A stretch of 64,000 nt of DNA. It comes from Justusliebigvirus VEcB. Positions 1 to 64,000 of this stretch are shown here, in pieces. Numbering within the stretch: position 1 is the stretch's first letter; each line of letters begins with the position of its first letter. The notes below the pieces were generated by a model. The model did no database searches. It was not told the origin of the DNA and saw nothing but the letters and a program-made list of their open reading frames with translations. Location of the stretch: sequence record OZ035773.1; one strand, written 5' to 3'. The translations under genes were made by a program, and so were the position numbers.

Positions 1-672
1 AGTTACCCTATCTTTTCCCAACCCTTGTTTGTGCACCATTAGGTAGTTTTTAGTGATCATTCTACCAAAAGCAGAGGTATCCAAACCTAAACTAATTGTT
101 ATAAAAGGTGACTGACCATTTACACTCATTAGAGTGTTCACTTGGTAGATTAAAGTTTGCATTGCATCATAGACCTGTTTATCTACCATACGCATAGCAA
201 TATCATAATCGCCAACATCGGCATATATTTTATTAAAACTTGCTTTAACGTATTGACTAAGCCCAGTATCAACATGTGCACAAGTTTGTCCACCATATTG
301 GCTAGAAGCTACTGCTTGAATAATTTGAGTTAGGACAGTAGTCGCTACACCGATAGATTTTGGTTTTTCAATATGTGCATTACCAATACGGAAACCGTTC
401 TCAAGCATATCTTGGTAATTTACCAGGCAACAATTAGTTAAAGGTGAGAGTAAATAATCTAAATCGTGGATGTGACCATACCCACTTTTATGCCATTCTG
501 CTAAATCTTCCGGTAAAATATGGGTCATTGCCATGTGCTTGCTTAGGATACCTGCTAGTAAGTCTCGGTGAGTATTAACAATCATTGCAGGTTTGTTTGC
601 ATTTTCACGAGTAAATTCTTCGGATGTTTGTTCGAGGAATCCGATTACATCCTCATATAGTTTTTGGGTCAT
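1..672 (-). CDS. nrdD: anaerobic ribonucleoside-triphosphate reductase NrdD, N-terminal part (3' end beyond left edge)
   Basis: Minus-strand translation from ATG 672 (SD GGAGGA upstream) gives MTQKLYEDV...RDLLAGI...HIHDLDY...NCCLV...PKSIGVAT, typical class III RNR core; ORF open to position 1. Confidence 0.8.
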   Translation of the reverse strand, partial: MTQKLYEDVIGFLEQTSEEFTRENANKPAMIVNTHRDLLAGILSKHMAMTHILPEDLAEWHKSGYGHIHDLDYLLSPLTNCCLVNYQDMLENGFRIGNAHIEKPKSIGVATTVLTQIIQAVASSQYGGQTCAHVDTGLSQYVKASFNKIYADVGDYDIAMRMVDKQVYDAMQTLIYQVNTLMSVNGQSPFITISLGLDTSAFGRMITKNYLMVHKQGLGKDRVT

Positions 673-761
673 TAATCCTCCGTGGAAAATAAAAGCCAGC
701 TTAATGCTGGCTTTAGGGTGGATCTTTATTTTAAATCTTTTTCGTAAGATTGTCCTTGATC

Positions 762-1712
762 TTAGTCAAGGTTTTTGGTAATACGTGTACAACCGTCAGA
801 AGTCAAACCGTCAACTTGAGTTTCCCAAGTGCCATGAATATTTCGGAACAATGTTGTTACACCTTTTGGTTCATTAATAATGATTGCCATAACAAGTTTA
901 GGATCGATAACAGACATAATCTTTTCCTCAATACCCTCTGTAATAACATTATTGCGCACAATATTAATTGCATCTTCTTGTACAGTAAGAGCACTTACGT
1001 TCTTAAGAGTATATACCTGCTGCGTAGTGTAAATGATACGAACATAGCTTACAGAACGAGTAGGCACAGGTTTACGCGGTCGGCGAAAACGTGGTTTTGG
1101 TGAAGATTCAGTCTTACTTTCATTTTTTGAATAATACTCCTCAAACAGTTTAGTAAATGTTTTTACATCAACTACAAACCGATCTTTCCTATATGGAGAA
1201 TTCTTATGTGCACCATTAATACCACTGTTTTCATCGAAGAAAGTAATGTTTTCTTCAGTTGAATATGTTAGATAATGGTCTGCATCTTTCCAATGTGGTT
1301 GTGGACAATGCGGATTACAAACGGAAAGCAGATAACTAATATCTTCTTCCGTTGCACTAGTATCCAGGAAACACGTATTATGCACAGTCAGTTGTACTTT
1401 TTCAGCCATATCTTTTTCTTTATCCTCATTGGTAAGATATTCAGTACGAAGAATTTCCAGAAAATTTTCAGGTGTTACTTCCATAAATGTATATTCAGGA
1501 TGAAGTTCCATATATTCAAATCCACAACCATCTAATTGCTGTAGAAAGTTAGGGTAGAAGAACAAGTCATTAACACTGTGAATCAGATCATTGATTTCTG
1601 CTTCAAACGTGTAACCAAAACTTTTGTGAATTGCCTCGTTAAGAATATGCAGGATACCCATCTCTTCTGCTGCTTTTTTAACTTCCAGTTTATTAGCGTA
1701 AAATGCAATCAT
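762..1712 (-). CDS. hypothetical protein (316 aa)
   Basis: Track ORF; SD AGAAGGAGAA upstream of ATG 1712; no recognisable motif. Confidence 0.55.
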   Translation of the reverse strand: MIAFYANKLEVKKAAEEMGILHILNEAIHKSFGYTFEAEINDLIHSVNDLFFYPNFLQQLDGCGFEYMELHPEYTFMEVTPENFLEILRTEYLTNEDKEKDMAEKVQLTVHNTCFLDTSATEEDISYLLSVCNPHCPQPHWKDADHYLTYSTEENITFFDENSGINGAHKNSPYRKDRFVVDVKTFTKLFEEYYSKNESKTESSPKPRFRRPRKPVPTRSVSYVRIIYTTQQVYTLKNVSALTVQEDAINIVRNNVITEGIEEKIMSVIDPKLVMAIIINEPKGVTTLFRNIHGTWETQVDGLTSDGCTRITKNLD

Positions 1713-1729
1713 TATGTTCTCCTTCTAAA

Positions 1730-2164
1730 TTAGTTTAAAATTTCTTTGGCAATGGTAGAAGCAAGTTTTCCATCATATTGATTAGGATACTCTGCTTTAA
1801 GGTGCTTCATCATATCTGGCATTTTCTTGCCTGTCAAGGCAAATTCTTCAGCAATCGCTCGAAGGTCATCTTCAGATAGCATTTCTGGTAAATATTTTTC
1901 CAGAGTGGTGATATCACGCATAGCTCGCTCACATTTGCTAAGGGAAGCATTAACTTTCTTAAGTGAGTCTAGCTCCTCTTTAGCGTGTGCAATACCAATC
2001 TTAACAATGTTAATCATAATATCATCTTCTGATTTATTTAGATTTGCCTTTTGAGTACGAGCAAGGTCAAACTCACCAATAATATTAGTTAACAAAGCAA
2101 AAGCACCCTTATCGGTTGTACGTGCTAAGATACGATCTGCTTTCATTTGTGTCACAATAGACAT
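1730..2164 (-). CDS. GatB/YqeY-domain protein
   Basis: 144 aa, size and helical pattern resemble YqeY/GatB C-terminal domain; SD AGAGGAGAA. Confidence 0.5.
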   Translation of the reverse strand: MSIVTQMKADRILARTTDKGAFALLTNIIGEFDLARTQKANLNKSEDDIMINIVKIGIAHAKEELDSLKKVNASLSKCERAMRDITTLEKYLPEMLSEDDLRAIAEEFALTGKKMPDMMKHLKAEYPNQYDGKLASTIAKEILN

Positions 2165-2176
2165 TCTATTCTCCTC

Positions 2177-2749
2177 TTATTTGCTAATGCTTTGAATGTT
2201 ATTTACAACACGGTTTATTGCCAGTGAAGCCCTAGGCTCCGCAATACCTGTTGCATAGATATAAGGATGACCTTTTGGAGACTCCCTCATACCGAATGAA
2301 CCTAATTCTAAACCATATTCATCCTCTACGTCAACCCCAATATTAGTGGGTACTAAATATGTTTTAACTCCATAGTAAGTAGAGAAGAAACAGCGCATAG
2401 AGTTAGCATACTCTTCAATTGTAGCATCAGGATAGAACTCAATCAACTCCAATTTCAAGAAAATATTAAAATGGGTATCATCTAAATTTTCTTCTGTGCG
2501 GTAACATGGTGTTAGTGCCATATACGGATTACCTACTGCAAATTCAAAACCATCCTTCTCCATTTGCAGGAAAGATTGTTCTGCACTAGCTACATAGTAT
2601 TTACCGTTAGGATGCCCTAATGGGCGATCCTCTTTATTTTCTGGTAGTGTATACGCCAGTATATCAGCATCCACGAGATATGGAACTTCTAACATTTGTG
2701 CAAATCGACCATAGTAATCAATAGCTTGAGCTATTACTGCAACATTCAT
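2177..2749 (-). CDS. hypothetical protein (190 aa)
   Basis: Track ORF; SD GGAGG upstream; 4-nt overlap with upstream gene (operon). Confidence 0.5.
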   Translation of the reverse strand: MNVAVIAQAIDYYGRFAQMLEVPYLVDADILAYTLPENKEDRPLGHPNGKYYVASAEQSFLQMEKDGFEFAVGNPYMALTPCYRTEENLDDTHFNIFLKLELIEFYPDATIEEYANSMRCFFSTYYGVKTYLVPTNIGVDVEDEYGLELGSFGMRESPKGHPYIYATGIAEPRASLAINRVVNNIQSISK

Positions 2750-2997
2750 GATCGACCTCCATTGCGGAATGCACGTTTAGTAATGTTTGACATAGTGATC
2801 AAATCTTGAAGCGTCATATCAGGAAAATGCTGTTCAAGAACACCTTCAACAGCGCCTACAATATCTGATAACTCAATAAGTTGCATCAGCTTGCAATCTT
2901 GATCAATAGCATCTTGAAGTTCATAAAGCTCTTCTTGAATCTTAGCAACAGAACCATATTCCTCTTTGCTAATCTCCTTCAAATGATACCCTGCCAC
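2746..2997 (-). CDS. MazG-like nucleotide pyrophosphohydrolase (small all-alpha NTP-PPase)
   Basis: 83 aa; EExxE..D metal-binding motifs (IQEELYELQDAIDQ, ELSDIVGAVEGV); SD AAGGGGGG. Confidence 0.55.
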   Translation of the reverse strand: MAGYHLKEISKEEYGSVAKIQEELYELQDAIDQDCKLMQLIELSDIVGAVEGVLEQHFPDMTLQDLITMSNITKRAFRNGGRS

Positions 2998-3008
2998 TTT
3001 AACCCCCC

Positions 3009-5783
3009 TTAGTTTACCAGTTTATTTATATCTGGTAAAAGATTTATTTCACCTAAGAAATCACCTTCACCTTCCTCTAGCCAACTCTCATATGCTTGTG
3101 CATGATTATAGTTACCATCAAAAGAATCTGCAACAAATTTTTCTACAGTTTTTCGAGATGTGCCAGCACCAAATACACCAAGTTTAATACCATTGATCGG
3201 TAAAGTGGTGCTTGTGGGTACTTTCTCTGTTGCAACACGGTTGATATCTATAATCTCCTGTACGGTTGTATTCCATTGTAAGCATTTAACACAACGGGTA
3301 TGCGCTACATACAGTAGGTTTCGCTCTGCCTCTTCTAGTCCTACCCATTCACCAGTCTTTTTATCATAATTGGAAGGAAAATCATTAGCAACAATAACCT
3401 GATCCCACTCCAAACCTTTAGACTTGTGTGCTGTAGTCAATGTGACTTTTGCTGTAGGAGAATTTCTATGCGTTCTAAGGGTATGTGCTATAGTGTTTGC
3501 CTTACCAGAAACTACAATGTTTAACAAGCGTTTAGCATCTGGATCAGCCTCTGCACACTCAACAAATTCATCCCAGTCTGCGTAAGGTAATACAGTTTCA
3601 TGTTTTACTTTCTCAATATCTCCTCTCCGAAGAGCATTAACACTATCTACCATAGAGATAAAATCCCTGGTATCTACGTTAATAATAATTTCTTCCCCAT
3701 CTGCAATACGATCCATTGCCTCCATAAGCAAGGTTAAATTCTTGCGAAAGATGATAGTGTAAGGTTTTGTATAGTCTACAACATCTGATTTGTAGCTACC
3801 TACTACAGTATCAAAGCCTTTACCAACCAAAGGATGACGCAAAGGTTCTTTATCGCTTAAAATCATATTGGCAATGTTTGCCACTTTGGGGCCAAAACGG
3901 AAGCAAGCAGTTAATGGAAGTTCTGCCCCATACTTAGCTGTTTCAATCATCATATTAGAGCTACCTCTAAATTGATAAATGCAGTTGTGGCTAAGAATTT
4001 CATTGCCAAAGAAGTTAGCAGTATCCTCTACTTCAATATCATAATAGATACCCTCACTATCTACAATGTCCACAATCTCTTCTGCCGTTACAGTATCACC
4101 ATCTTTTACCAACACAGACATGCCTTTAAACAAACCCGCTGCCGGAATTAAGTTATATTTGGCACTGTTCACAGAGGACATGCATTCTTTTAAAGATGCA
4201 AACGGAACTATTTCAAGGATCTTTTGTGCAAAACTCAATGCTTCACGATAAGAATTGAAATATTTACGTACACGGTAACGACCTTCCAATTTAGCAGCAC
4301 TTACGCTTACACCTGCTTTAATCAGTGAAGAATAGATCGGCATTTCACTTTCTGTCCACTCAAAACTAACTTGTGTTCCTTTACAACCTTGCGCTCGCAA
4401 AGTCACTGTTAGCATTTTTCTTTCATCTACTGCACAATTGATGCTGTGCCAGTGTGGATAAGCAAAATGATAATCTTTATCCTCTAAAAGTTTAAAACCA
4501 TTTTGTCCGAATTGTTCAAAGATGTTATTGATCTTTTCTTGATTAATGCCGCGTGAACTTGCTTCAAATACACAAGTAGGAATGCCATATTGTAAACTGT
4601 AAGCCATTTCTTTTTCCATAGCAGCTTCACGGTTTTCAACAATATCCAACACCCATAATTTCTGTGCTTTTTCAGAACGTGTACGTTGCCCCAGTTTAGA
4701 AAAACCTTCTTTATCATCGAATTTGTTAGTGATCCCTACTCGGAAACCTAAATCTTTCCTCCACATTAGGTATACCACCATCTGATCATCTTTCAGAACA
4801 TAGGATGAAGCCCAAATACGATGGTTATGTGTCATATCTAAAGTTTTACCTGTGGCAGTAATAATATTCCTACCTTTTGTACGTGTAGATAAAGTCTTAT
4901 TTGTTACTTTTCTAAATGTAATTTTACCATTAGAATAAGACTCTACCTTATCACCGATTTGTAGGTCTTTCATTGTAACCTGACCATTCTCGGTATTAAG
5001 TACCGTGTTTTCCGACACACATTGGAATTCGTCACCCACTACCACAATTTGTTTTGCAGATTTAGCATTTCGCAGAATAGACAAGAATGCAGGGTTAACA
5101 TCCTGGAATTCATCACCAAAAATAATATCATAACCAAGATCAGCACCAGACAATTCAAACAATTTTACATAGGTGTCATGCGTCATCAAAGTATCTGTAT
5201 TAGGATCAATGCGCTCTCGCCACAATTGTTTTGCATACTTAACTACTTCTGTAATTAGTTTGTGTTCGTTAATACCTTTTCTTTTAATATCTGCAAGATG
5301 TACACTAGGAAAATGTTTACGGCTGATAAAAGGATCATCCGAAAATTCAAACTTACCTACGGTTTGCTTGATCATTAAACCGATCATAGCACGAGTTAAA
5401 AGTGTTTTCCCTCGTTTATCAATAAGATTATTAATCTTAAATTTCTTTGCTATCTCGCTACCTGTACCTGCAACGTTAACATACTGTCCTTCTGGTCGTG
5501 ACAGTTTTGCACGTAAACGATGGTCCAGGAATTGATAGCAAATAGAATGCAATGTACGGCATTCTACATTTAGTGGCATCTTACGTCGTGCTTCTTCTGC
5601 CATGCTTTTATTGAAAGCTAAGTAAAGAATGCGATCTTCTGTACTGTTAGCCAGCAAATAAAGTGTTGACGTTTTGCCTGATCCAGATTTAGCTTGGATA
5701 GTTAAAAAGCGATGGTCTGGAAAAGCCTCCTTAATAGCTGTTTGCTCTTCTGTTGGAGTGAAGCTCAACTCTTTCTTAGCCAT
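3009..5783 (-). CDS. UvrD/PcrA-like SF1 DNA helicase, interrupted by an intein
   Basis: Walker A AKSGSGKTST, motif II GDEFQD, motif III GDEFQ|CIYQFRG split by in-frame insert; start placed at ATG 5783 (SD AAGAGAGG), track ORF extends 13 codons further. Confidence 0.8.
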   Translation of the reverse strand: MAKKELSFTPTEEQTAIKEAFPDHRFLTIQAKSGSGKTSTLYLLANSTEDRILYLAFNKSMAEEARRKMPLNVECRTLHSICYQFLDHRLRAKLSRPEGQYVNVAGTGSEIAKKFKINNLIDKRGKTLLTRAMIGLMIKQTVGKFEFSDDPFISRKHFPSVHLADIKRKGINEHKLITEVVKYAKQLWRERIDPNTDTLMTHDTYVKLFELSGADLGYDIIFGDEFQDVNPAFLSILRNAKSAKQIVVVGDEFQCVSENTVLNTENGQVTMKDLQIGDKVESYSNGKITFRKVTNKTLSTRTKGRNIITATGKTLDMTHNHRIWASSYVLKDDQMVVYLMWRKDLGFRVGITNKFDDKEGFSKLGQRTRSEKAQKLWVLDIVENREAAMEKEMAYSLQYGIPTCVFEASSRGINQEKINNIFEQFGQNGFKLLEDKDYHFAYPHWHSINCAVDERKMLTVTLRAQGCKGTQVSFEWTESEMPIYSSLIKAGVSVSAAKLEGRYRVRKYFNSYREALSFAQKILEIVPFASLKECMSSVNSAKYNLIPAAGLFKGMSVLVKDGDTVTAEEIVDIVDSEGIYYDIEVEDTANFFGNEILSHNCIYQFRGSSNMMIETAKYGAELPLTACFRFGPKVANIANMILSDKEPLRHPLVGKGFDTVVGSYKSDVVDYTKPYTIIFRKNLTLLMEAMDRIADGEEIIINVDTRDFISMVDSVNALRRGDIEKVKHETVLPYADWDEFVECAEADPDAKRLLNIVVSGKANTIAHTLRTHRNSPTAKVTLTTAHKSKGLEWDQVIVANDFPSNYDKKTGEWVGLEEAERNLLYVAHTRCVKCLQWNTTVQEIIDINRVATEKVPTSTTLPINGIKLGVFGAGTSRKTVEKFVADSFDGNYNHAQAYESWLEEGEGDFLGEINLLPDINKLVN
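3984..5021 (-). mobile_element. intein (346 aa) within helicase motif III
   Basis: Insert begins with Cys (CVSENTVL), has TxxH block (THNHRIW), ends ...SHN followed by Cys (+1); flanked by contiguous helicase motif III halves. Confidence 0.7.
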
Positions 5784-5784
5784 T

Positions 5785-6261
5785 TCAACCTCTCTTAATT
5801 TGTTTAACAAGCATAGGAACAAAATCTCGTTTTAAAATTTGTTCAATAATATGATCAGGTAGCTGTTGGAAATTATAATTAAAAGCTACTGTCTCACCTT
5901 TAGGTGTTTCTACCCGCACATATAACATGTTACGAAGTTTATCCACTTGTGCTGTATATTCTAAACCATGTAATTGATGCATTGCAAACATCAAATCATC
6001 AGTTTCAGTTTGGAATCTATCATTTGCTTGCATTAAGGATAAGGTAAAAGGTAGATTTTCCCTAAGAGCCACCTTCTTAGGAACTAGTGAAGGAAAATAC
6101 TCACCAATAACTTCCTGTGTAAGCTGGATACACTCTTTTTCAAGTTGGTTTTGTTCCTTAAGTTCACAAACACTTTTTTGTAAAGTGTTAACCTCTTTTT
6201 GCAAAGCTGCTAGTTGAGCACTTAACTTTCTTTTTTGATTACGACCAAAACGTTTAGACAT
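5785..6261 (-). CDS. hypothetical protein (158 aa), coiled-coil N-terminus
   Basis: Track ORF; SD AGGGGGAAAT upstream. Confidence 0.5.
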   Translation of the reverse strand: MSKRFGRNQKRKLSAQLAALQKEVNTLQKSVCELKEQNQLEKECIQLTQEVIGEYFPSLVPKKVALRENLPFTLSLMQANDRFQTETDDLMFAMHQLHGLEYTAQVDKLRNMLYVRVETPKGETVAFNYNFQQLPDHIIEQILKRDFVPMLVKQIKRG

Positions 6262-6269
6262 ATTTCCCC

Positions 6270-6785
6270 CTAGTAAAACCCTTTAACAATCTGTATTAAC
6301 TCGGCACAACGGTTGACCAACTTTTCCTCATACAATACACGTTGTGGCATATGTTGTATAATATACTCCATTTGCTCATGCCATGTCCACTTTTCTTTTT
6401 TGTCTGGGATAACATCACTAGCACGAGAATTATCTTTTAATGTTTGTATAATCCAATTGCTTGGAAAGTGCTCTCCACCTTTCTTAAATGGTTTATAGTG
6501 GCCTAGAGTAAATTGAGAATCCCCTGTTAGAGCACCCAATTTATTTAGATGGATAATCAAACTACGAAACACGTAGTATTCATAGATGTTATCCACCGTA
6601 TAGCAAGCATAATATTTCAAGATGCCCTTATCTCGCGGATACTTACCAACATCCAGATTGCACCAGTTGACATTTTCTGGATCATAGTGGTGTTCCTTAA
6701 GCCATATTTCTCTTTCATCAAAGTCTGGATATATTACCGCTCTGCTTACAGAGTCAACAAGTGGAGATTGAGCATCAAAAAACAT
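6270..6785 (-). CDS. hypothetical protein (171 aa)
   Basis: Track ORF; SD TAAGGAAAA upstream. Confidence 0.5.
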   Translation of the reverse strand: MFFDAQSPLVDSVSRAVIYPDFDEREIWLKEHHYDPENVNWCNLDVGKYPRDKGILKYYACYTVDNIYEYYVFRSLIIHLNKLGALTGDSQFTLGHYKPFKKGGEHFPSNWIIQTLKDNSRASDVIPDKKEKWTWHEQMEYIIQHMPQRVLYEEKLVNRCAELIQIVKGFY

Positions 6786-6806
6786 TATATTTTCCTTATT
6801 GGTTTG

Positions 6807-7172
6807 TTAAACGTTTTCTAAATCTTTTAAGGCATTACCCAACGTTAGAACAATAACATCGTTTGCTGCCTCTTCCCCATTGATATTGGTGAAATTTGGT
6901 GTGACAAAAGTAACCATATAAAACTCGTCCACCTGGAAGACAGCAATAACACCATCCATCTTAACATCTTGACGAAAGGAAAAACCAAGCATCTTCTCTT
7001 GCAAAGGCATATCCCCTTCCTTCATTACTGCCAGGGAGTTTTCAGGAATGTTATATTTATCTGCTCCGATGTAGATGTACGTAATGTTATCTTTATCGTG
7101 ATGATACAGGGTTGCTTTTTCCATATCTAAACCTGACAGATCAAATACGTTAATTTCTTGTGTAGTCTTCAT
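6807..7172 (-). CDS. hypothetical protein (121 aa)
   Basis: Start moved to ATG 7172 with strong SD TGGGAGGA; track ORF extends upstream into neighbouring gene. Confidence 0.5.
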   Translation of the reverse strand: MKTTQEINVFDLSGLDMEKATLYHHDKDNITYIYIGADKYNIPENSLAVMKEGDMPLQEKMLGFSFRQDVKMDGVIAVFQVDEFYMVTFVTPNFTNINGEEAANDVIVLTLGNALKDLENV

Positions 7173-7536
7173 AAATATCCTCCCAAATCCAATAATCATC
7201 TGTGTAAGTAGGATGCCTTTTATCCCACTCTGTTCTAGCCCAAGCAACCGCTGCTACCAACACATCACCATGACAAGGTTGAGGTGCGCAGAAGCAAACT
7301 AAGTCTTTCCCTTCTAATTCTAATAAATCTTCAAGAGTGATTTTACCACAACGAATTTGCTCCCACAACCACTCTTTATATCTTTGTATAGTTGATCCTC
7401 GTGGTTCATCATCCTTTAACTTAAAAGGATTTGCAAACTTTGAGGCTTTTAACCCCATATGAGGCATAGCTCTGCCAATGTACACTGCACCTTCAGGTAT
7501 TACTTTACCTAAGTGGTAAAAATTTAATACTTTCAT
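7150..7536 (-). CDS. DUF4326-family protein
   Basis: Motifs VYIGR...SKFANPF...YKEWLW...LEGKDLVCFCAPQPCHGDVL characteristic of DUF4326; ATG 7536. Confidence 0.6.
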   Translation of the reverse strand: MKVLNFYHLGKVIPEGAVYIGRAMPHMGLKASKFANPFKLKDDEPRGSTIQRYKEWLWEQIRCGKITLEDLLELEGKDLVCFCAPQPCHGDVLVAAVAWARTEWDKRHPTYTDDYWIWEDIYEDYTRN

Positions 7537-7537
7537 A

Positions 7538-7888
7538 TTAACCCAAACACATCTGTGCAATCAAGCCCTGTATAAATTTATTAGCTTCTTTACTGTCGTA
7601 GTCAGTCTCTTCTGGATATCCATCTTCATCGTACACAACTGTACCTTCAATATACCCTGCCTCAATTAAGGCGCGGATTATATCAAATTGCCAGCATGAG
7701 TTACCAAATGGACGTTTACCATTAAAACACTCTTCTTCTCTCCATAACGTAGAGAGTAGTTGTCGGAAATATTCCCGTACAGTGACAGTACCAAGATCTG
7801 AATCCTCAAACATAACATCCAAGGCATCAGGATTGCTTTTCTCTACATAAGGAATATATTTAACACCATTAATAGTTACATCAAGCAT
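7538..7888 (-). CDS. hypothetical protein (116 aa)
   Basis: Track ORF; strong SD AAGGAGAAATAA. Confidence 0.55.
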   Translation of the reverse strand: MLDVTINGVKYIPYVEKSNPDALDVMFEDSDLGTVTVREYFRQLLSTLWREEECFNGKRPFGNSCWQFDIIRALIEAGYIEGTVVYDEDGYPEETDYDSKEANKFIQGLIAQMCLG

Positions 7889-8251
7889 TTATTTCTCCTT
7901 ATCATCATATTCTAGGAACATATCTGCACGATATGCTTTACGCTCTTCAAACTTAGCAGGATCTACAACAATAAGCAATACAAGGTTAACATCTAAATAC
8001 TTCTTAACAAATAGAAATAAATCTTTTCCACAGTTAAAACCTACACCAGTATAGGCATCCCCATATTGATCTACTGATTTAATCTTCTTACTAACCGTAC
8101 ACTCTATGCTATTCTTTTCTTCTTGGTATAAGGCTTTCCCACCCCAATATGTAAAGAATTTAGTACCGTCAGCACCAAGTTTAAAACCCTCTGTTGCATG
8201 TCCCGCAAATGAAAGTAAACATAACCAAGTGATCATCAGGTACTTTAGCAT
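7889..8251 (-). CDS. secreted/periplasmic protein with N-terminal signal peptide
   Basis: From ATG 8251: MLKYLMITWLCLLSFAGHA|TEG (h-region + AxA-like site); track ORF has 18 extra N-terminal codons without RBS. Confidence 0.5.
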   Translation of the reverse strand: MLKYLMITWLCLLSFAGHATEGFKLGADGTKFFTYWGGKALYQEEKNSIECTVSKKIKSVDQYGDAYTGVGFNCGKDLFLFVKKYLDVNLVLLIVVDPAKFEERKAYRADMFLEYDDKEK

Positions 8252-8252
8252 T

Positions 8253-8735
8253 TTAACCACCCAATTGCAAATGTTTAGAAAGAACAATATCCCATTGATC
8301 ACCACAACCGTTATCTATGCGGAACATAATGTACGTATCATCTTCTTCTACAACATACCGTACCTCATAGGAGTTACAACAGTCTTCCCAATTTTTAACG
8401 GCTTCTGGTGTATGATGTGTAAGAATTTCATTACCATCATATGACCAAAACAAAGGGGTAAGGTTTTCGAAGGTCAGTGAAGTAGGGTTTACTTCATCTT
8501 TAACTGCTTCCTCATATTCTTTATGCGTTTGTACTGCTTTAGTTAGTGTACTCATGTCTATCTCCTTTTCTCCTTCTTGACTATGGAGGATAGCGAACTC
8601 TCTAAACTCCACTTCACGCCATGTTTTCAGGTAGTGCTTTATGATTTTATCAACATCTGTCTGTTCAACATTACTTTTCAAACAATAGTAATCATGGTCT
8701 TCGCCCATTCTACCCCATATGCTATACATTGTCAT
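8253..8735 (-). CDS. hypothetical protein (160 aa)
   Basis: Track ORF; SD AAAGGA. Confidence 0.5.
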   Translation of the reverse strand: MTMYSIWGRMGEDHDYYCLKSNVEQTDVDKIIKHYLKTWREVEFREFAILHSQEGEKEIDMSTLTKAVQTHKEYEEAVKDEVNPTSLTFENLTPLFWSYDGNEILTHHTPEAVKNWEDCCNSYEVRYVVEEDDTYIMFRIDNGCGDQWDIVLSKHLQLGG

Positions 8736-9003
8736 CTGATTGATCCTTTACATTGTTCTTGGCATACACAGGAATAACATCATGGTGATCTTTATTACTT
8801 TCGTCTGTTAAAGCCCAAAACAACTTACCTGCCGGATGTTTAAAGATGTAAGCAATAGGTTCCTCTTCCTGTGCTTCTTTGCTACGGATGCCATCCCGCC
8901 AGGCAAGCCAAGTGTAGATCATCATCTCTTGACGTTCTTCTTCATTAGGCCACAGATGGGGTAGAAAGTTTTTATCAAACCATTGCTTAAATTCTTCAGT
9001 CAT
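8722..9003 (-). CDS. hypothetical protein (93 aa)
   Basis: Track ORF; SD AAGGAG upstream of ATG 9003. Confidence 0.5.
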   Translation of the reverse strand: MTEEFKQWFDKNFLPHLWPNEEERQEMMIYTWLAWRDGIRSKEAQEEEPIAYIFKHPAGKLFWALTDESNKDHHDVIPVYAKNNVKDQSDDNV

Positions 9004-9013
9004 AGTCTACTCC

Positions 9014-9178
9014 TTAGCGTACAAAGTTAACTTCTGCTTCTTTCAGCTTTGACACTTCTACATAACCACCATGATCATCTTTAATCCATTCTTTTCCTTT
9101 ACGAATGATAACAGGATATGTAGAGTGAGTAAGTTTAGGTACAGATCTTTTTGTTTTAGTGATAGAAATGTTTTGCAT
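9014..9178 (-). CDS. small protein (54 aa), below track threshold
   Basis: Hand-translated MQNISITKTKRSVPKLTHSTYPVIIRKGKEWIKDDHGGYVEVSKLKEAEVNFVR; strong SD AAGGAGA 5 nt upstream. Confidence 0.45.
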   Translation of the reverse strand: MQNISITKTKRSVPKLTHSTYPVIIRKGKEWIKDDHGGYVEVSKLKEAEVNFVR

Positions 9179-9238
9179 AGTAGTCTCCTTAGTAAATTTT
9201 ACATAGAGTCTAGATTATTTAGTAGGTAGAGTCAATAA

Positions 9239-9505
9239 CTAATTACTGTTAGATCTGTACTCTGTCTTCCATTCACAATGGTAAACTTCAACAGGTTCTA
9301 ACTTCCAGTGTTCAGGAACTAGTTCAGGACAATATCTACAAAAGAGAAATAGATAGATAACTAAGACAGGTATTAAATAGTAAAATGGTATACGATCATA
9401 ACCATACTTACGAGATAACATGTAGACATATAGATAGGGTATAACAATTAATCCTATAACTATAAGTAAGAAGAGAAGTATAAACCTTAGTGTAGTAACA
9501 TCCAT
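9239..9505 (-). CDS. small membrane protein (2 predicted TM helices)
   Basis: 88 aa, two long hydrophobic stretches; SD AGGAGAATA. Confidence 0.55.
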   Translation of the reverse strand: MDVTTLRFILLFLLIVIGLIVIPYLYVYMLSRKYGYDRIPFYYLIPVLVIYLFLFCRYCPELVPEHWKLEPVEVYHCEWKTEYRSNSN

Positions 9506-9583
9506 AGTATTCTCCTATACAGTAATATACTCTGTTCCTGCCCCTCCATGAGTGACAGGAACAATATCTATAGAGAATACTAA

Positions 9584-9640
9584 CTCGCTTCGCTCGTCAC
9601 CTTTCAGGTTTAGGGTAGCATGTTTTTCTGAAAAAGTCAA
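9584..9640 (+). repeat. conserved ~55-bp non-coding element, copy A (CTCGCTTCGCTCG ... TTAGGGTAGCATGTTTTT)
   Basis: Near-identical element recurs at ~36487-36540 in the same orientation. Confidence 0.4.
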
Positions 9641-9669
9641 TACTCTCCACAAAACTTTACAAAATACTT

Positions 9670-9942
9670 TTACATAGGTACAACAGAATCTGTTTTGAAG
9701 TCGTACATATGATTTACACCTGTGATTTTTGACATAGAGATTGCACGTTTAGCACCTGCAATTACCTGGTCTGTCTTCTTAATCTCTTCACGGAACTTAC
9801 GTACAGTTAAAGAGAAGAAACGATGATCCATCCATTGACGATTCACACGATCACGCTTGAAGTGACGGAAATCTTCAATCTGTTTATTGCGTAATCGGCG
9901 CAGTACATGCAACAGTTTATAGTAAGGGTGTTTATTTTTCAT
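9670..9942 (-). CDS. hypothetical basic protein (90 aa)
   Basis: Track ORF; SD GGAGAATAA. Confidence 0.5.
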   Translation of the reverse strand: MKNKHPYYKLLHVLRRLRNKQIEDFRHFKRDRVNRQWMDHRFFSLTVRKFREEIKKTDQVIAGAKRAISMSKITGVNHMYDFKTDSVVPM

Positions 9943-9945
9943 AAT

Positions 9946-10374
9946 TTATTCTCCAAATCGAAAATCGTCAATATCATCAAACCATACACAATGGCGAGTC
10001 CTTTCTTTTTCTGTTGCAGACATTGTTTCAACAGCTTTAGGACTAAGCACAACAGGAGTGTAACGAATAGGTCGTTCATAATAGTAGCCATACTTTTCTG
10101 TATTAGCTGCCTCAAACACTTTACGGCGTTCTTCAAGATCTTCTATGGTGAATCCTACCATATAACCATCATATTTGCTACCCCATCCTTCCTCACTTTC
10201 AACAATTGGAGTATAAAAGCCGTTACGCGTCTCTGACGCTGGTTTTTCTTGAGCCTGAAGGCAAGTCTCCCACCCTGCTTTAAAGACGTTATAGAGCGAT
10301 TTACGCACGTTATGAGTGCCGCTTTCACTTGCTGGATAGAGTTCATTAAATTTGTCTTGAATTTGTTGTGTCAT
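9946..10374 (-). CDS. hypothetical protein (142 aa)
   Basis: Track ORF; SD AAGGGG. Confidence 0.5.
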   Translation of the reverse strand: MTQQIQDKFNELYPASESGTHNVRKSLYNVFKAGWETCLQAQEKPASETRNGFYTPIVESEEGWGSKYDGYMVGFTIEDLEERRKVFEAANTEKYGYYYERPIRYTPVVLSPKAVETMSATEKERTRHCVWFDDIDDFRFGE

Positions 10375-10517
10375 ACTCGCCCCTTAGTGATTATTTGACC
10401 AGCTAAACAAATAGCTTGTAGTACAGTAAAGAAGTAGCCTAATTTTACACTACCTAGTACCCAGAATGCAATGTTTGCAAACAAACAAAAAGCAATATTA
10501 AGTTTAAAGAATAACAT
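10371..10517 (-). CDS. small hydrophobic membrane protein (48 aa), below track threshold
   Basis: Hand-translated MLFFKLNIAFCLFANIAFWVLGSVKLGYFFTVLQAICLAGQIITKGRV; SD GAAGGGGA; ATGA-type overlaps with both neighbours. Confidence 0.4.
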   Translation of the reverse strand: MLFFKLNIAFCLFANIAFWVLGSVKLGYFFTVLQAICLAGQIITKGRV

Positions 10518-10718
10518 TTAATCCCCTTCATATTTAGGTAAAGGCATATATGCCACAATAGGAGGGTAATCAAAGTGAAAATGATGGTTCACCACAATAA
10601 TCTTACCAGACATACTTTTATGCACTTCACAATACCCTTTTTCACCATCTTCCATTACCACCACATACTCACCTAGTGGAATATCGTATGGATCTTCTAC
10701 TTTTACCCATTCTGTCAT
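10518..10718 (-). CDS. hypothetical protein (66 aa)
   Basis: Track ORF in tight operon. Confidence 0.5.
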   Translation of the reverse strand: MTEWVKVEDPYDIPLGEYVVVMEDGEKGYCEVHKSMSGKIIVVNHHFHFDYPPIVAYMPLPKYEGD

Positions 10719-10870
10719 TTTGTAAACTCCTCATAGTAAGGTAAAGCCTTGATCAGTTGTTCTGAAGTGCCATTTTGCACCCACGTAACACCATTGTCAA
10801 CAGAAACATACCCTTTTTTGTCAATAAATTTACGCAGACAGTCAGTGAACTTGTTTTTGTAGATAACCAT
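10715..10870 (-). CDS. small protein (51 aa), below track threshold
   Basis: Hand-translated MVIYKNKFTDCLRKFIDKKGYVSVDNGVTWVQNGTSEQLIKALPYYEEFTK; strong SD AAAGGAGTAAAC; 4-nt overlap with downstream gene. Confidence 0.45.
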   Translation of the reverse strand: MVIYKNKFTDCLRKFIDKKGYVSVDNGVTWVQNGTSEQLIKALPYYEEFTK

Positions 10871-10884
10871 GTTTACTCCTTTGT

Positions 10885-11070
10885 CTATTGTTCTTTCTCA
10901 ACTTTACGCAGTTCATCTCGGCAATTGTTTTGATATTTTTGATCATTTAGTTCCTCATTTGTAAGGACTGTAATTAGTAGTTCATTAACAAGTTTTGGAA
11001 TTGATTTCCCTTCTGCCTTTGCGCGATTTAACAACGCGTTATAAGTTGCAGAGTCAAAATTAATATTCAT
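10885..11070 (-). CDS. putative ribbon-helix-helix (Arc/CopG-like) DNA-binding protein
   Basis: 61 aa; N-terminal ...SATYNALLNRAKAEGKSIPKLVNELL pattern resembles RHH fold; strong SD AAGGAGAAAA. Confidence 0.4.
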   Translation of the reverse strand: MNINFDSATYNALLNRAKAEGKSIPKLVNELLITVLTNEELNDQKYQNNCRDELRKVEKEQ

Positions 11071-11085
11071 TTGGTTTTCTCCTTA

Positions 11086-11442
11086 TTACATCCACAGATT
11101 ATGGAAATACTTAGCAAACAAAATACGACCTTCTAAACGATCTTGCCGCTGTTTTTCATTAACTTCTTCTGGTGGAGTTAAATCCTTAAAAGAGGACTCC
11201 ATTTTTTCAAGAATTTCTAGCCAGTGTTCTGCTGCTCGTTCTTCCATATAAGGTAGATAGTCACCTTTAGCGTGTGGGTACATCCGACGAAGTAACCCAC
11301 TAGGAATTTTAACATTGTTTGTGGCTATCACTTTTGCACGATATGCAGAAAGTGCATTGTAGATCAGTTTACTTAGTGTCACATCCAGATCAAGAAGATC
11401 ACTCTCTTCAAATTGAATTTCATCGTGTACAATTTTCATCAT
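11086..11442 (-). CDS. hypothetical protein (118 aa)
   Basis: Track ORF; SD GGGAGAAGG. Confidence 0.5.
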   Translation of the reverse strand: MMKIVHDEIQFEESDLLDLDVTLSKLIYNALSAYRAKVIATNNVKIPSGLLRRMYPHAKGDYLPYMEERAAEHWLEILEKMESSFKDLTPPEEVNEKQRQDRLEGRILFAKYFHNLWM

Positions 11443-11723
11443 GCCTTCTCCCGATCTGCGTCTAATTTCAACAAGAAAGCTGTATACTCTTCCGAACCTT
11501 GGTGTAAAAACATGCGATAAGAGCTTACCAGTTTCTTCGTTGTTGTATAACGTTCCATTTCCCCAACAACACCTCCACCCAGTGTGTAGAGCACAACACC
11601 CTCAAACCCAACATGAGTTACTACTTCAACCAAATCTGTGTTATCCCAATGGTAGTTAGGTGACACAATAAGATCGCCAACTGCCAGTTTAATGTTTGCT
11701 GCTTCGTCTTGTGAATAGTACAT
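11439..11723 (-). CDS. hypothetical protein (94 aa)
   Basis: Track ORF; SD GAGAGGAGAA. Confidence 0.5.
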   Translation of the reverse strand: MYYSQDEAANIKLAVGDLIVSPNYHWDNTDLVEVVTHVGFEGVVLYTLGGGVVGEMERYTTTKKLVSSYRMFLHQGSEEYTAFLLKLDADREKA

Positions 11724-11735
11724 TTTGTTCTCCTC

Positions 11736-12026
11736 TCACATTAAGACACGTTTTGTACCGATGGGAGCATTGTCGAACATGTTTATCACTTTGTCAAGTT
11801 TGTGTATTAACTCGTTCGTAATGTTCCACTCTTTGTATGATCTCCATTGTTTCTTATTCTCACCTACCTGGTGTAAAACTTTGATTGGTGCATTCAAACG
11901 TACATTGCGTTCTTTGTCCTCTTCAAAAGAGGCTAACCATTTTTCGTTATGCCCATGAACAGCAATAATAATGCCAAAACCATCAAAAGTTTCTGTAATA
12001 TTCTTAGTTGCTAGTGTGATGTTCAT
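11736..12026 (-). CDS. hypothetical protein (96 aa); first gene of minus-strand arm
   Basis: Track ORF; SD AAGAGG. Confidence 0.5.
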   Translation of the reverse strand: MNITLATKNITETFDGFGIIIAVHGHNEKWLASFEEDKERNVRLNAPIKVLHQVGENKKQWRSYKEWNITNELIHKLDKVINMFDNAPIGTKRVLM

Positions 12027-12085
12027 ATCTAACCTCTTTTGTTACGATGCACACAGAGTACCAGAAATTAATTTCAGATCAAGTA

Positions 12086-12113
12086 TTGACATACTGTTTT
12101 ATTGTGCTAATCT
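12086..12113 (+). promoter_or_regulatory. sigma70-like promoter for the plus-strand island
   Basis: TTGACA, 16-17 nt spacer, TAATCT; located in divergent intergenic region. Confidence 0.4.
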
Positions 12114-12145
12114 TAATGCATACACAAATGAGAGGAGATAAACGA

Positions 12146-12697
12146 ATGCAAAACATCGATCTGACTTGGATAGAAGCCAAAGAAGCAATGTTAAAAGGCA
12201 AACGCGTTAAACATAAATACTTTTGCGAAGGAGAATGGTTTGAAATGCGTAACCGATCCATTGTAGATGAAAAAGGGAATGACATGCAACAATGGTTCAA
12301 AAATGAAATTTGGCAGGGAACAGGTTGGTCTGTAGTTGAAGAGCAGCCTAGCTCAAGCGCACTGTTTAGCCCTATTATGTATTGCGTTATCGGTGCTTTA
12401 GTTGTTGATCACGGGATTGCAGTGGAAAAAGAATGCTGGGAAGAGGTATCTTTTTTCAACCTGGCTTCTTATGCAAAAAGCCATATGCACTTGTTTGAAG
12501 AAGGGGATGAATTTGTTCTTCGTATGCGATATGGCAAAGAATTCAGATTACCACTTGATAATGATGTAGACACTGTTGTAAAATGGTTAGCAGAGCATTA
12601 CGCTTACGATGCAATTTGTGGTCGCAGCTTCGGCAACGAACGCTGGGACATGATTTGTGAAAAATATGATTTTGAGCCGGAGTACGGAGTTTTATAA
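12146..12697 (+). CDS. DUF2829 (Tad2-like) domain protein with C-terminal extension
   Basis: From ATG 12146 (SD GAGGAGA): MQNIDLTWIEAKEAMLKGKRVKHKYFCEGEWFEM...WSVVEE matches DUF2829 hallmark pattern; track ORF starts 33 codons upstream without RBS. Confidence 0.55.
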   Translation: MQNIDLTWIEAKEAMLKGKRVKHKYFCEGEWFEMRNRSIVDEKGNDMQQWFKNEIWQGTGWSVVEEQPSSSALFSPIMYCVIGALVVDHGIAVEKECWEEVSFFNLASYAKSHMHLFEEGDEFVLRMRYGKEFRLPLDNDVDTVVKWLAEHYAYDAICGRSFGNERWDMICEKYDFEPEYGVL

Positions 12698-12948
12698 TGT
12701 TAAGTATCACACCTAAAATGATAACAGAAGACGAAGCAGACTTTATTTTCAAATGTGGACGTGTATGGAGAGAATTCACAAAAGGAAATGAAGTGGTTGT
12801 TGTTGTTGAACACAAGATATCTATTCAGGATCTGTTTGGACAATATGTTGATGTTATTAAATTAGGTATTGACAAGGGTTTAGTTGAGGTGTTAACATTA
12901 GATCAAGTTGAAGCAGAGCACCTCGATAAAGTGGTGGTTGAATTTTAA
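12697..12948 (+). CDS. hypothetical protein (83 aa)
   Basis: Track ORF; start overlaps previous stop. Confidence 0.45.
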   Translation: MLSITPKMITEDEADFIFKCGRVWREFTKGNEVVVVVEHKISIQDLFGQYVDVIKLGIDKGLVEVLTLDQVEAEHLDKVVVEF

Positions 12949-12968
12949 AATACAGACGGGAGAAAGGT

Positions 12969-13142
12969 ATGAGTTTCTTTGTTACAGTATTTATGGCTAT
13001 CTGGATTGTAGTCTCACTCGTTCTTTTCCTGGTGGGTTGTCTGGAAGAGATTAAGAAAGCGGTTATTTGCGGTTTCTTTGGCTTTATTATCTCTCCTGCC
13101 TGGATGTGGTTCTTCATTATGATTGGTTTCCTTAAAAGGTAA
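12969..13142 (+). CDS. small membrane protein (57 aa), below track threshold
   Basis: Hand-translated MSFFVTVFMAIWIVVSLVLFLVGCLEEIKKAVICGFFGFIISPAWMWFFIMIGFLKR; SD GGGAGAAAGG. Confidence 0.45.
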   Translation: MSFFVTVFMAIWIVVSLVLFLVGCLEEIKKAVICGFFGFIISPAWMWFFIMIGFLKR

Positions 13143-13156
13143 GTGAGGAATAAAGA

Positions 13157-13594
13157 ATGAGTAAAACAAACGCAATCGCAGATAAAGCAACGGATGTACT
13201 TCTGAACATGGTTAACGTCACTATTCAAACAATGAGTGATGTTGTGGAGTTTGGAAAACAACAAATTCCAGAAGTAATCCATCAATTATTAGTGTGGAAA
13301 GCAGTATCCGCAGGTTTATGGCAACTTTTTAGTATTTGCTTTATGTTTATTACTTTTATTGCTGTGCGGAACCTCGTAAAAGCAATTAAAGATAAAGAAT
13401 GCCTGTGGTCACGAGATCGCTATGGTGAAGTATCTGCTTTACCTATTGTTGGTCTTGTTGTCTGTGCTTTCTTTTTCTTTTTAGGATTTGTTATTTTCTT
13501 TTCGAATTTTGATTGGCTAAAAATTATTATTGCACCAAAAGTGTATCTGATTGAATTTGCTGCTGATTTAATTCGTTCATCTCAACAAAGATAA
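13157..13594 (+). CDS. membrane protein (145 aa, at least 2 TM segments)
   Basis: Track ORF; SD GTGAGGAA; long hydrophobic stretches. Confidence 0.55.
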   Translation: MSKTNAIADKATDVLLNMVNVTIQTMSDVVEFGKQQIPEVIHQLLVWKAVSAGLWQLFSICFMFITFIAVRNLVKAIKDKECLWSRDRYGEVSALPIVGLVVCAFFFFLGFVIFFSNFDWLKIIIAPKVYLIEFAADLIRSSQQR

Positions 13595-13606
13595 AAGGGG
13601 GTTAAA

Positions 13607-14734
13607 ATGAAATACACGATTTATGGTGATATTGTAAGTGTAAATAAAGATATGGGCGTGGAATCTAACTATCTTCCACCTGGATTCTATACTGTTAGTC
13701 GTGATCCCCTTGGCAATTACTTTTTAAGCCGTGGTAATCTAACAGGTGTACCGGATGTTCTGTATGGTGAAACAGAAAAACGAGCAAATCACGTTATTCG
13801 TACATTCCATCGCCGGAGTGCACAAGGTAAAAACACAGGCTTGCTTCTGACAGGAACTAAGGGTAGTGGTAAAACTATGTTAGCCAAACTCATTAGTCGT
13901 GACCTTGTAGAAGAAGGTATTCCAACTATTATGGTTACTCAAGCCTACAGTGATGCTAATTTCATTGAACTTATTAGCAAGATCACAGACAAAGCAGTGA
14001 TTATTTTTGATGAATTTGATAAAGTATATGAGAAGAAACAAGATCAAGAAGCACTTCTCACTTTGTTAGATGGTACTGGCAGTGGTAATAAACTGTTTAT
14101 TCTAACTAAAAACAGTGGCTTTATCTCTGAATTCTTTCTAAATCGTCCTAGTCGTGTGTTTTATAATTTTAATTATGATAAAATCTCACTAGAAACTATG
14201 ATTGACTATTTAGATAAAAACCTGGATAACAAAGCACACTTTGATAATTTCCAAAGGCTTTGGGATGTAAGTTTAGAGTTGTCCTTTGATGTGATCCAAG
14301 GTATAGTAGAAGAACTTAATTTCTACCCTGATTTATCCTTTAAAGAATGCATCTCTATGATGGGCGTTTCTTTGGGTGGTGGTAATAAGTGGGATATCAG
14401 CAGCGTTGTTATTAATGGGAAACTTCAGAAAGTTAGCTGGGTATCTAGTTGGCATAACTTCACACCTGCAATCTTTTTAGGTGGCTCGTGCACACTAGAC
14501 GTGTACTTGTCATCTCCAAGTGATGCAGATTCTAAAGAAGCCCTTGCTAATAGCTCTTACGTGGTTTTTGATGATGAAGGAGATGCTCGAATTCCATTGA
14601 ATGCGACAAAAATGAAAGCAGATCTTATTACAGGCGGTAAAATCGTTGTGTTTAGTGATGATCCAGAAGATTCTTTCCGTATTGTTCTGGAACCAACTAT
14701 CACCAATGGTGCAACTTTGGCAAGCGTGTTTTAA
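13607..14734 (+). CDS. AAA+/P-loop ATPase (DnaC/IstB-like core)
   Basis: Walker A LLLTGTKGSGKTMLAK, Walker B VIIFDEFDK; SD AAAGGGGG. Confidence 0.65.
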   Translation: MKYTIYGDIVSVNKDMGVESNYLPPGFYTVSRDPLGNYFLSRGNLTGVPDVLYGETEKRANHVIRTFHRRSAQGKNTGLLLTGTKGSGKTMLAKLISRDLVEEGIPTIMVTQAYSDANFIELISKITDKAVIIFDEFDKVYEKKQDQEALLTLLDGTGSGNKLFILTKNSGFISEFFLNRPSRVFYNFNYDKISLETMIDYLDKNLDNKAHFDNFQRLWDVSLELSFDVIQGIVEELNFYPDLSFKECISMMGVSLGGGNKWDISSVVINGKLQKVSWVSSWHNFTPAIFLGGSCTLDVYLSSPSDADSKEALANSSYVVFDDEGDARIPLNATKMKADLITGGKIVVFSDDPEDSFRIVLEPTITNGATLASVF

Positions 14735-14748
14735 GTAAGCCAGCAAAT

Positions 14749-14775
14749 AAAAACCCGCTCCGGCGGGTTTTCTTG
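14749..14775 (+). terminator. rho-independent terminator
   Basis: AAACCCGC-tccg-GCGGGTTT followed by TCTTG. Confidence 0.6.
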
Positions 14776-14808
14776 TATTGATGCCAGATTTAATAAGAGG
14801 AGTAATAG

Positions 14809-15981
14809 ATGACAGCACCAAAATCATGGGAACAATATAAAGAAGAATTAACACCCCTTGCTAAAAATCGCAATATTCAAATCCTGGGTTATGTTGGTGA
14901 ATGGAAAGGGAACAAGACTAAACTTAAGCTATCTTGCCCTAAACATGGAGAGTGGAACACCACGAACATTAATGATTTTAAGAAGGGACGTGGTTGTCCT
15001 ATCTGTTCTGGTAAGAAGCCGTTAACATGGGAAACAGAATTGCCGATCTTGGAAGAGATAGCACAGAAGAGGGGGTATCAGGTGTTAGGGTACGTGGGAG
15101 AATGGAAAGGGAATAAAACAAAACTTGATTTGTTGTGTCATTGTGGTAATAAATGGGATACTACAAGTATTAACAATTTTAAACGTGGTAGCGGTTGTCC
15201 ACAATGTAAGAGGGAGAGACAAACAATGTCCGACGATCAACATATTGCAGATTTCTTTTCTACAGGGGAATTTAAGGAAGGCACTATCTTCACCAATACA
15301 GGGAAACGTAACAAGCGTGATGCAGTATGGATGGTTGAGTGTCCTGTTTGCTCCCATGATGAATATGTTCAAGCAGGTGTTTGTGATGGTAAATTTTACT
15401 CTGCAGGACATAACCTTAAACAAGGGTATATTCCGTGTCGTTGTGGGAACTATCAGTATACAGAAGACCAGATCACCTATAGGGTAAAAAAGGAAGTAGA
15501 AGGGAAAGGGTATGTCTGGGTAGATTGGATTACCAAACCATCTTCTATAGGTAAGTTTAAATATCTTTGTCTTGTGCATGGGGAGCAGATAGGGAGTGCT
15601 CGTAATTTATTAAGCCTCGGTCAAGGTTGTCCACAGTGTGCTGGTCATAGTCAGCAGCAATTGTATGTTAATGTTGTTAAAGATAATGGTATTATAGTTG
15701 CTCTTAAGTTTGGTATATCTAAAGATAGCGATAGACGATTAAACGGTCAAAATAGCCGTAATCTGTTTTTTATGGAGCGTATTTGTTTATATGATTTTAG
15801 CACAGTGAAACAATGTAGGGCTGCTGAAAGAGCTATAAAGAAAAAATTAAAAACTGGTATTTTAACGGCAAGAGAGTTGAAAGATGGTTATACAGAAACA
15901 GTAAGTGTTTCTGATTTGGAAAATCTTCAAAAAATTATTACACAATATGGTGGCAAATTAGTATACAGTAAGGAGGTGTAA
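14809..15981 (+). CDS. zinc-ribbon repeat protein with C-terminal GIY-YIG-like (T5orf172-type) domain; putative nuclease
   Basis: Four repeats of C-x-x-(C/H)...G-x-G-C-P-x-C; C-terminus LYVNVV...KFGIS.D..RL...AERAIKKKL resembles T5orf172/GIY-YIG; SD AAGAGGAG. Confidence 0.5.
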   Translation: MTAPKSWEQYKEELTPLAKNRNIQILGYVGEWKGNKTKLKLSCPKHGEWNTTNINDFKKGRGCPICSGKKPLTWETELPILEEIAQKRGYQVLGYVGEWKGNKTKLDLLCHCGNKWDTTSINNFKRGSGCPQCKRERQTMSDDQHIADFFSTGEFKEGTIFTNTGKRNKRDAVWMVECPVCSHDEYVQAGVCDGKFYSAGHNLKQGYIPCRCGNYQYTEDQITYRVKKEVEGKGYVWVDWITKPSSIGKFKYLCLVHGEQIGSARNLLSLGQGCPQCAGHSQQQLYVNVVKDNGIIVALKFGISKDSDRRLNGQNSRNLFFMERICLYDFSTVKQCRAAERAIKKKLKTGILTARELKDGYTETVSVSDLENLQKIITQYGGKLVYSKEV

Positions 15982-16533
15982 ATGCGGATTACTGATAAGT
16001 ATGTGTTCTTCTTCTCGGCAAAAGATGAATTTAGCAACTGGTATCTATCATCTTTTATTGAACCTTTAGCTCCCAAGTATAATAATTCTATTACAAGTTC
16101 TGTTGAATTTACTTGTGTGGAACAATATATGATGTGGAGAAAAGCATGTTTGTTTTATGATTACAACATTGCATCTTCTATTTTAACCGGAGATCTAAGA
16201 TATACAGGAGAAAAAGAACAGGCATATTATAAGCGACTAGGTAGATTAGTTAAAGATTACGATGAAGCTACTTGGACTTCTTTACGGGAGAAGATTGTCA
16301 AGCGTGGTTTGTATCTTAAATACACACAAAATGAAGATCTCAAAAATAAACTTATAGCTTACGCAGATAAGGAGTTTGTAGAAGCAAGCCCTTATGATTC
16401 TATTTATGGTATCAAAATTGGGATGTGGGATCGGGACGTGGAAAATAAGGATTGTTGGAAAGGACAAAATCTTTTAGGAAAATGGCATACAGACCTTGCT
16501 GTTTATCTAAAAGCACAATCTGATATTTCCTGA
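15982..16533 (+). CDS. NADAR (YbiA-like, DUF1768) domain protein
   Basis: FFFSAKDEFSNWYLS...EQYMMWRKA...KRLGRLV...ASPYDSIYGIKIG...WKGQNLLGK match NADAR signature blocks; SD AGGAGGTG. Confidence 0.65.
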   Translation: MRITDKYVFFFSAKDEFSNWYLSSFIEPLAPKYNNSITSSVEFTCVEQYMMWRKACLFYDYNIASSILTGDLRYTGEKEQAYYKRLGRLVKDYDEATWTSLREKIVKRGLYLKYTQNEDLKNKLIAYADKEFVEASPYDSIYGIKIGMWDRDVENKDCWKGQNLLGKWHTDLAVYLKAQSDIS

Positions 16534-16752
16534 TATTTTGAAAATTTTTATTTTTATAAAAAGGGGTGTGGGTTTCATGTACGGAAATTCACCCTCTGCA
16601 CAGTATACCCAGAGTAAGTATTATTCTATACTCTGTTAATAAAGTATTTAATTTGTTTGTTGGACTATGGTATCTGATCTTTAAAAGGCATACTATCTCT
16701 TAACTACTACTTATAACAGAACAGTAAAATCATTTTTATAAAAAGTACAAAA

Positions 16753-16949
16753 TTATTTAAAGTTTTTACAGATTTTTGGGTACAAATTTTGAAAATGAAA
16801 AGTTCAAGTTTGGTCAAAATTATTTAAAGTTTTTGTACGTATTTCTATCCAGATTTTGAAAATGAAAACTTCAATTTTTTAAAAATTCCCCAGTTTATTT
16901 AAAGTTTTTTTGCCTTTTTCCGTAGAAAAATCAAAAATGAAAAGTTCAA
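16753..16949. repeat. three tandem ~67-75-bp direct repeats (each with TTATTTAAAGTTTTT and TTGAAAATGAAAAGTTCAA)
   Basis: Both sub-motifs recur three times at ~67- and ~75-bp spacing. Confidence 0.6.
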
Positions 16950-16972
16950 TTTCGTGTTTTTATAGGTGTGTT

Positions 16973-17084
16973 AATGAGAATCATTTTCGTTTGTAAATGA
17001 GAATCATTATCATTTAATTATGTAAGTGATAATCATTCTCAGTAAGAGAATGAGAATCATTAGCAAATGAGAATTTTTCTCATT
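16973..17084. promoter_or_regulatory. cluster of five Fur-box-like palindromes (AATGAGAATCATT variants)
   Basis: Sites at ~16973, 16996, 17027, 17049, 17066; closest match TGAGAATCATTATCA vs Fur 7-1-7 core TGATAATnATTATCA. Confidence 0.4.
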
Positions 17085-17346
17085 TAGAGAATAACGCGCA
17101 GGGGTGGTGTTTGTCTCGCGCTCCCGTGTCCCCTCGCCATACAATAAGAATAGCATAACCAACAACAAAAGCAAGCGATTATTTTTATCTTTACATTTCT
17201 TTACAAATTTATTTTAGACGAGCCACCGGCGATCAACCTTCCAACCAGTGCCCCCTGGTATGTTAGCCCCGCCTTTACGCCGTGGGGGTGGCGTTTCCTC
17301 TTCTGTATGTAAAACAGTATAAGCCCGATCCCTGGGCTTGTCAAGA

Positions 17347-17613
17347 TTATTTTTTGTTTTCTTGCCAGGATAGGACACCTAACCAAAAATACATGTCGCC
17401 CCGCGCCCCTGGCGGGATCTTGCTTTCCCCGCCGCCACTGCAAGCCCATAGATAACCATTAGCGAACGGATCAAAATGATCTATTTCTTCCACCTTATGA
17501 TCGCCCAGGTTGAGAACGGTTTCAACCTTTAAGCCCGTTGCGCTTGCTACCTGGTGCACCGTGCCGCCTTGCCAGCCTAATGAGTGCATGAGGTGTAGAG
17601 TAGGATTTGTCAT
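17347..17613 (-). CDS. hypothetical protein (88 aa) in GC-rich islet
   Basis: Track ORF; SD AAAGGGCGA; local GC content far above the rest of the window; coding status uncertain. Confidence 0.3.
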   Translation of the reverse strand: MTNPTLHLMHSLGWQGGTVHQVASATGLKVETVLNLGDHKVEEIDHFDPFANGYLWACSGGGESKIPPGARGDMYFWLGVLSWQENKK

Positions 17614-17724
17614 GGTATCGCCCTTTCTTTGATGTGCGCCCTGGTTGGCGCGGTAGAAAGATAATAGCCCTTTCCTTTATAGATAGCAAGCAAAAAAGAA
17701 ATGAAAAAAAGATTAAAAAAGGGG

Positions 17725-17753
17725 TTGACGTTCCTCACCTGGTAGCGTATTAT
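17725..17753 (+). promoter_or_regulatory. sigma70-like promoter
   Basis: TTGACG, 17 nt spacer, TATTAT; ~120-nt GC-rich leader before peptide ORF. Confidence 0.45.
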
Positions 17754-17880
17754 TCATCTTGTCGAGGGGGGCGAGGCACAACGACAATAAACAAAAGGAG
17801 GGCGCAATGTAGGACGGGCAAAGGTGAGGATCTCCACAATCCACCGTCACAATAACATTACTTATAAAAGGTTGATAACG

Positions 17881-17976
17881 ATGATCAAGAAAGAAAACAG
17901 CTTGACGGTTGGAACGATTAACGCTATCATTCTTGCCGTTCCATTTTGGGTTGTAGTTGCGGTTATTATTTTTTAA
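17881..17976 (+). CDS. 31-aa hydrophobic peptide
   Basis: Hand-translated MIKKENSLTVGTINAIILAVPFWVVVAVIIF; single TM-like segment; weak SD; downstream of promoter 17725. Confidence 0.35.
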   Translation: MIKKENSLTVGTINAIILAVPFWVVVAVIIF

Positions 17977-17984
17977 AAATATTC

Positions 17985-18042
17985 TTGACAACGTTTTTTA
18001 ATCTGATAAGATGTATCACATAGGGCGGCAATAGTGCCGCTC
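17985..18042 (+). promoter_or_regulatory. promoter + 5' stem-loop cassette 1
   Basis: TTGACA, 16 nt spacer, TAAGAT; then GGGCGGC-aatagt-GCCGCTC hairpin, then SD. Confidence 0.6.
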
Positions 18043-18064
18043 ATAACAGAAGAGAGAAATAATC

Positions 18065-18337
18065 ATGGCATCATATAGCGCATCAATGATCGTAATGGGC
18101 ATCACTGGTAAACCTATGCGCGGTGGCGGATCTTTCGCTAATATTAATATTGATGGGCGTTTATCCCTGGATGCAGCGATCACCGTGGCACGGGAAACAT
18201 TTAAAAAAGAATGCAATTTCAATAAACAAGATTATCTCGGTTTCGCTATTGAAAAAACCGCGCGCTTTGTTGATTATAAAAGCCCAAAAATGGTTGATAC
18301 TACACTAAAAGCGCAAGATGTAGCGTTTTTGCTTTAA
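18065..18337 (+). CDS. hypothetical protein (90 aa)
   Basis: Track ORF behind cassette 1. Confidence 0.55.
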   Translation: MASYSASMIVMGITGKPMRGGGSFANINIDGRLSLDAAITVARETFKKECNFNKQDYLGFAIEKTARFVDYKSPKMVDTTLKAQDVAFLL

Positions 18338-18340
18338 GGC

Positions 18341-18400
18341 TTGACACTGAAAAATAATTTGGTAATATATACCACATAAGGCGGGAAATGGTTTCCCGCC
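18341..18400 (+). promoter_or_regulatory. promoter + 5' stem-loop cassette 2
   Basis: TTGACA ... TAATAT; hairpin GGCGGGAAA-tgg-TTTCCCGCC. Confidence 0.6.
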
Positions 18401-18425
18401 AGGCCATCAAAGAAAGGGTAATGCA

Positions 18426-18788
18426 ATGAGCAAGCAAATCAATAATATCATGTTAAACCTGGTATCTTTCCGCGACGACGTGAAAAATCTTCCACGTGAT
18501 GCAGTGGATGCACGTATCGAAAGCTATCGCTCACAGATCGCAACGCTACCGCTAAAACGTGATCAACATGCCGCTAATATGATGCTTAATGCTATGCTTA
18601 AAAAGATGATTCAATGTGATCTTACTCTGGCTTATGAATATGCTGGCGATCTCTTTGTAACGTATAGTAAGCCCGTTCCAGGTATGAGCACCACGGAAGA
18701 ATTGCATGCCTTAAATCTGCGACAAGATGCATGGGATAACATGCGCCGTGTTATGGTATGGGTAGAAAGCGGTAAAATTTACGAATAA
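18426..18788 (+). CDS. hypothetical protein (120 aa)
   Basis: Track ORF behind cassette 2. Confidence 0.55.
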   Translation: MSKQINNIMLNLVSFRDDVKNLPRDAVDARIESYRSQIATLPLKRDQHAANMMLNAMLKKMIQCDLTLAYEYAGDLFVTYSKPVPGMSTTEELHALNLRQDAWDNMRRVMVWVESGKIYE

Positions 18789-18794
18789 AAACGG

Positions 18795-18847
18795 TTGACA
18801 TTGCACTAAAACCTGATAAGCTATCTTAAAGCGGGAATAGTTCCCGC
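18795..18847 (+). promoter_or_regulatory. promoter + 5' stem-loop cassette 3
   Basis: TTGACA ... TAAGCT; hairpin GCGGGAA-tag-TTCCCGC. Confidence 0.55.
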
Positions 18848-18866
18848 TTACATAGGATAAAACTTT

Positions 18867-19013
18867 ATGAAACAATATGTAATGAGTATTCACACCAAAA
18901 ACGGCGCTACTGTTACGACTCCGGCACGGTTTGCACTTGTAAACCGTTGCAAGAGACTAAAACGAGAGTTAAAAAATAACCGTGCAACGGGCTTTAAACG
19001 CTGGGGAGGATAA
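18867..19013 (+). CDS. small basic protein (48 aa), below track threshold
   Basis: Hand-translated MKQYVMSIHTKNGATVTTPARFALVNRCKRLKRELKNNRATGFKRWGG; behind cassette 3. Confidence 0.45.
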   Translation: MKQYVMSIHTKNGATVTTPARFALVNRCKRLKRELKNNRATGFKRWGG

Positions 19014-19015
19014 TC

Positions 19016-19288
19016 TTGTTTTTTCTAAAAGTTTTTGATAATGTGATCGCTTTTGAACATGCTACGACGTTCAACCTGGCGAGATACGCTATCAGGTTTA
19101 AAGATAATGTTTATCCCCGTGCTGGCGGCGGTTACACTATTTTTAATCATCGTAATGCGCAAATAACAGATATAACGAATCCAGATCCTGGGGTGTATCG
19201 CATAGGCTGGCTACCGTCAAAAGACGCGGCAAGCATGTTTAAGGTGTGTAAACTACTAACAGAAGAGGCGAACGAACATGGGGCGTGA
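19016..19288 (+). CDS. hypothetical protein (90 aa), non-ATG (TTG) start
   Basis: Track ORF; SD GGGAGGA 6 nt upstream of TTG; start uncertain. Confidence 0.35.
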   Translation: MFFLKVFDNVIAFEHATTFNLARYAIRFKDNVYPRAGGGYTIFNHRNAQITDITNPDPGVYRIGWLPSKDAASMFKVCKLLTEEANEHGA

Positions 19289-19823
19289 ATATGTGATCCA
19301 GTCCTGGGTAAAGCATGACGCTAATGATCCGCGCATAATACCAGATGACATGATCGATCACATGGTAGGGTATAGCGGGGAGCAGATAGGGAATCGAGCG
19401 GCAAAGAGCAACGGCAACACAAAGGCGCGATCCGTTCGCCCTGGTTGGCTGGTAAATGGTAACGCTGACATTGCAAGCGCCGCAGATCCAAGCGATGACG
19501 CTAAAAATAATCCCTTGTATAGCATTGATCCGGCTTTTAAGGTGTTGGAAGAGTATCCCGCTAAATTAGCCGCACTAGATAAAGCATACGAAGAAAAACG
19601 GGTGGCATGGACTGTATACAACACCGCTAAAATGGTGCTAGATGCAAAATTGATTAAAGCCCAGGAGAAGATCAATAAACTTGTGACCATAGCGCAAGAG
19701 GAAGACCAGGAGGAAGAGGAAGAAATCATTCCTATCCTGGAAGAGGAAGAGATCCAGCCATACATGCCGACGGAAGAGGAAAAAAGACAAGCCTTAAAAA
19801 ATTATAAAAATTGTATTGTGTAA
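19278..19823 (+). CDS. hypothetical protein (181 aa) with acidic C-terminal tail
   Basis: Track ORF; SD GAGGCGAA; Glu-rich tail. Confidence 0.5.
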   Translation: MGREYVIQSWVKHDANDPRIIPDDMIDHMVGYSGEQIGNRAAKSNGNTKARSVRPGWLVNGNADIASAADPSDDAKNNPLYSIDPAFKVLEEYPAKLAALDKAYEEKRVAWTVYNTAKMVLDAKLIKAQEKINKLVTIAQEEDQEEEEEIIPILEEEEIQPYMPTEEEKRQALKNYKNCIV

Positions 19824-19826
19824 GGC

Positions 19827-19855
19827 TTGACATATGCAAACAAGCCCCGTAATAT
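19827..19855 (+). promoter_or_regulatory. sigma70-like promoter with degenerate downstream stem-loop
   Basis: TTGACA, 17 nt spacer, TAATAT; followed by ACATAGAGCGGGGCAACGCCTC, resembling cassette leaders but imperfect. Confidence 0.4.
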
Positions 19856-19903
19856 ATACCACATAGAGCGGGGCAACGCCTCAAAGGTGAAATAAAAAAT
19901 CAC

Positions 19904-19931
19904 TTGACACCTGAAATCAGTAAGCTATAAT
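19904..19931 (+). promoter_or_regulatory. consensus sigma70 promoter
   Basis: TTGACA, 16 nt spacer, TATAAT (perfect hexamers). Confidence 0.6.
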
Positions 19932-19968
19932 GCTTATATAAATTAAAGCGTTACTAAGGAATAAAATC

Positions 19969-20334
19969 ATGGCTAAAAATATCAATGTCTCTGCTTATGC
20001 TACCCTGGCTAACACTGCTAAAATTGAACTATCCAGCATTGAAGCGGTACATATTAGCGCCCGTCGCTGGTTTCAAAAGTCTTATGGTAATACTTATTTC
20101 TCTTTGATGGTTGACGTTGAGATCGGCGGTAAACTGATTGAGGTCGTTAACGTTCCGTTTCAATATGGTTATGGTGATCATTTTGATACCGTTGCCCTAG
20201 AAGAGTTTAGCAAGGTTATCAACCTGGAAGGTAAAGACTTTTCAAATTATGCTTACCTTTCCCGTTTTTGCCGTGATAATGGGATCGCTGTATACAGTCA
20301 TGCAAGCGATGTTAAACGTAAAAAAGATTTATAA
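19969..20334 (+). CDS. hypothetical protein (121 aa)
   Basis: Track ORF; SD TAAGGAA. Confidence 0.55.
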   Translation: MAKNINVSAYATLANTAKIELSSIEAVHISARRWFQKSYGNTYFSLMVDVEIGGKLIEVVNVPFQYGYGDHFDTVALEEFSKVINLEGKDFSNYAYLSRFCRDNGIAVYSHASDVKRKKDL

Positions 20335-20340
20335 AAAGTA

Positions 20341-20403
20341 TTGACAGCACGAATAAAAAGCGTAAAATGTTTTATATCAGGACGGGGGAACGGTTTCCCC
20401 TCC
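20341..20403 (+). promoter_or_regulatory. promoter + 5' stem-loop cassette 4
   Basis: TTGACA ... TAAAAT; hairpin GGGGGAA-cgg-TTTCCCC. Confidence 0.55.
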
Positions 20404-20423
20404 TAACAAAGAGAGAAATAAAA

Positions 20424-20606
20424 ATGGCTAAATGCACTATCTGTAAGAAAGAAATAGTATTAGTTCCAAGTGCCCGTGAACGTGCCGCTAAGTTTGGTGG
20501 CAAACCGTCAGACTATACGAAAATGTTTACTACCCATGCAGCTTGTCAAGTAGCAAAACGTTCAGAAGAAAGCGTAAAATTAATGCGTAAACTTTCCAAA
20601 AAATAA
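20424..20606 (+). CDS. small basic protein (60 aa) with Cys pair
   Basis: From ATG 20424: MAKCTICKKEIV...HAACQV; track ORF extends upstream through the hairpin. Confidence 0.5.
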   Translation: MAKCTICKKEIVLVPSARERAAKFGGKPSDYTKMFTTHAACQVAKRSEESVKLMRKLSKK

Positions 20607-20608
20607 TA

Positions 20609-20667
20609 TTGACAAAGTATTTTATTACTATATAATGGTTTACATCGAGAGCGGGAATAGTTCCCGC
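20609..20667 (+). promoter_or_regulatory. promoter + 5' stem-loop cassette 5
   Basis: TTGACA, 16 nt spacer, TATAAT; hairpin GCGGGAA-tag-TTCCCGC. Confidence 0.6.
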
Positions 20668-20691
20668 CTCACTGAAAAAGAGATTAACATC

Positions 20692-20931
20692 ATGGCTAAA
20701 TCTAAAATGTACAACGGTCACAAAAACAAAACTCATTGGAATGTAAGCCTTTGGATCAACAACGATGAAGGTTTTTATAATCTTGCGCGTGAATTTATCG
20801 CAGCTAACACCAATAAGAATGACGCAGCGCGGGATATGATGTTATTTCTTGAAAGTATGGATCAAGATAAAACGCCAGACGGTTACAAGTTCAGTAAAAC
20901 TGCAATCCGTGCCGCTATGGTTGGAATGTAA
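20692..20931 (+). CDS. hypothetical protein (79 aa)
   Basis: From ATG 20692 (MAKSKMYNGH...) behind cassette 5. Confidence 0.5.
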   Translation: MAKSKMYNGHKNKTHWNVSLWINNDEGFYNLAREFIAANTNKNDAARDMMLFLESMDQDKTPDGYKFSKTAIRAAMVGM

Positions 20932-21026
20932 AGGAGACATAAAAATGAAACATCGTTCGACCTATCTGACAAAACGTTTTAGCTTAGATCATAAATTAGG
21001 CTATTACGGAAGAAATAGAAAATAAT

Positions 21027-21086
21027 TTGACAACGTTTAAAATTAGTGTAAGATGTATCACGTAGGGCGGGAAATGGTTTCCCGCC
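21027..21086 (+). promoter_or_regulatory. promoter + 5' stem-loop cassette 6
   Basis: TTGACA ... TAAGAT; hairpin GGCGGGAAA-tgg-TTTCCCGCC. Confidence 0.6.
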
Positions 21087-21108
21087 AAATCAAAGAAAGG
21101 TTATCATT

Positions 21109-21336
21109 ATGGCTATCGTTATTGTTCGCGTATCCGGTACGGTTGGGATCTCCCAGGTAGTAGCAGTTATCACCGAGAAGAAAGGGGATGATCTTCACTC
21201 CTCCTTGAATAGCTGGGCGGTCGCTAACTTTGGGCAATGGTCGAGCGTTGAGTACATCGAAGCCTACCAGGTGCCAACGATTAGCCTAACCGATCTAAAT
21301 GTTGATCGCTTGTTGTGCCTGGATGGATTAAACTAA
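21109..21336 (+). CDS. hypothetical protein (75 aa)
   Basis: Track ORF behind cassette 6. Confidence 0.5.
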   Translation: MAIVIVRVSGTVGISQVVAVITEKKGDDLHSSLNSWAVANFGQWSSVEYIEAYQVPTISLTDLNVDRLLCLDGLN

Positions 21337-21344
21337 AAATAATC

Positions 21345-21402
21345 TTGACAAGATAACTAAAATCAGTAAAATGTAATGCATAGGGCGGCAATAGTGCCGC
21401 CC
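21345..21402 (+). promoter_or_regulatory. promoter + 5' stem-loop cassette 7
   Basis: TTGACA, 16 nt spacer, TAAAAT; hairpin GGGCGGCA-atag-TGCCGCCC. Confidence 0.6.
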
Positions 21403-21423
21403 CTAGTGAGAGAGATTATCAAA

Positions 21424-21639
21424 ATGGCTAATATCCGCACCTTGTTAAAAAATGCAAAGCAAGTTTTATTTTCAGATGACGAATATTTTAATAAAGATAT
21501 TACAGGCGTGAAAAATCTTAAAGATGTGAAAGATGTGATAGGTATTCGCGGATCTTTACGTAAAGGTGACACATACGGTAACAAGGTGCAATATAAATTA
21601 GATCAGTTTTATGATTTTACTTTGACAATTATTTCATAA
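21424..21639 (+). CDS. hypothetical protein (71 aa)
   Basis: From ATG 21424 (MANIRTLL...) behind cassette 7. Confidence 0.5.
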   Translation: MANIRTLLKNAKQVLFSDDEYFNKDITGVKNLKDVKDVIGIRGSLRKGDTYGNKVQYKLDQFYDFTLTIIS

Positions 21640-21684
21640 AACTACTTGCAAACCTGGTAAAATAAAGTAAACTATATTCATTAA

Positions 21685-21706
21685 GGCGGTGGAATAGCCC
21701 ACCGCC
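21685..21706 (+). promoter_or_regulatory. 5' stem-loop of cassette 8 (promoter hexamers unclear)
   Basis: Hairpin GGCGGTGG-aatag-CCACCGCC immediately before SD. Confidence 0.45.
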
Positions 21707-21729
21707 TAACAAAGAGAAGAGGAAACATC

Positions 21730-21900
21730 ATGATCACTTTCGCTACCCGTGAAGCCGCTCGCAACGTTGCACGTAAAGTTAACGCCGCCAACCTGGGCGC
21801 TACGCTTAAAGCCCCGGTGAAAGATGAATCAGGAAAATGGATCTTTCCTGGTCTGCGTCACGCTGATAAGCTGGGAACATTAACGTTAAAAAATAAATAA
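21730..21900 (+). CDS. small protein (56 aa), below track threshold
   Basis: Hand-translated MITFATREAARNVARKVNAANLGATLKAPVKDESGKWIFPGLRHADKLGTLTLKNK; SD GAGAAGAGGAAA. Confidence 0.45.
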   Translation: MITFATREAARNVARKVNAANLGATLKAPVKDESGKWIFPGLRHADKLGTLTLKNK

Positions 21901-21907
21901 TATTCGC

Positions 21908-21966
21908 TTGACAGTAGCATCATTTATAAGTAAAGTAACAACAACGGCGGGAAATGGTTTCCCGCC
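21908..21966 (+). promoter_or_regulatory. promoter + 5' stem-loop cassette 9
   Basis: TTGACA ... TAAAGT; hairpin GGCGGGAAA-tgg-TTTCCCGCC. Confidence 0.55.
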
Positions 21967-21986
21967 ATCAATAAAGAGATAAGATT

Positions 21987-22346
21987 ATGAAATCAGTAAA
22001 AGCAATTAAAACTTACATTGTGTCGGCTATTTCTTTTGATGGTACTACAACCGAAAAAGAAAAAATCACCGAACTGATGCGCCGTTTTAACTCTGAATAC
22101 TGGTATCAATCTAATCGTGATCGTTATAATAACAATATGGTACAAGCTGTTAAAAGCTGGTTACAAGGTTTACCGTCAGACATCAATATCGCTTTTAATT
22201 ATAACGAGATCGATCAATTATTAATTGAATGGAAGTACATAAAAGAAACAAGCAAAGAAACAACCGTTACCCGTGAGCGGGAAAATTATTGGTTATATAT
22301 TGCAAGCATGATCGTAACTTTGGCAAAATATCATAACGTAGCGTAA
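21987..22346 (+). CDS. hypothetical protein (119 aa)
   Basis: Track ORF behind cassette 9. Confidence 0.55.
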   Translation: MKSVKAIKTYIVSAISFDGTTTEKEKITELMRRFNSEYWYQSNRDRYNNNMVQAVKSWLQGLPSDINIAFNYNEIDQLLIEWKYIKETSKETTVTRERENYWLYIASMIVTLAKYHNVA

Positions 22347-22360
22347 TCGAGAGGAAAAAC

Positions 22361-22498
22361 ATGAACGCATCACAGCAGATCGAAAAATTCAACCGCAACA
22401 AAGCGCGTAAAGATTGGAACGAAGAGATCACCAAAAAAGGCGACAAGCGGAACAAAACAAAAAGAGATCGCAGCACAAAAAGATACTGGAACGAATAA
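22361..22498 (+). CDS. small highly basic protein (45 aa), below track threshold
   Basis: Hand-translated MNASQQIEKFNRNKARKDWNEEITKKGDKRNKTKRDRSTKRYWNE; SD GAGAGGAAAAAC; followed by terminator. Confidence 0.45.
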   Translation: MNASQQIEKFNRNKARKDWNEEITKKGDKRNKTKRDRSTKRYWNE

Positions 22499-22502
22499 CA
22501 AA

Positions 22503-22527
22503 AAAGGGCGCAATAAGCGCCCTTTTA
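22503..22527 (+). terminator. rho-independent terminator
   Basis: GGGCGC-aataa-GCGCCC followed by TTTT. Confidence 0.6.
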
Positions 22528-22616
22528 GCTTATATAGAGGCTTGTTACCCATAGGCAATGGTAACGCCAGGATAAGCCTATAAACCACGTTAGACAGCTT
22601 TACAGGAGCTTTAAAA

Positions 22617-22799
22617 ATGAAATTAGAAGAAATAAGCAAGGCACTAGCCCAGGGGCAAAGGTTAAACGCCCGTTATCGTGATCAATATGGCTTCATAACC
22701 AGCGGCGTGATCCTGGGGATTGAAGGCAATAAGATTTTTATTGACACGTTGAAAAACGTTGTATATAGTGACAATATAATCTCAATAAAACATATATGA
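22617..22799 (+). CDS. hypothetical protein (60 aa)
   Basis: Track ORF; SD ACAGGAG. Confidence 0.45.
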   Translation: MKLEEISKALAQGQRLNARYRDQYGFITSGVILGIEGNKIFIDTLKNVVYSDNIISIKHI

Positions 22800-22807
22800 G
22801 GCAAGAA

Positions 22808-23209
22808 ATGAAAAAATTATTGATCGCTGGTTTAATCTCTTTTGGCATGGTTGGAACATCTAGCGCGGCGATATCCTCCACAGTAGCAGAATTAAGCGCC
22901 GTTGATGCAATGGAAAACGTCATGATCATTAATAATGCGATCCCCGATGAAATCATGGAGGATTCACACATGATCGCTTATGGTGCTGTTACACAACTAA
23001 CGGCAAAAATAGATAAATCTATTGTTAATGGCTTAAATGAAGATGTACCATGTGAAATTATTACCAGTGTGCTGACTACTCAAAATTTTACGCCGTGGCT
23101 AAAAAGTATTCAAAAGGTGCATAGTGCAGCCGCAGATCGTAGCAATGAAAAACTAGTGTCAGCACTTGCAACGTATACCCTGGCAAAATGCACTGAAATA
23201 AAAGATTGA
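22808..23209 (+). CDS. secreted/periplasmic protein with signal peptide
   Basis: From ATG 22808: MKKLLIAGLISFGMVGTSSAA|ISS; track ORF has 4 extra codons. Confidence 0.5.
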   Translation: MKKLLIAGLISFGMVGTSSAAISSTVAELSAVDAMENVMIINNAIPDEIMEDSHMIAYGAVTQLTAKIDKSIVNGLNEDVPCEIITSVLTTQNFTPWLKSIQKVHSAAADRSNEKLVSALATYTLAKCTEIKD

Positions 23210-23234
23210 CAACATAGAAAGCACGTTATAAGAT
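23206..23234 (+). promoter_or_regulatory. sigma70-like promoter
   Basis: TTGACA, 17 nt spacer, TAAGAT. Confidence 0.5.
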
Positions 23235-23256
23235 ACACACAACAAAGGAGAACTAC

Positions 23257-23559
23257 ATGAACGGCATAGCTAAAACGTTTTTTCTTTTTTCTGGTGTAAA
23301 TGATCCATCAATAAAAGTCGATAGTGTAAAAGAAAACAATACTATCACCGCTAAATTGTTTCAAGATGAAACAAATAACGTGCTAATCATTAATCTTAAA
23401 GAAATAACTAAAGGTTATTATACTATTGCTTACCATGCGATCTATCATGCTGGTACTAGCGAGGAAGTGCAAACAAGCAACAACGAAAGCGCGGCGCTAC
23501 CTGGTGATCTGGTGCTGGGCGTTATCAGTTTAATTGTCAATGATTTTTTTAAGGAGTAA
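23257..23559 (+). CDS. hypothetical protein (100 aa)
   Basis: Track ORF; SD AAAGGAGAA. Confidence 0.55.
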   Translation: MNGIAKTFFLFSGVNDPSIKVDSVKENNTITAKLFQDETNNVLIINLKEITKGYYTIAYHAIYHAGTSEEVQTSNNESAALPGDLVLGVISLIVNDFFKE

Positions 23560-23563
23560 AACC

Positions 23564-23659
23564 ATGCCCTATTTACATTTATTTTTCGGGATCTTATTGT
23601 CAGGATCTTTTTTCTTCTGTATACTTGTTTCTATTGTAAACCACGTTTTAAGACATTAA
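23564..23659 (+). CDS. 31-aa hydrophobic peptide
   Basis: Hand-translated MPYLHLFFGILLSGSFFFCILVSIVNHVLRH; strong SD AAGGAG. Confidence 0.4.
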   Translation: MPYLHLFFGILLSGSFFFCILVSIVNHVLRH

Positions 23660-23668
23660 GGAAACAGC

Positions 23669-23788
23669 ATGAAAATTATTCCCGTACAATATAGCGTAAT
23701 AAATCCAGCATACGAGGAAGGAAGGAAAACAAGCATGGCTTTATGTTATATTGCTACTATAGCCATGTTGTTATATATTGTGTTTTAA
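23669..23788 (+). CDS. 39-aa peptide with hydrophobic C-terminus (alternative internal start gives 17-aa MALCYIATIAMLLYIVF)
   Basis: Hand-translated MKIIPVQYSVINPAYEEGRKTSMALCYIATIAMLLYIVF; SD AAGGAAAC; internal ATG 23735 has SD GAGGAAGGAAGG. Confidence 0.35.
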   Translation: MKIIPVQYSVINPAYEEGRKTSMALCYIATIAMLLYIVF

Positions 23789-23817
23789 TAGGTTTTATAG
23801 TTGTACGCTTTAAAGGC

Positions 23818-23845
23818 TTGACAATTTTTTGTTATGCTTTAAACT
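23818..23845 (+). promoter_or_regulatory. sigma70-like promoter
   Basis: TTGACA, ~16 nt spacer, TAAACT. Confidence 0.4.
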
Positions 23846-23888
23846 ATATCTTGAAAACGGCAAAGGCCGCAAACAAAAGGGTAAAATT

Positions 23889-24212
23889 ATGAAATCTGTG
23901 ATCGGTGTTTATTTGGATAACTCTGATTTTTTCTATCATCGCGCTCGTTTCCTTGATGCGATTGAAATGATAGAATCAGGCTTTAAAGAGTATCGCCTTG
24001 CACATGATGACCTAGAAGCATTACAGGGCAATAGTGTTTTTACATTGCAAGCGAAAGCACTATGCAAAAGCCGGATCGACATTGCGAGCAAAAAGATAGA
24101 ACGCGGCATGTCCTGGTTACGCACCGCAGAAATCAACATGGGGCAATGGTACGGCGAAAACTTAGAAAATAAACTCACTTTTGTAAATGTAGAAAATATT
24201 AAAGATTATTGA
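23889..24212 (+). CDS. hypothetical protein (107 aa)
   Basis: From ATG 23889 (MKSVIGVYLD...); SD AAAAGGG. Confidence 0.5.
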   Translation: MKSVIGVYLDNSDFFYHRARFLDAIEMIESGFKEYRLAHDDLEALQGNSVFTLQAKALCKSRIDIASKKIERGMSWLRTAEINMGQWYGENLENKLTFVNVENIKDY

Positions 24213-24274
24213 TTGACAGCACACCTGATAAGGAGTATATTGTATCTCATAGAGCGGGGAAATGGTTTCCCCGC
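24213..24274 (+). promoter_or_regulatory. promoter + 5' stem-loop cassette 10
   Basis: TTGACA, 17 nt spacer, TATATT; hairpin GCGGGGAAA-tgg-TTTCCCCGC. Confidence 0.6.
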
Positions 24275-24294
24275 CTTAACAGAAGAGATAAGAT

Positions 24295-24579
24295 ATGAAG
24301 ATCACAAAAGCACTTTCCAACTATGCAGCACGTCGCGGATTATGCTTATCCGTTGAAAACTTAGGGAAAGAAGATTTTTTGTGCTTTTGGGAGCTTGAGA
24401 ATGATAATGAGTGGATCTTCTCTTATTCTATCTGCGAAGATCAAAACGGTTGTTTATTAACCTGGCGCGGTAATATCTATCTACCGGAAGAAATCAAAGA
24501 AGAATTGCCAGGCACGATCATGACTGAGAAACAGCTTAAGGAAGTGATTAATTTTGTAGGGCAAAACATTAAAAAATAA
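24295..24579 (+). CDS. hypothetical protein (94 aa)
   Basis: Track ORF behind cassette 10. Confidence 0.55.
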   Translation: MKITKALSNYAARRGLCLSVENLGKEDFLCFWELENDNEWIFSYSICEDQNGCLLTWRGNIYLPEEIKEELPGTIMTEKQLKEVINFVGQNIKK

Positions 24580-24580
24580 T

Positions 24581-24639
24581 TTGACACTAGGCAAACAACG
24601 TAGTAAAGTTTATCACATAGGGCGGCAATAGTGCCGCTC
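24581..24639 (+). promoter_or_regulatory. promoter + 5' stem-loop cassette 11
   Basis: TTGACA, 17 nt spacer, TAAAGT; hairpin GGGCGGC-aatagt-GCCGCTC (near-identical to cassette 1). Confidence 0.6.
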
Positions 24640-24660
24640 ATAACAGAAGAGAAACAAATC

Positions 24661-24831
24661 ATGATCCCAACTATGTTTTATGTATCGCGCAAAGGTCACA
24701 ATATTTTTTGGTCTGAAGATTTAAATGAAGCCATGACGTTTGCCCGTGATCGTGTTGCTATTGGTGGCGTTAATATCACCGTAACCGATGAAAACGGCAT
24801 TGAATACTATAACGGCGACGATGAAGAGTAA
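24661..24831 (+). CDS. hypothetical protein (56 aa)
   Basis: From ATG 24661 (MIPTMFYVSRKGHNIFW...) behind cassette 11. Confidence 0.5.
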   Translation: MIPTMFYVSRKGHNIFWSEDLNEAMTFARDRVAIGGVNITVTDENGIEYYNGDDEE

Positions 24832-24838
24832 TTAATGA

Positions 24839-24859
24839 GGCGGGGGAGTATTCCCCGCC
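24839..24859 (+). promoter_or_regulatory. 5' stem-loop of cassette 12 (no clear promoter)
   Basis: Hairpin GGCGGGGG-agtat-TCCCCGCC before SD. Confidence 0.45.
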
Positions 24860-24878
24860 GTCAATAAAGAGGTAAATC

Positions 24879-25148
24879 ATGAAAATATCTTTGGACGTTG
24901 CAATCAAGGCCATCGAATCCGGTTACACCCTGGTAAAAGATGATAAGGCTAAAATAGTGCATCATGTTAACAAGGAAACAGGCGAAAGCATGATCACATA
25001 TAAAGCCGCCTACTTTCTCCAATCAGTAGCAGATCCGCGCGTACAGCGCCAGGTCACGGCGGCTATTGCTAAAAAATTATGTGCTTTACAGGGCACAAGT
25101 TTTAACGAGATCGCCCCGTGTTTTGACTGGTCGAGCTTGAAAAAATAG
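24879..25148 (+). CDS. hypothetical protein (89 aa)
   Basis: Track ORF; SD AAAGAGG. Confidence 0.55.
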   Translation: MKISLDVAIKAIESGYTLVKDDKAKIVHHVNKETGESMITYKAAYFLQSVADPRVQRQVTAAIAKKLCALQGTSFNEIAPCFDWSSLKK

Positions 25149-25149
25149 T

Positions 25150-25211
25150 TTGATAATACGCGGTTATCTGGTAAAGTGTACGACATAGGGCGGGGCAATA
25201 AGGCAACGCCC
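25150..25211 (+). promoter_or_regulatory. promoter + imperfect 5' stem-loop, cassette 13
   Basis: TTGATA ... TAAAGT; GGGCG...CGCCC stem with larger loop. Confidence 0.4.
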
Positions 25212-25230
25212 ATTAATGAGGGGTAGAATC

Positions 25231-25335
25231 ATGTTAGAGAAAATTTTCACGGTTGTAATAGTGGGCCTGGCGTTATCGGTTGGATTGGTTGCAACTATGG
25301 CTAACATGATCCTATCTTCCCACGGTATCGGCTAA
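25231..25335 (+). CDS. 34-aa hydrophobic peptide
   Basis: Hand-translated MLEKIFTVVIVGLALSVGLVATMANMILSSHGIG; SD GAGGGG. Confidence 0.4.
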   Translation: MLEKIFTVVIVGLALSVGLVATMANMILSSHGIG

Positions 25336-25349
25336 AAGAGAAACACAAC

Positions 25350-25736
25350 ATGAAAACAGAAATCATTATTGAAATCATCAACGGTTATAAAGAAGCCTTT
25401 ATTTTTGCCGAACCAGCGACGGATCACAATGGGGAATATATTGAGAATCTAGACGATTATGATTTTTCTCCTAGCGCCCTGAAACGTATTACCAGCGATG
25501 TGACCGCCTTTTGTGATGCCAATGATGCCGCTATCTCTGAGGCAATGAGCGACGGCGCTACAGCAAACCAGATCGGGAATGATTTACATTTTACCAGTAA
25601 CGGTCACGGCGTAGGTTTTTGGGATCGCCCTGAAATATACACTACTAACACCGCCAACCGTTTAACTGATGCAGCTAAATTAATGCCATTGGTGCATGCT
25701 TACATTGGTGAAGATAATTTGATTTATATTGACTAA
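25350..25736 (+). CDS. hypothetical acidic protein (128 aa)
   Basis: Track ORF. Confidence 0.55.
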   Translation: MKTEIIIEIINGYKEAFIFAEPATDHNGEYIENLDDYDFSPSALKRITSDVTAFCDANDAAISEAMSDGATANQIGNDLHFTSNGHGVGFWDRPEIYTTNTANRLTDAAKLMPLVHAYIGEDNLIYID

Positions 25737-25741
25737 AAGTG

Positions 25742-25800
25742 TTGACACCGATCCCCAATATGTTATTATTTACCACGTAGGCGGGAAATGGTTTCCCGCC
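25742..25800 (+). promoter_or_regulatory. promoter + 5' stem-loop cassette 14
   Basis: TTGACA, 16 nt spacer, TATTAT; hairpin GGCGGGAAA-tgg-TTTCCCGCC. Confidence 0.6.
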
Positions 25801-25823
25801 AGGTAATCAAAAAGGTAAATACT

Positions 25824-26213
25824 ATGCGCAACCTGGTTTCTGTTTCTAACGTTGAAAAATTTCAATCCTTACAGGGTATCGTTAACAACGTAGCGCCTTT
25901 TTTAGTAAACGGCTTGATCGCAAAGATGAAAAATAAACATCATGCGGCATGGTCTGCTTACTGCTTTGATAATGATGAAAAAGCGGCTGAAATGATGTTA
26001 GATATGCTGTTAGATAGTGTAGAAACATCTTTACCGGAAAACATCGCAGAAGAGATCACCTATCGTTATAATATGGCGATCACTTACCAGGAGGTTGCGC
26101 AATTCAACATGATGGATGATGACGAACAACAGGATCAGGAAATGTTCTGGGAGTATGCGGATCGTCAATCAGCTTTTGATGAAAAATTAGCGATGTATTA
26201 TAACGAATATTAA
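25824..26213 (+). CDS. hypothetical protein (129 aa)
   Basis: From ATG 25824 (MRNLVSVSNVEKF...); track ORF starts inside the hairpin. Confidence 0.55.
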   Translation: MRNLVSVSNVEKFQSLQGIVNNVAPFLVNGLIAKMKNKHHAAWSAYCFDNDEKAAEMMLDMLLDSVETSLPENIAEEITYRYNMAITYQEVAQFNMMDDDEQQDQEMFWEYADRQSAFDEKLAMYYNEY

Positions 26214-26226
26214 TACACGGTAAAAG

Positions 26227-26254
26227 AAAGGGGCGCACTAAGCGCCCTTTTTTG
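26227..26254 (+). terminator. rho-independent terminator
   Basis: GGGCGC-actaa-GCGCCC followed by TTTTTTG. Confidence 0.65.
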
Positions 26255-26400
26255 TATTCTTTTTCACAATGGAAGCGACACGTAAAGAATAGGCGTAAAG
26301 GTGGCGTAAAACCATCTAAAACCGACTGTAACCGCTTAAACAAGGTAGGAATGATTAATCACCTTACCAGGATGAAAAAGCTGTTATAAAGCTATCTAGG

Positions 26401-26697
26401 GTGTTTAAAGGTGACTTGGTTGAAGTTAGAACAACCGAAGGTTATAGCGACGATTATAAATGCGAGATTCATTTACACAACTGGTACACGGGTAAAACTT
26501 ATGCGCTGAATCATGCGTTTATCGGCAAGGTTGAATATAGAGAAATGATCGACGAAGAAACCGGGCAAGATTTTAGCGATCATGTTTATATTCGTTCAGA
26601 AACATTAGCCGAACGTTTGATCGAGAAAATGAAAGCAAAAAATAAAATTAATTTAGCTCATTGGATTGATATAACAAACGATCCAGCTTATAAGTAA
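26401..26697 (+). CDS. hypothetical protein (98 aa), GTG start
   Basis: Track ORF; weak RBS; start uncertain. Confidence 0.35.
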   Translation: MFKGDLVEVRTTEGYSDDYKCEIHLHNWYTGKTYALNHAFIGKVEYREMIDEETGQDFSDHVYIRSETLAERLIEKMKAKNKINLAHWIDITNDPAYK

Positions 26698-26712
26698 ATA
26701 ACATTTCATACC

Positions 26713-26739
26713 AGGGCGCTTATTGCGCCCTTTCTTTTT
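26713..26739 (+). terminator. rho-independent terminator closing the cassette array
   Basis: AGGGCGC-ttatt-GCGCCCT followed by TTCTTTTT. Confidence 0.65.
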
Positions 26740-26827
26740 ACCTAAATAAAGATGATAGCTTTTACCTATCAAAAACGTTCACCGAAAAAAGTGAATAGAT
26801 CGCGGTATCGAGCTAATCAAGGAGCAG

Positions 26828-26968
26828 ATGAACAACCATACCATGAAGATCATAAGGCGTTTACAGCGTGTTTTAGACCGTTTATTTTTAATTTCTTCAT
26901 GCAACTATAGGACAAAAACAGTCTTTTTCTTGTCTTTCCTCTTAAATGATAATCATTCTTATTTATAG
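26828..26968 (+). CDS. possible small ORF (46 aa) reading into a Fur-box-like site
   Basis: Hand-translated MNNHTMKIIRRLQRVLDRLFLISSCNYRTKTVFFLSFLLNDNHSYL; SD AAGGAG 3 nt upstream; speculative. Confidence 0.25.
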   Translation: MNNHTMKIIRRLQRVLDRLFLISSCNYRTKTVFFLSFLLNDNHSYL

Positions 26969-27015
26969 CTGATTATTTATGCAATAAACTGCATAATGCA
27001 ATAATGATAATCATT
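26945..27015. promoter_or_regulatory. two Fur-box-like palindromes (AATGATAATCATT)
   Basis: Sites at ~26945-26957 and ~27003-27015; second reads ATAATGATAATCATTCTTA vs Fur consensus GATAATGATAATCATTATC. Confidence 0.45.
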
Positions 27016-27385
27016 CTTAACTTAAGACCATCTAACTTATAAAATAATAAGTTATCTAACTAAATTAAAGCTAATTATCTTACTTTTATTTATAACATAC
27101 TGTTACTATCTTATTGATAACCTTATATTAAACAACAATAATCAATGTAAATCATTACTAAGCTAACTATAATCTATCTAACCATTAAAACTATAACTAT
27201 AATCTATCGAATTGTTGCACAAAGTAACTATTAAATTGTTAGTAACATTACTAAATAATTCACATCTTATCTATTTATGATCTAATCTTTACCTCCCTAT
27301 TTATTACCTAAATAACCATTTCATGTAGTAATCATTTCATACAATAACTATAACAAGAAATATAATTCGCAAGCGTATCATTAGC

Positions 27386-27539
27386 AGCCTATGCCGGACA
27401 CATAGGCGGCTAATAATAACGCAACTACACCCCCCCACATAATAACTATCGCCGATAGTTATTATTTGTGTTTATGTAGCTTGCAACAATTGCAAGCGCA
27501 ACAATATACATGGTATATTGTATTCCCTTACATTGTTGC
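27386..27539. repeat. cluster of four palindromes/hairpins
   Basis: GCCTATG-n7-CATAGGC (~27386-27406); 27-bp perfect palindrome ATAATAACTATCG-c-CGATAGTTATTAT (~27438-27464); GCTTGCAA-caa-TTGCAAGC (~27478-27496); CAATATAC-atg-GTATATTG nested in CGCAACAAT...ATTGTTGCG (~27496-27539). Confidence 0.55.
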
Positions 27540-27618
27540 GGTGCGTTATTATTAGCTAATGTTTAGAACATTGGCTATAATATAAGCTGCATATAATAAG
27601 CTATACAATAATAAACAT

Positions 27619-27654
27619 AATGAATAATGACACTGAAATGAATAATGACACTGA
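27619..27654. repeat. perfect tandem duplication of 18-bp unit AATGAATAATGACACTGA
   Basis: Two adjacent identical copies. Confidence 0.6.
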
Positions 27655-27794
27655 TGATCATAATGCGCCACCCTCCAGGGGCGCTATGTGAACACAAAGA
27701 AATCTTTCTTGTCAAGAAAAATATCATCATTATTGCGCAAAATTATTTACATCTGAATAGATGATTTTTCATACTATTGCCCCCATATAACTTA

Positions 27795-27853
27795 CTATTT
27801 GTTGCAATGTATTCCCCTATTTGTTGAGCATAGTTATAGCCTATTTGTTGAGC
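27795..27853. repeat. three iteron-like direct repeats CTATTTGTTG(AGC) at ~22-24-bp spacing
   Basis: Copies at ~27795, 27817, 27841 (about two helical turns apart). Confidence 0.55.
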
Positions 27854-27926
27854 CTACTTTCTTAAAAGCGCAATAAATCAGAATTATCTTGATTTTTAGG
27901 TAGTTTTATAGTATAGAAAATATGCA

Positions 27927-27942
27927 AATGATAATCATTATC
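27927..27942. promoter_or_regulatory. Fur-box-like palindrome, best match
   Basis: GCAAATGATAATCATTATC matches Fur consensus GATAATGATAATCATTATC at 17 of 19 positions; overlaps a possible promoter upstream of small ORF 28006. Confidence 0.45.
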
Positions 27943-28005
27943 AGCTATCTTCCACGGGTGGCACTATTTCACACCAGATCATTTCATTTGGCAAGGTGTA
28001 GATAG

Positions 28006-28110
28006 ATGTTTAGACTTGCCAAGTTATTGATTTACTTAGAATTTATCTGTTTTGTTGTAAGTAGAGCCTTTTTTGCTCAGAAAATAATCAAAAGTCTTAT
28101 AAGTCATTGA
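28006..28110 (+). CDS. possible 34-aa hydrophobic peptide flanked by Fur-box-like sites
   Basis: Hand-translated MFRLAKLLIYLEFICFVVSRAFFAQKIIKSLISH; SD AAGGTG 7 nt upstream; speculative. Confidence 0.3.
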   Translation: MFRLAKLLIYLEFICFVVSRAFFAQKIIKSLISH

Positions 28111-28140
28111 ATGATAATGCAAATGATAATTATTCTCATT
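28109..28140. promoter_or_regulatory. composite Fur-box-like site (overlapping GATAAT hexamers)
   Basis: GAATGATAATGCAAATGATAATTATTCTCATT. Confidence 0.4.
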
Positions 28141-28512
28141 GATATTTGAGGGGGACGGTCGGGAAAAATCGGGGGGCGCTGAAAATCGCGTTAAGCACCT
28201 CTCGCAAGCGAGCAGTATTTTGCGGCAAGTTATTGATATTATTGACTTTACGCTTATGAAAAGGGGGTGTGTCGAAATAAATCGGGTATACCGGAAAATT
28301 TTTGTGGCATAGATATTTATTTGTCTATATTATGTACAAAGGGGTGTGTTAAAAATATTAGGTATATATAGAATAATTGATAGGGAAATCCTATACTAAT
28401 TCCTCCATTAATGATGTTTCTATGTTGCTGTTCTTGTAATAGATGAAAAGACGCTGTATGATGTGTGGCATGAAACGTAATCCTACAACGTAATCTTATA
28501 AAGGAGTCTGAT

Positions 28513-28878
28513 ATGTGTGTTCCTCTTAGCAGTCCACTGCTGTTAGAATTTTACAAAGCATGGATGGAAGATCATTCCTCAATGCATCGTGAGAATGTTG
28601 GTTTGTGTAATTGCCTTATGGATTACCTGGCAACCACTATGTCAAAGAAAAAACCTACGGAAGAAGATATAGAACATTTCAAGATGGTTCGTAGCAAAAC
28701 GCTGGAAGAGATGAAACTGCAATTCACGTGTGCTGGGCTATCCTCCTTCCTACCCTTTAATTATGATCTTCTGTGTTATGAAGATGAAGGTAAGACACAT
28801 TCTTGCCATACCAACCCAAAGAGATTGCAGTGGGTGAAAGACAGAATCGAAGATGCAAATAATGCTTGCATTGAATAA
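28513..28878 (+). CDS. hypothetical protein, paralog family A (121 aa)
   Basis: SD AAGGAG; shares LLxFY..W...GLC.CL.D(F/Y)L ... (K/E)R(L/V)QWV.DRI.D with 30575 and 31853 ORFs. Confidence 0.6.
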   Translation: MCVPLSSPLLLEFYKAWMEDHSSMHRENVGLCNCLMDYLATTMSKKKPTEEDIEHFKMVRSKTLEEMKLQFTCAGLSSFLPFNYDLLCYEDEGKTHSCHTNPKRLQWVKDRIEDANNACIE

Positions 28879-28960
28879 AAATGTCTGTATAGTGGTTTGC
28901 ATACCGCGCACGACGCGTTTCCATTTTCAATAAAATGTTAGCATTATGGGGAGGTAGAAA

Positions 28961-29422
28961 ATGAGACAACTATCTATACTGGAAGCACATGTGCAATGTG
29001 TTGCAGATTATGTCAAAGAACACTCAAGTTTGTTGGATGTAACCTGTGCAGTGCAAAATGATGTAGGTATTGTCTGTGTGCGACATATCTTATCTGAAAC
29101 TCGTTATGAAGTATTTCGTGCCAAGTTGTTTGGATGTGATCAAGTGCATGTAAACTTCTTGGATTCCAATTTTCGTTATGCTTTAAAAAATATTGAGGAT
29201 TATCTTCCTTGCTCTCCGACCGGATATGTGATGATGGCAGCAAATGAAGTAACACCAAACAATAGTGAGCGGGAAACTTTGTTACGGAAGAAAATACGCC
29301 AACTGCAAGTGTTGAATGAACTGAAAGAAGAGATTGAAAAAGAACTGAAAGAAGATTTTGGTATGCTTCCAAAAGACGCTTTGAAATGGTTTGATGAACT
29401 AGGAGAGGAAAGTTATGAATAA
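28961..29422 (+). CDS. hypothetical protein, paralog family B (153 aa)
   Basis: SD GGGAGG; N-terminus similar to 35458 ORF (SLL.V...V.N..G.V.V.H.LS.T.Y.VF). Confidence 0.6.
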   Translation: MRQLSILEAHVQCVADYVKEHSSLLDVTCAVQNDVGIVCVRHILSETRYEVFRAKLFGCDQVHVNFLDSNFRYALKNIEDYLPCSPTGYVMMAANEVTPNNSERETLLRKKIRQLQVLNELKEEIEKELKEDFGMLPKDALKWFDELGEESYE

Positions 29423-29591
29423 AGAAACTACTGTGTACTTAGTAACAAAGAATACCCCAGGCTGGAGCCAATGCAGCACTATACCTTACAAGATCTGTGC
29501 AACATTAGAACTAGCACAACGTGCAGAAGCAGAAGTGGATGCCATGCAATACAGCTATGGTGAAATCATTCCTTTTACTCTTGAACAATAA
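29415..29591 (+). CDS. small protein (58 aa), below track threshold
   Basis: Hand-translated MNKETTVYLVTKNTPGWSQC...; SD GGAGAGGAAA. Confidence 0.45.
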   Translation: MNKETTVYLVTKNTPGWSQCSTIPYKICATLELAQRAEAEVDAMQYSYGEIIPFTLEQ

Positions 29592-29602
29592 GGAGTTGTG
29601 TA

Positions 29603-30055
29603 ATGTTTGAAATTGGTAAAGTGTATCGTTTTAAGAACGAATCTTATATCCGTAAGTTTGCTAATGTGTCTGAGTTCAATAACAGGATTGCTTCTTTCTT
29701 AGGTGATTCCTATTTTCGTGTATTAGATATTGATGACTGGTATGGTGTCACTTCTTTGCAATCCTTAGCAGGAGAGCAAGAAATTATCACTCAAAATGAA
29801 GGAGATTTTCTTCAGTGTTACACATTGCTTGTAGAGAGTGAGTTTGAATACTTTGTAGAAGTAGTAGAGGAAGCACCAAAAAGTAAGCATGAAGAGAAAT
29901 ACCTGCTTGTAGTGGATGGAGTTCCAATCGTGGAAACCATCTCCCGTGAGGAAGTTGAAAAAGAGGCAAAACGTTACAAGCTGGATCGTACACAGAGTGT
30001 AGTTGAAGTCTATTCTCTTATTGGTGTTGCAGATGTTCATGTGAACATTGTATAA
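29603..30055 (+). CDS. hypothetical protein (150 aa)
   Basis: Track ORF; SD TAAGGAG. Confidence 0.55.
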   Translation: MFEIGKVYRFKNESYIRKFANVSEFNNRIASFLGDSYFRVLDIDDWYGVTSLQSLAGEQEIITQNEGDFLQCYTLLVESEFEYFVEVVEEAPKSKHEEKYLLVVDGVPIVETISREEVEKEAKRYKLDRTQSVVEVYSLIGVADVHVNIV

Positions 30056-30056
30056 T

Positions 30057-30269
30057 ATGTGTAATGATAGATACATTCTTCGTGTATCTGATAAGTCTCC
30101 TATGTTTGACTGGCGGGGCTGGTGGCTACTAGCTCCGATGCTAGGTCTGACTGACGTGGAAAAGGAGGCTTATGTGTATACAAAAGAAGAGATAGAAGAT
30201 AGCCTTTATTTGACAGATAACATTAAGAATGGTATCTTTGAGTGTAAATTGAAAGGAGAGGAAGAATGA
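30057..30269 (+). CDS. hypothetical protein (70 aa)
   Basis: Track ORF from TTG 30048; first in-frame ATG at 30057; weak RBS. Confidence 0.35.
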   Translation: MCNDRYILRVSDKSPMFDWRGWWLLAPMLGLTDVEKEAYVYTKEEIEDSLYLTDNIKNGIFECKLKGEEE

Positions 30270-30565
30270 CTGTTACAGAAAAACTGCGTTGTATTGCAAA
30301 GCAAAGCGGAGAAGGCTTATGGTTTCCTATTGATGAAGTTATTCAGGACTGTTATGATCAGGCTAAGACTGGCAAATACTCCAAAGCATTTAAACCATCT
30401 GTTTTCGGTTTGGATGATTATCCGACGAATGAACAAGCAAGGAAACGCCAAGTTGATTTGATTGATCTTGCTATGGAAGCACTACGAGAGCGTGGACTTA
30501 GTAAGGTGTATGCTTTAAACACCAAAGAGGGTTTTGTAGATTCAGTGATCGTAGACTGGCATTAA
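30266..30565 (+). CDS. hypothetical protein (99 aa)
   Basis: Track ORF; SD AAAGGAGAGGAAG. Confidence 0.55.
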   Translation: MTVTEKLRCIAKQSGEGLWFPIDEVIQDCYDQAKTGKYSKAFKPSVFGLDDYPTNEQARKRQVDLIDLAMEALRERGLSKVYALNTKEGFVDSVIVDWH

Positions 30566-30574
30566 GGAGCAGCC

Positions 30575-30943
30575 ATGCAAGAGAATAATAAAGTGTGTAA
30601 CATGAAAAGCAGCCCCTATTTGCTACAATTTTATGAGTGGTGGTTGGAACAAGAAGATACAAACTTTAGCAAAAAGCATTATGGTCTTTGCACGTGTCTT
30701 GTAGACTTCTTATACAACATTGCTTGGATAAAAGATGTTGAAAATGTATCAAAACTCCAATCCTCTGTACGAGAGGAAATGAAGGAACAATTTAAGAAAG
30801 CGGGTTTGAACCATTTACACCCATTTAATACAGATTTCTCACATTACTTTACGGAAACAGAGCTAGGCACTGCACACCTTAACAAAGAACGTGTACAATG
30901 GGTGATTGATCGTATTCGTGATATGGAGGAATATAATGGTTAA
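30575..30943 (+). CDS. hypothetical protein, paralog family A (122 aa)
   Basis: SD AAGGAG; family A motifs. Confidence 0.6.
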   Translation: MQENNKVCNMKSSPYLLQFYEWWLEQEDTNFSKKHYGLCTCLVDFLYNIAWIKDVENVSKLQSSVREEMKEQFKKAGLNHLHPFNTDFSHYFTETELGTAHLNKERVQWVIDRIRDMEEYNG

Positions 30944-31145
30944 GTTTAAAACCTTCTGTGCAATCACTGTTTGTCTTATTCTTGCATACGTGTTATTCTC
31001 TGGTATCATTCGTTTAGGTGAGTATATGGCAAGAGAAGCTCGTGAAAGTGAAGCTAAAAAAGAACAGTGCATCGTGTTAAAGCACCAAAGGGATGCTGAA
31101 AAATTTCTTGAACAGGATTGTGGGCGCTATGTGAATTATAATTAG
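30936..31145 (+). CDS. small membrane-anchored protein, paralog family C (69 aa)
   Basis: From ATG 30936 (SD GGAGGA): N-terminal TM helix, C-terminal KEQCIVLKHQRDAEKFLEQDC shared with 35933 ORF. Confidence 0.55.
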   Translation: MVKFKTFCAITVCLILAYVLFSGIIRLGEYMAREARESEAKKEQCIVLKHQRDAEKFLEQDCGRYVNYN

Positions 31146-31154
31146 GAGGGAAGT

Positions 31155-31403
31155 ATGTTAGATATTTTTACCTTTGATCGTGTTGGTACACCGATTACCG
31201 AAGAAGAACGTACCAAAATTGAACAAGAATTGGATGCTTTACGTGCGTCTCTTACAGACACAGCCTCACTACAACGTGAAGCTGCACATCTCACAGAGAT
31301 CACTGGTATTCAGTGGAACACGGAGTGGGTTGTAATTACAATTGAAGCGGATATTTGGGGACATGAAGAGACGCTACGTACCGGAGTAGTAACGGTTTGG
31401 TGA
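31155..31403 (+). CDS. hypothetical protein (82 aa)
   Basis: Track ORF; SD TAGGAGGGAAG. Confidence 0.55.
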   Translation: MLDIFTFDRVGTPITEEERTKIEQELDALRASLTDTASLQREAAHLTEITGIQWNTEWVVITIEADIWGHEETLRTGVVTVW

Positions 31404-31449
31404 TAGATGTTATTCTTTTGTGTTTCTTGATATATAAATAGGAGGGTTT

Positions 31450-31674
31450 ATGGTAAAACGTCTGGAATGGGATGCGTGTACTGCTCACGCTTGTCACTGT
31501 GATATTGTTGAAGATCCTAATGGAGAGATGGTGTATTATGAGGATTACGAAGCATTGCACAATGCTGTGATTGCTTTACTGGATGATATTAGCTCACGCT
31601 ATCCAGGACAACAATTCACGTGTCCACATATCCAACTATTAGCCGAACTTACGGAGTATCCAAGTGTTCCATAA
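31450..31674 (+). CDS. hypothetical Cys-rich protein, paralog family D (74 aa)
   Basis: SD TAGGAGGG; CHCDIVEDPNGEMVYYEDYEAL similar to 36818 ORF. Confidence 0.55.
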   Translation: MVKRLEWDACTAHACHCDIVEDPNGEMVYYEDYEALHNAVIALLDDISSRYPGQQFTCPHIQLLAELTEYPSVP

Positions 31675-31675
31675 T

Positions 31676-31843
31676 ATGGGTGTCCCTGAACAACTGCTCT
31701 TTATTGTAGGATTAGTAGGCTTATTGGCGGCTGGCGCTAAAGCCGCTTCTCACACGCATCACATAATGTTAAGATTTCTGTTCCTACTCCCTTCTATCCT
31801 TGTATTATTAGTCATATTGATTGATAACATTTTTCACAATTAA
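31676..31843 (+). CDS. small membrane protein (55 aa), below track threshold
   Basis: Hand-translated MGVPEQLLFIVGLVGLLAAGAKAASHTHHIMLRFLFLLPSILVLLVILIDNIFHN; two hydrophobic segments. Confidence 0.4.
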   Translation: MGVPEQLLFIVGLVGLLAAGAKAASHTHHIMLRFLFLLPSILVLLVILIDNIFHN

Positions 31844-31852
31844 GGAGAGGTT

Positions 31853-32437
31853 ATGAGTAAAATTATACCAAGCAGTTATGAATTATTGCAGTTTTATGTA
31901 TATTACTTAGACTGGGTTAATAGATCGAATGTTAAAGACAATGCGATGTTTAGTAAAAACATCTGTTTAACAGAAAGTATCTTCCGTTATTGGCACACAG
32001 GCAGAAAGTGTACACACAGTGAAGCTATGCGCATTGTAGGTGAATACCTGGAGCAATTGCAAAAAGCAGAACTTCCTGTCCTTCACCCATTCAACGAATC
32101 TAAAGAAGAATTAGAACAAGAGTGTAGAGAAGGTAAGTGCCATTTAAATGAAAAACGTATCGAATGGGTGAGGCAACGTTTAGCCGATGCAGGGAATCCT
32201 CCTAGTGACTCTGACTATACGTGGTATGATGTAGAGGGTTTAGTTCAAGGTTTTGAGGCTTGTGCTATAGGTAATACCAACTTTGCCAAAGTTTTATGCG
32301 AGGTTTATGATCTGGCAGATAAAATCCGAAATCACGGATGGAAACAAGAGCATAAAGAATCATATGAACGCCTTGACAAGATTTTCAAACAGATCTATTC
32401 TAACCACAAAGAGATGTTCCAAATGGAGGATGTGTAA
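31853..32437 (+). CDS. hypothetical protein, paralog family A, extended (194 aa)
   Basis: SD TAAGGAGAGG; family A N-terminal motifs. Confidence 0.55.
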   Translation: MSKIIPSSYELLQFYVYYLDWVNRSNVKDNAMFSKNICLTESIFRYWHTGRKCTHSEAMRIVGEYLEQLQKAELPVLHPFNESKEELEQECREGKCHLNEKRIEWVRQRLADAGNPPSDSDYTWYDVEGLVQGFEACAIGNTNFAKVLCEVYDLADKIRNHGWKQEHKESYERLDKIFKQIYSNHKEMFQMEDV

Positions 32438-33123
32438 TGAAAGAGATTATGTTTGAAGGGCATCGTTACGAAGTTCCAGACAATGCAAATTTCATGGCTC
32501 GTGATATCACTGGAGATGTGTTCTGGTTTGAAGATGAACCTGTGTTTTCTTCGAACAAACACTGGTTTTCACAACAATCTTCTTCGGAAAATATGACTTT
32601 TGGCTACGTAGAGCCTAAAGTGCGCTGCAAAGCAGCTTCTTCTTTGGTAGAAATTTCCCAAGATGATCAAGAAAATACTCCAGATGTTGTTAGTGCACTA
32701 CTGAAGTACATTGCAGAACTTGAGAAGAAAATTAAAGAAGCAGAAACTAAGGTGAAAGCACGATCAGCCATCATTGAAGCTATGTCTGAACGTATCTTAG
32801 AGCTAGAAGATTTGTGTGGAGAGGCTTATCAAGTGGTTGGTGCGCTGGCTTGTGAAGCACAAATGTTTGAAACTTCAGAACAAGTTTCACATATGTTAGA
32901 TAATTTGAGTGAATGTAAAATGATTCATGATGATGTATTGCCATTTTGTTGCAATGTTAACAAAACAGAGCAAACACAAGATTCAGAAACAGTTTATGTT
33001 CCGCTAATGTGTGTTCCAGATCATCTAAAAGGTGTATTCTCTTGTAAATGGTCGCTGTTGAGCGTTACTAATTGTGGTGAAAACTATTCTGCCAACATTG
33101 AATTGCTAAAACACGTTAAATAA
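32437..33123 (+). CDS. hypothetical protein (228 aa)
   Basis: Track ORF; SD GGAGGATG. Confidence 0.55.
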   Translation: MKEIMFEGHRYEVPDNANFMARDITGDVFWFEDEPVFSSNKHWFSQQSSSENMTFGYVEPKVRCKAASSLVEISQDDQENTPDVVSALLKYIAELEKKIKEAETKVKARSAIIEAMSERILELEDLCGEAYQVVGALACEAQMFETSEQVSHMLDNLSECKMIHDDVLPFCCNVNKTEQTQDSETVYVPLMCVPDHLKGVFSCKWSLLSVTNCGENYSANIELLKHVK

Positions 33124-33133
33124 GGAGAGTAAT

Positions 33134-33538
33134 ATGTGGTCTGTTAAAATCAAATATAATGCGCAGTATTATGGTGGAAAGCCTTACGAAGTTGTTATTT
33201 GTGACTGTATCTCTAAAGAAGTTGCACAGCTTTGTGGCGCTGGTGTTAGTGAAGCTATGAACAAAATGCATAACTCGACTGTGCGTTACCTGGATCAAGA
33301 TATTCCAGAAGATGTAAATGACTATGCTTACGAAGTTATTTACAGTGAAGGTAAGAAGCTCTCTATTGAAGATGCACTTAAAGCACTACCTGCTATGTGC
33401 AGCCCAACGCCAGAAGCAGTTAAAGAGGTTTTACCAGAATCCAACCCCGATGAATATGCTTCTATGGTTGCTTCAGATATGTGGAATCTCTGTCGAGAAA
33501 CTATGATTAAAAATCTTGTGGAAATGGCGCATGAGTAA
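33134..33538 (+). CDS. hypothetical protein (134 aa)
   Basis: Track ORF; SD TAAGGAGAG. Confidence 0.55.
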   Translation: MWSVKIKYNAQYYGGKPYEVVICDCISKEVAQLCGAGVSEAMNKMHNSTVRYLDQDIPEDVNDYAYEVIYSEGKKLSIEDALKALPAMCSPTPEAVKEVLPESNPDEYASMVASDMWNLCRETMIKNLVEMAHE

Positions 33539-33749
33539 AACACACTTTATACATCCGTTTGATCCAAAGAACAAGGCGGTTATACACCGCCGTTGGACTG
33601 AAACGCGCATTACAAAATGTCCTGTGCCAGCAGCACAGGAATATAACAAAACATATAAAGCAGAATTTGTGGAGTACACCTTTGTAAATAACAAAGGGAA
33701 GGAGGTTTATGTTCCAGAATACTGCCTTTGGATAAAATGGGAGGAATAA
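33531..33749 (+). CDS. hypothetical protein (72 aa)
   Basis: Track ORF from TTG 33516; first ATG at 33531; weak RBS. Confidence 0.35.
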   Translation: MSKTHFIHPFDPKNKAVIHRRWTETRITKCPVPAAQEYNKTYKAEFVEYTFVNNKGKEVYVPEYCLWIKWEE

Positions 33750-33916
33750 TGCAAACATTTTTTATCGACAAGTTCAATAAAAGTATGAACACGTGGATGG
33801 CAACATTCACTATGCAATTTGCGTCATTTAAAGAAGCTCAAGAATGGTGCGATCAACACAAGGATTTTGATTTTTACTATCAAGTTAATGCAAACCTTTC
33901 TCCAGAGGAGAAATAA
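33749..33916 (+). CDS. hypothetical protein (55 aa)
   Basis: From ATG 33749 with SD GGGAGGAATA; track ORF starts 7 codons upstream. Confidence 0.45.
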   Translation: MQTFFIDKFNKSMNTWMATFTMQFASFKEAQEWCDQHKDFDFYYQVNANLSPEEK

Positions 33917-33917
33917 T

Positions 33918-34262
33918 ATGTTGGCTGATATTGAAATCCTTATGTACCGACAAGGTATGATCAAAATGTGGTTAGATTCTTTTAGCAACATATACTGCAC
34001 AGTACGATCAGCAGACGAGCGTAAAACGCTTATTTTATCTGCTATTGTTGATAAACAACGTTTCTTCAAAGAAATTTTGCAAACAGGCTTCTCCGATGCA
34101 GGAGTAGAAATTGCAACTCTTAGTTTTGGGGTGCTGTCTTACTTGGAATCTGTTGTTTTATATGTCTTCTCTTTAGAGGAAGACTTGCAATTCGAAGCAT
34201 TAAAACTTATCTTAGATGCTGCAATTGACATAGAACAAAATCGAATTGATTCTTTTGAATAA
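33918..34262 (+). CDS. hypothetical protein (114 aa)
   Basis: From ATG 33918 with SD GAGGAGAAATA; track ORF extends 33 codons upstream across previous gene. Confidence 0.5.
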   Translation: MLADIEILMYRQGMIKMWLDSFSNIYCTVRSADERKTLILSAIVDKQRFFKEILQTGFSDAGVEIATLSFGVLSYLESVVLYVFSLEEDLQFEALKLILDAAIDIEQNRIDSFE

Positions 34263-34277
34263 AATAAGGAGAAAACT

Positions 34278-34736
34278 ATGAAAGAGGTTAAACATTATCC
34301 ACATGGTCGTAGTTTTGTAGCTGTATGGCATGTTCCTGCTCGTAATGAACTATTTTGTGCATCTTTTCATTACAAAGATGGACAATATTTCACCTATGAC
34401 GAGACGATGGATGATTTTATCCCAGAGTGCGATCATGGGTATACACCAATGTTCTTTAAACGTATGAAAGCTCGTTTCTTCGTTACAGATGTTGATGGTG
34501 AACCTACTTGGCACATCGAAGAAGATTGGCAAGATTCTGTAGATATTAAAGAAGCCCCAGAATGGGCTACACTACTGGTACACGTCAAAACCCCTACTCT
34601 TGACGTTATGGCGTGGGTTAATCATGATGATACCCATTACCAATACATAAATGGTAGCACAGAGATTTCTGGTGAGATTATTGGTCGTTGGAAGCCTACG
34701 AATCAGGTTGCTATTGTCGGGTATAAGACAGTATAA
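34278..34736 (+). CDS. hypothetical protein (152 aa)
   Basis: Track ORF; SD TAAGGAGAAAA. Confidence 0.55.
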   Translation: MKEVKHYPHGRSFVAVWHVPARNELFCASFHYKDGQYFTYDETMDDFIPECDHGYTPMFFKRMKARFFVTDVDGEPTWHIEEDWQDSVDIKEAPEWATLLVHVKTPTLDVMAWVNHDDTHYQYINGSTEISGEIIGRWKPTNQVAIVGYKTV

Positions 34737-34737
34737 T

Positions 34738-34932
34738 ATGAAAAAGAGTGTAGATTGGGATGATTTATCCGATTTTGAAAAATGGTTTTTAGGTAGTGGT
34801 TGTTATGCAGATGGGGATCTCGAAAGAGATCCTTCTGGAAACTACACTATGCCATTAACCCAAGGTTTTTATGAGTGCTGGTGCGCAGCACAAAACAACG
34901 TACTGAATAAGGAGACAACACAATGCAATTAA
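34738..34932 (+). CDS. hypothetical protein (64 aa)
   Basis: From ATG 34738 adjacent to previous stop; weak RBS. Confidence 0.4.
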   Translation: MKKSVDWDDLSDFEKWFLGSGCYADGDLERDPSGNYTMPLTQGFYECWCAAQNNVLNKETTQCN

Positions 34933-35162
34933 ACATCGGACAACCAATTTTTGATGCAGATACTGGTCAATATGCAGTGATTGTTGCTCGTATGAGCGGT
35001 GATGACCTTATTGTTTCAGAACTACTCGGATCAGATCCGCAACTGCGCGTAGTATGTGACCTATATCTTCGAGACGAAAGTGATCGCATTGCACTGAAAG
35101 AAGATGGTATGCTCTACTATACCTGGACTAGAGATCCTGGGGTAACGGAGGTAGAGGTATAA
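34923..35162 (+). CDS. hypothetical protein (79 aa)
   Basis: Track ORF; SD TAAGGAGACA. Confidence 0.55.
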   Translation: MQLNIGQPIFDADTGQYAVIVARMSGDDLIVSELLGSDPQLRVVCDLYLRDESDRIALKEDGMLYYTWTRDPGVTEVEV

Positions 35163-35461
35163 TGGTAAGGAATAGGGGTTTACATAAAAGAAGACACCTT
35201 ACTTACTGGCATCGTAAAGTACATGAACCTGTATCAAAGAAAGAATGGCAATATCTGCCTTATGGGAAGGAGCGAAGAAAGTATCTGTTAGCTCATTTAA
35301 GGGTACATGGTTCTCTTCCTGTTAACAGTAAGTGGCAATTGCAAACAGCTTATGACGAAGATATGAAATATCTGTTAAAGAGAGGCATTATTTGCCTTGT
35401 TAAGATAGGGCGATGGAAATCTCGTCAATCTTATATCGTACTTAAACAGGAGAAACCATGA
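35162..35461 (+). CDS. hypothetical highly basic protein (99 aa)
   Basis: Track ORF; SD ACGGAGGTAGAGG; Lys/Arg/His-rich. Confidence 0.5.
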   Translation: MVRNRGLHKRRHLTYWHRKVHEPVSKKEWQYLPYGKERRKYLLAHLRVHGSLPVNSKWQLQTAYDEDMKYLLKRGIICLVKIGRWKSRQSYIVLKQEKP

Positions 35462-35709
35462 ATATCAAAGATGTTGTAGCATATGTAGAAGATGAAGTTA
35501 AAAACCATACAAGTTTACTGAAAGTAATGGTTGTGGTTAAAAATGGCATTGGACAAGTAAACGTACAACATGTCTTATCTGATACTGTATATAATGTGTT
35601 TGAATGTAAAGACACACCTCATGGAGTACGTGTGGTGTATATTGATAACAATTTCAAAGAGTGTGTGAGACATACCTTAGAAAATGAGCTAAGGATCACA
35701 ATCTTATGA
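35458..35709 (+). CDS. hypothetical protein, paralog family B, short form (83 aa)
   Basis: SD CAGGAGAAACC; similar to N-terminus of 28961 ORF. Confidence 0.55.
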   Translation: MNIKDVVAYVEDEVKNHTSLLKVMVVVKNGIGQVNVQHVLSDTVYNVFECKDTPHGVRVVYIDNNFKECVRHTLENELRITIL

Positions 35710-35879
35710 GTTATTATGTTGTACCCTATGCCAATAAGTGGAGAGTAAGAGAAACTTGTTTTCTATTCTCCTGGTGGGCTACGTTCGGAGATGGTTGTGG
35801 AAATGATACAGGGAAGCCTGTAGAGTACGACACAAAAGAAGAATGTGAACAGTGGATAAAATTAACACAAAGATGTTGA
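35706..35879 (+). CDS. small Cys/Trp-rich protein (57 aa), below track threshold
   Basis: Hand-translated MSYYVVPYANKWRVRETCFLFSWWATFGDGCGNDTGKPVEYDTKEECEQWIKLTQRC; ATGA overlap with previous stop. Confidence 0.35.
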   Translation: MSYYVVPYANKWRVRETCFLFSWWATFGDGCGNDTGKPVEYDTKEECEQWIKLTQRC

Positions 35880-35932
35880 CACGATCTTAACTTCTTGTTA
35901 GTATCAATGTGTACTAACGATAAGGAGGGTTT

Positions 35933-36157
35933 ATGAAGTCTGTAAACAAGTTGCAACAATTTTTGTTATCAACAGCAATCTTTTTGCTTTTGTTAATTGG
36001 TATTCTGTATGGTGCATCTAACTTATACAATCTACATAATGATGTAGAACAGAATAAAGAGAAGTGCATCATTCTAAAACACAAGAAACAAGCAGAAGAT
36101 TTCTTAAAGAATAAGTGTTACAACTACATTGATTATGAGGAGACAAACAATGATTAA
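35933..36157 (+). CDS. small membrane-anchored protein, paralog family C (74 aa)
   Basis: SD TAAGGAGGG; N-terminal TM helix, C-terminal KEKCIILKHKKQAEDFLKNKC motif. Confidence 0.55.
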   Translation: MKSVNKLQQFLLSTAIFLLLLIGILYGASNLYNLHNDVEQNKEKCIILKHKKQAEDFLKNKCYNYIDYEETNND

Positions 36158-36392
36158 AGAATTAGGTATGCGAGTATACAGTGAGTGGACTCCAAGCAAT
36201 GGCCCAGGAGTTGTTGCAGCTAAATGTATCAATGGTCGTATTGAGTACCTGGAAGGGTATGAAGATAATGAAGAGTTAGTAGATTATGCTAAATCTTTTA
36301 TTGAAGATGATACAGACTTTATTGTATTATATGATACAGGAGAGTTAGAGTATGGATATGATGGAGATGGGGATATCTTTGAACTTCAATAA
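36150..36392 (+). CDS. hypothetical acidic protein (80 aa)
   Basis: From ATG 36150 with SD GAGGAGACAAACA. Confidence 0.5.
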   Translation: MIKELGMRVYSEWTPSNGPGVVAAKCINGRIEYLEGYEDNEELVDYAKSFIEDDTDFIVLYDTGELEYGYDGDGDIFELQ

Positions 36393-36486
36393 GAGTAGTA
36401 AGTAAGGTATAAAGAGTATATAGTTAGTTATAGAGTTAGTAACATTACATATACTCTTTCTATGTATAACATGGAATATTCTCTAC

Positions 36487-36540
36487 CTCGCTATCGCTCG
36501 GTATATAAGATTAGGGTAGCATGTTTTTTACGAAAAGTAA
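36487..36540 (+). repeat. conserved ~55-bp non-coding element, copy B (CTCGCTATCGCTCG ... TTAGGGTAGCATGTTTTTT)
   Basis: Matches element at ~9584-9640. Confidence 0.4.
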
Positions 36541-36599
36541 AACTGTTTGTACCGATTGATAGCAGGTTTTTAATAGATTTTATCTATGAGGAGTAGAAA

Positions 36600-36818
36600 G
36601 TGTACAAATTATATAAAGCAAAAGATAAGTTTACGGGTAATACATCTGGTTTCTATGTAACACCTCGGGGTGTTGCTGTGTTCGATTGGATCTCCGGTAC
36701 TCCAGATCGGGAAATGATCTCTCTTGTAAAACTGTCGGAACAAGAGTACACTTACGGTGACATTACAACATTCTATTCTCGTGCAGAAAATCCAAAACTG
36801 ATTGCGGAGTGGGAATAA
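36600..36818 (+). CDS. hypothetical protein (72 aa), GTG start
   Basis: Track ORF; SD GAGGAG 7 nt upstream of GTG. Confidence 0.45.
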   Translation: MYKLYKAKDKFTGNTSGFYVTPRGVAVFDWISGTPDREMISLVKLSEQEYTYGDITTFYSRAENPKLIAEWE

Positions 36819-37081
36819 TGGTTACACGATATGACTTAGAGGTGTACAGCCAAGGTGCTGCTGGTCAATGTGATATTGTACCAGATCCAGAAGGGGATTA
36901 TGTTCTTCTTGCTGATTACAATAAGCTAGAAGAAAGACTTCTGGCTGTGTATGCTAAAGAGAACAAAACAATCTGCCCTTATTGCAGTGGAATGGGTTGG
37001 GTAGTTGCAGATGTTGGACAAATGTATGAATGTGTGCCTTGTAAAACCACAGGATTTATTGAAAAGGATACTGACAAATGA
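36818..37081 (+). CDS. hypothetical Cys-rich protein, paralog family D (87 aa)
   Basis: From ATG 36818; QCDIVPDPEGDYVLLADYNKLEE similar to 31450 ORF; C-terminal CPYCSG...CVPC. Confidence 0.5.
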   Translation: MVTRYDLEVYSQGAAGQCDIVPDPEGDYVLLADYNKLEERLLAVYAKENKTICPYCSGMGWVVADVGQMYECVPCKTTGFIEKDTDK

Positions 37082-37326
37082 CTGTAGCAGATAAAATGAG
37101 AGAACTGGCAGAAAACGCAGAACTTAACAAAGCAAAAGAGAGTTTACAAAACGTCTACGCGTATATTGAAAGAGCAGCTAAAGATGGAGACAGAGAAGCT
37201 GCTATATACACGCTCTATCCAACTTTCGTAAAAGTTAGCTTGGATGCTGAAGGTTTTTCAACTTTTATTGATACAGAAACATCTCATTACGATGAAAACT
37301 TTACTCGAATAGTTATTCGATGGTAA
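37078..37326 (+). CDS. hypothetical protein (82 aa)
   Basis: Track ORF; 4-nt overlap with previous gene. Confidence 0.5.
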   Translation: MTVADKMRELAENAELNKAKESLQNVYAYIERAAKDGDREAAIYTLYPTFVKVSLDAEGFSTFIDTETSHYDENFTRIVIRW

Positions 37327-37431
37327 ATTTCTGATATTTATGCGCCCTGGCTACCTGGGCGTAATAAATTCAGCTTATATTTGATCCGCGCCTTCGGCGC
37401 TTAGGCAAAGCCACGCCACACAGGAGAGTTT

Positions 37432-37842
37432 ATGTTCAAATGGTTAAAAGAGTTTCTAACATCTTTGGCAGAACCTAAGCAAGATGTTATTAAAAGCTCT
37501 ATCACAGGAAAACCGCTTGTTATAGTTACAGGCGGCTTTGGTCATGGGTTTTCTCTTAAACAAACAGATATAGGTTTACAGGGATCTTTGATTAGTTTTA
37601 GAATCACTCAATTAGGAGATAATAGACAAACAATCTTAGACCTTTTCAATGGGGAATTTGATGACTATTTATCCAAGAGTGGTAAAGAACGTCTGATCGA
37701 GCATATAAAACACCGCTATGAGCATGGTGGTTACTACTTAGATACAAAACGTAATGCACAAGGTGATCTTGACATAGTTCGTATAGCGTGGGATAATGAA
37801 TTTAAAACTAAACTTGGTAAACTTCTGGAGGAGTTATGGTAA
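37432..37842 (+). CDS. hypothetical protein (136 aa)
   Basis: Track ORF; SD CAGGAGAG. Confidence 0.55.
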   Translation: MFKWLKEFLTSLAEPKQDVIKSSITGKPLVIVTGGFGHGFSLKQTDIGLQGSLISFRITQLGDNRQTILDLFNGEFDDYLSKSGKERLIEHIKHRYEHGGYYLDTKRNAQGDLDIVRIAWDNEFKTKLGKLLEELW

Positions 37843-38018
37843 ATATTAAAACAGGTGATATTGTACGTCTTGCTAGTGAAGAAATGTTAATGACTGTAAT
37901 GGTATCTACCTACGATACTTGCGAAGTGGTGTGGTTTGATGTTAATGAACAACTACAGAAAGCTACATTTGATAAACGTATGCTTCGTAAAGTTGAAGAA
38001 GTGAAGGAGGAAGAATAA
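37836..38018 (+). CDS. hypothetical protein (60 aa)
   Basis: Track ORF; SD GGAGGAG. Confidence 0.5.
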   Translation: MVNIKTGDIVRLASEEMLMTVMVSTYDTCEVVWFDVNEQLQKATFDKRMLRKVEEVKEEE

Positions 38019-38019
38019 T

Positions 38020-38232
38020 ATGGGAATGTTGCTTCGTGTTTTTGTGTTTCTTATGTTCTGGATTATCGTTGGTAACGGTATTGTATTTTTGATTTTTCCT
38101 GAAGTGATGACAGGTAATGAAAATAAGGCAGTGCCTTACATTATGCTTATCGGTTACGGTATTGGTACACTTGGACTACTGTTTGCTGATTGGTTGATCA
38201 ATACTTTGTTCTCTAAGTACAGGAACAACTAA
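38020..38232 (+). CDS. small membrane protein (70 aa, 2 TM segments)
   Basis: Track ORF; SD GAAGGAGGAAG; hydrophobic. Confidence 0.55.
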   Translation: MGMLLRVFVFLMFWIIVGNGIVFLIFPEVMTGNENKAVPYIMLIGYGIGTLGLLFADWLINTLFSKYRNN

Positions 38233-38233
38233 T

Positions 38234-38506
38234 ATGTCGGAAAAATTACCTAACGTTTTCTTTTGTTTTGTAGATTGCGTTACACAAGAAATTATAGTTG
38301 ACGAAGAAGGTATGTTTACTTATTTTGCATCTGAAGAAGAGGCAAAACTATCAGCTATGAAGTGTATAAGCCAATTGTCAGTACCTGCTGTCAACAGGTT
38401 CGGTATTGCACAGGTGTATAAAACAGTAACAGAGTTTACACCAGATCGAAAACTAACTTTTCTTAACGTTCACTTTGTTTGTAAGTTTAGTGAACTACGA
38501 CATTAA
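38234..38506 (+). CDS. hypothetical protein (90 aa)
   Basis: Track ORF. Confidence 0.5.
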   Translation: MSEKLPNVFFCFVDCVTQEIIVDEEGMFTYFASEEEAKLSAMKCISQLSVPAVNRFGIAQVYKTVTEFTPDRKLTFLNVHFVCKFSELRH

Positions 38507-38519
38507 ATCAGGAGTAAAA

Positions 38520-39119
38520 ATGAAAGAATATTGGAGTGGTGAGAAGGGCTTGCTAAAGTCAGGAATGCTTTTGCGAGTAAAGAACATGTTGATCACACAA
38601 GATTACATAATGCCTAATCCTGGAGCATTAGTAGAATTCCTTACTGCGCGAGATCAACCTGGGGTTGGTGAAATGTGGATTGTAACGTGGATATCTCTCG
38701 ATAGTAAATTACGCGTTGCTCCTATTGACCCAAAACACTTGGAATCTCCTTACGCCAGCATTGATTCTCGGATCATAGATTTGGCTAGAGTTTATAAGGC
38801 TAGGACTGGTGTAGAATTAGATGTAGAAATTTTAAATCAATGTATTGACTTCTTACCTGAAAAAGTGCATAATGCACAACAAGAAGATAGCGGTTTAGAA
38901 GTTATTCTTCTGAATGATGGGATGTTCTCTGGTCTGGCATCTGTAGATTTTCCAATAACATTAAGATTGTTACCTGGGGAATACGTACTGGATGACACTA
39001 CTATTGCTATATCCTCTAAAATTTTAGAACTCATTCCAGGTGCAAGGTGTGTTGGTGATACATCTTCCTTGCTGTTTACTCTGAATGAAGAAGCCATTAT
39101 AGTTAAAAAGGAGAAGTAA
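38520..39119 (+). CDS. hypothetical protein (199 aa)
   Basis: From ATG 38520 with SD CAGGAGTAAAA; track ORF starts 15 codons upstream. Confidence 0.55.
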   Translation: MKEYWSGEKGLLKSGMLLRVKNMLITQDYIMPNPGALVEFLTARDQPGVGEMWIVTWISLDSKLRVAPIDPKHLESPYASIDSRIIDLARVYKARTGVELDVEILNQCIDFLPEKVHNAQQEDSGLEVILLNDGMFSGLASVDFPITLRLLPGEYVLDDTTIAISSKILELIPGARCVGDTSSLLFTLNEEAIIVKKEK

Positions 39120-39224
39120 ATGATGACGTTTATTGTTGGTGTTGTTGTTGGTTATTTTGGTCACAAGTATCAGGATGTTATCATCGCTAAAGTTGACGAA
39201 GTAATCGAAAAATTTAAACACTAA
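39120..39224 (+). CDS. 34-aa peptide with hydrophobic N-terminus
   Basis: Hand-translated MMTFIVGVVVGYFGHKYQDVIIAKVDEVIEKFKH; strong SD AAAAGGAGAAG. Confidence 0.35.
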   Translation: MMTFIVGVVVGYFGHKYQDVIIAKVDEVIEKFKH

Positions 39225-39275
39225 TTTTCTAAAAGGCTGTACTATTGTGCAGCCTATCTTTCAAAGGAGAGTAAA

Positions 39276-39449
39276 ATGTTCAAAGATACCAATTATAAAT
39301 GTGTACATTGTGGTAAATCTTTTGGTGATCACAAAGCTAAAACATTCAATTGTCCACGAAAAGGGCGAGGTAGCTTTAAAGGTTTTAATCCATCTCACGT
39401 TTATTCTCCCAACTACGAGAAACCAGAAGAAGAAAAATTTGTAATCTGA
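39276..39449 (+). CDS. small zinc-ribbon-like protein (57 aa)
   Basis: Hand-translated MFKDTNYKCVHCGKSFGDHKAKTFNCPRKGRG...; SD AAAGGAGAG; preferred over overlapping track ORF 39247-39444 which has no RBS. Confidence 0.45.
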   Translation: MFKDTNYKCVHCGKSFGDHKAKTFNCPRKGRGSFKGFNPSHVYSPNYEKPEEEKFVI

Positions 39450-39458
39450 GGAGGCAAT

Positions 39459-39746
39459 ATGGAACTAGTGCAAGAAGTTTATGAAAAACTGAAAGAAGAG
39501 AATCTTGATTGGCCTGAACATGCTCTTATTGTCGTCAAAGATACTAATGGTGAAATAAAATTCTCAAGTGTAAGTGAAGATGATGTTGTTTTAAGTCCTA
39601 CAGGATATTATATGAGAGGTGTTACGTGTCTATTCAACACCAAAGTGTATCCTGAAATTAAACTTAGTTACGGTGAACCTGATCATCCAGAAATCGTTAC
39701 ACGTAATGAATATGAAAATTATTATTTTGCTCGTGAAAGCAAATAA
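39459..39746 (+). CDS. hypothetical protein (95 aa)
   Basis: Track ORF; SD TGAGGAGG. Confidence 0.55.
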   Translation: MELVQEVYEKLKEENLDWPEHALIVVKDTNGEIKFSSVSEDDVVLSPTGYYMRGVTCLFNTKVYPEIKLSYGEPDHPEIVTRNEYENYYFARESK

Positions 39747-39754
39747 GGAAAACT

Positions 39755-40078
39755 ATGCAAAAAATAAACACTGGTTCTCGTCCTAAACAGAAGCAAACAA
39801 AAGCAAGGGTATCTTATGTTGACAACTCTTGTTATAATTTCAAAAATGTTAAAGAAGTTATCATTGATGAAAAAGAAGGTTTGATTCACATTTCATCTGA
39901 ACGTTTGAAAGGTAGTGTTACTCTTCGTGAGAATGTATCTATACCTATGAAAGTTGTGGCTACACTCTGTGTTGATAAACCAGATGTTGTTAACTACTAT
40001 GTGTTCCGTGATAGTTGTATTTCATTACATAATAAGATTTTTAAATCTTCGCACGTTAAAACAAAACACATTGTATAA
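39755..40078 (+). CDS. hypothetical protein (107 aa)
   Basis: Track ORF; SD TAAGGAAAA. Confidence 0.55.
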   Translation: MQKINTGSRPKQKQTKARVSYVDNSCYNFKNVKEVIIDEKEGLIHISSERLKGSVTLRENVSIPMKVVATLCVDKPDVVNYYVFRDSCISLHNKIFKSSHVKTKHIV

Positions 40079-40083
40079 CACAT

Positions 40084-40108
40084 AAACCCGCTTCGGCGGG
40101 TTTTCTTG
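40084..40108 (+). terminator. rho-independent terminator
   Basis: CCCGC-ttcg-GCGGG followed by TTTTCTTG. Confidence 0.65.
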
Positions 40109-40163
40109 TATGTGTGTTCTTTATTTGTTATAAGTATTCTTAGCATAAACAATAGGAGGTATT

Positions 40164-40385
40164 ATGTCTGTAGTTGTAGAAGGTAGTATTGGTTTCTTAG
40201 TAGATAACCCTCACCCTTTCGTGGTTAAGGTTCATATTCAAGAAAAGGTAAGCAACAATACGTGGTTGTGCTTGTTAGATAGTAAGATACACTCTTATAC
40301 AGAGGTTTATCTTCATACTTGGCAAATTGGTACGATAACAGCAGAGGATGAATTGATAATTGAATTATATGAACGAGATCTATAG
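40164..40385 (+). CDS. hypothetical protein (73 aa)
   Basis: Track ORF; SD TAGGAGG. Confidence 0.5.
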   Translation: MSVVVEGSIGFLVDNPHPFVVKVHIQEKVSNNTWLCLLDSKIHSYTEVYLHTWQIGTITAEDELIIELYERDL

Positions 40386-40464
40386 ATGACTTTACTAGAG
40401 AGTATCGTAGTGTTAATCATCCTTATCATTGTTGTCATAGGATATTTTACAGAAGACTAAAAAT

Positions 40465-40500
40465 AAAGCCCCTAGAATCGCTTCTAGGGGCTTTTGTTTG
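40465..40500 (+). terminator. rho-independent terminator at end of plus-strand block
   Basis: AAAGCCCCTAGAA-tcgc-TTCTAGGGGCTTT followed by TGTTTG. Confidence 0.65.
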
Positions 40501-40561
40501 CATTAGATAGGGAAACGTATTACTAAAATAAAAAATGCGTTAGAATGCGTTACAGGAGGTT

Positions 40562-40819
40562 TTAGGAATGCATAAAATCTTCTTCAGGGCAGGTTGAGAG
40601 ATAAGAGATGCACGTTGGGACAACAACAACATTATCTTTAAGGTTTGCAACCAAGCCTTTTGTAATTCCAGCCACTGCCCCGTTAATATCTGCTTGACGG
40701 ATACCAAAACCTTGTTGTGCGGATAGATAACAAAATCCCTCACCTTTCTGTTGATTATTATTGAAGTAATAAACGTAGTGCATCATAAAATGGTCTTTAA
40801 CGATTTGTTCTGTGGTCAT
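40562..40819 (-). CDS. hypothetical protein (85 aa); last gene of minus-strand arm
   Basis: Track ORF; SD AGGAGAATA. Confidence 0.5.
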   Translation of the reverse strand: MTTEQIVKDHFMMHYVYYFNNNQQKGEGFCYLSAQQGFGIRQADINGAVAGITKGLVANLKDNVVVVPTCISYLSTCPEEDFMHS

Positions 40820-40832
40820 AATATTCTCCTAT

Positions 40833-40856
40833 AAGAAAAGGGGCTTTCGCCCCCTT
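40833..40856 (-). terminator. rho-independent terminator (minus strand)
   Basis: GGGGC-gaaa-GCCCC followed by TTTTCTT on minus strand, just downstream of Sir2-like gene. Confidence 0.55.
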
Positions 40857-40863
40857 GGTTAAG

Positions 40864-41676
40864 TTATTTAGTCAAATGATCTTCTATCATTTTTATGAAA
40901 GCAGGATTGCTAAAAGCATCTGCGGCCTTTTCTCGATAAACAAAAACTCCTCTATCTTCGTAAAGAAGAGTTTCTTCGTAATTAATTCCTGGGTTAACAA
41001 CAATCATTTTTGTACCCATACTAAGTGCAGGGAATAATTCCCAATTAAAATTGATAACTTGGTTTGAACATCCTACTACAACAACCAAATCTTGCATGGT
41101 CAAAGTATCAAACAAGTGATCCATATCTGCATACAAAGGTGCAGCCTCACCAAAAAATACAACATTAGGCTTCACCCAGTTATAATCATCTATGTTTATA
41201 CTATTGTAACCAATGTCTACCAGTGTTTTGTAATCTCCAGGATGCATACGGTAAACTACTTCAGGAAGATATCCGTGCACGTGGATAACAGAATCCCTGT
41301 CTACACCTGCTCGCTCTAGTAGATCATCAACGTTTGTTGTCAAGTTTACTACTTGGTTAGGATATTCCTTAAACCACTTTGCTATTTGAATATGTGCAGC
41401 ATTAGGTTGTACATCTTTAAGCTCAACACGTCTTTTGTTATAAAATTCGTGTGTTTTGGCATACAAATCCATACCGTTTTCGTCTACACCACCAACCACT
41501 GGAAGATCTGGTGATGTTCTCACACGATAACCTGCTTGGAAAGCTCCAATATCGCAGATCTCTTCTAAATCCCATTCTTCCCATAGGGCACGACCACTAT
41601 CTGTGTCTGTTCGGAATGTTCGAATCCCACTGTCTGCACTTAAACCAGCTCCACTAACAAAAATTACTCTTCGCAT
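40864..41676 (-). CDS. Sir2 (sirtuin)-family protein lacking the zinc-ribbon module
   Basis: Sirtuin motifs GAGLSADSGIRTFR, TTNVDDL, VIHVHG, VVFFGE, VVVVGCS; no CxxC...CxxC pair; SD AAGAGGA. Confidence 0.7.
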   Translation of the reverse strand: MRRVIFVSGAGLSADSGIRTFRTDTDSGRALWEEWDLEEICDIGAFQAGYRVRTSPDLPVVGGVDENGMDLYAKTHEFYNKRRVELKDVQPNAAHIQIAKWFKEYPNQVVNLTTNVDDLLERAGVDRDSVIHVHGYLPEVVYRMHPGDYKTLVDIGYNSINIDDYNWVKPNVVFFGEAAPLYADMDHLFDTLTMQDLVVVVGCSNQVINFNWELFPALSMGTKMIVVNPGINYEETLLYEDRGVFVYREKAADAFSNPAFIKMIEDHLTK

Positions 41677-42218
41677 TCAATATCCTCTTCGTAATCATCA
41701 TCCCAAGAAGATGCGTCGTAACGCTCTTCCTCTTCGAAATCCCAATTAATTTCTACTCCAAAATCTAAAAACAATTTAACAATGTTTTCTGTAGAGTAGT
41801 ATTTATCATAAGCATCAGCTAGTTCCCAATACTTGTCACTCAATTTTTTATATTTAGGATCATTATAGTCATAATCTACTTTATAACCATAATCATACAT
41901 CTCTTGTTCAGCTTTAAGCATAGCTTCTGGCGTAAGAAGATTAGGGAACGGACGATTTCTTTCTTTTAACTTAGAAACAATCCAGTTTGCAACATTTGCC
42001 ACTTCACCATCTTGATTATCACCTAAACAACTTGCATAATCTCCATCTTCGTAAGTGCCTAAATCCCCACAGACTTCATGTACAATAGATGAATACGATC
42101 CACACGTTTCACAATCTGAAAAAGTGTCTACTGTTGTAATATCAATAGATAAAACTGGTAAAGCCATAGCTTCTTTCACACAAGCCTCCTCATATAATAA
42201 CATATCATCAAAACCCAT
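41664..42218 (-). CDS. hypothetical acidic protein (184 aa)
   Basis: Start placed at ATG 42218 with SD GGAGGATAT; track ORF 5 codons longer. Confidence 0.5.
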   Translation of the reverse strand: MGFDDMLLYEEACVKEAMALPVLSIDITTVDTFSDCETCGSYSSIVHEVCGDLGTYEDGDYASCLGDNQDGEVANVANWIVSKLKERNRPFPNLLTPEAMLKAEQEMYDYGYKVDYDYNDPKYKKLSDKYWELADAYDKYYSTENIVKLFLDFGVEINWDFEEEERYDASSWDDDYEEDIECEE

Positions 42219-42231
42219 ATATCCTCCACAC

Positions 42232-42256
42232 AAATAAAGCCCCTGATTGGGGCTTT
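42232..42256 (-). terminator. rho-independent terminator (minus strand)
   Basis: AGCCCC-aatca-GGGGCT followed by TTATTTG on minus strand. Confidence 0.5.
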
Positions 42257-42272
42257 GGTTAAGTTTTACGGA

Positions 42273-42881
42273 TTATACCAGACTTTTAAGGTACTTGTCA
42301 AGGGCTTCTTGATCACCTTGACAAACATAGCAACGGAAGTCTTGAGCAGAAGGTTCTTTGTCCTCGTCCCAATCCCAATAAACAGTACCTTTATAACGTG
42401 AACCTGGGAACTCGAAATATGCTGTATGAGTAATATGATGTGGGCCACCCCAAAACTGTGTAAAAGTAAATTGAGGATACGCTGCTTTAACTGTATTTTC
42501 AAACCAAGTTTTACGATCTAACGCTTCGTTTATAAAATAAGCATGGCGTTCCATTTCATCCCAGTTTTTCCAAACGCATTTTTCATCCAGAGAAAAAACA
42601 AAATCTTCACTGTTGAATTCATCTGTATCTTCCAAAATATCATAATCATGTGCACTAGGTATCCACCATCCAGCTTCTAATAGTGCTTTCACGGGTACAA
42701 AACCTTTTTCAGCATATTGATCAAATTCTTTTACTCTACGTACAGTGCAGTATTCATCTTCACCACCAATGTCCAGTAGACAAGCACCTTTGCGTCTTGC
42801 TGCAAGACCATGTGTATCAAAAACTACAACACTACCTTCACCATCTTCACGATCTACTTGATATGCAACTTTTTGAGTCAT
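42273..42881 (-). CDS. hypothetical protein (202 aa)
   Basis: Track ORF; SD GGGGGTAAT. Confidence 0.55.
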   Translation of the reverse strand: MTQKVAYQVDREDGEGSVVVFDTHGLAARRKGACLLDIGGEDEYCTVRRVKEFDQYAEKGFVPVKALLEAGWWIPSAHDYDILEDTDEFNSEDFVFSLDEKCVWKNWDEMERHAYFINEALDRKTWFENTVKAAYPQFTFTQFWGGPHHITHTAYFEFPGSRYKGTVYWDWDEDKEPSAQDFRCYVCQGDQEALDKYLKSLV

Positions 42882-43004
42882 ATTACCCCCAATGTATATG
42901 GGAAATTAACCAAAAGATAAATTCCCAAAAACACCAACCAAGAAAAGTTAATGGAATTATAAAAGCTATCAGAGCAGTCTTCCAGCCTTTCCACAATGTT
43001 TCCA

Positions 43005-43994
43005 CTATTCCTCCATACATTTAAGAATATGTGCAATGACAGGTATAGTCCAACCGTTACCTAACATCTTATATGCTTGTGTGTTACTACTCACTTTAAA
43101 GTAATCATCTGGCACACCTTGCAAACGGCAACACTCTTTAACGGTTAACTTTCTATAATGTACGCCTTCACTCAATTTTTCAAAAGCATCTAAATATCTT
43201 CCAGGTGGAATGTAAGCTAATAGTACGTCTTTCGGCACAGTCGTGAGGCAACGAGTTTTTTCACTATCCTGAACTTCCAAACAATGTACCAAACGATCAG
43301 TTTTAGATGTACTACGTTTGCCATTCTCATTAATTCTACGCCCATATATTGCTGCTGGATAAAAAACCAGTTGTCTGCGACTCTTTTCAAAATACTGTTC
43401 TATATTACCACCTTTGGCATAATTTGCATCTATGCAATAAGCCTTATCTCTGTCTACAATACTATCATCTTCAATGATATCTTGCAACACTTCATTGGTA
43501 ATATCCCAAGGTTTTATTTCCCAGTTGCACCAGTATAAACGTTGTCTATTCTGTGCTGTGAAATCTGCGGAGTTAATGAATACGGGATCAACACCTAAGT
43601 AACTTGTGATCACGTTTTCCCACTCCACTTTCATCTTAACGTTTTCAAGCATGAACTTAACATTAGGGTTAAACTTTTTAATATGTTCAAGAATCTCAAC
43701 ATATTCGAAGAATAGCTTAGATCGCGGATCTTGAAAGTTCAAACCTTTACCGGAAGAAGAGAAGCCTTGACACGGACTACCACCTAACAAAAGATCAATT
43801 TCTCCCCACGGGATATCCCATTCTCTCCATTTTGTAACATCACCTAACTGAATAATATCTGGAAAATTTGCTTGGCTTTCAGCTATGGCAAATTTGTCTA
43901 ATTCTGAAGCATAATATGTATCTACTTCAATACCTGCACTTTTTAGCGCAAGCATTCCTCCTGACATACCATCAAAAAGACTTAAAATTTTCAT
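43005..43994 (-). CDS. DNA (cytosine-5)-methyltransferase (Dcm-type)
   Basis: Motif I LFDGMSGG, motif IV GSPCQGFS, motif VI ENV, motif VIII QNRQR, motif X GNGW; strong SD TAAGGAGAAG. Confidence 0.8.
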   Translation of the reverse strand: MKILSLFDGMSGGMLALKSAGIEVDTYYASELDKFAIAESQANFPDIIQLGDVTKWREWDIPWGEIDLLLGGSPCQGFSSSGKGLNFQDPRSKLFFEYVEILEHIKKFNPNVKFMLENVKMKVEWENVITSYLGVDPVFINSADFTAQNRQRLYWCNWEIKPWDITNEVLQDIIEDDSIVDRDKAYCIDANYAKGGNIEQYFEKSRRQLVFYPAAIYGRRINENGKRSTSKTDRLVHCLEVQDSEKTRCLTTVPKDVLLAYIPPGRYLDAFEKLSEGVHYRKLTVKECCRLQGVPDDYFKVSSNTQAYKMLGNGWTIPVIAHILKCMEE

Positions 43995-43996
43995 TA

Positions 43997-44407
43997 TTAC
44001 TTCTTCTCCTTAACACTAGCTGGTAATTCTGCCTTGAGGCAGAAGTTTAAACGGTAAGCCTCATTCTCATTTAAAAGTACAGATTCACACGATAACCAGA
44101 ACAAGAGATCCTCAATACCAGGGCTGTTAAGCCAACAGTGCAGAAGAGAATGTTGTTCTATATCAATGTAATTTAGTAACAAGGCTTGTAAGGCGTAACT
44201 AGTTCCTGTCGTTTTTGCTTTTTCAAGGATGATATTGTGTTTACTAACAACTTTCTTCCTAAGACCAAACCATTTATTAACAACAACAGTCTCTTCTTGT
44301 AGTTGTTTTCTTATTTTCTCACATTCTTTAACTACAATCTGCATCTTATCCACCGCTGATTGAAGTTGTTCTTTTGTTGGGTTTACAAAATAATCACTAT
44401 AATACAT
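43997..44407 (-). CDS. hypothetical protein (136 aa)
   Basis: Track ORF; SD GAGGAG. Confidence 0.55.
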   Translation of the reverse strand: MYYSDYFVNPTKEQLQSAVDKMQIVVKECEKIRKQLQEETVVVNKWFGLRKKVVSKHNIILEKAKTTGTSYALQALLLNYIDIEQHSLLHCWLNSPGIEDLLFWLSCESVLLNENEAYRLNFCLKAELPASVKEKK

Positions 44408-44461
44408 GCTAAACTCCTCTTCTGTTTTTCTGTAGTTTATTCTAAAAAACTGGTGTTGTCA

Positions 44462-44486
44462 ACAAAAAACCCGCCGAAGCGGGTTT
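44462..44486 (-). terminator. rho-independent terminator (minus strand)
   Basis: AACCCGC-ttcg-GCGGGTT followed by TTTTTTGTT on minus strand. Confidence 0.6.
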
Positions 44487-44489
44487 ATA

Positions 44490-44747
44490 TTATTCTACAG
44501 GAACTTCTTCACCAAGAGAAACTTCTAAACGAAATGCTTTACTTTCAATACATTCACTACCTTTTAGAAAATCAAATTGCACTATAGACTGACTTAATAG
44601 AATAGATAGAATCACATCGCAATCTTCACTAGGAGCTAGATGTTTGTATTCTTCCTTCAAGGTAACATCATAAAAACATAAATCCCCTACTCCTAGTTCA
44701 TCCCATCCTTCCCACGCATCTACAAAGTTAAACTCTAAACCTTTCAT
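44490..44747 (-). CDS. hypothetical protein (85 aa)
   Basis: Track ORF; SD GAGGAGG. Confidence 0.5.
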   Translation of the reverse strand: MKGLEFNFVDAWEGWDELGVGDLCFYDVTLKEEYKHLAPSEDCDVILSILLSQSIVQFDFLKGSECIESKAFRLEVSLGEEVPVE

Positions 44748-45268
44748 ACAACCTCCTCGTAATTGTTATTGTGTTTTACTGTCTCAACATACAATAAAGA
44801 TTCCATCTGTAATACATTACCAGAAATAATAAATCCATAAGACATTTCAGATGTGTCTATATCATATGCCCCGTCTTCCGGTTTAGCAAAGTGTAAAACT
44901 ATTTCATCTGGGTTTTCTTCATCCCATAGTTTAGAAATTTTCCGAACCAGGATGTTAGCTAAAATAGTTGACATTCGGGATAAAGCTGTATCCTCATATC
45001 TTTTAAAACCTAGCCAATAGAGGTTAAGAATTTCTACTTCTTCTTGTGTTAAGTTTTTGTCTAAAGTAATCAGATCTGTAGAGCACGGCGTTTTTGTTGA
45101 ACCTACTGTTACAAAACCTGGGGTGTTATGAAAAACAATCTTAACTTTATCACGTATAAAGTTTAAACCTTGTGCCTCAACTATATATTGTATTGTAGGT
45201 ACAATATCGTTTGTTACATCAATAAAACTATCTTTAATGACGCTTATATTATTTCTGGACAAGACCAT
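44744..45268 (-). CDS. hypothetical protein (174 aa)
   Basis: Track ORF; SD AGAGGAGA. Confidence 0.55.
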   Translation of the reverse strand: MVLSRNNISVIKDSFIDVTNDIVPTIQYIVEAQGLNFIRDKVKIVFHNTPGFVTVGSTKTPCSTDLITLDKNLTQEEVEILNLYWLGFKRYEDTALSRMSTILANILVRKISKLWDEENPDEIVLHFAKPEDGAYDIDTSEMSYGFIISGNVLQMESLLYVETVKHNNNYEEVV

Positions 45269-45827
45269 TCTCCTCTAAAATAGGCTTAATAAATTCGAAA
45301 ATTTGTTTTTTACTTTTACCTCGAATATTAAAACAAGGAACATTAAACTTTTTAGCCAACATCCAAGCTGTTCTTGTACCACCTAAAGGATCTCCATTTT
45401 TATCTGTGTTTGCACAAGCTAAAAGAAAACAAGATGGTTTTGGATTCTCAAGATCTTTTCCAAGAACTTGGTGGATATTTCTTTGATGTAATTTTTTAGC
45501 ACCTTGAGATAATCTGTCCCAAGCTGGATGCAATTCTTTTGCATATTGTAAGGTTAAAGCATAGTTTACACTATCTGGTCTGTCAAGAACAATAACCTCT
45601 CCCTCTATTTCATTACCTTTAAATGAGAGCCAAGGGATGTATATTTCTTTCTTTGTATTGTTCCCACTATCATATACCCCGCATTCAAATGCGGAATCTG
45701 CACCTTCTGCTTTACCAGATCGCAAAATGAACCATGTAGATAACCATTTTGCAACAGATACCATAGTATCCCATTCTTCGTCTGTAATATCTCTGCTACC
45801 AACACCTGTGTAGAATAAATCGCTCAT
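45249..45827 (-). CDS. DprA/Smf-like Rossmann-fold protein
   Basis: From ATG 45827 (SD TAAGGAGAAAACC): YTGVGSRDIT...LRSGKAEGADSAF...GGT resembles DprA GxGSR / SG.A.G.D motifs; track ORF has 28 extra hydrophobic codons. Confidence 0.5.
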   Translation of the reverse strand: MSDLFYTGVGSRDITDEEWDTMVSVAKWLSTWFILRSGKAEGADSAFECGVYDSGNNTKKEIYIPWLSFKGNEIEGEVIVLDRPDSVNYALTLQYAKELHPAWDRLSQGAKKLHQRNIHQVLGKDLENPKPSCFLLACANTDKNGDPLGGTRTAWMLAKKFNVPCFNIRGKSKKQIFEFIKPILEENGLVQK

Positions 45828-45837
45828 GGTTTTCTCC

Positions 45838-46158
45838 TTAACAAGTAATATTGGGAGTAACAATTGGATTAACAATTGGAGTAATAGGGTACGTAAACCA
45901 AGGGCTTCCAATTTCCCAAGGATAATAAGGTCTACGAGGATCGTATGGAGGAGTTACTTCAGGCTTTTTCCAAATCTCCGCTAGTTGTTTCTTCCATTTA
46001 TCCCTTGCTGTCTCATTATCTTCATCCAACTGTTCATCATTATCTTTTATTTCTGGTTTTGGAAATAAAAGCTCTTTGACTAACTCAACATCTTCCGTCT
46101 CAATAGTAGTTTCTTTCGTAAGTTCTCCTACTGTTTCTTTAATTGTGATTTTATACAT
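45838..46158 (-). CDS. hypothetical Pro-rich protein (106 aa)
   Basis: Track ORF; SD AGAGGAGGA. Confidence 0.5.
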   Translation of the reverse strand: MYKITIKETVGELTKETTIETEDVELVKELLFPKPEIKDNDEQLDEDNETARDKWKKQLAEIWKKPEVTPPYDPRRPYYPWEIGSPWFTYPITPIVNPIVTPNITC

Positions 46159-46901
46159 TAGTCCTCCTCTAAAGTAGAATAAAATTGTAACGTATTTGAA
46201 TCATCAAAATATGCAAAGGTTAAATTACCATTGAAGCAAGATCCTGTGTCCATATATACCCTATTACTGCTAATCACAGGTTTAGGAACATAAGAATGTC
46301 CGTGAAATACATAATCTACTCCTGAAACCCTAGGAAGAAGAATCCCTTCAAGTGCGCAATCTATCATATCACGATCCCACATTAAAGATTCTGTGAATCG
46401 AGAAACTTGCTCTTTATTCATATTCAAACAAAATGGCAAAACTTCTGTCACTGGTAAATGTTCCAAAACTGAAGGATACCCACCGTGAATAAAGCCTAGT
46501 TTCATATTACGATAATTGACAACAAGTACAACAGGTAAATCTTCTAGCATCAAAGCAAGAGCAGTTGCACCCTCTTCTCCACACTCGTCTAGAACTGTAT
46601 GGCCTCCGTTCTGAAACCAACATTCGTAATATCGTCTATCACCTTCTAGCAACCCTTTAATCATCATATCTTCATGATTTCCACGAATACCATAACGATT
46701 TAGCTTTCTGGTGAATTCAACAACACAACGAAAATTCTGCTTGCCGCGATCTGTAAGATCTCCTAAAGATACAACAACATCTTGATCTCGGATACCTAAA
46801 GTATTAACACCTTTCTGGTACAAATCAAAACAACCATGTAAATCACCAATAATAAACAGGTCTTGATCATCTTTTACACTAATTTCTTGATATACTAGCA
46901 T
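46158..46901 (-). CDS. Ser/Thr protein phosphatase (calcineurin-like metallophosphoesterase)
   Basis: GDLHGC, GDLTDRG, GNHE motifs; start at ATG 46901 (SD GAGGAGAG), track uses TTG one codon upstream. Confidence 0.8.
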   Translation of the reverse strand: MLVYQEISVKDDQDLFIIGDLHGCFDLYQKGVNTLGIRDQDVVVSLGDLTDRGKQNFRCVVEFTRKLNRYGIRGNHEDMMIKGLLEGDRRYYECWFQNGGHTVLDECGEEGATALALMLEDLPVVLVVNYRNMKLGFIHGGYPSVLEHLPVTEVLPFCLNMNKEQVSRFTESLMWDRDMIDCALEGILLPRVSGVDYVFHGHSYVPKPVISSNRVYMDTGSCFNGNLTFAYFDDSNTLQFYSTLEED

Positions 46902-47227
46902 CAACTCTCCTCAAAATCCATAAGTATAAAGATATTAACTTTACCTTCTATATTATGTTCTACAACAAGGTCTGCAAATTCTTTGTAGGCTTTTTCTTCT
47001 ATTTGTTCAATATGAGACGCTACATCTTTGTATATAGCGTCACCATCTACTTTAACAAGGAGGAATAGAGATCTCACTTCAATCTCTTTATTTTTACGGG
47101 GTAGAAAATCGACGGCTTCTTGTATACGCCAGCCGAGATACCCTGGAGTCCTTTGAATATCCTCCAAATGACTTTCTAAGATTTCCCTTCCTTTGTCTAT
47201 TAAAGCCTGTTCTGTCGTTATTTTCAT
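46901..47227 (-). CDS. hypothetical protein (108 aa)
   Basis: Track ORF; SD TAAGGAGAAGGGG. Confidence 0.55.
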   Translation of the reverse strand: MKITTEQALIDKGREILESHLEDIQRTPGYLGWRIQEAVDFLPRKNKEIEVRSLFLLVKVDGDAIYKDVASHIEQIEEKAYKEFADLVVEHNIEGKVNIFILMDFEES

Positions 47228-47237
47228 CCCCTTCTCC

Positions 47238-47810
47238 TTAATGTGTTAATGAAACTGCATAACTAAACACAGGTTCAGATATTACATCGGCTACAGTAAT
47301 AAAAACGTCCTCGTCTTGCGTTGTTTCTACACGACATACAGTTACACCATTTACCACGAATTCAACGCAATGTGGAATATCTTCACAAACGAAGGTAGTG
47401 TAAGTAACACCCAAAGCATCATACAAAGATTTAACAGTGTTTGCAAGTGCCGCAGTTTCTTCTTTTTCTGAGACAATGAATGCTGTAACAATAAGATTGT
47501 TTGCATAGTTTAGACTGTCCTCTATAGCCAATGATTTACAAGGTAGTAATGCAAAATATTTACCTGGTTTAATCAGACCTGCTTCCCATTGATTCAAAAT
47601 TGCCTGGGATGGTTTAGTAATATAAAATAGATTTTCACTTGGGTTATCAATATTACTTCTGGCGATACAACGTGAAGGATTATTAATATCAAATACATGA
47701 TCAAAATCTACACAAACAGGTAAACTGAAAGGTGTAAATTTTTTACCTAATAATCCTATGGCTGATAATATGTTTGCTGTGCTTATCTTCCCGTTAAAAG
47801 CTAAACGCAT
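47238..47810 (-). CDS. hypothetical protein (190 aa)
   Basis: Track ORF; SD AAAGGAG. Confidence 0.55.
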   Translation of the reverse strand: MRLAFNGKISTANILSAIGLLGKKFTPFSLPVCVDFDHVFDINNPSRCIARSNIDNPSENLFYITKPSQAILNQWEAGLIKPGKYFALLPCKSLAIEDSLNYANNLIVTAFIVSEKEETAALANTVKSLYDALGVTYTTFVCEDIPHCVEFVVNGVTVCRVETTQDEDVFITVADVISEPVFSYAVSLTH

Positions 47811-47821
47811 ATTTAACTCCT

Positions 47822-48025
47822 TTAACTAGCGACCGTAACTTCCGAACTTTCTTCTTTCGTACTGTCTACGATATGCCTGGTGGCAATATACGAGACTTGC
47901 CAGTTACCATCTGGTGTAGTCTCAATAAGTACCCTATCTACTTCGAGAAAATGCAAAAATTCAACCATCGCTCGCTTCGATAGGAATTGTTTTTTAACAG
48001 TCTCCTCAAAAGATTGAACTGCCAT
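47822..48025 (-). CDS. hypothetical protein (67 aa)
   Basis: Track ORF; SD TAAGGAGGAAAC. Confidence 0.5.
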   Translation of the reverse strand: MAVQSFEETVKKQFLSKRAMVEFLHFLEVDRVLIETTPDGNWQVSYIATRHIVDSTKEESSEVTVAS

Positions 48026-48034
48026 GTTTCCTCC

Positions 48035-48697
48035 TTATTTAATATTCAATTTTGCACAAAGACGTTGTACCGCTTTGGCATCGAACAAACTCCCACGAAT
48101 AGTTCTCTTTCCTGATTCATTCAGATGCTTTGCAATCGTCATATATGGCGTTTTACAAGCTCTGTATGCAACTAAAGAATCTTTTAAAGAAAGCGCAAAC
48201 TCTCTTGAGCGTTTTGCTTCTTCCGTTTTCGTATAGTCTGTTCTTTTGTATTTAGGGTTTGCTGCACCAAGAAGCGTTCCCTTCGCTTTTGCTACCTTAA
48301 GGCTCTTCTTAACACGATCAGATATTGCACGAGCCTCTTCTTCTGCCAGAACTGCTAAAATATTTATTATCATATTTTCAGCGGAGGGCATAGTTGCTAT
48401 TCGTACATTAATCATCTCTAACAAGGTTGCAACAGAAGCTGTGTTACGTCCAAGACGGTCAACCTTAGCAACAACAAGTGTAGCACCTGTTTCTTTGCAA
48501 AGATTAACAGCTTTTACAAGCTCTCTACGTTGCTTCCAATCGCCTTTACCCGAATAAAACTCTGCAAAGCTACCTATAATAGTATAATTTTCTTGTGAAT
48601 CCAGGAAGCGTTGAATATCTGCTTCCTGTGATTCTATACCATACTGGTTGCCTTGTTGTTTCTTCTTAGAAAGTCGATGATATAGTACAAACTTCAT
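48035..48697 (-). CDS. serine recombinase (resolvase/invertase family)
   Basis: Catalytic region LYHRLSKKKQ (Ser), VAKVDRLGRN, LAEEEARAISDRVKKSL; C-terminal HTH-like segment; SD AGGAGGG. Confidence 0.75.
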   Translation of the reverse strand: MKFVLYHRLSKKKQQGNQYGIESQEADIQRFLDSQENYTIIGSFAEFYSGKGDWKQRRELVKAVNLCKETGATLVVAKVDRLGRNTASVATLLEMINVRIATMPSAENMIINILAVLAEEEARAISDRVKKSLKVAKAKGTLLGAANPKYKRTDYTKTEEAKRSREFALSLKDSLVAYRACKTPYMTIAKHLNESGKRTIRGSLFDAKAVQRLCAKLNIK

Positions 48698-48754
48698 AAT
48701 ACCCTCCTGTTCTGTTACAGGAAGTATGCACTACCTTAATGTTAAAGTCAACAG

Positions 48755-48958
48755 TTAAGTAGTGGTAATATCATCCTCTTGAATACCAGGGTCAACTTCT
48801 GCAAAGATAGCCTCTACAGGAATTTCTTCACCTGCTATTCTAGAAAGAAGCACTGAACCAATAGCTTTTGCGTGTTCTTCGGATTCCGCATAAACATTAG
48901 TTCCTGTGTCTTTTTTCTTAGTTTCGTTAAAATATACCAGATAGTAATTGTATGCCAT
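48755..48958 (-). CDS. hypothetical protein (67 aa)
   Basis: Start at ATG 48958 (SD GGGAAGAATAA); track ORF 4 codons longer. Confidence 0.5.
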   Translation of the reverse strand: MAYNYYLVYFNETKKKDTGTNVYAESEEHAKAIGSVLLSRIAGEEIPVEAIFAEVDPGIQEDDITTT

Positions 48959-49188
48959 TATTCTTCCCAATCGTTGTTACGAGCACTTTCAAGAACCTTG
49001 ACAACTTCTGCATACTCTACAGCTAAACCAGCGCACACTTCAGCTTGTTTTGCAATTGCTTGTTTAAAGAACATAGCGATTGCAACACTCTGTGTTGTGT
49101 GAATGTTATCTGCTTTAGTTGATACATGAAGATCAAAATCTTCTTCATCAAAGGTGAGTTCCATAGTAACAATAAATTTCTCGGTCAT
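48958..49188 (-). CDS. hypothetical protein (76 aa)
   Basis: Start at ATG 49188 with SD AAGAGGAG; track uses upstream TTG. Confidence 0.5.
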   Translation of the reverse strand: MTEKFIVTMELTFDEEDFDLHVSTKADNIHTTQSVAIAMFFKQAIAKQAEVCAGLAVEYAEVVKVLESARNNDWEE

Positions 49189-49201
49189 AAAAATGCTCCT
49201 C

Positions 49202-49711
49202 TTAAACAAAATAGAAAGGTTGAGTTAAACCCAGCCTGTTTTTTGGGTCGTAGACGTACCAAGCATATGCTGTCTTATCAGTACCACCTGCAACAAAAGA
49301 TGGTCGTTCAGAAAGAACAATCAAATTTGTTGGTGGATTCTGTTTATGGAACTCCCTTCGTTTAATAGACTCTAGGAACCCAAGACGCAACAAGTATATG
49401 CAAACGTCTGCTTCTTTTAAGCTCTTTTGCAAGAACTCAAGTGCAAGTTTGAATGGGGGATTTGTGATTATAATATCCGGCTTAGTATGCCATTCGTGGT
49501 TAAAATAATCTTTCCCTTCTTCTAACTCACAATATTCTGATCCTTCTGGAAAATGTTGATAAATTGCAGCAGCAGCGCCTTTACACGGTTCTGCAAAAAT
49601 AAAACCTTCTTCTTTAAGGTTATTAAAATCTATTACACTAAATAATGCATTTATACATTTTTGTGGAGTAGGATAGTAATCAGTTGGTGGACGATCATAC
49701 TTATTTGCCAC
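49202..49711 (-). CDS. small DNA N6-adenine methyltransferase-like protein (phage Dam-like, NPPF motif)
   Basis: Motif IV IIITNPPF; N-terminal YYPTPQKCINALF; GTG start with strong SD AAGAGGAGA. Confidence 0.6.
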   Translation of the reverse strand: MANKYDRPPTDYYPTPQKCINALFSVIDFNNLKEEGFIFAEPCKGAAAAIYQHFPEGSEYCELEEGKDYFNHEWHTKPDIIITNPPFKLALEFLQKSLKEADVCIYLLRLGFLESIKRREFHKQNPPTNLIVLSERPSFVAGGTDKTAYAWYVYDPKNRLGLTQPFYFV

Positions 49712-50129
49712 TACTTAAAATCTCCTCTTTTGTGATTTCAGGGTCTTCTTCAAAAACCATAATATCTCTTAAGAACGTTAATTCTTCCATAGATACTGGT
49801 ATTGTATCTTCTTCTGTTTTTCGTTTACATAAATCGTCAAGAAAGTTTTTAAAGTTTTCTGACAAATCGTAAAATTTCAACAGTTGATAATCACAGGAGG
49901 AGATCCTATCTAGTTCTAACATTCTTTCTAAGATATTTTCTGTGTTGCCGTACAACACACGAACTTCTCCGAAAGGGTTGACTGAATATTGTGAAGTTCT
50001 GAACCATCCCTTTTTAGATACAGTGTAACGCTGTTCTGCTAAACTTTCAATAAAATTTTTAGCTCTTTTACAGTTTTGTTCTAAAGAGTAGTAGGCTTTT
50101 TCTACAAAGATTACAGGTACTGGTAACAT
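49701..50129 (-). CDS. hypothetical protein (142 aa)
   Basis: Track ORF; SD TAGGAGGAGAT. Confidence 0.55.
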   Translation of the reverse strand: MLPVPVIFVEKAYYSLEQNCKRAKNFIESLAEQRYTVSKKGWFRTSQYSVNPFGEVRVLYGNTENILERMLELDRISSCDYQLLKFYDLSENFKNFLDDLCKRKTEEDTIPVSMEELTFLRDIMVFEEDPEITKEEILSSGK

Positions 50130-50169
50130 ATCTCCTCCTAATAACCCCCGTGAGGGGGTTTATGTTAGA

Positions 50170-50823
50170 TTAATTATCAGAGGATACTTTATCAAGTTTT
50201 TCAGAGACTGTCAATACTTTTTCTTGTGATTCTTTCATTTCTGCTAAAATACTTTCAGCTTCATCACTATCAGGATCACCAGTCAACAGCATACTAATTA
50301 GTTGCTCCTTGCTGAAGTTCAGAATATCTTCCGCTGTTAGCTCCAGTTGTTCTTCAATCTCTTCGACAAAAGTTTCACCGCCTGAAAAAGCATCTCGTAG
50401 TTTTGCAACTTCCATCGCTTCTTCTGGGGTTGCCCCAGCATCTAAAGCTGCTAAAGCAAAATCTGCCCCACTACCAACAGCATAGTAATCTTCAGTTAAA
50501 GGATATGCTCGCGTTGGATTATTACCCTCGTGCATATAAATTTTACCGTCTGGGTGAACAACCAATGCCACAAACTCTTCATCTTCTTTATCAGGATCTG
50601 ACTGGATCACCAAACCTGGGATTGTCTCTTGTGCTGCCTGGCACTGTAAGTTTTGTTCGAACCAAGAAAAGAAAGTCAGGATAGAAGACAGACGTCCTGC
50701 ACCACCAACAAGGTAATCCCCAATTTTACGCACTTTCTTAAAATTTAAAGTGTCTACTCGATTACCTACTGTTACTTTACCGTCAGATAGAATTTTGTTA
50801 TGTGTTGCAATAATTGTTGTCAT
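50170..50823 (-). CDS. HslV-like (proteasome beta-type, Ntn-hydrolase) peptidase
   Basis: N-terminal MTTIIATHNK (Thr nucleophile after Met), GGAGRLSS, YYAVGSGADFALAALDAG; acidic C-terminal extension; SD CAGGAGGAAG. Confidence 0.65.
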   Translation of the reverse strand: MTTIIATHNKILSDGKVTVGNRVDTLNFKKVRKIGDYLVGGAGRLSSILTFFSWFEQNLQCQAAQETIPGLVIQSDPDKEDEEFVALVVHPDGKIYMHEGNNPTRAYPLTEDYYAVGSGADFALAALDAGATPEEAMEVAKLRDAFSGGETFVEEIEEQLELTAEDILNFSKEQLISMLLTGDPDSDEAESILAEMKESQEKVLTVSEKLDKVSSDN

Positions 50824-51314
50824 TGTACTTCCTCCTGTAGTGTTTTAAGGACTGCTTTACCACCGCTTACATACTTACGGAGGTAATCAATAGCTCTTAG
50901 TGTTTCTTTATCCACAAGAATTTTATTAGTTCTTGTCAATGGATGATTCAGTAAGTCACTGCAATTTCTTACTAACATAGATTTCTTGTGAAAGATACTG
51001 CTAAGAAAAAGAAGTTTAGAATCTTCTTCATCAATCAGGAGTAATTCTGAATTAGACCCAGCTACATTTATTATACACTCAAACAAGCCTTCTTGACTAT
51101 CAGATAATTCCTGGTAATATTTAGTTAGCCAATCCTCTCCTTTTAACCAACTAAAAAACATCTGAACTTTTTGCAAAGTTGTCATGTTCTCTAAACGAAG
51201 AGATATTTCTTTTTCAATCTTGTCAATATAAATCTGTCTAAACTCATTCGGCTTAACTAAGCCAGCTTGATAGCATTCATCAATACCATTGCGATCAATC
51301 TCAATTAGCGTCAT
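50820..51314 (-). CDS. hypothetical protein (164 aa)
   Basis: Track ORF; SD GGAGG. Confidence 0.55.
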   Translation of the reverse strand: MTLIEIDRNGIDECYQAGLVKPNEFRQIYIDKIEKEISLRLENMTTLQKVQMFFSWLKGEDWLTKYYQELSDSQEGLFECIINVAGSNSELLLIDEEDSKLLFLSSIFHKKSMLVRNCSDLLNHPLTRTNKILVDKETLRAIDYLRKYVSGGKAVLKTLQEEVQ

Positions 51315-51350
51315 TTAACCTCCATAATAGGCATCCTTGCCTTGTAATTA

Positions 51351-52103
51351 TTAATATACTTCCGTGATGAACTGAGACAAACGGGAACGTTGGTTATCAG
51401 CAGTTGTCATTTCAACATAACCAATAAAATCTACAATAGCTTCCCTTTCTCCTTCTTCGTTAATAGGAACAACACGATCTAACAAATCACCTAACCCGTT
51501 AGCTCTTCGTTTAATTGCATATGTTTGATTAACATCGCCCATAATGACAATACGTGTATTAAGACCTGCTCGCTCAAGGAGAAGTTTTACTGTGTTTGGT
51601 GACATAAGTTGAACTTCATCAATAAGAATAATGCTGTTATCCCACGTAGCACCTAGTGCATAGTTCGGAATATTAAGTTCAATTTTGCCACTTGCAATAT
51701 CGTTTTCCAATTTATTTGCAGTCATAAACTGTTGGAAAATTCTTTTAGTTGACTCGTAGTGTGCTGCTAGTTTATCAGTCTTATCTCCAGATAAGAAACC
51801 GATTTGGTCATCACCTACTTCTGTCGGGTTTTTAAGGAAAATCAACTTTCTGAAGTCACCAGCTTTAAGCATTTGCAATGCTTTCCATAGTGCTGTTGTC
51901 GTTTTTCCTGTTCCTGCTGGGGCATTAACAATGGTTAAATCATTCCAAACCATGCTTCTTACAATAGCTTCTTGATTCCCAACAGGGGTAAATTCATCAA
52001 GACGGTAATCATCATTTCCTACTGCTTTAGCCGCATAACGACTGGCACGTTTGTCATCATTGGCTGCTGATTGACGACGAGCCTTTGCGGTTTTATTTCC
52101 CAT
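51351..52103 (-). CDS. phoH: PhoH-like ATPase
   Basis: Walker A NAPAGTGKTTTAL, Walker B ILIDEVQL, PhoH-type GDVNQT; SD AAGGAG. Confidence 0.8.
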   Translation of the reverse strand: MGNKTAKARRQSAANDDKRASRYAAKAVGNDDYRLDEFTPVGNQEAIVRSMVWNDLTIVNAPAGTGKTTTALWKALQMLKAGDFRKLIFLKNPTEVGDDQIGFLSGDKTDKLAAHYESTKRIFQQFMTANKLENDIASGKIELNIPNYALGATWDNSIILIDEVQLMSPNTVKLLLERAGLNTRIVIMGDVNQTYAIKRRANGLGDLLDRVVPINEEGEREAIVDFIGYVEMTTADNQRSRLSQFITEVY

Positions 52104-52116
52104 GTTTGCACTCCTT

Positions 52117-52141
52117 ATAAAAGGGGCTTTCGCCCCTTTGT
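52117..52141 (-). terminator. rho-independent terminator (minus strand)
   Basis: GGGGC-gaaa-GCCCC followed by TTTTAT on minus strand, between lysozyme and phoH. Confidence 0.55.
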
Positions 52142-52642
52142 TTAGTTATAAGCGTCTAATGTTCCAGTTTTAAGCACCTGAATTACACGCTCTGCGCGAT
52201 TAGGCGTTTGGCGATACCATTTACTTTTACGTAAATTTATAGAGGCTTGAGTATAATATGAATTACTCACTAAAGTCAAGCTATTTTTGAAAGATTCTGC
52301 ACCTTTCAATCCCATTTGAAATACCATATTAATAATAGCCATTTTACGATTAGGACTTACTTTATCGTAAATAGGAGATAATATGGTGCTTGAATGGATT
52401 TGTTGTATCGCTTTCTTTACGTCACTCTCAAAGATTCTTCTAGCTTCCGCTTCAGTAATAACTCCATTGGTTTTTCTACCTACTAAGTTATCAAGAATGC
52501 GTATAGCTTCTGCTTTATCTTTGAGTTTTGTCAGAAGGTGTCCAATACCAACTGTCCAATACCCTTCGGTATCAGGATATACAGTTAGCTTTAGTCCTTC
52601 ATCAAAACGTAACATATCAAACACATCAACTACTTTAGCCAT
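52142..52642 (-). CDS. T4-type lysozyme (GH24 endolysin-like)
   Basis: MLRFDEGLKLTVYPDTEGYWTVGIGHLLTK and C-terminal RQTPNRAERVIQVLKTGTLDAY match T4 lysozyme signature regions; SD TAAGGAAAAC. Confidence 0.85.
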   Translation of the reverse strand: MAKVVDVFDMLRFDEGLKLTVYPDTEGYWTVGIGHLLTKLKDKAEAIRILDNLVGRKTNGVITEAEARRIFESDVKKAIQQIHSSTILSPIYDKVSPNRKMAIINMVFQMGLKGAESFKNSLTLVSNSYYTQASINLRKSKWYRQTPNRAERVIQVLKTGTLDAYN

Positions 52643-52802
52643 GTTTTCCTTATATTAGTCGCCCTCCCCATGATCTAGCTCTTGAAACAGTAGGTGTTCA
52701 GGAGACATTTCACGTTTAGGCTTCGTCTTTTTAGTTTGGGACTTAAGCTCTGTTGCCAAAGCACGAGAAAAGATCTTACGTTTCTGTTTACCTTTCATAT
52801 TG

Positions 52803-53063
52803 TTACTCCGCAATCTGAGCCATGAATTCACGTAGTTCAGAAAAACCTCCTACGTGGGTTAGCTGTTCACCATCTTCCACAAAAATCTGAGGAAATGTGC
52901 GTGGTAGAACACCTGTTTTCTCTAAAACCAGATTCTGAATCTGATCTAAAGAATAGTCTTCATCTAAGGTAAGGTATTTAAAATCCTGTTCACGCTGTTC
53001 TAGTAGAATCTTAGCGTTAGTGCAGAAAGGACAATTTGGTTTACCGTAGATAATAAAATTCAT
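52803..53063 (-). CDS. glutaredoxin-like redoxin (CPFC active site)
   Basis: From ATG 53063 (SD AAGGAG): MNFIIYGKPNCPFCTNAK...GGFSELREF; sits beside RNR genes. Confidence 0.7.
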   Translation of the reverse strand: MNFIIYGKPNCPFCTNAKILLEQREQDFKYLTLDEDYSLDQIQNLVLEKTGVLPRTFPQIFVEDGEQLTHVGGFSELREFMAQIAE

Positions 53064-53065
53064 TT

Positions 53066-53896
53066 TCACTCCTTGTTTAAAAGTATAGTTAAAGTTCTTA
53101 CAATACCGCTATCAACACTTCGCGGATTTAAAGTAGGATCTGTTTTTAAATAAGATGTTGCTGGTCTGACTGCTTTGGAATTATAGGTTGAAGCAGACAC
53201 AGGATTAACTGTAACAGATAAATCTATAACAAGAAATATCTTACGTGCAAAATCATACCAAGAAATATAATCTGCACCTGCATAGTGTACAATTTTACTA
53301 TTTACACCATCTTTTACAAGTTTAAAAATTGTTTCTGCAAGATCAGGTGCATAAGTAGGACATGACAAATGATCACATACTACATTAAATTCTTTTTGAC
53401 CACCGTTGTAGCGTTCCAACATAGTTTTCAAAAAGTTATGTCCAAATTCACTATAAACAGAAGCTGTTCTGATAATAAGTGCTGTAGGACAAACTGTTTG
53501 TACTAAAGTTTCACCTAATTGTTTACTGTAACCGTAGGTGTTCAAGGGGTTTGTTTTACTATCTTCTGTGCCAGCAACATGCCCATCAAAAACATAGTCT
53601 GTTGAAATATGTACAAACTGTATCAGTAAATCATTACATGCTTTGGCAATGTTTGTTGCACCGTATGCATTAACATTTATACAGGTGTTAACATCTTCTT
53701 CAGCTTTATCTACTGCCGTGTAAGCCGCACAATTCACAACAACATCAGGCACATGCTGTACAAGACTATTCATAACATCTTTAAAGTTGGTAATGTCTAC
53801 ATCACTTGCTTCAATCAAAATAACATCTTCGGGCGCAACTTTTGCCAAAGACTGTCCTAATTGACCTTTTGAACCAAAGATTAAAAATTTTGTCAA
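53066..53896 (-). CDS. rmlD: dTDP-4-dehydrorhamnose reductase
   Basis: N-terminal FLIFGSKGQLGQSL Rossmann motif, ~276 aa, last gene of rml operon. Confidence 0.75.
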   Translation of the reverse strand: MTKFLIFGSKGQLGQSLAKVAPEDVILIEASDVDITNFKDVMNSLVQHVPDVVVNCAAYTAVDKAEEDVNTCINVNAYGATNIAKACNDLLIQFVHISTDYVFDGHVAGTEDSKTNPLNTYGYSKQLGETLVQTVCPTALIIRTASVYSEFGHNFLKTMLERYNGGQKEFNVVCDHLSCPTYAPDLAETIFKLVKDGVNSKIVHYAGADYISWYDFARKIFLVIDLSVTVNPVSASTYNSKAVRPATSYLKTDPTLNPRSVDSGIVRTLTILLNKE

Positions 53897-54447
53897 AATA
53901 TGATCTCCTTTAGTGTTTTGGCTTGCTGATCTTTTTGTGACAAGATAGGTTTAAAATTAATATCATTAAAGATTAAATCAAAACCCCAATCAATATTGAT
54001 ATCTGGATCATTCCACGCAAGACTACACTCTGAAGTCGGATCGTAATATTCTGTACATTTATATTCAAAATCAGCAATGTCACTAATCACAACAAAGCCA
54101 TGAGCGAAACCAGGAGGAATCCAAAATTGTGTTTTATTCTTTTCAGATAAGAGAACACCTACCCATTCTCCAAATGTTGGACTACCAACTCTAATATCCA
54201 CAGCAACATCATAAACTTCACCACGAACACAACGTACTAACTTCCCTTGTGGGTTTTTCTTTTGAAAATGAAGCCCACGTAGAACTCCTCGGATAGAACG
54301 TGAATGGTTATCTTGGACAAAGTTTTGTTTACCTATGTATTGATCATATAAAGCCTGATTAAAACTTTCTAAGAAAAAACCACGTTCATCTCCGTAAACG
54401 TCTGGTTGAATGATCAACAAATCTTCGATTTTTGTTGCTTGAATCAT
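53893..54447 (-). CDS. rmlC: dTDP-4-dehydrorhamnose 3,5-epimerase
   Basis: IRGVLRGLHFQ..., FWIPPGFAHGF cupin motifs typical of RmlC; 184 aa. Confidence 0.8.
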   Translation of the reverse strand: MIQATKIEDLLIIQPDVYGDERGFFLESFNQALYDQYIGKQNFVQDNHSRSIRGVLRGLHFQKKNPQGKLVRCVRGEVYDVAVDIRVGSPTFGEWVGVLLSEKNKTQFWIPPGFAHGFVVISDIADFEYKCTEYYDPTSECSLAWNDPDINIDWGFDLIFNDINFKPILSQKDQQAKTLKEIIF

Positions 54448-54459
54448 TTAATCTCCCCT

Positions 54460-55329
54460 TTATTTTAATTTAAGTAAATACTTGCCGTAGTCTGTTTTAC
54501 TTAAAACCTCTCCAGAACTTTTTACAGAATCTAAAGTAATCCATTCATTTTTAAAAGCAATCTCTTCTAGGCATGCAACCTTCATACCTTGTTGCTTTTC
54601 TATTGCATGAACAAATTGAGATGCTTCCATAAGACTTTCATGTGTTCCTGTATCCAGCCAAGTGAAACCTCTTCCTAGCTTACAGACACGTAAAGCCTTT
54701 TCTTTCCAGTACATCTCATTTATATCTGTGATCTCTAACTCTCCTCTAGCAGAAGGCTTAACGCTTTTAGCTTTCTGTATAACAGAATTATCGTAAAAGT
54801 ACAAGCCTGTAATTGCATAGTTGCTTTTTGGTGCTTTTGGTTTTTCTTCAATACTTACCACTGTACCTTCAGAATCAAACTCAACAACACCAAATCTTTC
54901 AGGATCATTTACGTGATACCCAAAAATATTAGCTCCACCATTCTTTTCAATATGTTCTTTAGCAGAATCTAAAATGCTACCAAAACTCTGACCAAAGAAT
55001 AAATTATCACCTAGCACAAGTGCTACAGAATCTTCACCAATAAAGTTCTCACCAATAATAAACGCTTCTGCTAAACCTTTTGGGCTATCCTGTATTGCAT
55101 ACTGTAGGGAAATACCAAAAGAAGAACCGTCACCTAGAAGATTTACAAAATTAATTTGATCTTCTGGTGTTGTAATTATTAGTATTTCCCTAATTCCAGA
55201 AAGCATTAGGACAGAGAGTGGATAATAAATCATAGGTTTATCGTAAATTGGTAATAGTTGTTTACTAACCCCTTTAGTAACTGGGTAAAGTCTTGTTCCA
55301 CTACCACCTGCTAAGATAATACCTTTCAT
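54460..55329 (-). CDS. rmlA: glucose-1-phosphate thymidylyltransferase
   Basis: [35 protein letters not shown] signature; 289 aa. Confidence 0.85.
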
Positions 55330-55337
55330 ACTCCTCC

Positions 55338-56327
55338 TTAAACTTTATTTTCCCACCACTCTTTGTTATCTACATACCAATCAATGGTTGAATAAAGTTT
55401 TTCTTCAAATGTGCCTTTAGCTTTCCACCCTAATTCCTTTTCAATCTTATAAGGATTCACTTCATATCTTAGATCATGCCCAGGCCTATCTGTAACCATC
55501 TCAATGAGGCTACAAGCATCTGTTTCAGATGGATATACCGCATCCATATAATCACAAATCATATAGATTACATCAATATTAGTTCTAGGGTTTCTGCTCC
55601 CAATATTATATGTTTCTCCAGATTTGCCTTTAGTTACTACTAGGTGTAATGCTTCTGCGTGATCGTCAACGTATAGCCAGTCTCTTACTTGAAGACCATT
55701 GCCATAAACAGGGATTGGTTTATTCATTAAGATATTTGTTATCGTCTTAGGTATTAGTTTTTCTGGATGATGATACGCTCCAAAATTATTTGAACAATTT
55801 GTTATAACTGTCGGAATACCATAAGTACGATGCCACGCTCTTACCAAATGATCGCTTGCAGCTTTAGATGCGGCATATGGACTACTTGGTTTATAAGGAT
55901 TCTGTTCTGTAAACGGATAATCCCCTTCTTCCATATCACCATACACTTCATCTGTTGAAATATGATGAAACATTTTAAGATTTGATTTATCTCCCATTAA
56001 ACGAACAGCTTCTAGAAGATTAAATGTTCCAACGATATTTGAATTTATAAAAACACTCGGTGATGCTATTGAATTATCTACGTGACTTTCTGCTGCAAGA
56101 TGCATTATATAATCTGGGTTAACATCTGCCACAATCTTAGCAGTTAACTGAGCATTTGTCAAGTCAACACGACAAAACTTTACATTAGGTGTTTCTGATA
56201 AATTTCTAGGGTCTGAAGCGTAACCCCATTTATCTATAACGTAAATATCATTCTTAGTATTTTTAGCCAGGAAACGAACTACTGCACTTCCAATAAAACC
56301 TAAACCACCTGTTACTAAGTATTTCAT
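55338..56327 (-). CDS. rmlB: dTDP-glucose 4,6-dehydratase
   Basis: [28 protein letters not shown] (YxxxK SDR catalytic motif); 329 aa. Confidence 0.85.
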
Positions 56328-56521
56328 TTAGTCTCCTTCCAATTATTCCCTTCAGTAAAAATAATACCTTCATAAAACAACCATCTGGAACCTTTTTCAA
56401 CAGGAACAGGAATCTCTTCTTCAGTAAAGTTATAAACCTCTCTAGCATCTTCTAAAAGTGATGCAAATGTTTTTGGACTTACTGTTACGCGAGGAGCATT
56501 GATCAGTTGATCTAGCATCAT
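56324..56521 (-). CDS. hypothetical protein (65 aa)
   Basis: Start at ATG 56521 with strong SD AAGGAGGAT; track ORF extends upstream into neighbour. Confidence 0.45.
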   Translation of the reverse strand: MMLDQLINAPRVTVSPKTFASLLEDAREVYNFTEEEIPVPVEKGSRWLFYEGIIFTEGNNWKETK

Positions 56522-56534
56522 TCTACTATCCTCC

Positions 56535-56861
56535 TTACCAAACGTGTTGAGAAATAATAGTTTCCGTTTCAATGTTATATTTTTCAAGAAGTTGTGCATA
56601 GGCTTCTTTTGCATTCTTATTTAGTTGCTCAAGATCTACAGCTACACTTCCTTCGCCACCTTCTAAATAAATCCCATATATGCAATAAGATGCATCAGCG
56701 TCATAGAAAGGTGAGATACGGCTTAAATCAAGACCTTCTTGTAAGAACCAATTAAAATCTCCATCAAATTCTTCTTCAATTCTAGGATCTTCTCCTACAG
56801 CCTCTTCCCATTTATTAAAAGGTGCGCCCTGTAACATACGCCATTCAATATTAGTTCCCAT
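56535..56861 (-). CDS. hypothetical acidic protein (108 aa)
   Basis: Track ORF; SD AGGAGGAAGATA. Confidence 0.55.
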   Translation of the reverse strand: MGTNIEWRMLQGAPFNKWEEAVGEDPRIEEEFDGDFNWFLQEGLDLSRISPFYDADASYCIYGIYLEGGEGSVAVDLEQLNKNAKEAYAQLLEKYNIETETIISQHVW

Positions 56862-56997
56862 TATCTTCCTCCTCTTCTTTTTCTTCCGTGTGAACGAAGC
56901 CTAAACCGTTACAATTCCAACACGGAATAAATTGTTCCATACTAACAATAAAATTCCCAGTACCACCGCAGATAGGACAAATACTTACATCGTCCAT
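56851..56997 (-). CDS. small zinc-ribbon protein (48 aa, CxxCxGxG / CxxC), below track threshold
   Basis: Hand-translated MDDVSICPICGGTGNFIVSMEQFIPCWNCNGLGFVHTEEKEEEEDNGN; SD TGAGGAG. Confidence 0.45.
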   Translation of the reverse strand: MDDVSICPICGGTGNFIVSMEQFIPCWNCNGLGFVHTEEKEEEEDNGN

Positions 56998-56999
56998 TA

Positions 57000-57182
57000 T
57001 TAAAGCTCCTCAATCTTTTCTAACATCTGTTTTAACTCATTCTCTGTTAATAGAATTTCTGTGATACCATCATAAGTTTCTACCATCAGAGTAAAACATT
57101 TCTCTCCATCTGAACATACAAAAGCACCACCTTCCTCTTCTGTTAAGTCAGAATTAATATCTACATCAACAAAATCAATCAT
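57000..57182 (-). CDS. hypothetical acidic protein (60 aa)
   Basis: Start at ATG 57182 with SD AAAGGAGAAAAAG; track uses upstream TTG. Confidence 0.45.
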   Translation of the reverse strand: MIDFVDVDINSDLTEEEGGAFVCSDGEKCFTLMVETYDGITEILLTENELKQMLEKIEEL

Positions 57183-57393
57183 CTTTTTCTCCTTTGATAA
57201 TTTCAAACTTGGCTACACCATTAACTATAATATGACCGCAAGACAGAACTCCTAGCCAATGATCACCATTCTTTTTTAAACGTTTACCGTAAACATCACA
57301 GAAACCATTCTGTAATTCGGAAGCCTCGTAAGAGGCTCCCTTTTCGAAAACGTCTTTGAAGTCAGAAATTAATCCAACACAAAGTAGTTTCAT
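57175..57393 (-). CDS. hypothetical protein (72 aa)
   Basis: Track ORF; SD GAGGAG. Confidence 0.5.
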   Translation of the reverse strand: MKLLCVGLISDFKDVFEKGASYEASELQNGFCDVYGKRLKKNGDHWLGVLSCGHIIVNGVAKFEIIKGEKDD

Positions 57394-58478
57394 TAGAAGT
57401 CTAACTCCTCGTCATCACTTACATCTTTATTTGCTGAATTCAGTTTGTAAGCTGTAATTTGGATCTCCTGTGCTGCTGCTTGAATTTGATCTGGATTTAA
57501 CCAAACATCCATCCAAGGCAGTGGACTTTTCTTCGGTGCACGGAATTTGTGTTTCATTTTCAGTCTGCGATAGATAGGCGCAGCATTGAAGTAAACCCAA
57601 AGTTTGAACAACTCTGCGTTACCACCAACGATAATCCTTCCTTCACTAAACAGATAGTCACACCAATCTTCCTCTTGTCCAACTACCGTGTCAAGAATTT
57701 CTGTCAGAACGTCGATATTATCTTCGTATACTTTTCTCCAGACAGGATCTTTCAGCAGTGCATCAATAATAGCATAATCCATTTTAACGTGCAATAGTTC
57801 ATCCAACATAATTTTTTGAATGAGTTTAGCTGCACCTACAAACAGTTGCTGCTCTGCTAAGGCAAATGTTGCAGCAAAAGATGATATGAATTGAATGCCT
57901 TCCAGACCGATAAGTGCAATCATTCCTTTCAGAATCAGTAGACGAAGGTTATCATCCTTCTCAATCAGACCTAGAGCATATTTATGTCCTGCCTCTGCCA
58001 GATCACTCATTATCTCTTCAACTATACCCATCCTCTGGAAGATTCTTTCGTTCTCCATAATCTGATCGATAACTTCATTTGGATTAGGGATACACTGACG
58101 AATAATTTCAGAATATGTCAAAGCGTGTAAAACTTCCATTTCTGATTGCTTCATCATCATTGCACATGCTTCGTTGTTGCTTAAAAATGGTGCAAACAAA
58201 GTGATGATTGATTTAGCAAGTGAATCATTTTCCCATTGGAAAGATAGGTTTTTGATCATAACATCATAGTTGCTTTTAGAACAAGCTACGAAATCTTTTC
58301 GTGTCTGATCTAAGTTTACTTCGTTTTCATCCCAATCTTGCTGTTTTTGTAGTTTGTACAGACGATGCATTTCTGGGTATGTTACATTAATAGAATCAAA
58401 AATACCTAACTGTTCTCCCAAAAACACAGGGTAGAAACCTTCTTTGTAAGTGTCGTTGTATAAGTTAATTGCTGCCAT
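57393..58478 (-). CDS. nrdB: ribonucleotide reductase class Ia beta subunit
   Basis: 361 aa; ferritin-like di-iron pattern and acidic C-terminal tail (...DEELDF); adjacent to nrdA; SD GGAGGA. Confidence 0.85.
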   Translation of the reverse strand: MAAINLYNDTYKEGFYPVFLGEQLGIFDSINVTYPEMHRLYKLQKQQDWDENEVNLDQTRKDFVACSKSNYDVMIKNLSFQWENDSLAKSIITLFAPFLSNNEACAMMMKQSEMEVLHALTYSEIIRQCIPNPNEVIDQIMENERIFQRMGIVEEIMSDLAEAGHKYALGLIEKDDNLRLLILKGMIALIGLEGIQFISSFAATFALAEQQLFVGAAKLIQKIMLDELLHVKMDYAIIDALLKDPVWRKVYEDNIDVLTEILDTVVGQEEDWCDYLFSEGRIIVGGNAELFKLWVYFNAAPIYRRLKMKHKFRAPKKSPLPWMDVWLNPDQIQAAAQEIQITAYKLNSANKDVSDDEELDF

Positions 58479-58800
58479 TTAAATCCTCCACAATATCGCA
58501 CATTGCTTTTATTGTATCAATGTGTTCTCTCTCCATACCATGCTCTATGTAAGCCTTCTCTAATGCGTCCCATACACTCTTTGTGAGTAGTACAGTAACC
58601 TCTCCCTCATACCTTGCCCTGGTTAAAGCATACCAGGTAGCTACGGGATCATTGGAAGCCCATATTTCAACACTGGAAAATTGAAAACCTGCAATATAAT
58701 GGCAACACCAATCGAATGTAAAATCTTTACTATCTACCAGTGTATAATTTCCCCAGCGTCTTTGTGGTGTTGCCCCAGGTAATACAACTAATGTAGGCAT
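58465..58800 (-). CDS. hypothetical protein (111 aa) between nrdA and nrdB
   Basis: Start at ATG 58800 with SD AAGGAGGAAT; track ORF extends upstream into nrdA. Confidence 0.5.
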   Translation of the reverse strand: MPTLVVLPGATPQRRWGNYTLVDSKDFTFDWCCHYIAGFQFSSVEIWASNDPVATWYALTRARYEGEVTVLLTKSVWDALEKAYIEHGMEREHIDTIKAMCDIVEDLNGSN

Positions 58801-58810
58801 ATTCCTCCTT

Positions 58811-58834
58811 AAGAAAGGGGGACAAAGCCCCCTA
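58811..58834 (-). terminator. hairpin / possible attenuating terminator after nrdA (minus strand)
   Basis: GGGGGC-tttgt-CCCCCT followed by TTCTT on minus strand, immediately before next SD. Confidence 0.4.
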
Positions 58835-58840
58835 GTTTCA

Positions 58841-61102
58841 TTACATCTTACAAGCCTCACAACCGGATTCTTCATCCTCTTGAGCGAGTGAGGTTGCCGA
58901 TTTTGTTCTGCTATTTAGATAGTACAAAGATTTACCACCAAGTTTTGCAAACTGAAGAATATATTGCATTTCTGATTTAATGGATAAACGACCACCTTCC
59001 ATCTTAGAATAGTCAATCCACTTATCACATGATGCACCTTGATCTAAGAATTTAGTCAACAGTCCATATGCTTCAGCCATATCTTTATCTGGCGTATCCC
59101 AAGCCGATTGGTAAATATCTTTTAGTTTATCGTAGTCTGGCACAATAAACAGAACATTACCCTTTTGGCTTTGTTTATAAACTATAGTATCACGTACAGG
59201 ATACACAGAGTTAGTCGTATTACTTACAAGACTACTGGACTCATTTGGAGCAATAGCTGCTAATACGCTATTTCGGATACCACCTTGTGCAATGATATCT
59301 TGTCGTAAACCTTCCCAATCCATTTTAAGTTTAAAATTGCCAATATCGTCTACAGCTTTAGCGTAGGTGTCAATAGGCAACCATCCTTCAGGCCATTTGG
59401 TTTTATGCATCCATTCTGCATTACCTTTCTCTTTTGCCAAACGAAGAGAAGCTCTTGCTAACCAATAATAATGTCTTTCTGCTAATTCGTGAATTAGTTT
59501 TTTGCCGTAAGGATCTGAATAAGTAACAAAATTACTTGCCAGATAATGTGCAAGGTTTGTAATACCTACACCGATAGATCTACGTGCTTTAGCAGTGATT
59601 TCGTTATGTTTAAACGGATACTGCATTGTTTCAATAACATTATCAATAGTTAGAACGGTATAATATGCAACATCTTCATATTCTTCTGGTGTAACACGAC
59701 CAGCTACAATAGAAGACAGGAAGCATAATGCCAACTCTTGATCTTCTGTATTCTCACCTGTGAAAAGATCAGTCATATTGTGAAATGCTTTCGTAGGTAA
59801 GAAAATTTCTTGGCACAAGTTTGACTGGTAAATAACATCCTTAAACGGAGTATGCTTATTAGCATTATCCGCAAAGAACATATAAATACGTCCTGTCTCT
59901 GCTCTTTGTGTAATAATTTCTGCCAGAAGATCTCGTGCTTTTACAAACTTCTTCTTAATTCGTTTGCGACTAACTTTTTCATATACTTCTTCAAACTCTT
60001 CCTCGCTTTTATAAAGCGCCTCATAGAGTTCTGGTGCTTCGTCATAACTGACTAGCATCCAATCTTTACCTTTTGCTGCACGGCGCAGGAAAGCATTGTT
60101 TACTACAATAGAGTAATCAAGTTTATCTACTCGTTTTTCACTAACAGTAGTTGGGTTTTTCAAACGTACCAGATCTTCAAAATCAGGTTCTAGTATTGTA
60201 AACGTTACCGTTGCACTTCCACCACGACTTGCTTGTTTTGATGCTCCAACACTTGTTTCCATCCATTTCAGATATGGTAAAAGACCACCGTGAACGATAC
60301 GGTTGTTCTTAACACCTTGTCCTGTAGCACGGGTTTGGAGGTTAACACCAATACCTGCATTATTCAATGTATATTCATGAGCAAGATAGTTAGCAATTGC
60401 TAAAGATTCTGCTGTATCATCTGCTCTAAACAGACAACAAGAAGCACTACCTTTAATCTTAGTACGCAACGTTGTTAAATAAGGCGATGGTAAATTAATC
60501 TTAAGATCACTTACGTAGGTATATAGACGTTTAATGTCTTCTACTCTGCGATCTTTTGGTTGAATTTCCATTACCTTCATTGCTACACCAATGAATAAAA
60601 ACTGTGGTGATTCAAAAACAACATTATTGATCGCATCTTTCACAAGATACTTATCAACCATCTGGCGCAGTACGGAATAACCATAAGTTAGGTTTTTATC
60701 GTGATTGACAATTTTACCAATCTCAATAATTTCTTCTTCTGTATAATCCATCTTCCCCCAATAGCCTTTACTTACAGACATATTGTAGAAATCCAGGAGG
60801 GAGGGGATATTGTGATATCCCCCATGAGCCTGTTTATAGATCATACCAAGAAGTAACCGACCTGCCATATCACTATATGCCTGATCTTTCTTATCAATAC
60901 ATGCTGCTATCATAGCTTTATGTAAATCACGAGTAGGCACACCGTCGTAACAACGTTTAACAGCTTCGAGTTCAATTTCAGACCAATTTAATTTACCAGC
61001 AGCAAACTCTGACCATTTACGAAGTTTTTCTGGATTAAATTCTTCTTTCTTGCCGTTTGTTTTTGTTACATAACGGATAGATTTGCTTAGATACTGAGTC
61101 AC
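58841..61102 (-). CDS. nrdA: ribonucleotide reductase class Ia alpha subunit
   Basis: 753 aa; C-terminal Cys pair (...CEACKM); GTG start with SD AGGAGAGG. Confidence 0.85.
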   Translation of the reverse strand: MTQYLSKSIRYVTKTNGKKEEFNPEKLRKWSEFAAGKLNWSEIELEAVKRCYDGVPTRDLHKAMIAACIDKKDQAYSDMAGRLLLGMIYKQAHGGYHNIPSLLDFYNMSVSKGYWGKMDYTEEEIIEIGKIVNHDKNLTYGYSVLRQMVDKYLVKDAINNVVFESPQFLFIGVAMKVMEIQPKDRRVEDIKRLYTYVSDLKINLPSPYLTTLRTKIKGSASCCLFRADDTAESLAIANYLAHEYTLNNAGIGVNLQTRATGQGVKNNRIVHGGLLPYLKWMETSVGASKQASRGGSATVTFTILEPDFEDLVRLKNPTTVSEKRVDKLDYSIVVNNAFLRRAAKGKDWMLVSYDEAPELYEALYKSEEEFEEVYEKVSRKRIKKKFVKARDLLAEIITQRAETGRIYMFFADNANKHTPFKDVIYQSNLCQEIFLPTKAFHNMTDLFTGENTEDQELALCFLSSIVAGRVTPEEYEDVAYYTVLTIDNVIETMQYPFKHNEITAKARRSIGVGITNLAHYLASNFVTYSDPYGKKLIHELAERHYYWLARASLRLAKEKGNAEWMHKTKWPEGWLPIDTYAKAVDDIGNFKLKMDWEGLRQDIIAQGGIRNSVLAAIAPNESSSLVSNTTNSVYPVRDTIVYKQSQKGNVLFIVPDYDKLKDIYQSAWDTPDKDMAEAYGLLTKFLDQGASCDKWIDYSKMEGGRLSIKSEMQYILQFAKLGGKSLYYLNSRTKSATSLAQEDEESGCEACKM

Positions 61103-61113
61103 TTCCTCTCCTA

Positions 61114-61362
61114 TTAATTGTGCATGTTTAGAACATCTACATCATAACCGCCACGCATCTCATTATATAAGCCATTTGCGTATAGAAAACCTTCAAAATG
61201 ATCTATACCTTCAAAACCTTTTGCCTTTGCTTTGCGGTCTGCTTCTTGTCTTTTTGGGGATAATCTTTTAGATGTATCAAGAATAACTGTTACATTGCAA
61301 CCTAATGTTTCATCAAAATAGACTTCAATTTCACAGCCTTCATATTTATTACTTTCTGTCAT
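61114..61362 (-). CDS. hypothetical protein (82 aa)
   Basis: Start at ATG 61362 (SD GAGAGG); track uses TTG upstream. Confidence 0.5.
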   Translation of the reverse strand: MTESNKYEGCEIEVYFDETLGCNVTVILDTSKRLSPKRQEADRKAKAKGFEGIDHFEGFLYANGLYNEMRGGYDVDVLNMHN

Positions 61363-61374
61363 TTGGCCTCTCAA

Positions 61375-61785
61375 TTAGAATTCAGAATCATCATCTCGTG
61401 ATGGATCATGTTCATTTCCGAAGTCTTCCATTTTGATATGAGAGCTACCCCAACCTGTAAAATCTTCTTCTCCAAAGTGCAAAATATCTACACCTTGATA
61501 GATTCGCTTATATTTATAGTCTTGTCGAACTGGGAAAGTATACAATGTAGTATTTGCAAACACCACACGTCGATTGTTGTTACTACGAATATTAACACCA
61601 CGTTCTACTGTATAATGTCCATCGGTAGACATACCAAGCATTACTAATGCTGCTCGCAATGTAGTGTTATGATACTCGTGAGGAATTTTTCCTCCGTGTT
61701 TTTTAGCCATTTCTTTCCAGATCGGTGTAGCCTTAATGGTAGACATACTTACGGTCGCCCAAATGGTTGTATTAATTAGTGACAT
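61375..61785 (-). CDS. hypothetical protein (136 aa)
   Basis: Track ORF; SD GAAGGAGAA. Confidence 0.55.
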   Translation of the reverse strand: MSLINTTIWATVSMSTIKATPIWKEMAKKHGGKIPHEYHNTTLRAALVMLGMSTDGHYTVERGVNIRSNNNRRVVFANTTLYTFPVRQDYKYKRIYQGVDILHFGEEDFTGWGSSHIKMEDFGNEHDPSRDDDSEF

Positions 61786-61883
61786 AAATTCTCCTTCTCT
61801 CTTTTTAAGGAGAGCTACGCTCTCCTAACGTTAGCCTATACTACACGAATCTCAATTAAAAGTCAACTATAATTTTAAGTTGA

Positions 61884-62855
61884 TCACCATTTTGTATGGT
61901 TAGTCAAAAGTTGACGATGTTGAATCCAACCACAGAAGTTTCCACTCCACAAACGATGTTTACGATCCATATGTGTAATACCTTCTTCCCAAGAGGTAGG
62001 GAACGGAGGAATATTAATACCACCTTTCTGTTGTTTTAATCCTGACAAATCCATTTCTTTCATTGGCGTTGCCTGGTGTTCAAACGGAGATGCATGTACC
62101 TTTTGTCCAGACAGCAAACGAGAATAGATATCCAATGCTTTATCTTTGGTATCATTCAATTTACGATAACTTACCTGAGCGCAACAAGAAGCTGAAATAG
62201 CTTTTGCTTCCTCTTCTGTCAACATTTTCTCGTTGGAGAAGGTTTCACCCAAGAAATAACGGATCATACCAGTTTCTGGATCTCGATCACGATTAACGTA
62301 AGGTGTATGCCATTCCCCTGGGAAAAGAAGATATGGTTCAGAAGATTCATACAGTTTTTTAATTTCTTTAGCAAGAGCCTCAATAGTAGGATCTGCATCA
62401 GCATCTACGCGCAACCACAAGAAGTTTTCTAGCTCTGTAGTGGTTACTACAGTCTTCATACGCTGGAATGGTTCTAGTAGGCGGTTTGCAACCTGTTTAT
62501 GATAACCAGCAAGGGCAAACTCTTCTGCAAAACGTGCAGCACTTAGCGCAGCCAAGTCCCACCATTCTTTTGCAGTGTAACCTGCATCAATCAGGGCATC
62601 GTGATCTGTGCCTTTATCTTGCATACCTGGTTGGTTAGCACCAAAACGATAAGGACGTGCTGGAGATTGCCGTACCATTTCAATTAGAGTTTTAACAGGG
62701 ATAGCTCGACTTGATGCGGCATTACGAGAAAACAAACGATGCGTCATCAATTCAGAGTGAATGATTCGAGGATATTCAAGTTCAAAGGTAACAATATCCT
62801 TACCTTCAGATGTTTGAGAGTGTGCAATAATTTTTGCTGAAATAGAGTTTGTCAT
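61884..62855 (-). CDS. thyX: flavin-dependent thymidylate synthase
   Basis: ThyX signature THRLFSRNAASSRAIP (RHR..S.N..S.R-type); 323 aa. Confidence 0.75.
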   Translation of the reverse strand: MTNSISAKIIAHSQTSEGKDIVTFELEYPRIIHSELMTHRLFSRNAASSRAIPVKTLIEMVRQSPARPYRFGANQPGMQDKGTDHDALIDAGYTAKEWWDLAALSAARFAEEFALAGYHKQVANRLLEPFQRMKTVVTTTELENFLWLRVDADADPTIEALAKEIKKLYESSEPYLLFPGEWHTPYVNRDRDPETGMIRYFLGETFSNEKMLTEEEAKAISASCCAQVSYRKLNDTKDKALDIYSRLLSGQKVHASPFEHQATPMKEMDLSGLKQQKGGINIPPFPTSWEEGITHMDRKHRLWSGNFCGWIQHRQLLTNHTKW

Positions 62856-62864
62856 TATTTCTCC

Positions 62865-63455
62865 TTAAGGTAGTAAAATACTTTCAATTTCTTCCCACTG
62901 ATTATCTAAACCAGTGATAATTACATTAGGAAGTTTCTTTAACTCTTCCAAGTATGGATCTTCGTAAATAGTGTTGAAATATATTTTCAACGTTTCATCT
63001 GGAAATAGGACAAGATTTTCAGCCCTATCGTCAATAGTTACGTCGCAAGGTAATAAGTATTTTTCTTTTGTTGCGAAAAAGCCATTACCAGATGTTCTAC
63101 TAAAGTCCACTCTATCTAAAGATCGTGTTACGTGTCTATATTTAGAACTAAGGTGTCCACCCTTAGTGTGGCTTGCTATAGATATATTAGCTCCATTTGC
63201 AATTATACGATGAACAACATCTGTACTATTAGGTACTACTCCCATAGTATCATATAGATGTTGGTTATCCCAAAAAGAGTAAGGATCTACACCAAATTGC
63301 TTTTTAAAATCAGGAAAATATTTCGTAATATCATAATGCACAGTCTTATGTGCCTTATCAAATTTGATATTAGATCTACTTACCGCATTTAACCAACTCA
63401 ACCATTCTACATCGGCAGGAGCTATTACTAAATCCCAATCACATACTAGACGCAT
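62865..63455 (-). CDS. HAD-superfamily 5'(3')-deoxyribonucleotidase-like protein
   Basis: From ATG 63455 (SD AGGAGAAATA): N-terminal MRLVCDWDLVIAP (HAD motif I DxD); track ORF extends 38 codons into tk. Confidence 0.5.
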   Translation of the reverse strand: MRLVCDWDLVIAPADVEWLSWLNAVSRSNIKFDKAHKTVHYDITKYFPDFKKQFGVDPYSFWDNQHLYDTMGVVPNSTDVVHRIIANGANISIASHTKGGHLSSKYRHVTRSLDRVDFSRTSGNGFFATKEKYLLPCDVTIDDRAENLVLFPDETLKIYFNTIYEDPYLEELKKLPNVIITGLDNQWEEIESILLP

Positions 63456-64000
63456 TATTTCTCCTGTTATAACATTTTCTACACATTGTTTCGTAAATAT
63501 CTTCTCCTCCAATAACAATCTGTTCTTTAGAGTCGATAAGTCTAGCATTGAAAATAGCTTTTCTTCCACATTTACAAATGCTTTTCAATTCTGTAATTGA
63601 ATCTGCTATGGCTAATAACCGTTCAGAACCTTCAAACAATTCTGTAGCAAAATCTGTTTTAAGCCCATAACAGAATACAGGAATATCGTAATTATCTACC
63701 ACATCTCCAAGAATGTCAACCATATCTTTAGTTAGGAATTGTGATTCGTCCACAAACACTGCATCTACTGGATTTTCTTTAAGTTGTGTATAAATTTCCA
63801 GCATATCTTCTTTTGTTTTAACTGGTTTTGCTTCCTCTTTAATACCTATCCTAGAAGCAATAGCACAACCAGACCTGGTATCTAAAGCTGAAGTTAAAAG
63901 AAGAACTTTCATATTTCTTTCTTTATAGTTCCAAGCTGTTTGTAGCAGATGTGTGCTTTTACCACTGTTCATCGGACTATATCGGAAATAAAGTTTAGCC
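63439..64000 (-). CDS. tk: thymidine kinase (5' end beyond right edge)
   Basis: ...LYFRYSPMNSGKSTHLLQ (P-loop), VFVDESQFL, CYGLKTDF, C-terminal CKCGRKA...CRKCY zinc motif; reading frame open to window end. Confidence 0.85.
   Translation of the reverse strand, partial: AKLYFRYSPMNSGKSTHLLQTAWNYKERNMKVLLLTSALDTRSGCAIASRIGIKEEAKPVKTKEDMLEIYTQLKENPVDAVFVDESQFLTKDMVDILGDVVDNYDIPVFCYGLKTDFATELFEGSERLLAIADSITELKSICKCGRKAIFNARLIDSKEQIVIGGEDIYETMCRKCYNRRNNASSM

Follow-up and report, generated by a model that had tools for sequence, protein, structure and literature searches.

Gene gp217 of a phi92-like E. coli myophage (Stephanstirmvirinae, Justusliebigvirus) is a fusion of two phage modules that are separate genes in sister phages. 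An inversion of about 1.25 kb at a divergent junction joined an N-terminal domain to the first codon of a second gene in the phi92 clade. The N-terminal domain is predicted to have the Tad2/AcrIIA7 fold in minimal form, and the C-terminal domain is best described as a small acidic chaperone-like adaptor. We propose that gp217 is a chimeric accessory protein of the phi92 clade, assembled from two autonomous modules, one of which would bind a small nucleotide-derived ligand, and that it acts in counter-defence or host takeover. For this proposal taken as a whole (origin, fold, ligand binding and counter-defence), we put the probability at roughly 0.55.

The gp217 gene and its two modules

The sequence analyzed was a 64-kb stretch of the phage genome, hereafter the window. 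The gp217 ORF occupies positions 12146..12697 on the plus strand and encodes 183 aa from an ATG start, with a TAA stop codon at 12695-12697 that shares bases with the ATG of the downstream gene, a gp218 homolog. A Shine-Dalgarno sequence, AGGAG (12133..12137, plus strand), lies 8 nt 5' of the ATG, and the same ribosome-binding site is found in the phi92 annotation, which uses the start equivalent to ATG 12146. A 216-aa version starting at ATG 12047 was rejected, since it has no ribosome-binding site and begins 5' of a promoter-like TTGACA at 12086. This hexamer belongs to a putative early sigma-70 promoter for a gp217-gp221 operon (12086..12113, plus strand; TTGACA, 16 nt, then the extended -10-like TGcTAATCT), a weak site read by eye within a 119-bp divergent intergenic region. 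A consensus scan for promoters and terminators gave no call exceeding shuffle expectation, this site included, because its -10 hexamer agrees with the consensus at 3 of 6 positions. The promoter-like site in front of gp217, at a divergent junction, would suggest that the gene is expressed early.

Phages PaulScherrer and phi92 match region 11000-14000 at 98.6-98.8% identity, and gp217 shares 97% identity with Phi92_gp217, annotated as 'conserved hypothetical protein'. The full-length fusion is present in 31 phage records at 93-99.5% identity. Pairwise dN/dS values, based on about 20 substitutions, were 0.2-0.4 for residues 1-65 and 0.04-0.24 for residues 73-183. gp217 is a genuine, maintained gene, and the ORF marked in the first-pass annotation, which was made from the sequence alone, is borne out by an exact ATG-to-TAA match, the ribosome-binding site and the 31 records. 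Literature searches returned no description of phi92 gp217 or of a minimal Tad2-like family. Four unannotated records of about 146 kb labeled 'Campylobacter phage' (MG065639, MG065645, MG065656, MG065689) are 98.7% identical to the region; they are probably coliphages with mislabeled hosts or contaminating coliphages.

gp217 heads a plus-strand cluster that starts at the divergent junction and continues with a gp218-like gene (83 aa), two small membrane proteins, an AAA ATPase, a CapR/T5orf172 endonuclease-like protein and a NADAR-domain protein. The cluster resembles an accessory region made up of small genes; this is in keeping with counter-defence or host-takeover roles but does not prove them. 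The 390-aa protein at 14809-15981 (plus strand) contains three CapR-homology repeats and a T5orf172 domain, and corresponds to phi92 gp222, annotated as 'endonuclease'; it appears to be an accessory gene of the homing-endonuclease-like or DNA-binding type. The NADAR-domain protein (PF08719, E = 3e-36; 183 aa) is encoded at 15982-16533 on the plus strand, 3.3 kb downstream of gp217. NADAR enzymes undo ADP-ribosylation, including DNA ADP-ribosylation of the DarT type, and this gene is therefore a candidate anti-DarTG or ADP-ribose-processing gene.

Searches with the single gp217 sequence against Pfam, PADLOC, NCBIfam and the PDB (phmmer) gave nothing meaningful and no match to a defence-related family, but profile comparisons divided the protein into two parts. 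phrog_3474 (a 64-position profile) matched residues 4-65 (E = 2.5e-26), phrog_22208 matched residues 1-69 (E = 6.2e-28) and phrog_11295 (110 positions) matched residues 73-182 (E = 1.4e-49); all three carry the PHROG label 'unknown function'. gp217 thus comprises an N module (residues 1-65, 12146..12340, plus strand), predicted to be a minimal Tad2/AcrIIA7-fold domain; a linker, EQPSSSA (residues 66-72, 12341..12361, plus strand), which marks the fusion junction and is found in neither parental gene; and a C module (residues 73-183 and the stop codon, 12362..12697, plus strand), with the predicted acidic chaperone-like fold. The earlier division into an N-terminal part of about 70 aa and about 110 extra residues was correct.

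A word-indexed protein search with gp217 found the phi92 ortholog as its sole match, and an exhaustive HMMER search of 1.84 billion representatives matched 45 proteins. About 30 of the 45 cover the N part only and are mostly standalone proteins of 59-78 aa, and about 10 cover the C part only, nearly all of them standalone (104-114 aa). Members of phrog_3474 are widespread among lytic enterobacterial phages. The N module is also joined to other partners: in P0003, P0011, P0013 and ESCO5 gp163 it is followed by an extension of about 80 aa with a basic tail, KGKGHNKLKKGKKK, in P0022 it is duplicated as a second N-like repeat, and in P0037 it forms the C-terminal part of a larger protein. The basic tail hints at a possible contact with nucleic acid or membrane. 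P0043 was also listed with an extension of about 80 aa and a conserved, very basic tail, H-K-L-Y-K-G-K-G-H-N-K-L-K-K-G-K-K-K, among Phapecoctavirus and other phages. P0007 (5991 aa), P0025 and P0028 appeared as tandem N-domain arrays and were rejected as unrelated repeat proteins, in which weak matches to repeats of the 'CEGEW...' type had been summed. A search of the window revealed no canonical Tad2 and no second copy of either module.

An inversion joined the two modules

N and C are separate genes on opposite strands in VEcB, which belongs to the same genus, in ESCO5 (Phapecoctavirus) and in Klebsiella phage phi1_175008, a member of the same subfamily. In this split layout, a minus-strand N gene diverges from a plus-strand run consisting of a DUF7325 protein, a phage-tudor protein (in some phages), a 118-aa protein, a small membrane protein (in some phages) and finally the C gene, followed by the gp218-gp221 homologs. 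The window differs: its three intervening genes lie on the minus strand and their order is reversed, and a plus-strand N module stands directly before the C module.

Comparison by tblastn, blastn and annotations showed that segment 11091..12340 is inverted relative to these three phages. The segment, of about 1.25 kb, holds three minus-strand genes, the divergent intergenic region and the N module. The minus-strand genes encode the 118-aa protein, a 94-aa Phage_tudor protein (11439-11723; PF24144, E = 8e-26) and a 96-aa DUF7325 protein (11736-12026; E = 7e-20). In nucleotide alignments, 11091-12247 runs opposite to VEcB and 11382-12340 opposite to ESCO5, and the flanks are collinear in both.

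The junction falls between the modules. Homology to the ESCO5 N gene stops at 12340, the last base of the codon for residue 65, and homology to the standalone C genes begins at 12362, where their ATG start codon is replaced by CTG (Leu73) in gp217. The 21 nt between 12340 and 12362, encoding EQPSSSA, match neither parent. The direct split counterparts of the two halves are ESCO5 gp163 (147 aa, phrog_22208) and gp158 (112 aa, phrog_11295), and VEcB_213 and VEcB_216. They share the locus and the adjoining gp218-gp221 homologs with gp217, and are 58-59% (N) and 61-67% (C) identical to it. In contrast to gp217, the ESCO5 N gene carries the basic-tailed extension, and the C genes of ESCO5 and VEcB have their own ribosome-binding site and ATG.

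The split state is common to another genus and to a distant Klebsiella member, and the fusion is therefore the derived state. In the phi92 clade, the inversion at the divergent junction fused the N domain to the C gene from the first codon of the latter onward, and the fusion dropped the basic-tailed extension that N carries in Phapecoctavirus. The N gene of VEcB is a decayed remnant of 59 aa that has suffered an internal deletion.

Other parts of the locus also vary. VEcB lacks the tudor gene, as probably do the phages covering only 88% of the 3-kb query. A 61-aa ORF on the minus strand (10885-11070), with no family match, lies at the left inversion junction, and positions 10882-11074 of the window have no counterpart in JohannJBalmer and VEcB; this ORF may be a junction-associated insertion.

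The distribution of the two genes was also considered as evidence for a functional link. Neither of two unrelated metagenomic phage contigs that carry a C-family gene showed an N-family or Tad2 gene within flanks of 1.6-8 kb on each side, and the co-location of N and C inside Stephanstirmvirinae is simple synteny. Co-occurrence therefore gives no independent support for a functional link.

The fusion might also be read as a neutral or nearly neutral by-product of an inversion in an accessory region that is plastic, with the Tad2-like fold serving only as a small, stable scaffold for protein-protein interactions unrelated to immune signaling, for example in host takeover or regulation. The mosaic state of the region, with its variable tudor gene and 61-aa ORF and its degraded N remnant in VEcB, the variety of partners of the N domain, the lack of a match to any defence-related family and the separation of N and C in the two outside contigs agree with this reading. 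However, the junction coincides exactly with the domain boundary and has a Ser/Pro linker in frame, the fusion has stayed intact in 31 genomes with dN/dS of 0.04-0.4, and N-family conservation extends beyond the core to surface loops equivalent to the Tad2 pocket (see below). We give the neutral reading a real but minor chance.

The N module and the Tad2 pocket

An AlphaFold2 model of residues 1-65, computed without templates from 30 N-family sequences that included no Tad2 sequence, had a mean pLDDT of 91.7. Its secondary structure consists of a helix (8-16), three strands (20-23, 32-35 and 38-41), a short helix (55-58) and a further strand (61-64), and the model contains the Tad2 core fold, namely helix α1, an antiparallel β-sheet and a short C-terminal helix. 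The best fold match of the modeled N module was AcrIIA7. As modeled, residues 1-65 clearly adopt the Tad2/AcrIIA7 fold in minimal form.

Kinship in sequence is faint. gp217 did not match Pfam PF11195 at E<=1, and an HMM built from 43 true PF11195 proteins found nothing at E<=1 among the six-frame ORFs of the window; weak PF11195 matches occurred in 5 of 31 N-family representatives (best E = 0.0028). Alignment of the N family with the Tad2 profile by hhalign gave a probability of 90-91% (E of about 1e-6), confident over the first 26 columns only, and the top PDB match of the N-family profile was SptTad2 (8wjd, E = 0.094), through the N-terminal helix motif only. phrog_2709 was matched by SPO1 Tad2 over its full length (9e-10), by gp217 (1.9e-4) and by ESCO5 gp163 (7.7e-5), and on these matches it appears to bridge the Tad2 and N families. 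By the sequence searches, the N module would not be counted as a DUF2829/PF11195 member. The DUF2829 (Tad2-like) label of the first-pass annotation therefore holds at the level of the modeled fold, with the hhalign probability of about 90% in its favor, but finds no support in a PF11195 match at E<=1. The motifs on which the label was based are present (K17-G-K-R-V-K-H23, W50, W56 and W61-S-V-V-E-E66). The N-family signature comprises A11, G18, H23, F26, E30, E42, G44, W50, E54, W56-Q57 and G60-W61.

In SPO1, the Tad2 protein gp34.65 binds 1''-3' gcADPR via W25, N26, W73 and D79, contacts the adenine with T78, I63 and T65, and coordinates water through N26, D67, H71, W73, S76 and D79. The pocket sits between protomers of the tetramer and is formed by the β1-β2 loop, the C-terminal helix and the loop preceding it. 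An insertion after β2 holds the dimeric unit together, and in HgmTad2 it also makes a cyclic-dinucleotide pocket. Homologs of Tad2 bind 1''-3' and 1''-2' gcADPR, His-ADPR, N7-cADPR, cCMP/cUMP and cyclic dinucleotides. Among 43 Tad2 sequences, the invariant columns are A10, K15, R22, W25, N26, G27, K28, M30, T65, W73, S76, Q77, D79, L81, A82, D84 and W85.

The SPO1 residues, from the gp34.65 sequence in the SPO1 genome, were mapped onto gp217 through the full-length hhalign alignment, which has low confidence after column 27. In this mapping, W25 corresponds to F26, which is invariant in the N family, N26 to C27 (T, C or S in the family), T65 to E42, D67 to G44, H71 to Q48, W73 to W50, S76 to N53, T78 to E54, D79 to I55 and W85 to W61, with Q77 opposite a gap. 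Where Tad2 has GWNGK, gp217 has F26-C27-E28-G29 and the N family (Y/H)F(T/C)xxE. At the low-confidence C-terminal end, the Tad2 motif W73...S76-Q77-T78-D79-x-L-A-x-D-W85 (SQTDxLAxDW) gives way to an N-family consensus of GExWQxxGW. Among the SPO1 ligand contacts, only the aromatic positions (F26, W50) are kept in this low-confidence alignment.

The N module is also shorter than Tad2. Tad2 proteins (PF11195) have 86-104 aa (86-101 aa in the set SPO1 gp34.65 8sme, ModTad2 9eib/8v3e and SptTad2 8wjd), compared with about 65 aa for the N module, which falls below all Pfam thresholds for the Tad2 family and is fused to a second module. The Tad2 insertion of 23-40 aa between β2 and β3/β5, which provides the dimer interface and the cyclic-dinucleotide pocket, is absent from gp217, leaving a gap of about 23 residues relative to SPO1 Tad2 throughout the N family. 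In contrast, it is present in all solved Tad2 and AcrIIA7 chains, and makes AcrIIA7/HgmTad2 longer than SPO1 Tad2. With no insertion and no conservation of the contacts N26, D79, T78, S76, H71 and D67, the N module may not form the tetramer on which the Tad2 pocket depends. The N family thus appears to be a distinct minimal branch of the Tad2 fold, in which the canonical gcADPR chemistry is probably not preserved.

What is conserved in the N family nevertheless lies where the Tad2 ligand would be. F26, E30, W50, E54, W56 and Q57 map to the elements that build the gcADPR pocket of Tad2. We therefore consider the N module most likely to be a putative oligomeric binder of a small nucleotide-derived ligand. 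Its site would consist of the β1-β2 loop with F26/E30, W50 and the short helix with W56/Q57, and would be equivalent to the Tad2 pocket, because N-family conservation concentrates in those elements. The different pocket chemistry makes 1''-3' gcADPR an improbable ligand.

An alternative is that the N module binds RNA or another nucleic acid in the manner of AcrIIA7, with the C module modulating or masking this activity. AcrIIA7, which has the Tad2 fold, sequesters tracrRNA, and in one homolog (pdAcrIIA7) a 48-aa head domain masks the activity by blocking binding; the RNA-binding basic groove of pdAcrIIA7 lies in the tetramer core and contains K58, K66, K71, K93 and R101. Together with the range of Tad2 ligands, AcrIIA7 shows that the fold is a versatile oligomeric binder, and the pdAcrIIA7 head provides a precedent for accessory domains. 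The strongly basic tail of the sister-phage N domain is compatible with contact to nucleic acid. However, gp217 no longer carries that tail and has acquired a strongly acidic module (pI 4.6) instead. The N family is itself acidic (median pI 5.25; gp217 N module 5.8), and its signature has no conserved basic patch beyond the K/R residues of β1, which Tad2 also has. AcrIIA7/HgmTad2 (8kbi, 8wjc; pdAcrIIA7 9kzr) further differ in having the full Tad2 signature, the long insertion and a tetramer with a basic RNA-binding groove, and the accessory domain of AcrIIA7 is N-terminal, in contrast to the minimal acidic N module of gp217 with its C-terminal accessory module of unrelated fold. So far, the N module resembles Tad2 and AcrIIA7 in shape only. 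To our knowledge, E. coli has no type II CRISPR-Cas9, so tracrRNA itself cannot be the target. We regard nucleic-acid binding by the N module as improbable.

The first-pass annotation had read gp217 as a Tad2 sponge for cyclic ADP-ribose-type signals with an added effector or binding module, and had named structure prediction and the pocket residues as the points to examine. The predicted structure has the Tad2 fold, but in the low-confidence alignment the pocket residues are mostly replaced (N26, T78/D79, S76, H71, D67 and T65), and the gcADPR-sponge reading fails on them. A bona fide sponge for Thoeris signals (1''-3'/1''-2' gcADPR) could still draw on the Tad2 fold of the N module, on the pocket aromatics kept in kind (W25 to F26, W73 to W50), on the diversification of Tad2 homologs to His-ADPR, N7-cADPR, cCMP/cUMP and cyclic dinucleotides, and on the downstream NADAR gene, which suggests an ADP-ribose-related accessory region, but it is the least probable of the readings considered here, given the missing PF11195 match, the empty search of the window with the Tad2-family HMM, the loss of the dimer-interface insertion and the replacement of most Tad2-invariant residues (R22, W25, N26, G27, K28, T65, S76, Q77, D79, L81, A82 and D84).

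The C module and the proposed role of gp217

The C module was modeled by AlphaFold2 from 15 sequences (residues 69-183), with a pLDDT of 93.7 and an α-β5-α-α layout. The prediction is an α-β5-α(-α) two-layer fold in a small acidic protein (pI 4.6), and its fold matches were the YbjN-family proteins DR_1245 and AmyR, followed by weaker matches to frataxin, the MotA C-terminal domain and an immunity protein. In a search of the BFVD viral structures, it matched only uncharacterized proteins from Escherichia, Vibrio and Tenacibaculum phages. Sequence comparisons were negative: among 15 C-family members searched against Pfam at E<=10, no family was matched by more than one member and none was a chaperone or YbjN family, and the C module had no match below E = 0.7 to PDB sequences.

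The modeled fold is of the secretion-chaperone/YbjN-like type, and 'small acidic chaperone-like adaptor' is the best available description. The likeness to the class I type III secretion chaperones (ShcF/AvrPphF ORF1 1s28, ExsC, SpcS, Spa15, CesT) and to YbjN (DR_1245, AmyR) is one of fold, with no kinship in sequence or Pfam family. In contrast to the type III chaperones, the C module has a polar motif, KSH...RY...GRxFGN...W, and is encoded by lytic phages without a secretion system. Its invariant or near-invariant residues are K111, S112, H113, R128, Y129, G159, R160 and W167, of which the polar ones lie in loops. Elsewhere the C module is a standalone phage protein of about 110 aa. The 'extension' of gp217 is an independent phage gene family: the first-pass annotation was right that the remaining 110 or so residues form a separate module, and the module is a gene joined by inversion rather than an elaboration of a Tad2 protein.

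In the chimera that we propose, the C module would most likely be a putative dimeric unit that binds protein or raises the valency of the N module, or else a second, independent inhibitor. Each half of gp217 probably keeps its own function, because both are separate genes in sister phages. A role of the whole protein in counter-defence or host takeover is likely.

A more far-reaching version, which we hold to be speculative and rather unlikely, is that the 60-65 aa N family (phrog_3474) is an unrecognized minimal branch of the Tad2 sponges that captures another immune signal in a remodeled pocket (F26, E30, E42, W50, E54 and W56-Q57). If so, gp217 would be a two-pronged counter-defence protein, whose C module dimerizes the sponge or inhibits a host defence protein. 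Should neither half have defence-related activity, the result would amount to an improved annotation for a phage protein so far labeled hypothetical.

Few families of phage sponges are as widespread as Tad2, and further immune signals continue to be identified as ligands of its members. A minimal form that retains the fold without the insertion and the canonical pocket residues would carry the family into many enterobacterial phages now missed by Pfam and by anti-defence annotation, and would reveal which parts of the fold are dispensable. The gp217 locus itself is a clean, datable case of gene fusion by inversion, for which the split sister phages provide natural controls.

What the first reader, a model, noticed from the sequence alone, without database searches (positions are those of the whole stretch)
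15982..16533. Phage-encoded NADAR-domain protein
Clear NADAR signature blocks. NADAR enzymes have been linked to removal of ADP-ribose from guanine and to NAD metabolism, so a phage copy is a plausible anti-DarT or anti-ADP-ribosylation factor.
Basis: partly seen in the sequence, partly recalled or inferred. Interest (0 to 1): 0.6.

Follow-up and report, generated by a model that had tools for sequence, protein, structure and literature searches.

The report
Known phage anti-DarT1 NADAR enzyme (AdfN)

Summary
The ORF at 15982–16533 (+, 183 aa) is real and is a clear NADAR-domain protein. Pfam PF08719 scores 125 bits against a cut-off of 35. The AlphaFold model (pLDDT 96) matches only the two solved NADAR structures that Foldseek found. 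Eleven of the 13 ADP-ribose-contact residues of the Phytophthora NADAR:ADPr structure are identical and two are conservative. These include E47, K54, E134 and K84.

The window is a Justusliebigvirus (Stephanstirmvirinae) E. coli myophage. Its NADAR is 181/183 identical to those of BASEL phages Bas61 and Bas62, and 179/183 identical to that of Bas60. Johannesman et al. (Nat Commun 2025) named that protein AdfN^Bas60. They showed that it neutralises DarT1 toxicity in E. coli and rescues three DarTG1-sensitive phages, but does not counter DarTG2.

Three things remain untested for this clade:
- in-vitro enzymology and catalytic mutants;
- deletion of the gene in the native phage;
- whether its Glu-type active site also removes cytidine-ADP-ribose, as in other Glu-type NADARs.

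Verdict: an ordinary member of a known counter-defence class, of low interest.

The parts
15982..16533 (+). CDS of a stand-alone NADAR-domain protein (183 aa plus stop), the orthologue of AdfN^Bas60
   Evidence: ORF. Pfam NADAR E=3e-36. 181/183 identical to Bas62 and Bas61, and 179/183 to Bas60. AF2 pLDDT 96.4. Foldseek gives 8bau TM 0.78 and YbiA TM 0.67.
15971..15976 (+). Shine-Dalgarno AGGAGG, 5 nt before the ATG and lying inside the end of the upstream ORF (translational coupling is likely)
   Evidence: Read directly from the sequence. The upstream stop TAA at 15979-15981 abuts the ATG at 15982.
16120..16143 (+). Codons for the E47...K54 motif (E47 at 16120-16122, K54 at 16141-16143), equivalent to PnNADAR E43/K50, E. 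coli C7 DarG1 E88/K95 and T4 AdfN E36/K43
   Evidence: 8bau alignment and script mapping. Invariant in 63 homologues. The T4 equivalence comes from hhalign. Residue roles come from PMC11543638 and PMC11825919.
16231..16233 (+). Codon for K84, equivalent to PnNADAR K75 and E. coli C7 NADAR K115. That lysine is dispensable in vitro but required to rescue cells from DarT1.
   Evidence: Mapping. Invariant in the homologue alignment. Role from PMC11543638.
16381..16383 (+). Codon for E134, the catalytic acid at the PnNADAR E125 / SCO5665 E167 position. It is Glu-type, not the Asp of DarG1 or the His of T4-type AdfN.
   Evidence: Mapping. Invariant in the homologue alignment. Role from PMC11543638 and PMC12945103.
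14809..15981 (+). Upstream, probably co-transcribed gene with three CapR zinc-ribbon repeats plus a T5orf172 domain (annotated 'endonuclease' in PHROGs). This is context only; no functional link to the NADAR is shown.
   Evidence: Pfam CapR E=3e-43 in 3 stretches and T5orf172. PHROG 681. Syntenic in Phapecoctavirus ESCO13 at 38% identity. No such gene was seen next to the NADAR in Seunavirus or Kayvirus.
14750..14771 (+). Terminator-like hairpin between the AAA ATPase gene and the CapR/NADAR gene pair
   Evidence: Pattern scan: 9-bp stem with 5 GC pairs. A terminator is annotated at the same place in phage Paula.

Best explanation
The gene encodes an orphan, antitoxin-like NADAR ADP-ribosylglycohydrolase of the AdfN class (anti-DarT factor NADAR). 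When the phage infects an E. coli cell carrying the DarTG1 toxin-antitoxin defence, DarT1 uses NAD+ to attach ADP-ribose to the N2 of guanines in phage DNA, which blocks replication. The phage NADAR binds the ADP-ribosyl-guanine. K54, R88, W98, R102, D139 and Y142 hold the pyrophosphate. Y93 stacks on the adenine. E47 and E134 position the distal ribose. The enzyme hydrolyses the guanine-N2 to ribose-C1'' bond, restoring normal guanine so that replication proceeds. It needs no other phage factor. It does not reverse thymidine ADP-ribosylation by DarT2.

Shown experimentally, for a 98-99% identical orthologue: DarT1 neutralisation, rescue of heterologous phages, and no effect on DarTG2.

Shown here: family membership, fold, a complete active site, near-identity to the tested protein, and orphan status.

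Inferred: the hydrolytic mechanism for this clade, since only T4 AdfN was purified, and the claim that this is the gene's main role in its own phage.
For: NADAR membership is shown. Eleven of the 13 ADPr-contact residues of PnNADAR are identical and 2 are conservative, including the lysine needed for in-vivo DarT1 rescue. The same residues are invariant across 63 homologues. The protein is 179-181/183 identical to the Bas60, Bas61 and Bas62 NADARs. The four variable positions (62, 96, 146, 178) are neither contact residues nor conserved columns. [quoted passage not shown] No DarT/ART or other ADPr-related gene lies within about 10 kb. There is only one NADAR in the window. It is therefore a stand-alone 'orphan'.
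Against: For the Bas60-type protein, the paper's main text reports only ectopic-expression assays. Only AdfN^T4 and its K43A mutant were purified, so a non-catalytic mode is not formally excluded. No deletion in Bas60-62 or any Justusliebigvirus was found, nor any report of how these phages plate on DarTG1. I could not see the paper's Table S3. That AdfN^Bas60 equals bas60_0111 is therefore inferred: it is the NADAR these genomes are annotated with, and the only one found in this window. The closest relatives in jumbo-phage-like contigs sit beside NAD-salvage genes, which hints that the family may have other uses.
Confidence: 0.88

Rival explanations
1. Broad-spectrum base de-ADP-ribosylase. 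Because it is a Glu-type NADAR (E134), it removes ADP-ribose from cytidine as well as guanine, in both DNA and RNA. It would then protect the phage against several ART-based defences or toxins, with DarT1 as only one target. This extends the best explanation rather than excluding it.
For: In PMC12945103, NADAR-family and YbiA-family enzymes with Glu at this position removed C-ADPr and G-ADPr from ssDNA and ssRNA. DarG1 (Asp) and T4 NADAR (His) removed only G-ADPr. All tested NADAR families remove G-ADPr from RNA (PMC11833690). The window protein has Glu at that position and is closest to the PnNADAR-type family.
Against: No Bas60-type phage NADAR was tested on C-ADPr or on RNA (one search found no mention of Bas60 or AdfN). 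No cytidine-modifying anti-phage ART is known in E. coli. In that paper the Glu correlation is a tendency across a handful of enzymes, and E167D abolished all activity rather than switching specificity.
Confidence: 0.4
2. NAD/ADP-ribose metabolite processing. The enzyme acts on free NAD-derived or ADPr-derived small molecules and supports NAD+ homeostasis during infection, for example against NAD-depleting defences.
For: In two jumbo-phage-like metagenomic contigs, homologues of about 42% identity lie directly downstream of a cytidylyltransferase-like (NMNAT-type) gene, or about 4 kb from a NAMPT-family gene. The window also carries a phage SIR2-family gene, though 24 kb away.
Against: No NAD-salvage gene lies near the NADAR in this window, in ESCO13, in Seunavirus or in Kayvirus. 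Apart from one with no Pfam match, the ORFs of 300 aa or more in the window are accounted for by other families. The tested orthologue acts on DarT1-caused damage.
Confidence: 0.08
3. YbiA-like housekeeping N-glycosidase that destroys reactive riboflavin-pathway intermediates. This is how several GenBank records label the gene.
For: TIGR02464 'riboflavin biosynthesis intermediates N-glycosidase' is matched above its cut-off (108.9 against 73.7 bits). The BASEL records annotate it as 'putative YbiA-like N-glycosidase'.
Against: It is much closer to PnNADAR than to E. coli YbiA in sequence (E=2.5e-12 against 0.035) and in fold (TM 0.78 against 0.67). The authors place AdfN^Bas60 with non-YbiA, non-DarG1 bacterial NADARs. 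No riboflavin genes are nearby; the 'GTP cyclohydrolase II' labels on homologues probably reflect the old ribA/ribD-fusion naming (my inference). A lytic phage has no evident need for this function.
Confidence: 0.04
4. Non-enzymatic inhibitor of a different defence system, by analogy with the phage NADAR-like protein reported to inhibit Retron-Eco1 without needing catalysis.
For: [quoted passage not shown] 2024, Retron-Eco1) that does not need enzymatic activity.
Against: I did not read that paper, and what I believe about its source phage rests on my recollection. Here every catalytic and ligand-contact residue is under strict conservation, which argues for an active enzyme.
Confidence: 0.04

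Closest known systems
AdfN^Bas60 (anti-DarT factor NADAR of BASEL phages Bas60/61/62; Johannesman et al., Nat Commun 2025, PMC11825919)
   Same: Same genus (Justusliebigvirus), same genomic position after the ATPase and the CapR/T5orf172 gene, same length (183 aa), and 179-181/183 identical residues. It is effectively the same protein.
   Different: There are two to four substitutions (N62S, A96D/T, I146M, A178T), none at contact or conserved positions. The window's own allele has not itself been tested.
AdfN^T4 (T4 gp30.3), the founding phage anti-DarT1 NADAR
   Same: Stand-alone phage NADAR with the same E...K motif (T4 E36/K43 align with E47/K54). It has the same biological role against DarTG1 and the same lack of effect on DarTG2.
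   Different: No BLASTP-detectable similarity (E=2.1). T4-type has His where this protein has Glu (E134). AdfN^T4 works fully only during T-even infection and cannot neutralise DarT1 in uninfected cells, whereas the Bas60 type can. The acquisition is independent.
Phytophthora nicotianae NADAR (PDB 8BAU) and the 'NADAR family' sensu Schuller et al. 2023 (e.g. S. coelicolor SCO5665, E. coli sigma70-linked NADAR)
   Same: Best sequence match (E=2.5e-12) and best structural match (TM 0.78) in the PDB. It has the Glu-type catalytic residue, and 11 of 13 ADPr-contact residues are identical.
   Different: Only 28% identity. Those are cellular proteins, whereas this one is phage-borne. It also has an insertion of about 10-15 residues between the first strands (around residues 26-40) that is gapped against 8bau.
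DarG1, the NADAR antitoxin of DarTG1 (E. coli C7, Geobacter/Trichlorobacter lovleyi)
   Same: Same fold superfamily and same chemistry (guanine-ADPr hydrolysis). It shares the lysine (K84 = EcC7 K115) needed for in-vivo rescue.
   Different: No adjacent DarT1. There is no N-terminal extension: the Pfam domain starts at residue 13 of 183. It has Glu rather than the DarG1-type Asp two residues upstream; that position is F132 in the translated sequence. No solved structure other than 8bau and YbiA gave a significant Foldseek match.
E. coli YbiA (PDB 2B3W)
   Same: NADAR fold (TM 0.67), a Glu-type active site, and a match to TIGR02464.
   Different: Only weak, partial sequence similarity (E=0.035 over residues 85-143). 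YbiA did not protect cells from DarT1 (PMC11125620), whereas AdfN^Bas60 does.

Membership tests
NADAR superfamily (Pfam PF08719 / DUF1768) | Profile-HMM score above the curated threshold over most of the domain | tested here: met
   125.5 bits against GA 35.1, profile positions 9-154 of 163. TIGR02464 scores 108.9 against 73.7.
NADAR superfamily (Pfam PF08719 / DUF1768) | Alpha-helical NADAR core fold | tested here: met
   AF2 pLDDT 96.4 and pTM 0.90. The only significant PDB matches are 8bau (E=4e-9, TM 0.78) and YbiA 2b3w (E=4e-5, TM 0.67).
NADAR superfamily (Pfam PF08719 / DUF1768) | Conserved Ser / Glu / Lys core residues and a catalytic acid at the PnNADAR E125 position | tested here: met
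   S18, E47, K54 and E134 are invariant in 63 homologues. E47, K54 and E134 map to PnNADAR E43, K50 and E125. The equivalence of S18 with the conserved Ser is my inference from that invariance.
AdfN functional class (phage orphan NADAR that counters DarTG1) | Encoded by a lytic phage as a stand-alone NADAR without a cognate DarT toxin | tested here: met
   Justusliebigvirus genome. Neighbours are an AAA ATPase, a CapR/T5orf172 protein and small ORFs without ART domains. It is the single NADAR in the window.
AdfN functional class (phage orphan NADAR that counters DarTG1) | Neutralises DarT1 toxicity and/or restores phage growth on DarTG1 hosts | not testable with these tools
   Published for the 98-99% identical AdfN^Bas60 by ectopic expression (PMC11825919). 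Not done for this allele or by deletion in the native phage.
AdfN functional class (phage orphan NADAR that counters DarTG1) | Hydrolyses guanine-linked ADP-ribose on DNA in vitro, dependent on catalytic residues | not testable with these tools
   Shown for AdfN^T4 only. For this clade it is inferred from the full conservation of contact residues.
T4-type AdfN / 'phage NADAR' family sensu de Souza & Aravind and Schuller et al. | Sequence relatedness to gp30.3, with His replacing the catalytic Glu | tested here: not met
   BLASTP E=2.1. hhalign probability 24%. The position is Glu (E134), not His. It is not a member of this clade although it does the same job.
DarG1 antitoxin NADAR | Operonic DarT1 partner, N-terminal extension, and catalytic Asp (EcC7 D171) two residues before the aligned Glu | tested here: not met
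   No DarT nearby. The domain starts at residue 13. The residue two before E134 is F132 (sequence).
YbiA-type riboflavin-intermediate N-glycosidase | Closest relationship to E. coli YbiA or the plant RibA/RibD-fused domains, and a riboflavin-pathway context | tested here: inconclusive
   TIGR02464 is matched above its cut-off. However, the YbiA match is weak (E=0.035) compared with PnNADAR (2.5e-12), and there is no rib gene context. Enzymatic activity on riboflavin intermediates is not testable here.
DS-32 NADAR anti-phage (defence) protein, NCBIfam NF053876 | Score above the equivalog cut-off | tested here: not met
   25.7 bits against a cut-off of 240.

The most novel reading that the evidence does not exclude
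This Glu-type phage NADAR is a general eraser of base-linked ADP-ribose: guanine and cytidine, in both DNA and RNA. Unlike the guanine-only T4 AdfN and DarG1, it would shield Justusliebigvirus and the many related large phages that carry homologues (Phapecoctavirus, Vequintavirinae, and staphylococcal, listerial and enterococcal Herelleviridae) against a wider and partly undiscovered set of nucleic-acid ADP-ribosylating defences.
Probability: 0.35. Interest if true: 0.4.

Novelty: already known. Interest (0 to 1): 0.15.

Why it matters
The finding adds little that is new. It correctly re-identifies a counter-defence gene whose function was published in 2025 for a near-identical protein. Its practical value is in annotation. 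Most GenBank records for this gene say 'hypothetical protein', 'YbiA-like N-glycosidase' or even 'GTP cyclohydrolase II' on more distant homologues, and could be relabelled as an AdfN-type anti-DarT1 NADAR. The tblastn survey gives 724 phage records, including 233 Staphylococcus phage records (Kayvirus among them) and 54 Listeria phage records. It suggests that NADAR-based reversal of DNA ADP-ribosylation may be common in large therapeutic-type phages, which matters for predicting host range on DarTG1-carrying strains.

Tried and rejected
1. T4-type AdfN membership: rejected (BLASTP E=2.1; weak hhalign).

2. Conserved gene partner.
- The ATPase, then CapR/T5orf172, then NADAR order is syntenic only within Stephanstirmvirinae.
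- I guessed from ORF lengths that Seunavirus SalP219 had the same 145-aa and ATPase neighbours. BLASTP shows they are unrelated, so that idea is rejected.
- The Kayvirus context is also different.

3. Accelerated evolution of the NADAR relative to its neighbours: not seen. Against ESCO13, the NADAR is 56% identical, the ATPase 64% and the CapR protein 38%.

4. tRNA or Rfam RNA in the ORF-poor stretch downstream: none found.

5. A second NADAR or a DarT/ART-like gene in the window: none found.

6. Confirming the accession of AdfN^Bas60 from the paper's Table S3: supplementary files are not held.

7. Native-phage evidence for Bas60-62 on DarTG1: none found.

8. An intrinsic terminator directly after the gene: the scan found none between 16534 and 17268.

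Full report
**Observation.** The window has an ATG-initiated ORF of 183 codons at 15982..16533 on the + strand, exactly as reported. An AGGAGG ribosome-binding site lies five bases upstream, and the ATG directly follows the TAA stop of the preceding gene. The product matches Pfam NADAR (PF08719) at E=3.1e-36, with 125.5 bits against a gathering threshold of 35.1, over nearly the whole domain. It matches NCBIfam TIGR02464 above its cut-off and PHROG 1017 at E=2e-49. A six-frame search of the whole window, using an HMM built from 63 homologues, finds this ORF alone: E=2.8e-66, with the next hit at E=0.07. The 'clear NADAR signature' is therefore real.

**Source genome.** The 6 kb around the gene is 98.8% identical to Escherichia phage Paula and 95-98% identical to about 50 further genomes. 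The records inspected are classified as Stephanstirmvirinae, genus Justusliebigvirus. Three of these are BASEL collection phages: Bas60 (PaulScherrer), Bas61 (EmilieFrey) and Bas62 (JohannJBalmer). In them the orthologous gene is annotated 'putative YbiA-like N-glycosidase'. The window protein is 181/183 identical to the Bas62 and Bas61 proteins and 179/183 identical to the Bas60 protein. The differences are at positions 62, 96, 146 and 178.

**What is already known.** Johannesman, Awasthi, Carlson and LeRoux (Nat Commun 2025, PMC11825919) found that T4 gp30.3 is an anti-DarT factor NADAR (AdfN).
- When expressed from a plasmid, that protein neutralised DarT1 toxicity in uninfected E. coli. 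It restored full titre of RB69, T5 and Bas25 on DarTG1 hosts. It did nothing against DarTG2, which modifies thymidine.
- They placed it with non-DarT-associated, non-YbiA bacterial NADARs and concluded that it was acquired independently of the T4 type.
- I could not open the supplementary accession table. The equation with bas60_0111 rests on that gene being the annotated NADAR in these genomes and on there being a single NADAR in this window.

**Independent checks of the active site.** Schuller et al. 2023 (PMC11543638) list the ADP-ribose contacts in the Phytophthora NADAR:ADPr structure 8BAU as E43, K50, K75, G78, R79, V81, Y84, D86, W89, R93, E125, D130 and W133. Mutagenesis of E. coli C7 DarG1 showed that the equivalents of E43, K50 and E125 matter for catalysis. 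It also showed that the K75 equivalent (K115) is needed for rescue in cells.
- phmmer aligns the window protein to 8bau at E=2.5e-12.
- A script mapped the residues, after confirming that chain numbering is offset by +2. The result is E47, K54, K84, G87, R88, V90, Y93, W98, R102, E134 and D139 identical, with D86→E95 and W133→Y142 conservative.
- In an alignment of 63 homologues of 34-61% identity, E47, K54, K84, G87, W98, E134 and D139 are invariant, and R88 and V90 are nearly so.

**Fold.** An AlphaFold2 model built on that alignment is very confident (pLDDT 96.4, pTM 0.90). Against the PDB it matches only 8bau (E=4e-9, TM 0.78) and E. coli YbiA (E=4e-5, TM 0.67).

**Which kind of NADAR.**
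- It is not the T4 type. BLASTP to gp30.3 gives E=2.1. A profile comparison is weak, although it aligns T4 E36/K43 with E47/K54. T4-type proteins have His where this one has Glu.
- It is not DarG1-like. There is no N-terminal extension, no adjacent DarT, and F132 stands where DarG1 has its catalytic Asp.
- It is far closer to PnNADAR than to YbiA.
- It is therefore a Glu-type member of the 'NADAR family' in the sense of Schuller et al.
- That matters for one open point. A 2026 study (PMC12945103) found that Glu-type NADAR and YbiA enzymes remove ADP-ribose from cytidine as well as guanine in DNA and RNA, whereas DarG1 and T4 NADAR remove it only from guanine. No Bas60-type protein was tested there. 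Dual specificity is the most novel reading that the evidence leaves open.

**Context.**
- The gene is the last in a rightward cluster that starts after a divergent region near 12 kb. The cluster runs: small ORFs, an AAA ATPase (13607-14734), a terminator-like hairpin (14750-14771), a CapR-repeat/T5orf172 protein (14809-15981), then the NADAR.
- The same order occurs in Phapecoctavirus ESCO13, with two extra small ORFs. Divergence there is similar for the NADAR (56%) and the ATPase (64%). That indicates vertical inheritance in the subfamily rather than recent transfer or unusually fast evolution.
- In Seunavirus and Kayvirus the neighbours are unrelated. No conserved partner is apparent, in keeping with the published finding that AdfN^Bas60 acts alone.
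- No ART, macrodomain or NAD-salvage gene was found near it.

**Distribution.** tblastn finds homologues in 724 phage records.
- 55 are at 95% identity or more; those listed are Justusliebigvirus-type phages.
- Phapecoctavirus-type phages such as ESCO13 have homologues at about 56-59%.
- Salmonella and Klebsiella phages (one checked is Vequintavirinae) and many Staphylococcus (233), Listeria, Enterococcus and Bacillus myophages have homologues at about 34-43%.
- Metagenomic relatives on contigs of 310 and 455 kb also look phage-borne. They sit by NMNAT-like or NAMPT-like genes. This keeps a minor NAD-metabolism rival alive for the wider family, but not for this locus.

**What remains unproven for this protein.** Only AdfN^T4 was purified and mutated, and only T4 adfN has been shown to be conditionally essential on DarTG1 in the native phage. 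For the Bas60 clade, the hydrolytic mechanism and the native requirement are inferences, though strong ones.

**Verdict.** The novelty is nil, because it is a near-identical allele of a published, functionally tested counter-defence protein. Interest is low (0.15). The residual interest lies in the untested cytidine/RNA specificity and in correcting database annotation.

Noticed in passing
window 16973-17084 (also 26945-26963, 27003-27015, 27927-27939, 28122-28140): A tight cluster of eight matches (2 mismatches or fewer, both strands) to AATGAGAATCATT lies just downstream of the NADAR gene. From memory, the unit resembles the E. coli Fur-box consensus GATAATGATAATCATTATC. The window has 21 matches against 5.1 +/- 2.5 in shuffles, with further AATGATAATCATT sites around 27-28 kb. 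They could be Fur-binding or other regulator-binding sites, or iterons.
   Followed up: partly
window 16732-16952: Three direct repeats of about 67-79 nt (TTATTTAAAGTTTTT ... TTTTGAAAATGAAAAGTTCAA) lie in a very AT-rich stretch (GC about 0.23). A repeat_region is annotated somewhere under the 6-kb match in phages inny and alia. This may be an origin-like or regulatory array.
   Followed up: partly
window 16877-17754: This largely non-coding stretch is 85% identical at the DNA level to Phapecoctavirus ESCO13, whereas the adjacent NADAR gene is only 56% identical at the protein level and barely detectable by blastn. It includes a GC-rich island (GC 0.48-0.50 against 0.23-0.33 in the flanks). The island carries an 88-aa minus-strand ORF (17347..17613) with no Pfam match, plus several terminator-like hairpins. 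No Rfam family or tRNA was found. It is a conserved element of unknown nature.
   Followed up: partly
window 14809-15981: The gene translationally coupled to the NADAR encodes three CapR zinc-ribbon repeats plus a T5orf172 domain. Its orthologues are 325 aa (Bas61), 390 aa (Bas62 and this window), 467 aa (Bas60) and 486 aa (ESCO13). These steps are close to one 67-residue CapR unit, and ESCO13 shows repeated internal matches, which suggests repeat copy-number variation.
   Followed up: partly
window 40864-41676 (- strand): A phage-encoded SIR2-family protein (PF02146, E=1.7e-22). It is an NAD-dependent enzyme in the same genome as the NADAR, but 24 kb away. No functional link was examined.
   Followed up: no
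window 43005-43994, 48035-48697, 53066-56327 (all - strand): A Dcm-type C5 cytosine DNA methyltransferase, a serine recombinase/resolvase-domain protein, and an RmlD-RmlA-RmlB set (dTDP-sugar biosynthesis, with one unscanned ORF in between). These are possible anti-restriction or DNA/surface-modification functions.
   Followed up: no
L009 3026-4477 and L011 4001-8480 (metagenomic contigs of 455 kb and 310 kb): NADAR homologues of about 42% identity occur in jumbo-phage-like contigs. One is immediately downstream of a cytidylyltransferase-like (NMNAT-type) gene, and the other is near a NAMPT-family gene and a nucleoside 2-deoxyribosyltransferase-like gene. This is a recurrent NADAR / NAD-salvage association outside this window.
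   Followed up: partly
literature versus GenBank taxonomy: Johannesman et al. call Bas60-62 'Vequintavirinae', whereas the GenBank records classify them as Stephanstirmvirinae, Justusliebigvirus. This is a naming discrepancy only.
   Followed up: yes

Follow-up and report, generated by a model that had tools for sequence, protein, structure and literature searches.

Conserved arrays of Fur-box-type palindromes in an untranslated early region of phi92-like phages and in other virulent phages

A row of five palindromes in the genome of Justusliebigvirus VEcB was found to have the sequence of Fur boxes and to keep its place across related phages. The row lies at 16973-17084 of the analysed stretch of 64,000 nucleotides (record OZ035773.1; called the window below). 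In matrix scoring of the sequence, the fit of the phage sites to Fur specificity equalled or surpassed that of real E. coli operators. In bacteria, Fur boxes are operators of the textbook kind; judged by its sequence, the array places this known type of operator in a phage context that is new, conserved and common to several lineages. Such arrays occur in core non-coding regions of three unrelated virulent lineages, near genome ends and early promoters. Host Fur is probably the protein that binds them. If it does, these phages would read or exploit the iron status of the host in the first minutes of infection, which would be relevant to phage therapy in iron-poor host tissues. The motif also makes up much of the repeat block in the injection-stop region of phage T5, a mechanistic question about 50 years old, and a role of Fur there can now be tested.

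In the literature covered, which included few subscription papers, we found no Fur sites described in Stephanstirmvirinae, Vequintavirinae or the T5 stop signal. Fur boxes on phage DNA were found only upstream of prophage cargo genes, namely sitABCD on lambdoid phages (PMC6969025), and an earlier description is possible. The two cases resemble each other in that phage-borne DNA would be read by host Fur, which is the candidate reading for the window array. The sitABCD boxes, however, are single and lie in ordinary promoters of iron-related cargo genes of temperate phages, whereas the boxes described here form arrays in core non-coding DNA of virulent phages.

The array and its match to Fur operators

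The array is carried by a virulent phi92-like E. coli myophage. Region 16500-17400 is 97-99% identical to the phi92-like E. coli myophages VivaForever, Paula, inny, alia and phi92, which belong to the genus Justusliebigvirus of the Stephanstirmvirinae. The array sits inside an untranslated stretch of about 1.5 kb (16534-18064), bordered on the left by a NADAR-domain gene (15982-16533) and on the right by a run of small plus-strand genes; the sole gene annotated within the stretch is a small minus-strand ORF. Public records carry no annotation at the array locus except mechanical 'repeat_region' features. Three tandem sigma-70-like promoters on the plus strand, with 10/12 matches each, were noted at 17725-18012, before the small-gene block that reaches the right genome end, and they look like an early-promoter cluster. 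Some records named 'Campylobacter phage' (e.g. C3, MG065656.1), 'Acinetobacter phage' or 'Pseudomonas phage' differ hardly at all from these coliphages, and their host labels look unreliable. The units of the array are as follows.

16970..16988, no strand: Fur-box unit 1, GTTAATGAGAATCATTTTC, 21.3 bits, with the exact 13-mer at 16973-16985
16993..17017, no strand: Fur-box unit 2, GTAAATGAGAATCATTATCATTTAA, 21.3 bits at 16993, containing the 7-1-7 core with one mismatch
17022..17043, no strand: Fur-box unit 3, GTAAGTGATAATCATTCTCAG, 16.5 bits, in which TGATAATCATTCTCA has one mismatch to the 7-1-7 core
17046..17064, no strand: Fur-box unit 4, GAGAATGAGAATCATTAGC, 20.1 bits
17063..17092, no strand: Fur-box unit 5, AAATGAGAATTTTTCTCATTT plus a conserved extra half-site GAGAAT, 11.9 bits

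The original prediction of five AATGAGAATCATT-type palindromes within about 110 bp was borne out, with exact copies of AATGAGAATCATT at 16973, 16996 and 17049, AGTGATAATCATT at 17025, and the palindrome AAATGAGAATTTTTCTCATTT at 17065-17085. Its best match had been placed one base away from the Fur 7-1-7 core, which is true of two units, since TGAGAATCATTATCA (16998-17012) and TGATAATCATTCTCA (17027-17041) each differ from TGATAATNATTATCA by a single base. Counted against the 7-1-7 inverted repeat TGATAATnATTATCA, units 1 to 5 have 3, 1, 1, 2 and 3 mismatches. The proposed spacing of two helical turns holds as an approximation; the actual steps from one centre to the next measure 23, 29, 24 and 20 bp (1.9-2.8 turns). 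Across the window the 13-mer occurs 21 times at two or fewer mismatches, compared with 5.1 +/- 2.5 in shuffled sequence. Unit 2 contains a second match, shifted by 6 bp, at 16999 (15.6 bits). Secondary matches with this shift were seen at 16999, 26948 and 28113/28125, while the main units are 17-29 bp apart. The position of unit 5 is kept in 10/10 aligned phages and is followed by an invariant GAAT.

To score the sites, we built a symmetric 19-bp Fur matrix from 13 sites in eleven Fur-regulated promoter regions of E. coli K-12 (fepA-fes, fepD-entS, fepB-entC, fur, tonB, cirA, sodA, fecA, fecI, fhuF and fhuA), all of them listed as footprinted or confirmed (PMC2189734); the matrix was seeded with the textbook consensus, which introduces a mild bias. 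The real E. coli sites scored 10-22 bits in leave-one-out tests, with a median of 14.9 (n=13), and phage units 1 to 5 scored 21.3, 21.3, 16.5, 20.1 and 11.9 bits. In the whole window, 7 matches of at least 20 bits were observed, compared with a mean of 0.025 in 200 dinucleotide shuffles. Segment 16900-17100, where the local composition is about 26-27% G+C, had 4 matches of at least 16.5 bits against a mean of 0.009 in 1000 dinucleotide shuffles; AT-rich shuffles gave about 0.02 such matches. A comparison of Fur-matrix scores with shuffled AT-rich controls had been suggested along with the Fur-box identification; in that comparison the scores lay far above the shuffles and reached or exceeded the range of real sites, which upholds the identification.

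The identification is also backed by published Fur consensus sequences. The Fur consensus of Xanthomonas campestris is AATGAgAATcATTctCATT (PMC1790865), and the Fur boxes of A. baumannii include TTAAATGAGAATCATTTTCATTTAT (PMC3055841). The phage unit equals both, an agreement that is independent of our matrix. The logo of 49 distinct phage sites reads AAATGA[G/T]AAT[C/G]ATT[C/A]TCATTT.

We also considered whether the palindromes could act as RNA hairpins. This was rejected, for the arms do not covary: at the variable position (G/T) they are complementary in 14/31 distinct sites, and the two arms are not associated (p=0.63). The lack of association indicates that the palindromes are paired half-sites for a dimeric protein rather than conserved hairpins. 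Rfam and tRNA scans of the region found no known RNA family and returned only a sub-threshold miRNA match, which is meaningless and caused by the palindromes. A promoter scan detected none over the array. A candidate plus-strand promoter spanning the last box (TTGAAT or GCAAAT, an 18-bp spacer, nnGAAT) has a poorly conserved position 2 in its -10 hexamer.

Conserved surroundings and the genome terminus

Several further elements lie next to the array.

17316..17344, minus strand: promoter P1, TTGACA / 17-bp spacer / TATACT, 11/12 consensus matches
17190..17309, minus strand: GC-rich element of about 110 nt downstream of P1, about 84% identical between Stephanstirmvirinae and Vequintavirinae
17147..17174, minus strand: promoter P2, -35 TTGCTT at 17174-17169, 16-bp spacer, -10 TATTCT at 17152-17147, from alignments
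17085..17140, minus strand: GC-rich leader of about 55 nt from the inferred P2 start to the array, a conserved block in alignments A1 and A2
16732..16952, plus strand: three direct repeats of about 70 bp directly left of the array (repeat family D1)

A distant BLAST gave about 84% identity for 17188-17313 in Vequintavirinae, among them phages of Klebsiella, Cronobacter, Pectobacterium and Salmonella. The locus was compared across ten annotated phages and 16 loci from IMG/VR. Wherever the upstream region is intact, which is so for 21 distinct loci, one to five Fur-type sites occur in the same place (21/21), about 190-290 bp left of an anchor sequence within the conserved element. The array is thus syntenic in two subfamilies and in phages of five host genera (E. 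coli, Klebsiella, Salmonella, Cronobacter and Pectobacterium). Two loci departed from this pattern: one is truncated, and in the other an inserted gene separates the element from the array. In an IMG/VR relative (L032, 6600-7100), a minus-strand gene sits exactly between the conserved element and the expected position of the array, and it has the look of a mobile insertion. Regular spacing of the sites, at 29 bp, was seen in Phapecoctavirus and Certrevirus.

Both promoters are well preserved. P1, whose start would be near 17309, maintains its hexamers and spacing in 18 distinct sequences although the sequence of its spacer varies. For P2, all 22 sequences share the TTG of the -35 and A2/T6 of the -10, again with a variable spacer sequence. 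From P2, whose inferred start is near 17140, transcription would run toward the array. The array lies about 55-170 bp downstream of conserved minus-strand sigma-70 promoters (from P2, about +56 to +170). P1 and P2 are aimed at the array and the three ~70-bp repeats beyond it, and no gene follows either promoter.

The transcribed parts differ in their folding. The ~55-nt leader (17085..17140) folded no better than shuffled sequences. The ~110-nt element contains indels of 1 and 4 nt, which mark it as non-coding, and its minus strand folds better (z of -2.1 versus -0.4). Only one compensatory pair was seen in it, with a covariation term of -0.6 kcal/mol, and Rfam gave no match for this element. 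We regard 17190-17309 as a candidate for a new phage non-coding RNA, or else a DNA element.

Every lineage has three direct repeats of about 70 bp left of the array, the Vequintavirinae set being of different sequence in the same place. The repeats were also considered as a general phage promoter motif, which was rejected since TTATTTAAAGTTTTT is specific to the three copies at 16732-16952 and occurs nowhere else. The repeats of the two subfamilies are unrelated, one set being of the TTATTTAAAGTTTTT type and the other of the GGTTCTCGATCG...AAAAAATTTTT type, and their layout is iteron-like. Their coordinates are 16732-16952 in the window, 1090-1300 in L016, 1230-1440 in L015 and 1085-1270 in L017.

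Matches to the Fur matrix recur outside the five-site cluster, which itself stands as originally predicted; the recurrence had not been foreseen. Additional matches lie at 26942 (17.1 bits), 27000 (21.2), 27924 (24.2, a perfect 7-1-7) and 28113-28143 (20.3), all within a second gene-free stretch, 26700-28512. In phage UAB_1, which is 98.8% identical, annotated 343-bp direct terminal repeats align to window positions 27851-28193. This alignment places two strong sites inside the terminal repeat and two about 0.85 kb ahead of it. It also means that the window crosses the physical genome terminus and that the assembly is circularly permuted.

26942..27018, no strand: two Fur-box sites about 0.85 kb before the terminal repeat, 17.1 and 21.2 bits
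27851..28193, plus strand: 343-bp direct terminal repeat with Fur-box sites at 27924-27942 and 28113-28143, from the annotated UAB_1 termini

The sites in and before the terminal repeat keep their positions in phAPEC8 and Klebsiella phage phi1_175008. The whole UAB_1 genome contains 13 matches of at least 16.5 bits: four at the array, two before the repeat, two in each repeat copy and three isolated ones. Ten of the 13 thus fall in three non-coding spots in the early block or terminal repeat, and two of the isolated three are within genes and one is at a gene junction. All clusters belong to the block in which small plus-strand genes run across the genome terminus. By the UAB_1 termini, the array is 11.1-11.7 kb (7.6-7.9%) from the right physical end, outside the 343-bp terminal repeat. 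A scan for sigma-70 promoters over the terminal-repeat and pre-repeat sites gave nothing convincing. Since these sites have no obvious promoter partner, one cis-regulatory model may not cover all sites. Isolated matches in the window were noted at 53049-53067 (21.0 bits), the junction of a glutaredoxin gene and a dTDP-4-dehydrorhamnose reductase gene, and within genes at 39708-39726 and 4463-4481 (18.1 bits each).

The same motif in T5-like and RaK2-like phages

An exact-pattern scan of IMG/VR matched at least 120 contigs. Among 80 loci examined, 12 had at least three sites within 250 bp, and these include T5-like genomes and the jumbo phage RaK2. Arrays were found in T5, in three T5-like contigs, in RaK2-like phages and in other viral contigs. 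In T5, the block at 9468-9640 is composed of TTTTTAAATGAGAATCATT... units, and the 20-mer AAATGAGAATCATTATCATT is identical in unit 2 of the window and at T5 9576-9595. The T5 record labels this block 'direct repeat C copies 1-4' and 'palindromes E-I'. The block belongs to Repeat Region 3, which is held to contain the injection stop signal; first-step-transfer DNA has a calculated shear point at about 9618, with the 7.9% nick at 9661 (bioRxiv 10.1101/866236). That study treats DnaA boxes in the region and makes no mention of Fur.

In the RaK2-like phage Muenster, arrays occupy 787-906, 1073-1097, 1306-1324 and 2422-2446, within the first 2.5 kb of a 20-kb terminal repeat. A Fur box lies there about 52-73 bp downstream of a strong sigma-70-like promoter. 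Another Fur-type site was noted in T5 (L161) at 228-252 (18.2 and 16.2 bits), inside dmp and about 230-250 bp from the left terminus, a tip distance similar to that of the sites in the phi92-like terminal repeat (74-287 bp).

Binding protein and possible functions

We then considered which protein would bind the arrays. When 50,697 phage records were searched by tblastn with E. coli Fur, these phage families gave no match, and tblastn with the first-step (pre-early) proteins of T5, including A1 and A2, found no homologue in the phi92-like genome. With neither a phage Fur homologue nor shared first-step proteins, a host factor is the likeliest binder. The motif is common to unrelated phages, is identical to the Fur consensus, and lies in DNA that is read before phage proteins are made; together these points argue that host Fur probably binds the phage arrays. 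A conserved 88-aa ORF (17613-17347, minus strand) adjoins the locus; it is conserved down to 45% identity and has the motif LGWQGGTVHQVA. A by-eye impression that it encodes a helix-turn-helix protein was rejected, as it has no detectable DNA-binding fold. It had no Pfam match, and a confident AlphaFold model (pLDDT 94) gave no structural match, so that it may be a new small fold.

Our preferred reading, which we put forward tentatively as somewhat short of an even chance, is that the array makes early leftward transcription from P1 and P2 subject to a block or gate that depends on Fur. The five palindromes would be high-affinity operators for the iron-loaded Fur of the host, placed in the untranslated control region of the early gene block. 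Soon after DNA entry, when host proteins alone are present, Fur dimers would fill the row of sites. Once occupied, the array would block or gate transcription started at P1 and P2 as well as any process coupled to it. In this way an early step would be tied to host Fur and to iron status for as long as the block lasts. We favour a gate because the geometry is conserved, because no gene follows P1 or P2, and because Muenster has the same promoter-to-box distance.

Comparison with bacterial Fur operators (fepA-fes, fhuF and cirA of E. coli, and those of Xanthomonas and Acinetobacter) bears on this proposal in both directions. The 19-bp inverted-repeat motif is common to both, the phage scores lie in or above the natural range, and both have several sites per locus, a few secondary matches in the phage overlapping at a shift of 6 bp. 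The phage array, however, belongs to a virulent phage genome and controls no iron-related gene. It lies 55-170 bp downstream of promoters and not over a clear -35/-10 pair, unlike classical Fur operators, which counts against a gate. Fur does not usually act through a block placed 55-170 bp beyond the transcription start. The spacing is a second counterpoint: the phage sites are discrete and 20-29 bp apart instead of forming overlapping clusters, whereas neighbouring sites in natural Fur clusters are in 3- or 6-bp register, 6 bp being typical (PMC2189734).

Another use of bound Fur would be its removal; titration of host Fur had been suggested in the original prediction, beside iron-responsive control. 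According to this explanation, which we consider unlikely, the 10-11 or so strong sites per genome would soak up host Fur during replication and thereby de-repress iron uptake for phage enzymes. It would account for the many non-overlapping strong sites in non-coding DNA without evident promoters, and for the range of one to five sites at the syntenic locus among relatives, as expected of a dosage trait. The phage encodes iron-dependent class Ia and class III ribonucleotide reductases, and there is precedent in that multicopy Fur boxes de-repress the Fur regulon, as exploited in the FURTA assay. A pure decoy, however, needs neither the fixed position relative to P2, the leader and the terminal-repeat landmarks nor the regular 29-bp spacing. 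De-repression of the host would moreover be useful only if host transcription and translation continue in infection.

It is similarly unlikely that the sites are merely Fur-box-like and serve as operators or iterons for a dimeric DNA-binding protein of the phage, such as a replication initiator or an early repressor. The layout fits such a role. In lambda, OR/OL and the O-binding sites of ori-lambda are rows of about four palindromes of about 19 bp, spaced by about two turns near promoters and AT-rich DNA; the window likewise has four to five palindromes of about 19 bp at about two-turn spacing, beside AT-rich repeats and promoters, with the conserved 88-aa ORF adjoining. The lambda arrays, however, have a phage-encoded binder and lineage-specific sequence, whereas the motif found here equals published bacterial Fur consensus sequences and is common to T5-like and RaK2-like phages, and the first-step proteins of T5 lack phi92-like homologues. 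The motif stayed constant between subfamilies while the adjoining ~70-bp repeats diverged beyond recognition. The 88-aa ORF, which shows no DNA-binding fold, does not look like the cognate protein that, together with lineage-specific sites, iterons would be expected to have nearby. Sites as strong as these would also be bound by Fur in the cell whatever else binds them.

The T5 parallel raises a further explanation, namely that the array is, or lies within, a stop of the T5 injection type, at which a host protein would hold up DNA transfer once the terminal ~8% has entered, pending the action of early phage proteins. We think this improbable for the phi92-like phages. The likeness is considerable. 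Both T5 and the window have arrays of the AAATGAGAATCATT(ATCATTT) unit, and in both the untranslated region around them is strongly conserved and lies about 7.9% from a genome end; in T5 the AAATGAGAATCATT units form the block of 'direct repeat C' and palindromes E-I that contains the shear point just before the nick. The 66-bp DRE repeats of T5 adjoin its block as the ~70-bp repeats flank the window array. The segment from the array to the right end is a small-gene block headed by the three strong sigma-70-like promoters, and further sites lie within 300 bp of the genome tip, or within 2.5 kb in Muenster.

Against it, the T5 region is defined by paired DnaA boxes in inverted repeats (IRD'/IRC') that are absent from the phi92-like locus: no TTWTNCACA was present between 12665 and 26259, and the count in the window equalled chance. 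The T5 stop region is inside a terminal repeat of about 10 kb, whereas the phi92-like array is outside a terminal repeat of 343 bp, and the two regions share no sequence homology beyond the motif. T5 has a two-step transfer that depends on A1/A2, for which the phi92-like genome lacks homologues, and to our knowledge two-step transfer is not known for phi92-like phages. A cytoplasmic DNA-binding protein has no evident way of halting DNA transfer. The agreement at 7.9% may be a coincidence, and the Muenster arrays lie at 0.2-0.7% of the genome. A wider form of the idea, with an equally small chance of being right, is that Fur-box arrays are a shared cis-element of large virulent enterobacterial terminal-repeat phages (T5-like, phi92/rV5-like and RaK2-like) and act as host-protein-dependent checkpoints on entry or first transcription. 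If the checkpoint reading were true, Fur would be the missing host factor of the T5 injection stop signal, or one of them.

A structural role of host Fur, in which it would bend or wrap DNA to help start replication or to assist terminase at the genome ends, is very unlikely. Sites in or near the terminal repeat in three phage lineages would suit it, the regular 29-bp spacing suggests an ordered nucleoprotein array, and two promoters pointing into AT-rich repeats resemble transcription-activated origins. We know, however, of no architectural role for Fur in either process, this phage family has no mapped origin or packaging site, and replication or packaging would become iron-dependent. Functionless chance repeats in an AT-rich spacer, as might be supposed for a region of only 26% G+C, are excluded for practical purposes by the 4 matches of at least 16.5 bits against 0.009-0.016 in local dinucleotide shuffles and by the synteny of the array across two subfamilies and five host genera.

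One more short sequence was noted in the untranslated regions. AAAGGGGTGTG occurs at 16560, 28261 and 28338, a marginal excess (3 versus 0.85 expected), and the similar CAAAGGGGGTGT is found ahead of a Fur array in an unrelated contig (L090).
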